Virus record (IMG/VR): IMGVR_UViG_2541047757_000003
Direction: 5' to 3' (one strand)
DNA: 4,932 bases
From: a virus
Lineage: Duplodnaviria > Heunggongvirae > Uroviricota > Caudoviricetes
The notes under the pieces: model-generated
What the model was told of the DNA's origin: nothing
Databases searched by the model: none
Seen by the model: only the letters and a program-made list of their open reading frames with translations
Program-made: the position numbers and the translations under genes
Shown here: one piece after another, positions 1 through 4,932 of the stretch
Numbering within the stretch: position 1 is the stretch's first letter
Layout of the letters: the number at the start of each line of letters is the position of its first letter

Positions 1-69
1 TACGGTGGAAATGACGCGGGTGCCGTCGTTAATCTCCAGCACCTGCACGCCGTGATGATAGTCACTCAT
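1..69 (-). CDS. FI: Tail sheath protein, 5' end only (first 23 codons; gene runs off the left edge)
   Basis: Reverse complement of 1-69 translates to MSDYHHGVQVLEINDGTRVISTV, which matches the N-terminus of P2 gpFI tail sheath as I recall it. A GGAG Shine-Dalgarno lies about 7 nt upstream of the ATG (67-69 on the minus strand). Confidence 0.8.
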   Translation of the reverse strand, partial: MSDYHHGVQVLEINDGTRVISTV

Positions 70-128
70 CCGTTTAACTCCGTGGTTAATGGGTGAGTGG
101 TATTTTCAGTTGTGCCGGAGATGTCAGG

Positions 129-722
129 CTATTTGTCCCGGTTGGCTAAGGGATGACACAATTTATTCTTTGTCGCTGATGAGGGGAATTTTTTATAGAG
201 CGTGGACAGACCAATATCAAAAATCAGCGCCACACGTTGACGAGATTCCCCCGCAGCCAGCAACCGTCCGACCTGCTCCCACTCACCCGCAGTGAGTTTC
301 GGTCGTCCGCCACCAATACGACCTTTGGCTCTGGCCGCTTCCAGTCCGGCGCGTGTCCGCTCGACAATGAGTTCTCGCTCCATTTCAGCCAGGGCACCCA
401 TCACATGAAAGAAAAAACGCCCCATCGGCGTGCTGGTATCAATAGCATCCGTCAGGCTGCGAAAATTAACGCCGCGTTCGCGCAGTTCCTCAACCAGAAT
501 GACCAGATGCCGCATACTACGCCCCAGCCTGTCCAGCTTCCAGACCACCAGAGTGTCACCTGCTGATAATGTTCTGAGCAGTTTTTTCAGTCCCGGCCTG
601 TCGGACTTCGTGCCGCTGATTTTATCCTCAAAAATCAGCTCACATCCTGCACACTCCAGCGCGTTACGCTGCAATTCCGTGTTCTGGTCATTTGTTGACA
701 CGCGTACATAGCCAATAAGCAT
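129..722 (-). CDS. Serine DNA invertase (Gin/Pin/Cin/Hin family site-specific recombinase)
   Basis: The 197-aa ORF begins MLIGYVRVSTNDQNTELQRNAL, with the catalytic serine in the VRVSTxxQ motif. It has the conserved resolvase/invertase core (LVVWKLDRLGRS, GRFFFHVMGALAEMERELIVERT) and a C-terminal helix-turn-helix (RQRVALIFDIGLSTLYKK). It closely resembles Mu Gin and e14 Pin from memory. It sits immediately next to an inverted-repeat-bounded segment carrying tail-fibre cassettes. Confidence 0.93.
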   Translation of the reverse strand: MLIGYVRVSTNDQNTELQRNALECAGCELIFEDKISGTKSDRPGLKKLLRTLSAGDTLVVWKLDRLGRSMRHLVILVEELRERGVNFRSLTDAIDTSTPMGRFFFHVMGALAEMERELIVERTRAGLEAARAKGRIGGGRPKLTAGEWEQVGRLLAAGESRQRVALIFDIGLSTLYKKFPSSATKNKLCHPLANRDK

Positions 723-749
723 GATTATCCCCCTGAATAAAAACCGGGG

Positions 750-1244
750 ATGATGCCAGTTAGCTGTTACCTCTGCATTTTCTTAAACGTTGGAATAGGA
801 GAAACGGGAAAATACGACATTCTGCCAGCATCAAGAGGAGGCACTGGAGCGTCAACTATAGCCGGAGCATTGATAAACTTTGGTCTGAGTGATTTAGTGA
901 CTGCCGGATTAGTACAGGTGGAATCTGGTACAGACTTTATTACTGCTAAGATTCCATTTCTGTCCGGTGGTAGAAAGCGATTCCTGATGATACATGCCAT
1001 CAAGGCGACAATGCCTGCAAATAATAACGGGTATAACCTTACTGTTACATTCCCAACTGCCTATGATAATGCACCGATACCAATTCTTGGCTCGACCGTA
1101 GGGTCGACTTCAACAACGGGTGGTACCACAGAGTCAATGAATATTTCATCAGTCACAAAATCGGGTTGCATCATTTCTTCAGCATGGCAAACATGGTCTG
1201 AGGGACCGGTATATCTTTTAACGATTGGAGGAGTTGCAGCATGA
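750..1244 (+). CDS. Alternative tail-fibre C-terminal cassette (S'v-like), promoterless and silent in this orientation
   Basis: The ORF runs into the left crossover site without a credible start or RBS; its first 14 codons cross the site. At the crossover it encodes FLNVGIGETGKYD, which parallels YLGLGEAAKRD at the crossover in H. The site cores sit in the same codon phase (positions 2-3 of codon 789-791 here, and of Leu276 in H). Its stop overlaps the next assembly gene start as ATGA. The functional cassette is about 792-1244 (150 codons). Confidence 0.7.
   Translation: MMPVSCYLCIFLNVGIGETGKYDILPASRGGTGASTIAGALINFGLSDLVTAGLVQVESGTDFITAKIPFLSGGRKRFLMIHAIKATMPANNNGYNLTVTFPTAYDNAPIPILGSTVGSTSTTGGTTESMNISSVTKSGCIISSAWQTWSEGPVYLLTIGGVAA
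778..803. repeat. Left crossover site of the invertible segment (gix/hix-like 26-bp site, central dinucleotide at 790-791)
   Basis: The plus strand reads TTTTCTTAAACG-TT-GGAATAGGAGAA. Its reverse complement, TTCTCCTATTCC-AA-CGTTTAAGAAAA, matches the right-hand site left half-site at 10 of 12 positions with the same AA core. It fits the 12-2-12 architecture of Gin/Hin sites (consensus roughly TTnTCnnAAACC-NN-GGTTTnnGAnAA) and lies about 55 bp upstream of the invertase start. Confidence 0.7.
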
Positions 1245-1627
1245 AATATTATTCACCTTCAATTAATGGATTTCCCGAACAAAAGACTGATGACAGTATT
1301 GAGATCAGTGAAGAGGTCTGGAGAATACTTCTTAGTGAAATTTACTCAGGCCGGGAGTTATTTAACGATGGCGGCGTACCCGCTACCCGTGTGCCGCAAC
1401 CTACGCAAGAACAAGTAATTGCAGCCGCAGAAAATGAGCGCCAACGATTGCTGAATTATGCTGATACCGTAATGCTCGACTGGCGTACAGAATTGATGCT
1501 GGGTGAAATCAGCGACGCCAACAGGGCTAAATTGTCGGCGTGGCTGGCTTATAAAAATCAAGTTAAGTCGGTTGATGTGACAACTGACCCTGAGCATGTT
1601 AACTGGCCTATTTCCCCGGAGGCGTAG
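1241..1627 (+). CDS. Tail-fibre assembly chaperone, alternative copy (U'-like, Tfa family)
   Basis: The 128-aa ORF ends with a motif I recognise from Mu U / P2 G / lambda Tfa-type chaperones (EQVIAAAENERQRLL ... WRTELMLGEISDANRAKLSAWLAYKNQV ... DVTTDPEHVNWPISP). Its start is coupled to the upstream fibre cassette by an ATGA overlap, and it lies inside the invertible segment. Confidence 0.8.
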   Translation: MKYYSPSINGFPEQKTDDSIEISEEVWRILLSEIYSGRELFNDGGVPATRVPQPTQEQVIAAAENERQRLLNYADTVMLDWRTELMLGEISDANRAKLSAWLAYKNQVKSVDVTTDPEHVNWPISPEA

Positions 1628-2039
1628 GCCATTCAATATCTGGCGCACCGGAAGTATCGACCAGTTCCAGTGCGTCCAGATAATCCAGCCACGAATTATA
1701 TTGCGCCAGTTCCTCTCCTTTCAGACGACCAATCGCCGCTTTACCAGGCCATTGCTTACTGTTTATGTATTCGTTGACCTGATTAATCAATTGCTGCTTT
1801 TCCAGTTCGGCTGCGGCAATTTGTTCCTCATGAGTTGGCGGTGGAATATCAATCCATGCTGGCATTCCGTCGATGACACATCTGTATTTTCCTTCTGGTG
1901 CTTCCTTCATAAATTCGGCGGCAACAGTGTCGTCAATTTCGATTCCATCATCGGGCCATTCGCCGGATTCCTGATAAGCGATTTTAAGCTCCACAGGGAA
2001 AAACGCATTTTTCTCGGCACTGAAAATATATTTCTGCAT
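1608..2039 (-). CDS. Tail-fibre assembly chaperone, currently expressed copy (U-like, Tfa family)
   Basis: The 143-aa ORF sits directly downstream of H on the same strand, with a 2-bp gap and an AGGA-type RBS. It carries the same C-terminal Tfa-like motif (EEQIAAAELEKQQLI ... DTSGAPDIEWPTPP). Its 3' end converges on and overlaps the U'-like gene by 20 bp. Confidence 0.8.
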   Translation of the reverse strand: MQKYIFSAEKNAFFPVELKIAYQESGEWPDDGIEIDDTVAAEFMKEAPEGKYRCVIDGMPAWIDIPPPTHEEQIAAAELEKQQLINQVNEYINSKQWPGKAAIGRLKGEELAQYNSWLDYLDALELVDTSGAPDIEWPTPPGK

Positions 2040-2041
2040 TT

Positions 2042-3226
2042 CTACCGTCCTATCGAAATATAACTGAATCTGTATTGCTGTGAGATATCACTGGTTGCCA
2101 CACGCCACGCTGAATTACTGATATGTTCAAAATTTACAGACAAAACCTGCGGGGCAGGATTCGACGGGTCTGACTGAACGGCATCAGACATAACACTGAC
2201 TGAAACCATCGGCTGATTAGGGAATGGTATAGGGAAGTGTCCACTGATAAAGCGGGTCGTGTTTCCTGAAAAAGTGCCAAACTGAACAATATATCCACCT
2301 GGTAGCCTGAACCATCCCGAACCAGAAGCGAATGCTCCCATATCAGGTATCTGATTATCTCCTGTGCCCACATCCCTTTTCGCCGCTTCTCCTAAACCAA
2401 GGTATGTGAGAAGACCAGCTACATCCTTTCCACTCAAATTAGTCAGCGTATTGTCCAGCGGTTGTTTACCTGCCAGCGCATTGTTAATGGTGGTGCTGAA
2501 TTTCGGGTCATTGTTAATGGCTGCGGCAATTTCTTTCAGTGTATCCAGCGTGGCAGGCGCACCGTTAATCAGAGCGGTAATAACCGCCTGAACAAACGCA
2601 GTGGTCGCAATCCGCGTGGTGTTATTTCCTGCAGCAGGCGTCGGCGCTTTTGGTTCTCCGGTAAATGTCGGATTATGTTTCTGTGCATACTGGGTATGAG
2701 GATCCTGTGCGGCAATATGGTTTCTCATCTGGTCATCCACATACAGCCTTAATTCCAGGACTTCATCATCCACGTATTTACGGGTCGCCAGTACCACCGA
2801 CGGGTCGATTTTCAGCGTGATAGCTTCGGTATTCGTGACAACCAGAATCATGCGGATAGTCTGGGTACGACCGCTGCCTTCCTGCAACTGCGGTTTGTAC
2901 GTTTCCGGGCAGTTCGCCACCGCAATGAGTACGCCTTCATCATCATAAAGCCCAATCTCACGGATCCAGAATCCGCCCTCGTTCTCAGGGATGATTTGCT
3001 CCGCAATAATCTGGCTCTGGTTATTCGGGTCAACACTCAGAAGATTCAGCGGTGCAATGCGTTTCTGGTTAATCAGTTTTGTCTGTGCCGGGTCTGGTGT
3101 CGGCAAGACACCATTCGCATCACCAACGGCCATTTGCGTCAGATTCAGCTTACTGCCGAGCATCGTCGCGTTAGCCAGCCGTGCTGCGCCCTGATTAGTC
3201 AGAATGGCGTAGTATTTCACTGTCAT
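2042..3226 (-). CDS. H: Tail fibre protein: constant N-terminal part (about aa 1-276) fused to the currently selected variable C-terminal tip (about aa 277-394)
   Basis: The N-terminus (MAVGDANGVLPTPDPAQT ... GGFWIREIGLYDDEGVLIAVAN ... YKPQLQEGSGRTQTIRMILVV ... YVDD) resembles the P2 gpH N-terminal domain from memory. The start overlaps the stop of gene I as ATGA. The right crossover site lies within the coding sequence at 2387-2412. Confidence 0.88.
   Translation of the reverse strand: MTVKYYAILTNQGAARLANATMLGSKLNLTQMAVGDANGVLPTPDPAQTKLINQKRIAPLNLLSVDPNNQSQIIAEQIIPENEGGFWIREIGLYDDEGVLIAVANCPETYKPQLQEGSGRTQTIRMILVVTNTEAITLKIDPSVVLATRKYVDDEVLELRLYVDDQMRNHIAAQDPHTQYAQKHNPTFTGEPKAPTPAAGNNTTRIATTAFVQAVITALINGAPATLDTLKEIAAAINNDPKFSTTINNALAGKQPLDNTLTNLSGKDVAGLLTYLGLGEAAKRDVGTGDNQIPDMGAFASGSGWFRLPGGYIVQFGTFSGNTTRFISGHFPIPFPNQPMVSVSVMSDAVQSDPSNPAPQVLSVNFEHISNSAWRVATSDISQQYRFSYISIGR
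2387..2412. repeat. Right crossover site of the invertible segment (gix/hix-like 26-bp site, central AA at 2399-2400), embedded in H
   Basis: The plus strand reads TTCTCCTAAACC-AA-GGTATGTGAGAA. The left half-site is a good match to Gin/Hin half-sites (TTCTTGAAAACC or TTATCCAAAACC type). It is in inverted orientation relative to the site at 778-803. Confidence 0.72.
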
Positions 3227-3834
3227 GCGTTTACTCTCAGGTTATCAATTAAATGAATGGCCGAGGCCGGGAAATAATCCCCTCCGACAATAATGGCCTC
3301 CGGGGTGTAGGGATAAACCGTCAGGGCGTCGCCGTGATAGCATCCCGCACCGGCAAAAATGTTGCCGGTTGTACTTAAACTGATAGCCAGTCCCGTCAGA
3401 TGGCGGCTTGCAGGTTTTGCATCAGCAACGAGACGCTCCAGCTCCTGATACATTTCCTCGGTAATACCCTGCTCAAGCACGCCAACAACGATGCGGAACG
3501 TCCCCGGCTCCTCGTTGAGCTGCCACCACTCCCTCACCTCAATCAGATAGCCGAGCGGCTCCACCACACGGCGAATCGCACCAATAGTGCCCTTATGGCA
3601 GTGAATGAAATACGCATCGCGGATAACAGCGCGTTTGGTCGCTTCCGGCCATTTATCATCCCACCTGTCGACCGAAAATGACCACGCCAGCCACGGCAGC
3701 AGATTTGCCGGGCAGGTGTCCGGGTTCCACAGCTCACGAATACTGACCGGCGTTTTTTCAATTTCCGCACAGGCTTTTGCGGCGGCAACTTCAAGCGGTG
3801 ATGAGCCGGTCGGCAGCAGGCGCGAATCACTCAT
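3223..3834 (-). CDS. I: Baseplate assembly protein I (P2 gpI-like)
   Basis: The 203-aa ORF sits between J and H on the same strand in the conserved P2 order. Its start overlaps the end of J by 8 bp and its stop overlaps the H start. The true start could be an internal Met; the P2 gpI I recall is somewhat shorter. Confidence 0.75.
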   Translation of the reverse strand: MSDSRLLPTGSSPLEVAAAKACAEIEKTPVSIRELWNPDTCPANLLPWLAWSFSVDRWDDKWPEATKRAVIRDAYFIHCHKGTIGAIRRVVEPLGYLIEVREWWQLNEEPGTFRIVVGVLEQGITEEMYQELERLVADAKPASRHLTGLAISLSTTGNIFAGAGCYHGDALTVYPYTPEAIIVGGDYFPASAIHLIDNLRVNA

Positions 3835-4735
3835 CCGAGCCTCCGGTCACGACGCGGTATTCAGTACAGAAAGACGCCTGCGTACTGTTGAGCACGATGT
3901 CAGCCAGAGGTGCAGTCAGTTCGACACGCTGCACGCCTTCCACATGCAAAGCGGCATAAATGGCAGACAGACGGATGTCGCGCCCAAGCCGGTGCTGTGC
4001 CGTGATGTACGCTTCCAGTTTTTTCACGGCAGCAGCGCGGATGGGTTCGCTTTCGGGACCTGGGTAAAGGTAAAGCGTGGCGTTTATCTGATATTCAACA
4101 ATGGCGGCAGACTGCACGGTCACGCGGTCGGCCACCGGCCTGACATCCTCGCCATTAAGGGCGTTACGCACCACGGCCAGCAGGTCTTCGGATGCGACAC
4201 CGTTATTTTCACGTGACAGCACGGAGATGGTGACGCAGGCCGGAGACGGACTGGTGACAGAGATATCTGCGACGCGCCCGTCGGCACTGCGACCATGATA
4301 CTGATAGGCACCCACCGACCCGGCAACGCTTAAACCTTCAAACGCCTGCTGAATACGCAGCCGATAATCGGTGTCAGATTCCATCACTGCCGGTGTCGGC
4401 GGGATGGTCGAATCGTCTGCCGGGGTGATAGTCAGGCGCGTGGTGTTGTAATTGGCACCAATCACATCAAGGTCATTACCGGCGGCACAGGCCAGCATTA
4501 CCGCCCGTGCGGCCTCATTCACACGCTGACGCCAGATAAGCTCACGATAAGCATTTTCCTCCAGCAGTTTGACGAGAGGCTCGGATTCCAGCGTCAGGGT
4601 ACGGGCAACCGCCTCCTGCTGGTCTTCCGGGTAAAGGGAAATCAGTGTCGCCTTGCGTTCGGCAAGAATGGTTTCAAAGTCCAGCTCCTCAACCACATCC
4701 GGTGCGGGTAGCTGGTTCAGGTCGATAATCGGCAT
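3827..4735 (-). CDS. J: Baseplate assembly protein J (P2 gpJ-like)
   Basis: The 302-aa ORF begins MPIIDLNQLPAPDVVEELDFETILAERKA, which matches the length and N-terminus of P2 gpJ as I recall them. It is flanked by W upstream and I downstream. Confidence 0.85.
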   Translation of the reverse strand: MPIIDLNQLPAPDVVEELDFETILAERKATLISLYPEDQQEAVARTLTLESEPLVKLLEENAYRELIWRQRVNEAARAVMLACAAGNDLDVIGANYNTTRLTITPADDSTIPPTPAVMESDTDYRLRIQQAFEGLSVAGSVGAYQYHGRSADGRVADISVTSPSPACVTISVLSRENNGVASEDLLAVVRNALNGEDVRPVADRVTVQSAAIVEYQINATLYLYPGPESEPIRAAAVKKLEAYITAQHRLGRDIRLSAIYAALHVEGVQRVELTAPLADIVLNSTQASFCTEYRVVTGGSDE

Positions 4736-4739
4736 GGTT

Positions 4740-4932
4740 TCAACTCACAGGGATGGTTAACGAAAGTGGCTGGCCGGTGTCGTTGTGCTGGCCGGTTAAC
4801 GTGACCGTCATTCGCCCGTCAAAGCTGCGCTCAGTGATGACGGATGACAGGGTGACGCGGGGTTCCCATTTCAGCACCGCCATGTAACAGGCGACCTTAA
4901 TCTGCAACTCAAGCGCCGGGGTCTGCGGCTGG
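4740..4932 (-). CDS. W: Baseplate protein W (P2 gpW-like), 3' portion only (gene continues beyond the right edge)
   Basis: Reverse-complement translation of 4743-4931 gives QPQTPALELQIKVACYMAVLKWEPRVTLSSVITERSFDGRMTVTLTGQHNDTGQPLSLTIPVS, then a stop at 4740-4742. This closely matches the C-terminal part of P2 gpW from memory. It is not in the ORF track because the start lies outside the window. Confidence 0.8.
   Translation of the reverse strand, partial: QPQTPALELQIKVACYMAVLKWEPRVTLSSVITERSFDGRMTVTLTGQHNDTGQPLSLTIPVS

Follow-up and report, generated by a model that had tools for sequence, protein, structure and literature searches.

The window analysed here, a stretch of 4,932 nucleotides from the tailed-phage record IMGVR_UViG_2541047757_000003, carries a DNA invertase gene, a tail-fibre gene and two opposed pairs of fibre-tip and chaperone genes. 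Is this a switch that still exchanges the end of the fibre, or the relic of one? We conclude with high confidence that the locus, part of the late tail operon of a P2-like (Peduoviridae) E. coli prophage, is a working invertible tail-fibre switch of the Gin/Pin type. The device is an ordinary, intact copy of a textbook phage mechanism, and its class, whose classic members are Mu G, P1 C and e14 P, is already well known.

A tail module of the P2 type

The following genes flank the switch.

1-69, minus strand: 5' end of a tail sheath gene (P2 FI type), with the start codon at 69; aligns to positions 1501-1569 of the related locus L001
3223-3834, minus strand: P2 I-type baseplate/tail protein (Pfam Tail_P2_I, E=3e-56)
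3827-4735, minus strand: baseplate J protein (Pfam Baseplate_J, E=1.9e-23)
4740-4932, minus strand: 3' part of a W/gp25 baseplate wedge gene (weak match to Pfam GPW_gp25), cut by the window end

The late operon runs W-J-I-H on the minus strand, and the order W-J-I-H-G followed by the sheath gene FI, together with the P2-type domains, marks the module as P2-like (Peduoviridae). In L001, the CDS at 379-1569, of which window positions 1-69 are the start, is annotated 'phage tail sheath protein', and a full 'GPW/gp25 family protein' is annotated at the position of W. A truncation of the prophage after W is unsupported, the window simply stopping where scaffold KE699863.1 has a run of N.

Invertase gene and candidate enhancer

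129-722, minus strand: Gin/Pin-type serine DNA invertase, 197 aa, intact (Pfam Resolvase, E=2.9e-52; HTH_7, E=4e-11)
638-700: candidate Fis-bound recombinational enhancer, two 15-mers (686-700 and 638-652) within the invertase gene

A preliminary description of this DNA had placed a serine invertase at 129-722, which is borne out by both Pfam domains and by 79% identity to Mu Gin over 181 aa. The protein also matches the PDB chains of Gin (3uj3/4m6f, E about 1e-92) and PHROG 125 'DNA invertase' (E=4e-99), is 87% identical to one annotated PinE, and retains the Ser9 motif VRVSTNDQ as well as the conserved DRLGRS and E-helix motifs. As judged by its size, its Resolvase and HTH domains and these motifs, it is a member of the Din family (Gin, Cin, Pin, Hin).

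The putative enhancer comes from a home-made Fis motif scan, which is noisy (about 11 matches per sequence) and from which only a position-conserved pair 48 bp apart was retained. The two 15-mers have their centres at that spacing, the proximal one lying 97.5 bp from the centre of crossover site L (see below). Mu gin and pinE likewise have matches at these positions, in a region that also encodes conserved residues, so that coding constraint confounds their positional conservation. This geometry agrees with that described for Hin, in which a 65-bp enhancer inside the invertase gene has its sites 47 bp apart and lies about 100 bp from hixL (PMC3798978). By analogy with Gin and Hin, inversion here probably needs host Fis bound to the candidate enhancer.

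Two crossover sites border the segment

778-803: site L (gix/hix type), TTTTCTTAAACG-TT-GGAATAGGAGAA, core TT at 790-791
2387-2412: site R, TTCTCCTAAACC-AA-GGTATGTGAGAA, core AA at 2399-2400, within H codons 272-280

The window was scanned with the consensus TTNTCNNAAACCNNGGTTTNNGANAA, which we take to be that of Mu gix and Salmonella hix and which is independent of the window, allowing up to 3 mismatches. Exactly two matches were found, at 778-803 and 2387-2412, against a chance expectation of 0.01, and none of 200 shuffled sequences yielded two. The inverted 26-bp gix/hix-like sites proposed earlier are thus the only two that the consensus detects. In Mu, and in every other related locus with the entire segment, it likewise found exactly two sites, at the borders. 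The central dinucleotides, TT and AA, are reverse complements of each other, as needed for inversion, and site L aligns with Mu gix at an equal distance from the invertase start codon. Viewed simply as an inverted repeat, the sites are weak (35 nt at 71%); the evidence for them is the motif, not the length of the repeat.

Site L deviates from the consensus at 3 positions, and on the tip B side the inner half-site, TTCTCCTATTCC (TATTCC), is atypical compared with the consensus AAACC. Because of these two features, switching could be slow or biased.

Six metagenome contigs, with H genes only about 84% identical, carry the same 30-nt stretch comprising site R and its flank; having been picked by exact site match, these contigs form a biased sample for judging conservation. 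In this exact-pattern scan for the H-side junction, all six had native-type inner half-sites and other tips, and the same scan of species-representative genomes found none. Neither the scanned metagenome contigs nor the species-representative genomes yielded junction 2 in its flipped form for this exact prophage.

Two tips, two chaperones and one shaft

2399-3226, minus strand: constant part of H, residues 1-276 (Pfam Phage_tail_fib, tail-collar fibre N-terminal domain, E=2.1e-62)
2042-2398, minus strand: tip A, H residues 277-394 (118 aa) plus stop, the C-terminus expressed at present (Gp53-like_C, E=5.2e-8)
1608-2039, minus strand: chaperone A (P2 G type), 143 aa, now downstream of H (Caudo_TAP, E=1.1e-34; PHROG 188, E=1.3e-61)
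792-1244, plus strand: tip B cassette, 150 aa (792-1241) plus stop, silent in the present orientation
1241-1627, plus strand: chaperone B, 128 aa (Caudo_TAP, E=1.1e-19; PHROG 188, E=1.8e-32)

The fibre gene H thus spans 2042-3226 on the minus strand, at present fused to tip A. Tip B has no start of its own within the segment; the ORF at 750-1244 opens with 14 codons that lie outside the segment and do not belong to the cassette. The start of chaperone B overlaps the stop codon of tip B (ATGA). Read from the sequence and its ORFs, both cassettes are intact, each with a tip, a coupled chaperone and a ribosome-binding site. The two opposed pairs described previously are therefore present, with Caudo_TAP chaperones (32% identical to each other) and with tips of exactly the 118 and 150 residues then reported for H 277-394 and the plus-strand cassette.

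The tips had also been called unrelated. At the sequence level this holds, BLASTP and hhalign of tip A against tip B finding nothing beyond the junction peptide; a common fold may nonetheless exist, as both sequences touch Pfam Gp53-like_C, tip B at E=0.0016, below the family cut-off. The only other family match of tip B is also weak (PHROG 11393 'tail fiber protein', E=8.6e-5). AlphaFold2 models built on shallow alignments were too poor for use (mean pLDDT 34 for tip B and 46 for tip A). A PDB sequence search returned no significant match for tip B; the sole match of H was to a 'tail collar fibers, gp4' chain, at residues 206-267. For the fibre and chaperone genes NCBIfam was uninformative. 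Tip A belongs to 395 database clusters from E. coli, Salmonella, Klebsiella, Enterobacter and Citrobacter, many of them unfused ORFs of about 132 aa, whereas tip B is rare, with 15 protein clusters.

Both orientations occur in public assemblies

The expectation that inversion would join the constant region of H to the plus-strand tip was examined by modelling the flip at the central dinucleotides. This gave an in-frame H-tip B protein of 426 aa, with chaperone B downstream. A contig with this structure exists: L018 (DAYUNY010000270.1, GCA_043390775.1) aligns in one piece, over 2395 bases, with positions 1-2395 of the flipped model at 100.000% identity, while the source contig in the native orientation, L010, equals the window at 100%. 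Since the sites differ on either side of the core and L018 matches throughout, the joint must lie within 790-793. Identical runs common to both sites measure just 4 and 8 bp, too short to produce an assembler misjoin.

The second recombinant junction is spanned by one contig, L022, a relative about 97% identical and the sole attestation of junction 2. Its partial E. coli protein, P0009, reads GKDVAGLLTYLG followed directly by IGETGKYD, so that a P2-type H shaft passes into tip B at the residue predicted. In two sibling P2-like prophages, L004 and L005, the flanks are collinear (97% identity) and 1417 bp of the segment are inverted. Both orientations thus exist, joined at the core, in different isolates; this, together with the anatomy, bears out the earlier assignment to the Mu G / P1 C / e14 P class. 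The full-length 426-aa H-tip B protein was absent from a collection of 5.8 billion proteins. A switch of this kind also explains the breaks of short-read assemblies at the crossover sites.

Alternative explanations

We considered the possibility that this copy no longer inverts and is fixed in its orientation, through weak sites, a silent invertase or the lack of an enhancer. The mismatches in site L and the unusual half-site of tip B would fit such a relic, as would a simple sigma-70 scan of 723-800, which found no promoter-like site upstream of the invertase. Locked derivatives do exist (L007-L009), with the invertase deleted and tip B cut to 124 aa beside ogr. Yet the invertase ORF is not shortened and shows 79-87% identity to invertases that are either proven or annotated as such, neither tip and chaperone cassette is damaged, and an otherwise 100% identical copy is known in the opposite orientation, which implies that inversion followed essentially no sequence divergence. 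A frozen locus therefore appears very improbable. If co-resident prophages had undergone homologous recombination or exchanged cassettes, or if the assemblies were in error, opposite orientations would be seen without any part played by the invertase. Exchange between prophages is plausible in itself because the 1.6-kb segment is shared with Mu/e14-like tail modules (L003, L013-L017) at 93-99% identity, and many short-read contigs end at the crossover sites. However, the joint of L018 lies within the 4 bp that hold the predicted core, and its flanks match the window at 100%, as does its segment, where import from a 93-99% copy would differ; moreover, the longest identical run between the sites, 8 bp, is insufficient for homologous recombination or a k-mer misjoin. 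We hold this explanation to be extremely unlikely.

A switch that works could also belong to a tailocin, or to a prophage that is defective or has been domesticated, in which case it would vary a killing spectrum for the bacterium rather than a phage host range. Such a role has a parallel in carotovoricin Er, a phage-tail bacteriocin whose range is altered by inversion (cited in PMC4272514). The window shows a tail module only, the source scaffold is gapped right after it, and the remnant loci L007-L009 lack head genes. Against this, in L006, a locus 99.5% identical, the switch sits within a complete late region of the P2 type (gpL, gpX, holin, lysis genes, R, S, V, W, J, I, H, sheath, tube and tape measure), and the closest phage record, pro483, was deposited as a complete phage genome. 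We give the tailocin reading little credence.

Proposed mechanism and significance

Under the reading that we prefer, a working switch in a P2-like prophage, dimers of the invertase would bind both 26-bp sites and cut at TT/AA (790-791 and 2399-2400), after which the enzyme would rotate and rejoin the ends, inverting 1.6 kb. We infer that this particular enzyme is the catalyst and that switching takes place within a single clone. In the present state, residues 1-276 of H run into tip A, followed by chaperone A; in the inverted state, the same shaft would continue in frame into tip B (426-aa H), followed by chaperone B. From this alternation of H-tip A and H-tip B, a lysogen population would release two kinds of virion differing in the fibre tip. 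By analogy with known systems, the two tips presumably have different receptors or host ranges.

Tip B is found on four different shafts (the P2-type H, an e14/Mu-like shaft and two others), always with the junction LG-IGE. This may hint that tip B and its chaperone form a rare, uncharacterised receptor-binding cassette that moves between unrelated shafts by recombination at the conserved crossover site, and that its half-site biases the P2-type switch strongly towards tip A, leaving tip B as a rarely displayed reserve specificity; we offer this tentatively and consider it rather doubtful. If its receptor were found, tip B could be a useful new receptor-binding module for the engineering of phages or tailocins. 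The locus is best annotated as a single phase-variable fibre gene whose 3' end comes in two alternatives, rather than as a 'phage tail protein' and a stray ORF. Beyond correct annotation the finding matters little, the mechanism itself being textbook.

Comparison with known systems

The closest phage match is the Peduovirus Escherichia phage pro483, which is 96% identical over 73% of the window. Its gene order is the same, it has a gene annotated 'DNA invertase', in the Z/fun position, and its fibre and chaperone genes again form two opposed pairs, but its cassette pair lacks tip B and chaperone B; the literature on pro483 contained nothing relevant to inversion that we could find. A precedent, by published description, for phase-variable tail-fibre inversion in this kind of phage comes from EPEC E2348/69, where inversions in two P2-like prophages, which also have an invertase in the Z/fun position, were demonstrated in 2014 by whole-genome sequencing and PCR (PMC4272514). 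According to a 2024 preprint, the Z/fun hotspot of P2 often encodes a DNA invertase, with inversion of the adjacent genes.

The e14 P/PinE system has the same 1.6-kb segment with both cassettes, at 93-99% identity, adjoining an invertase annotated pinE in E. coli USMARC-49610, and the same segment is carried by Salmonella-type contigs with Mu Gp45-48 baseplate genes. These e14/Mu-like loci differ in the shaft and in the baseplate genes (YmfQ, Gp46 and Gp47, in place of P2 I and J here), and in one of them, L003, the segment is oriented oppositely relative to the invertase.

Hin/hix shares the enzyme subfamily, the 26-bp sites and the 2-bp core. In contrast with the present locus, where the invertase lies outside the segment and coding 3' ends are exchanged, Hin flips a promoter and sits inside its segment. 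The order of elements here is that of Mu G/Gin: a shaft, a site, two opposed tip and chaperone cassettes, a second site and then the invertase, which in both cases lies outside the segment and reads away from it. The junction peptide of Mu G, NLGLQE, resembles YLGLGE and NVGIGE here. Mu G is larger, with a segment of about 3 kb as against 1.6 kb, the tips here being much shorter (118 and 150 aa), and the carrier here is not Mu but a contractile-tail module of the P2 type (W-J-I-H-G-FI).

Invertase and crossover sites

The preliminary description had read a serine invertase gene and two inverted 26-bp crossover sites from this DNA, and both are borne out here, within the following arrangement.

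Features of the window (coordinates, strand, assignment)
start at 69, minus: P2-type (FI) sheath gene, first 23 codons
129-722, minus: invertase, 197 aa, Resolvase+HTH_7
750-1244, plus: ORF with tip B (ATG at 750, end at 1244), facing the minus-strand operon
778-803: site L, TTTTCTTAAACG TT GGAATAGGAGAA, core TT at 790-791
1241-1627, plus: chaperone B, 128 aa, facing the minus-strand operon
1608-2039, minus: Tfa/G-type chaperone A, 143 aa, P2-type late tail operon
2042-3226, minus: tail-fibre gene H, 394 aa, tail-collar fibre N-terminal domain and Gp53-like C-terminal domain
2387-2412: site R, TTCTCCTAAACC AA GGTATGTGAGAA, core AA at 2399-2400
3223-3834, minus: P2 I-type protein, P2-type late tail operon
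3827-4735, minus: baseplate J, P2-type late tail operon
4740-4932, minus: W/gp25, 3' part, P2-type late tail operon

H and its chaperone are presumably expressed from a late promoter that in P2 precedes V, beyond the window. The invertase shares 79% identity with Mu Gin across 181 residues and 87% with a protein annotated PinE, and it keeps the Ser9 motif, DRLGRS and the E-helix motifs. Its gene is transcribed away from the segment, with site L 55 nt upstream of the start codon, the same distance as in Mu; a simple promoter scan found no promoter upstream of it. As the sheath gene follows the invertase and chaperone A precedes it, the invertase sits between G and FI. This interval is the P2 Z/fun hotspot, which often houses a DNA invertase, with adjacent genes inverted alongside (2024 preprint).

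As a plain inverted repeat, the two sites are weak (35 nt, 71%). They were sought with the consensus TTNTCNNAAACCNNGGTTTNNGANAA, which is based on the gix sites of Mu and the hix sites of Salmonella and is independent of the window, with at most 3 mismatches. Sites L and R were the only two matches in the window (chance expectation 0.01), and two matches were obtained in none of 200 shuffles. With 5 mismatches allowed, each related locus with the whole segment, including Mu, had exactly two sites, both at the segment borders. Furthermore, the core dinucleotides TT and AA are mutually reverse complementary, which is what religation after a 180-degree rotation by a serine invertase requires (Gin/Hin mechanism). 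The inner half-site of tip B reads TTCTCCTATTCC every time (window 792-803; position 5993 of L003, the pinE locus of E. coli USMARC-49610; position 112 of the contig L022), and the other tips have AAACC (AAATCC in one). With this half-site the invertase might bind less strongly, and switching might be biased.

Reading frames and evidence for inversion

In H, the core TT provides positions 2-3 of codon L276, and tip A runs from G277 (GLGEAAKRD..., 118 aa). In the plus-strand ORF, the last two bases of a GTT codon come from the core TT, and tip B runs from the next codon (GIGETGKYD..., 150 aa). These residue numbers and lengths are exactly those first proposed. Reverse-complementing 790-2400 in silico (the flipped model) yielded an uninterrupted 426-aa H, ending ...GKDVAGLLTYLG-IGETGKYD...VAA and followed by chaperone B, in agreement with the proposal that inversion joins H to the plus-strand cassette and brings the other chaperone downstream. 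The junction sequences, native and flipped, are TTTTCTTAAACGTTGGTTTAGGAGAA and TTCTCCTATTCCAAGGTATGTGAGAA. The first 14 codons of the plus-strand ORF, from the ATG at 750, fall outside the segment and do not belong to the tip B cassette; in shaft-fused tip B proteins, the residues preceding GIGE are unrelated to this stretch.

The flipped state was sought in public assemblies, i.e. in separate isolates rather than in one clone. Scaffold KE699863.1 of GCA_000457635.1 (L010) contains the window at 100% identity, in the native orientation. A 3141-bp contig (L018, DAYUNY010000270.1 of GCA_043390775.1) matches positions 1-2395 of the flipped model at 100.000% in one alignment, which runs from the sheath start through the invertase and the recombinant left junction and across the entire segment. 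Because the sites differ at 789 and 794-795, the joint in L018 lies within 790-793, 4 bp that include the predicted core. The longest runs shared from site to site are 4 and 8 bp, so neither a misjoin by the assembler nor homologous recombination would credibly account for it. The second recombinant junction is present in L022 (GCA_028758585.1), which aligns in one piece with 1328-2512 of the flipped model (96.8%) and whose product P0009 reads ...NALAGKQPLDNTLTNLSGKDVAGLLTYLG/IGETGKYD.... In two complete E. coli genomes, IAL7250 (L004) and 1916D18 (L005), the flanks of sibling P2-like prophages are collinear (97%) and 1417 bp of the segment is inverted. Across these isolates, inversion at the two sites has thus occurred repeatedly and, at least once, without any sequence change alongside.

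At least 17 short-read contigs start just within the left core, by about 4 bp (L013-L020; contig starts and ends at window 795 and 2392-2403), and 7 samples have the segment as a 1598-bp contig of its own, with a site at either end. Mixed orientations would produce such breaks, and so would two copies of the segment in one genome. The loci L007-L009 (about 3000-8600), 99.5% identical to window 858-4633, are a deletion derivative of the prophage in which J is N-terminally truncated, the invertase and site L are lost, and tip B, cut to 124 aa, directly adjoins ogr. This is a naturally locked tip-A-ON remnant, present in several assemblies. The unfused cassette end of L022 (1689-1864) holds ~130 bp of H-shaft-like sequence (87% identical to window 2383-2512); inverted repeats in L022 thus far exceed the 26-bp sites of the window in length and resemble in this respect those of the P1 C segment, which are also long.

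The window ends where the source scaffold has a run of N (window 4932; L010 653-1422). Past this gap (L010 1-652) lies a further convergent Tfa chaperone gene pair, one of which is 98.5% identical to window 1616-1820. The extra pair is probably a second invertible fibre region, brought in by scaffolding.

The two tips and their distribution

With BLASTP and hhalign, similarity between tips A and B was limited to the junction peptide, so the tips are indeed unrelated to each other at the sequence level. A shared fold is still conceivable, because the AlphaFold models of both were unusable. Tip A, a gp53-like cassette, is common: it has 395 clusters, in E. coli, Salmonella, Klebsiella, Enterobacter and Citrobacter, and unfused ORFs of about 132 aa make up many of these. 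Tip B is rare (15 clusters), and its family matches were all sub-threshold. By analogy, the two tips would plausibly bind different receptors. In P0006 (193 aa, Caudoviricetes MAG), a tip B variant, the N-terminal LPxSxGGTGAxxxAGAxxNxG motif is duplicated, which suggests that repeats have expanded in the tip's collar-like linker.

Chaperones A and B are 32% identical. Their convergent genes share 20 bp at the 3' ends (1608-1627), with a comparable overlap (about 20-29 bp) in the related loci L001, L002, L003 and L004, and both proteins have a similar terminal ...WP..P motif, coded on opposite strands.

Mu/e14-like tail modules (L003, L013-L017), which have pinE and ymfQ as well as Mu Gp45-48 homologues, contain the whole 1.6-kb segment, with both cassettes, at 93-99% identity. 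Tip B stands on four different N-terminal shafts (in the database proteins P0004, P0009, P0010 and P0012), the junction being ...LG/IGE in all; Mu S protein has NLGLQE across its own site. In the early 1990s, Sandmeier and Haggård-Ljungquist reportedly described such an arrangement, in which a crossover site also serves as a conserved peptide joint and so allows cassettes to pass between unrelated phages.

Discussion

Beyond the enzyme and its sites, the mechanism is inferred from the Gin/Hin paradigm, which it most likely follows. Hin requires an enhancer of 65 bp, which lies about 100 bp away from hixL and contains two Fis sites at a spacing of 47 bp (PMC3798978), and the stimulatory site of Mu G inversion lies inside the invertase gene (Kahmann 1985, as cited in PMC3798978). 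In the window, Fis-like 15-mers at 686-700 and 638-652 have centres 48 bp apart, and 97.5 bp separates the proximal one from the midpoint of site L. Equivalent positions score in Mu gin and pinE, in a crude scan of a region that also codes for highly conserved residues. The two 15-mers would fit the Hin geometry as a putative Fis-bound enhancer, and Fis bound at this candidate (638-700), within the invertase gene, would assist inversion as for Gin and Hin.

At least 80% of the window is present in 19 complete E. coli genomes. The gene order is the same in every related locus examined (three of these 19 genomes and one further genome) and in Escherichia phage pro483, where the invertase is annotated. 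In two P2-like prophages of EPEC E2348/69, phase-variable tail-fibre inversions were documented by sequencing and PCR (Goldberg et al. 2014, PMC4272514). A Gin-like enzyme, paired sites, an in-frame flip and both orientations across public assemblies uphold the initial assignment to the phase-variable tail-fibre switches, and the locus has every defining feature of Din-family tail-fibre inversion testable here, the enhancer being only a candidate. Its sole mildly novel element is tip B, which is rare, unclassified and has an atypical inner half-site. The window adds one more example to the well-known class of tail-fibre inversion systems.

Follow-up and report, generated by a model that had tools for sequence, protein, structure and literature searches.

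The 4,932-nucleotide stretch of DNA analysed here (the window) is very probably the tail module of a P2-like, Peduovirus-type prophage of E. coli, in which an invertible segment of the Gin/Cin/Pin type swaps the tip of the tail fibre in frame. Both orientations of this segment exist in nature, with the predicted junctions. The switch is a textbook DNA inversion of the Mu/P1/e14 type with a long-known mechanism, and the principle that a crossover site can serve as coding sequence goes back to work on Mu, P1 and e14 during the 1980s. It has also been demonstrated for E. coli P2-like prophages (PMC4272514). Because the 26-bp recombination site doubles as coding sequence, one promoter and one N-terminal shaft can serve two receptor-binding tips. 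The finding matters little beyond correct annotation: the database entries ‘164-aa hypothetical protein’ and ‘132-aa gp53-like protein’ are best read as unexpressed halves of one switch, and the 394-aa and 426-aa ‘phage tail proteins’ as two states of one gene.

Layout of the tail module

The features of the window are as follows.

129–722, minus strand: serine DNA invertase of the Gin/Pin family, 197 aa (Pfam Resolvase, 2.9e-52, and HTH_7)
633–704, minus strand: candidate recombinational (Fis) enhancer, nt 19–90 of the invertase gene, by homology to an annotated P1 stretch
750–791, plus strand: ATG-led 14-codon leader MMPVSCYLCIFLNV of the silent-junction ORF (ORF 750–1244)
778–803, plus strand: left crossover site, 26 bp, core TT at 790–791, reading TTTTCTTAAACG TT GGAATAGGAGAA
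792–2398, no strand assigned: invertible segment, 1,607 bp between cores, found in both orientations in near-identical prophages
792–1244, plus strand: cassette B, silent alternative fibre C-terminus, 150 aa, an open frame with a weak Gp53-like_C match (E = 0.0014)
1241–1627, plus strand: tail-fibre assembly chaperone of cassette B, 128 aa (Pfam Caudo_TAP, 1.1e-19)
1608–2039, minus strand: tail-fibre assembly chaperone of cassette A, 143 aa, currently expressed (Pfam Caudo_TAP, 1.1e-34)
2042–2398, minus strand: cassette A, currently expressed C-terminus of fibre protein H, residues 277–394, gp53-like (Pfam Gp53-like_C, 5.2e-08, residues 307–394)
2387–2412, minus strand: right crossover site, inside H, 26 bp, core at 2399–2400, reading TTCTCACATACC TT GGTTTAGGAGAA (reverse complement)
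2399–3226, minus strand: constant part of H, residues 1–276 (Pfam Phage_tail_fib N-terminal, 2.1e-62)
3223–4735, minus strand: P2 baseplate genes I and J, given as context (Pfam Tail_P2_I and Baseplate_J)

Together, the window and its source contigs show the P2-like (Peduoviridae) gene order W-J-I-H-G followed by sheath gene FI, with the contigs flanking the window by GPW_gp25, sheath, tube and other P2 tail genes. Each fibre cassette is followed by its own Caudo_TAP gene, and the two units converge. The ATG of the cassette B chaperone overlaps the cassette B stop codon (ATGA, 1241–1244), and the cassette A chaperone is 53% identical to e14 TfaP. Sequence comparison found cassettes A and B mutually unrelated beyond the site-encoded GxGE. 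Identity to the e14 cassettes StfP and StfE is 23–27%, and comparison with Mu S or S' gave no convincing match.

Crossover sites and the two natural orientations

The initial annotation had proposed that both crossover sites lie in coding sequence with their cores in matching phase, and translation bears this out. The right core (2399–2400) occupies positions 2–3 of H codon 276 (CTT, Leu; window 2401–2399), and the left core (790–791) occupies positions 2–3 of a GTT codon (Val; 789–791) in a plus-strand frame open from 750 to 1244. The peptides encoded at the sites are YLGLGE and NVGIGE, as had been read. Reverse-complementing 792–2398 in silico yielded the single uninterrupted 426-aa ORF (276 + 150) that had been predicted; the reciprocal junction gave a 132-aa ORF. 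The sites, their phase and the open recombinant frame are established in the window.

The left and right sites stand in inverted orientation, are identical at 19 of 26 positions and fit the family form of two 26-bp imperfectly palindromic inverted sites with the same 2-bp cores, TT/AA. A 17-nt site pattern, itself derived from the right site, matched at exactly two places in the window when up to three mismatches were allowed (0.01 expected), and none of 200 shuffles (0/200) reached two or more matches; the pair exceeds chance. The same pattern and threshold revealed no third crossover site in the window. With the 26-bp family pattern, which we take to be TTCTCNNAAACCNNGGTTTNNGAGAA, only the right site was recovered at up to three mismatches; the left site has four and is degenerate, its inner half reading GGAAT versus GGTTT. 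The longest exact run common to both sites is 8 nt (TAGGAGAA), and the pair is absent from the output of a repeat finder with a 9-nt seed.

A comparison with homologous prophages in the opposite orientation, proposed in the initial annotation as a check, did uncover such prophages. The window is identical in sequence to KE699863.1 (GCA_000457635.1), and four other loci (L009, L011, L012 and L014) are colinear, without gaps, with the in-silico inverted window. L012 (GCA_000457655.1) differs from it by 4 SNPs in 4,932 nt, all far from the junctions, and L014 is 100% identical to it over 2,395 nt. Cassette B is fused to the constant part of H as a 426-aa protein in L009, L011, L012 and L018–L021. 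The exact 426-aa protein is present in public E. coli assemblies (NCBI; for example, EQR08627.1 and ELD2929053.1), as is the exact 394-aa protein; the constant part is identical in the two natural forms, and both occur alongside an identical invertase. Adjacent accessions capture either state: ELD2929050/ELD2929053 the inverted one and ELX9581936/37/40 the current one. Contigs with the 426-aa form were reached through invertase protein matches. Junction searches of complete E. coli genomes found the inverted type in only 2 (93% identity) and the current type in 45; these searches also supplied locus L001, while the exact matches came from draft assemblies. We discarded the idea that misassembly had created the second orientation: each state recurs across numerous independently assembled genomes, one of them the complete chromosome CP055806.1.

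The junction sequences found in nature agree fully with the prediction and confine the exchange to TTGG (790–793 / 2397–2400), which includes the 2-bp core at which crossover had been placed. Among 27 E. coli prophage loci, all four combinations of outer and inner half-sites occur, with every join at TT|GG, and one left-site outer half is joined to either cassette in many of them. This natural variation among prophages indicates that the segment inverts, with the exchange apparently at the core, and the occurrence of opposite orientations in prophages 4 SNPs apart points to recent switching. These results support the earlier interpretation of an in-frame fibre swap.

We weighed two other accounts of the same observations. 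The switch could be a fossil in the window strain, its orientations recording past events and its invertase/site pair no longer recombining, for example owing to the degenerate left site. The four mismatches of that site to the family pattern fit this reading, as does the existence of decayed relatives: L004, L005 and L024 have lost the invertase and left site to deletion and carry a truncated cassette B, and L022 has an invertase broken into two pieces, of 130 and 60 aa. The invertase ORF of the window, however, is intact and retains catalytic Ser9, prophages 4 SNPs apart in 4.9 kb have opposite orientations, and in many loci both cassettes are found attached to the shared outer half of the left site. 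In addition, the e14 site beside pinE, which has the same outer half TTTTCATAAACG, inverts experimentally (PMC4272514, PMC12529663). We consider a fossil switch very unlikely.

The probability that the inversion arises by RecA-dependent homologous recombination between short inverted repeats, with the adjacent recombinase gene incidental, is smaller still and close to negligible. E. coli does undergo inversions of this kind between short inverted repeats (cited in PMC4272514), but here the longest exact run between the sites is 8 nt, the 9-nt-seed repeat finder missed the pair, and no exchange falls outside one 4-nt stretch. The sites also agree with gix, cix and pix in their sequence, their length and the position of the core, and a Gin/Pin orthologue is encoded 55 bp from the left site, in the arrangement seen in Mu and e14.

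Invertase, candidate enhancer and known relatives

Site-specific inversion of the Gin/Cin/Pin type remains the preferred reading, and the window invertase is its probable catalyst. This protein has the form of a small serine recombinase, with an N-terminal catalytic domain, a Ser9/10 nucleophile (Ser9, within YVRVSTNDQ) and a C-terminal HTH. It aligns with the Mu Gin structure 3UJ3 over residues 1–182 (E = 1.5e-92) and is 78.5% identical to Mu Gin and 86.2% identical to e14 PinE. Membership of the shufflon (Rci) class was considered and rejected: the recombinase is of the serine type rather than the tyrosine type, and there are only two sites rather than more than two sfx-type repeats. Fis-contact residues (Gln151, Arg154 and Leu155 of Hin) are conserved in DNA invertases but not in resolvases (PMC3798978). 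The window invertase has EWEQVGRLL aligned with EWEQAGRLL of Gin, EQxGRLL being the stretch that matches these residues.

In the P1 record, nt 19–90 of cin, at the 5' end of the gene, carry the annotation ‘enhancer of Cin-mediated C-segment inversion’. The homologous stretch of the window, 633–704, is identical to it at 57 of 72 positions (79%) and may act as an enhancer. Identity over the next 210 nt is 142/210. The stretch also encodes protein, so conservation by itself is no proof of an enhancer role. Both the window invertase gene and Mu gin contain 15-mers of the form G-N13-C with centres at nt 29 and nt 78, and the one at nt 29 is listed for e14 pinE as well. Enhancers of this family have two Fis sites in cis, usually towards the 5' end of the invertase gene, spaced by 48 bp; the two window 15-mers were counted as 49 bp apart. 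The scan for G-N13-C with an AT-rich centre also pointed to gene nt 101, where a strong 15-mer lies, but this candidate was dropped, given that the P1 record puts the Cin enhancer at nt 19–90.

By analogy with the family, the invertase (129–722) would bind both 26-bp sites as dimers, Fis on the enhancer at the 5' end of the invertase gene would activate it, and both sites would be cut at their TT/AA cores with a 2-bp stagger. A 180-degree turn of half the tetramer, followed by religation, would then flip 792–2398, a segment located between fibre and tail sheath genes. Residues 1–276 of H are joined either to the 118 gp53-like residues of cassette A, for a total of 394 aa, or to the 150 residues of cassette B, for 426 aa, in frame with either because the core occupies codon positions 2–3 and the first base of the codon lies outside the segment. 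Each cassette would carry its downstream assembly chaperone into the late transcript, and a single promoter would serve two receptor-binding tips that presumably differ in host range. In EPEC P2-like prophages, alternative carboxyl termini and coexisting orientations have been shown by sequencing and PCR (PMC4272514). One locus in the P2-like prophages of EPEC E2348/69 has three sites and four variants, whereas the window has two sites.

The e14 P segment of E. coli K-12 (stfP-tfaP / tfaE-stfE), whose PinE is 86% identical to the window invertase, shares the order of the window: expressed fibre and chaperone, convergent chaperone and silent C-terminus, site, ~55 bp and invertase. The expressed junctions are near-identical (CTCTCGAAAACC TT GGTTTGGGAGAA in e14, TTCTCACATACC TT GGTTTAGGAGAA in the window), as are the silent ones (TTTTCATAAACG TT and TTTTCTTAAACG TT, respectively), and the pix site next to pinE, TTTTCATAAACG TT GGTTTGGGAGAA, closely resembles the left site. 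StfP and StfE also agree with the window in codon phase, L-G-L-G-E coding and an ATG-led hydrophobic leader at the silent junction. Inversion in e14 within both coding regions has been shown experimentally to create chimeric ORFs (PMC4272514, PMC12529663). However, e14 is a defective lambdoid element, whereas the window has a tail module of the P2 type, with J, I and H followed by sheath FI, and the constant part is a 96-residue StfP N-terminus in e14 but a 276-residue P2 H N-terminus in the window.

Similar to the window, the Mu G segment (S-U / U'-S'; Gin 78.5% identical) has its gix site inside the fibre gene S, with the core at positions 2–3 of a Leu codon within sequence encoding IQNLGLQE; gin lies downstream in the same orientation, and the Mu record annotates constant N-terminal and variable C-terminal parts of S with a chaperone for each. 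Mu differs in segment length (3 kb versus 1.6 kb), in core (TC versus TT), in having perfect inverted site copies where those of the window match at 19/26, in its unrelated cassette sequences and in a silent junction without an in-frame ATG leader. In P1, cixR lies inside S with its core TT at positions 2–3 of Leu454, the same phase as in the window, and encodes IQYLGLRE; the P1 record likewise annotates the constant and variable parts of S explicitly. The P1 C segment measures 4.2 kb, in contrast to 1.6 kb; its cin gene is found on the opposite side, with cixL at the 3' end of that gene, and S has a much longer constant part, of 453 residues. Core phase, at codon positions 2–3, is the same in the window, Mu, e14 and P1. 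The phase match is thus an inherited family property, not one peculiar to this locus, because Mu S, P1 S and e14 StfP/StfE share both the core phase and x-L-G-L-x-E, and it belongs to the classical account of such switches.

Among P2-like phages, Escherichia phage pro483 (Peduovirus, NC_028943) matches 73% of the window at 96% identity. Its gene order is that of the window (J, I, H, tfa, convergent tfa', silent fibre C-terminus, DNA invertase and sheath), but its variable cassettes differ.

The short ORF at the silent junction

The silent junction carries a conserved, ATG-led short ORF. Conceivably, the silent-junction cassette is translated as a free-standing short fibre-tip protein that flips with the segment, being 164 aa long now and a 132-aa gp53-like protein after inversion; we regard this as unlikely. 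The basis offered for it is the ATG at 750 with a hydrophobic leader of 13–14 codons, conserved with e14 stfE. The leader (750–791) also covers the region upstream of the invertase on the other strand. A promoter scan near 723–800 found no promoter on either strand, neither for the invertase nor, of the sigma-70-like kind, upstream of the silent-junction ORF. The leader itself, MMPVSCYLCIFLNV, is homologous to the start of e14 stfE, MPFACYFFIFINV. Were the silent cassette translated, flipping the segment would toggle not only virion host range but also a phenotype of the lysogen, either receptor masking or superinfection exclusion; the e14 counterpart, StfE2, reportedly blocks T2 adsorption.

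Layout of the tail module and phase of the crossover sites

The window is a tail module of an E. coli P2-like prophage and exactly matches part of contig KE699863.1 from assembly GCA_000457635.1, with no base different.

Genes of the window (coordinates, strand, product and basis)
1-69: start of the sheath gene, beyond the recombinase gene
129-722, minus: recombinase of 197 aa, Resolvase and HTH_7 (Pfam)
750-1244, plus: promoterless open frame, convergent with the minus-strand tail genes
1241-1627, plus: second Caudo_TAP chaperone, convergent with the minus-strand tail genes
1608-2039, minus: Caudo_TAP assembly chaperone (Pfam)
2042-3226, minus: fibre gene H, 394 aa, Phage_tail_fib N terminus and gp53-like C terminus
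3223-3834, minus: tail protein I (gene calling and Pfam)
3827-4735, minus: baseplate J (gene calling and Pfam)

Because the recombinase gene is followed by the sheath gene start, a unit of second chaperone, second fibre tip and recombinase lies between G and FI in the P2 order. The 3' ends of the two convergent chaperone genes share 20 nt (1608-1627).

The left site (778-803) reads TTTTCTTAAACG TT GGAATAGGAGAA and the right site (2387-2412, H strand) reads TTCTCACATACC TT GGTTTAGGAGAA, identical at 19 of 26 positions. A pattern derived from the right site matched the window only at these two sites, with no third, against 0.01 matches expected by chance. The initial annotation held that both sites lie in coding sequence in the same codon phase, and all of its figures were reproduced on re-checking the window sequence. 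Namely, the right core (2399-2400) occupies positions 2-3 of H codon 276 (CTT, Leu), the left core (790-791) occupies positions 2-3 of GTT (Val, 789-791) in an open plus-strand frame, and the sites encode YLGLGE and NVGIGE as claimed. Of the junction codon, the segment leaves out just the first base, and residue 276 is therefore Leu in either state.

Inversion product and natural orientations

Reverse-complementing 792-2398 in silico yielded a single open frame of 426 aa that begins at the H start and continues through what was the plus-strand cassette; at the reciprocal junction it yielded a 132-aa frame. NCBI contains the exact 426-aa sequence from E. coli, named 'phage tail protein' (EQR08627.1, ELD2929053.1, EPC6784917.1 and HEI3184019.1), and also the exact 394-aa form; adjacent accession numbers place an identical invertase protein beside both. 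Among prophage contigs retrieved through the invertase protein, the segment is oriented as in the window in L010, L013 and L015 and opposite to it in L009, L011, L012 and L014. L012 (GCA_000457655.1) showed a gap-free alignment to the full 4932 nt of the inverted window, with 4 mismatches, every one far from the junctions; L014 was 100% identical across 2395 nt. The opposite orientation thus exists in nature, and its junctions, ...ACATACCTTGGAATAGGAGAAACG... and ...TTAAACGTTGGTTTAGGAGAAGCG..., are exactly those predicted. These natural prophages are the decisive result for an in-frame fibre swap: the observation in the initial annotation is confirmed and its interpretation supported.

The sites diverge directly on both sides of TTGG, limiting the exchange point to these 4 bases, which contain the proposed core. 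A comparison of 27 E. coli prophage loci showed each cassette with both the H-side and the invertase-side outer half, joined at TT|GG without exception. RecA-mediated recombination could in principle invert such a segment but is very unlikely here, as the longest exact run common to both sites is 8 nt and exchange falls constantly within the same 4 nt. An assembly artefact as the origin of the second orientation is excluded: each state occurs in many independent assemblies, including a complete chromosome. It is possible in principle that the switch is locked or a fossil in this prophage, given that relatives L004, L005 and L024 have lost the invertase and left site by deletion and L022 carries a broken invertase; such decayed relatives would be fixed in one orientation. 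However, the invertase gene of the window is intact, and prophages just 4 SNPs apart carry opposite orientations.

In L004, L005 and L024 (about 5983-6570 in L004), a prophage remnant retains cassette B cut to 124 aa beside an Ogr/Delta gene, and in L022 (1883-2482) the invertase is split into fragments of 130 aa and 60 aa.

Invertase, enhancer and relation to known systems

The recombinase shares 78.5% of its residues with Mu Gin and 86% with e14 PinE, aligns to the Gin crystal-structure sequence (E = 1.5e-92) with catalytic Ser9 present, and carries EQxGRLL, the counterpart of the Fis-contact residues that separate DNA invertases from resolvases (PMC3798978). In this family, 26-bp sites each bound by dimers join a Fis-bound enhancer in an invertasome, four strands are cut via phosphoserine links, and one dimer pair turns through 180 degrees before religation (PMC3798978, PMC3575834). 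We infer that this accepted mechanism holds for the recombinase and sites of the window. In each orientation, the upstream late promoter and the constant part of H (276 residues) are followed by one fibre tip with its cognate chaperone. The two tips are unrelated apart from the site-encoded GxGE, which would be compatible with two different receptors.

According to the P1 record, the Cin enhancer spans cin nt 19-90. The homologous stretch of the invertase gene here (633-704) is identical at 57 of 72 positions, a slightly higher rate than the 142 of 210 in the next 210 nt, and contains two G-N13-C 15-mers; Mu gin has both, and one of them is listed for e14 pinE. It is a putative recombinational enhancer, although this conservation is suggestive only because the stretch also codes for protein. 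The invertase gene also holds a 12-nt exact direct repeat, TCAAAAATCAGC (217-228 and 628-639), and a 14-nt inverted repeat around GCTGATTTT (220-233 and 610-623). A strong Fis-like 15-mer at gene nt 101, GAGGATAAAATCAGC, overlaps one copy of these repeats; it recurs in Mu gin and lies beyond the part of the gene homologous to the annotated P1 enhancer. Between the invertase start codon and the left site lies a terminator-like hairpin with a T-run, AACTGGCATCATCCCCGGTT TTTATTCAGG (742-761, minus); the 55-bp spacer around it is partly conserved with Mu and e14.

The core phase match is a family trait. In Mu, gix inside S (TTATCCAAAACC TC GGTTTACAGGAA) has its core at positions 2-3 of a Leu codon and encodes IQNLGLQE; in P1, the core of cixR inside S is positions 2-3 of Leu454 (IQYLGLRE); in e14, the sites inside stfP and at stfE encode ENLGLGE and INVGLGE, both cores again at positions 2-3. 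The Mu and P1 GenBank records explicitly annotate constant and variable parts of S. The idea of 'gene splicing by inversion' arose in 1982-85 from studies of Mu G and e14 P. P2-type phages and prophages sharing the layout are already in databases; Peduovirus pro483, with an annotated DNA invertase, aligns to 73% of the window with 96% identity and carries different cassettes. In P2-like prophages of EPEC E2348/69, whole-genome sequencing and PCR demonstrated coexisting orientations that give one protein alternative carboxyl termini (Goldberg et al., PMC4272514), and inversion within e14 stfP and stfE is described as creating two complete chimeric genes (PMC12529663, 2025). The locus has all tested features of invertase, invertible-fibre and P2-tail membership, enhancer and host range aside, and is an ordinary member of this classical, experimentally characterised kind. 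A shufflon is rejected because the recombinase is serine-type and there are only two sites.

Silent-junction frame and module exchange

The frame at 750-1244 (plus) opens with an ATG and a hydrophobic leader, MMPVSCYLCIFLNV (750-791), homologous to the start of e14 stfE, MPFACYFFIFINV. After inversion, this leader would head the 132-aa gp53-like frame, a member of a 653-member protein cluster. A promoter scan found no sigma-70-like promoter upstream. The 'silent' tip may, at low probability, be expressed by itself: the ATG-led leader is conserved in e14 stfE, and StfE2, the e14 counterpart, reportedly blocks adsorption of T2 (PMC12529663).

In E. coli XH989, homology to the window stops precisely at 1615/1616, in the chaperone overlap, and at 803/804, the left-site edge; an e14-like TfaE/Stf pair replaces the silent cassette, swapped as a unit. 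Four loci (L020, L022, L025 and L026) carry the same invertible segment on other, longer H constant regions (H of 528 and 468 aa), with an identical tfa' protein, the same inner half-sites and slightly different outer half-sites (TTCTTGATTACC, TTCTCGCATACC). On this comparison, the invertible segment evidently transfers between fibre shafts as a module.

Contigs of 1.4-1.7 kb carry partial cassette-B proteins (143-152 aa), and in 15 of 51 index blocks no contig with the tfa' gene reaches 2 kb. Assemblies take this form when the culture that was sequenced contained the 1.6-kb segment in both orientations. Repeated tfa genes in other prophages are another possible cause of the contig breaks, because L007, L008 and L015 end within tfa and not at a site.

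Follow-up and report, generated by a model that had tools for sequence, protein, structure and literature searches.

The ORF at positions 750-1244 of the analysed DNA, a stretch of 4,932 nucleotides referred to here as the window, is very probably the silent cassette of an invertible tail-fibre switch, carrying a false start codon that most likely derives from the promoter of the neighbouring invertase gene. The element belongs to the Din-family (Gin/Cin/Pin/Hin) switches, as it combines a recombinase, paired crossover sites, an in-frame crossover accompanied by chaperone genes, and the occurrence of both orientations. In the mechanism that best explains the data, two inverted 26-bp sites would be recombined by the invertase (129-722), with strand exchange at their 2-bp cores; one site is located inside the fibre gene H and the other 68 bp ahead of the invertase start. 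With each flip, H residues 1-276 would be fused in frame to either of two receptor-binding C-termini, each followed by its own assembly chaperone, and the swap would change the host range. Positions 792-1244 would represent the cassette that is currently off, antisense to late transcription and lacking a promoter or start codon of its own, while the ATG codons at 750 and 753 would be part of the fixed spacer that separates the crossover site from the invertase. Since these ATGs lie in the fixed spacer and appear to be the image of a promoter element, the 164-aa "gene" is probably an annotation artefact composed of 14 incidental codons and a real 150-residue cassette.

The window spans late tail genes of a P2-like prophage of E. 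coli, in which the W-J-I-H-tfa genes, the invertase gene and the sheath gene all occupy the minus strand. According to the ORF list and Pfam, a gpW-like ORF (4740-4907), the baseplate gene J (3827-4735) and the tail protein gene I (3223-3834) are followed by H (2042-3226), whose 394-aa fibre protein has a tail-collar N-terminus and a gp53-like C-terminus. The constant N-terminal part of H, residues 1-276 (2401-3226, minus strand), matched Pfam Phage_tail_fib (2.1e-62), and the C-terminal 118 residues, which form the currently expressed cassette B (2042-2398, minus strand), matched Gp53-like_C (5.2e-08, H residues 307-394). The chaperone gene paired with cassette B, tfaB (1608-2039, minus strand), was assigned by a Caudo_TAP match (1.1e-34). 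The two genes located between tfaB and the recombinase gene are encoded on the opposite strand. One is tfaA (1241-1627, plus strand; Caudo_TAP, 1.1e-19), the tail-fibre assembly chaperone paired with cassette A. The other is the ATG-initiated, 164-aa ORF under study (750-1244, plus strand), which contains the silent cassette A (792-1244, plus strand), comprising an alternative gp53-like tip of 150 H C-terminal residues and the stop codon. tfaA and tfaB are convergent, and their 3' ends overlap by 20 nt (1608-1627); the annotations of the related loci L001-L004 show this overlap as well. The invertase gene (minus strand, 197 aa) is separated from the sheath gene, which starts at 69 on the minus strand, by only 59 bp (70-128), a position that in P2 would presumably hold the late promoter of the sheath operon. 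In Megablast searches, the same gene organisation recurred at ~97% identity, both in numerous E. coli chromosomes and in P2-like phages, for example pro483. No RNA families were detected in the window (Rfam, E<=1), and no NCBIfam models matched the cassette or H.

The recombinase was identified as a serine DNA invertase of the Din family by a Pfam Resolvase domain (2.9e-52) and a C-terminal HTH_7 domain. It matched the PDB "DNA-invertase" chains 3uj3 (1.5e-92) and 4m6f (3.8e-91), both of which we take to be Gin, and shared 86% identity with PinE of e14, 78% with Cin of P1 and 76% with Gin of Mu. Its gene is preceded by a Shine-Dalgarno sequence, GGGGG on the minus strand (729-733), located 5 nt before the ATG and with a predicted dG of -9.4 kcal/mol. 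Based on the annotation of the P1 record and alignment, positions 633-704 are homologous to the recombinational enhancer of P1 cin (cin +19 to +90). This stretch lies within the first 103 nt of the invertase gene, a region with 88% mean column identity among four invertase genes, but it is also coding, so its conservation says little about function as a Fis-dependent enhancer.

The longest inverted repeat of the window, 778-812 and 2378-2412, contains two 26-bp quasi-palindromic sites with a 12-2-12 layout. The invertase-proximal site (778-803) reads TTTTCTTAAACG-TT-GGAATAGGAGAA, with the core TT at 790-791. The distal site (2387-2412) lies inside H and reads, as its reverse complement, TTCTCACATACC-TT-GGTTTAGGAGAA, with the core appearing as AA on the plus strand at 2399-2400. 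The two sites are thus inverted relative to each other and share the 2-bp core. They were the only sites in the window that scored >=16/21 against the site consensus, with ~0.02 such sites expected in shuffled sequence. A third crossover site, as in a multi-cassette shufflon or Min-type system with more than two fibre variants, was considered and rejected, the window having two sites only. The proximal core forms positions 2-3 of codon 14 of the ORF (GTT, 789-791), and the distal core forms positions 2-3 of a CTT codon of H, which places both genes in the same phase at the point of exchange.

In-silico inversion of the 1611-bp segment 790-2400 kept both reading frames. H residues 1-276 became joined to ORF residues 15-164, giving a 426-aa fibre, H', with the junction ...KDVAGLLTYL|GIGETGKYDILPAS..., while the invertase-proximal ORF became a 132-aa ORF consisting of the same 14-residue leader followed by GLGEAAKRD.... 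The two forms would differ in their peptides, with DVAGLLTYLGIGETGK belonging to the fused H' product and MMPVSCYLCIFLNVGIGETGK being the N-terminal tryptic peptide of a stand-alone 164-aa ORF. The inverted arrangement was found in nature in IMG/VR contig L085, which was retrieved through its 100%-identical invertase. When 790-2400 was reverse-complemented, L085 matched the window in a single alignment of 4222 nt with 1 mismatch (99.98%). Aligned with the window as given, it gave three separate pieces, with breaks at 787-812 and 2377-2400, the proximal one falling at 787-790. L085 encodes exactly the predicted 426-aa fibre and 132-aa ORF, with tfaA directly downstream of H', and residues 1-276 are identical between the 394-aa and 426-aa forms of H. 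Furthermore, an exact-sequence look-up recovered the 394-, 426-, 164- and 132-aa proteins, all of them in public E. coli assemblies. The exact cassette pair of the window was found only in E. coli assemblies and in L085.

Although cassette A matched Gp53-like_C only weakly (0.0016, below the curated cut-off), it occupies the expressed position, as the C-terminus of full-length fibres, in three other E. coli prophages. In strains C2 and DETEC-S566 (L002 and L003) it ends a 500-aa P2-type fibre, and in USMARC-49610 (L004) a 247-aa fibre of an e14/Mu-type tail module. DNA identity to these three cassettes was ~99% and began exactly at the crossover site (window 785-787). Protein identity began at LGIGETGKYD, with ORF residues 15-164 differing by one or a few substitutions and residues 1-14 having no counterpart in the full-length fibres. 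The same cassette was thus observed on two unrelated fibre scaffolds (2956-4458 in L002/L003 vs 3717-4460 in L004), and the scaffold junction exactly at the crossover site suggests that the site also serves horizontal cassette exchange between prophage types. At its 3' end, the stop codon of cassette A overlaps the start of tfaA (ATGA, 1241-1244), which has a strong Shine-Dalgarno sequence (dG -9.3). This overlap, together with the strength of the tfaA ribosome-binding site, indicates that cassette A and tfaA are built as one unit downstream of the constant region of H. The first-pass annotation had read the ORF as a 5'-truncated cassette, expressed as the C-terminus of H after inversion, and this reading is supported by the frame-preserving inversion, the L085 contig, the database proteins and the homology that begins at the crossover. 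The anatomy of the element, the preservation of frame, the existence of both orientations in nature and the modular reuse of the cassette have thereby been demonstrated.

The 5' end of the ORF presented a different picture. The frame opens with ATGATG (750-755), which places a second in-frame ATG at 753; upstream, the first stop in frame is TAA at 738. As the first-pass annotation had proposed, ATG750 lies 28 nt from the divergent invertase start (720-722, minus strand) and upstream of the crossover core, and the first 14 codons cross the recombination site, the core at 790-791 being in codon 14. Its further suggestions of an unconvincing ribosome-binding site and a missing promoter also agree with the sequence: the sole anti-SD match, GGGG at 746-749, abuts ATG750, and a consensus scan returned no sigma-70-like promoter on the plus strand upstream of 750. 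The GGGG is 0 nt from ATG750 (dG -4.5) and 2-3 nt from ATG753 (dG -5.7), so the 164-aa ORF has no ribosome-binding site at normal spacing; for comparison, the Shine-Dalgarno sequences of tfaA, the invertase and gene I had dG values of -9.3 to -9.5 and spacings of 4-8 nt. Nevertheless, a weak Shine-Dalgarno sequence proves little by itself, because H and J also scored poorly. A perfect -35 hexamer, TTGACA (695-700, plus strand), followed 16 nt downstream by AAGCAT, was present below the threshold of the scan. This pair, the only candidate promoter seen there, is a possible weak divergent promoter toward the ORF; the hexamer sits within the invertase codons for the catalytic VSTND motif, and a by-product of conserved coding sequence would be the simpler reading. 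A minus-strand terminator-like hairpin with a T-run (761-742), just upstream of the invertase Shine-Dalgarno sequence, encloses the ATGATG. It was treated as a chance structure, as e14, Mu and other junctions were seen by inspection to be unable to form a comparable stem. Unlike the stem, a GC-rich stretch followed by TTTT is conserved at this position.

The 14-codon leader MMPVSCYLCIFLNV (750-791, plus strand) lies outside the invertible segment and is not part of the cassette. It is fixed in place and joined to whichever cassette is silent, which in L085 is cassette B, giving the 132-aa ORF. Across ~80 related junctions, the cassettes fused to the leader were diverse and ranged from roughly 60 to 280 codons. 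An in-frame ATG located 39 nt before the post-core codon boundary was found in 45 of 55 distinct junctions, including those of Mu and K-12 e14. In seven of the 55, no in-frame start preceded the core; cassettes of 117-212 codons are kept in at least four of the seven (L102, L013, L016 and L011). In-frame stops interrupt the leader in L102/L103, L006 and L009. Among the related junctions compared, the start codon and N-terminus were therefore not kept wherever the cassette was intact. The 15-nt spacer behind the conserved motif was constant in length and free in sequence, with 20 spacer variants encoding 19 different peptides, and on this comparison the leader peptide is apparently free of protein-level constraint. 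Per-frame stop-codon counts in the leader were rejected as evidence, given that the sequences are closely related and the stops in the other frames come from fixed bases of the site.

As the ATG was conserved despite its poor expression signals, an alternative cause of the conservation was sought. A candidate extended -10 element of the invertase promoter, TGGCATCAT, was located on the minus strand at 750-758, and its reverse complement gives the ATGATG of the ORF. Of 48 distinct related junctions, 43 had the corresponding motif, TGNCAYNNT, at 25-27 nt before the start of the invertase gene, those of Mu and e14 among them. Within it, T-15, G-14, C-12, A-11 and T-7 were invariant and positions -13, -9 and -8 varied; the invariant positions are those that matter for an extended -10 element. 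In two junctions (L016 and L020) the distance from motif to invertase was kept, while the distance from motif to crossover was 31 and 50 nt instead of 39 and the cassette frame was lost. The A at 750 was retained even outside an ATG context (ATC, AGC, ATA, AGT), and the ATG at 753 was better conserved than that at 750. At the "second codon", CCA, the third position was invariant and the first varied, the reverse of what would be expected of coding sequence. Taken from these sequence patterns, ATG750 and ATG753 are most probably the opposite-strand image of CAT triplets in the extended -10-like element of the invertase promoter. We infer both the assignment of the promoter and the absence of native translation from 750 or 753.

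A stand-alone gene at this position would require the weak divergent promoter and ATG750/753 to yield a low level of free fibre tip with a short hydrophobic leader, which would act on the host through receptor masking or the exclusion of other phages, as proposed for e14 StfE2. We regard this as unlikely, even though several observations speak for it. Conservation of the in-frame ATG extends from Mu to P2-like elements, over the 45 of 55 junctions described above, and from sequence, selection for a start codon is possible; 26 of 27 close variants keep an open frame, and TTGACA is present at 695-700 on the plus strand. The experimental precedent comes from Kirigo et al. 2025 (PMC12529663), in which StfE2, consisting of the stfE leader and the StfP C-terminus, is the invertase-proximal ORF formed after e14 inversion. 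StfE2 produced from a plasmid reduced adsorption of phage T2, and cells with the chromosomal inversion resisted T2, a resistance attributed to StfE2. However, the e14 ORF was treated as a gene though expressed from a plasmid only, no evidence for a native promoter, transcription start or start codon of stfE2 was given in that study, and StfP2, the true fusion fibre, also gave some protection. The leader peptide is unconstrained, and stops, frame loss or a missing start occur in L102/L103, L006, L009, L013, L016, L018 and L020, where several cassettes are intact. In addition, the motif tracks the invertase start instead of the cassette frame, the Shine-Dalgarno match abuts the ATG, and the curated annotations of Mu and K-12 treat the equivalent regions as a C-terminal fragment and a pseudogene. 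A cytoplasmic fragment of this kind would also have no evident export route. A related proposal, in which the conserved ATG serves two purposes, as part of the invertase promoter and as the start of a free fibre tip with a hydrophobic leader made from the invertase-proximal position, seems quite improbable to us. If it were true, a flip would change the receptor specificity of the virion and, at the same time, switch a tip protein that acts on the host by masking receptors against other phages, and the dual-use ATG would extend the claim made for e14 StfE2 (PMC12529663) to active P2-like prophages and Mu.

The ORF could instead be a dead remnant, a decaying pseudogene beside a recombinase that no longer flips it and expressed in no orientation. 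The atypical GGAATA sequence of its inner half-site could lower recombination efficiency and would fit this explanation. It is nonetheless very improbable. Public assemblies contain essentially the same element in both orientations, differing by one mismatch over 4.2 kb; the cassette itself has an intact ORF, ~99% identical to copies expressed in other prophages, and the chaperone gene that follows it is intact and translationally coupled. The silent but switchable cassette remains the preferred reading, with its start codon most probably contributed by the invertase promoter.

Several features of the crossover region were recorded alongside these results. The inner half-site that travels with cassette A (792-803) is GGAATAGGAGAA, with GGAATA next to the core. 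All of the compared related junctions that have a recognisable site carry GGTTT or a one-base variant of it (GATTT in L152 and GGTCT in L009). The TT-to-AA change in the GGAATA half-site encodes Ile in ...LGIGE.... This half-site might lower the flip rate or the efficiency of recombination, yet both orientations exist. Contigs ended 73-204 nt upstream of the invertase start in 10 of the 18 loci L005-L022 (L006, L008, L009, L010, L012, L015, L017, L018, L021 and L022), with the ends at or just past the crossover position; such breaks appear to fit sequenced cultures that mix both orientations. In E. coli ECMA0423 (L007), a run of 16 G replaces the spacer and crossover site, ~40-56 nt upstream of the start of a related invertase gene, which could be either an assembly artefact or a disrupted switch.

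The organisation of the element was compared with that of known switches. As in the G segment of Mu (S/U vs S'/U', gin), the invertase start faces the segment, one crossover site lies inside the fibre gene, the two C-terminal cassettes each have a chaperone and are convergent, and the silent cassette diverges from the invertase. In the Mu spacer between site and invertase, the ATGCCA motif is likewise found 39 nt from the crossover. The same artefact is also present in the Mu RefSeq record, in which a GeneMark CDS, Mup52, extends 29 nt past the G boundary toward gin, while according to the curated note this region is the "carboxyl terminal end of S'". Mu differs in being a transposable phage with a segment of ~3 kb; here, a P2-like prophage carries a 1.6-kb segment with unrelated gp53-like tips, and the invertase is 76% identical to Gin. 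The P segment of e14 (stfP-tfaP / tfaE-stfE, pinE) has the closest invertase (86%) and the same family of sites, and its leader, MPFACYFFIFINV, is homologous to that of the window. In NC_000913.3, stfE is annotated as a pseudogene, and inversion of the segment has been documented experimentally. The e14-type element L004 carries cassette A of the window in the expressed position. In contrast to e14, a lambdoid/Mu-tail cryptic element, the element here takes its constant part from a P2 H-type fibre whose N-terminus is of the tail-collar type. A defence function was assigned to the invertase-proximal ORF that forms after e14 inversion (PMC12529663), whereas nothing comparable is known for the element described here.

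The C segment of P1 (Sc + Sv/Sv', U/U', cin) uses a recombinase of the same family (78%) and likewise combines a constant N-terminus with alternative C-termini. Its record lists Sv' as the C-terminal moiety only and marks cixL/cixR and the enhancer inside cin. The 3' end of cin abuts cixL, so that P1 has no divergent invertase promoter and no leader ATG of the kind seen here. Among P2-like phages with an invertase, Escherichia phage pro483 has the same gene order and ~96% DNA identity over 73% of the window, and its record lists the cassette next to the invertase as a 176-aa CDS, "tail collar fiber protein". P2-like phages and prophages of this type, including pro483, hold cassettes in the invertible segment that differ from those of the window. 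A two-variant inversion in a P2-like prophage was noted by Goldberg et al. 2014, and loss of the part from the transcription start to the first inverted repeat was reported as a general signature of gene-altering inversions by Milman et al. 2023 (PMC9881135).

The design found in this P2-like E. coli prophage is that of the Mu G and e14 P segments and is therefore already known. The mechanism, the anatomy and the annotation artefact have all been documented, and all of the proteins are in databases. What is added is modest, namely an explanation of the conserved pseudo-start and the direct pairing of the two orientations of one element. The practical value of the finding lies in annotation. 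It had been anticipated that automated pipelines would call the ORF a stand-alone small protein or fibre fragment, and the exact 164-aa ORF was indeed found deposited as WP_187415639.1, "hypothetical protein". Equivalent ORFs are labelled "hypothetical protein", "gp53-like domain-containing protein", "tail collar fiber protein" or pseudogene "missing N-terminus". With at least five different labels in use for equivalent ORFs, counts of small or unknown phage proteins are inflated and a two-state fibre gene is hidden. The TGnCAYnnT motif offers a testable explanation for the persistence of a spurious start codon across elements ranging from Mu to the P2-like type. The phage-defence model of 2025 (PMC12529663) builds on the homologous e14 ORF being a gene; native use of the ATG would support that model, and its absence would undercut it.
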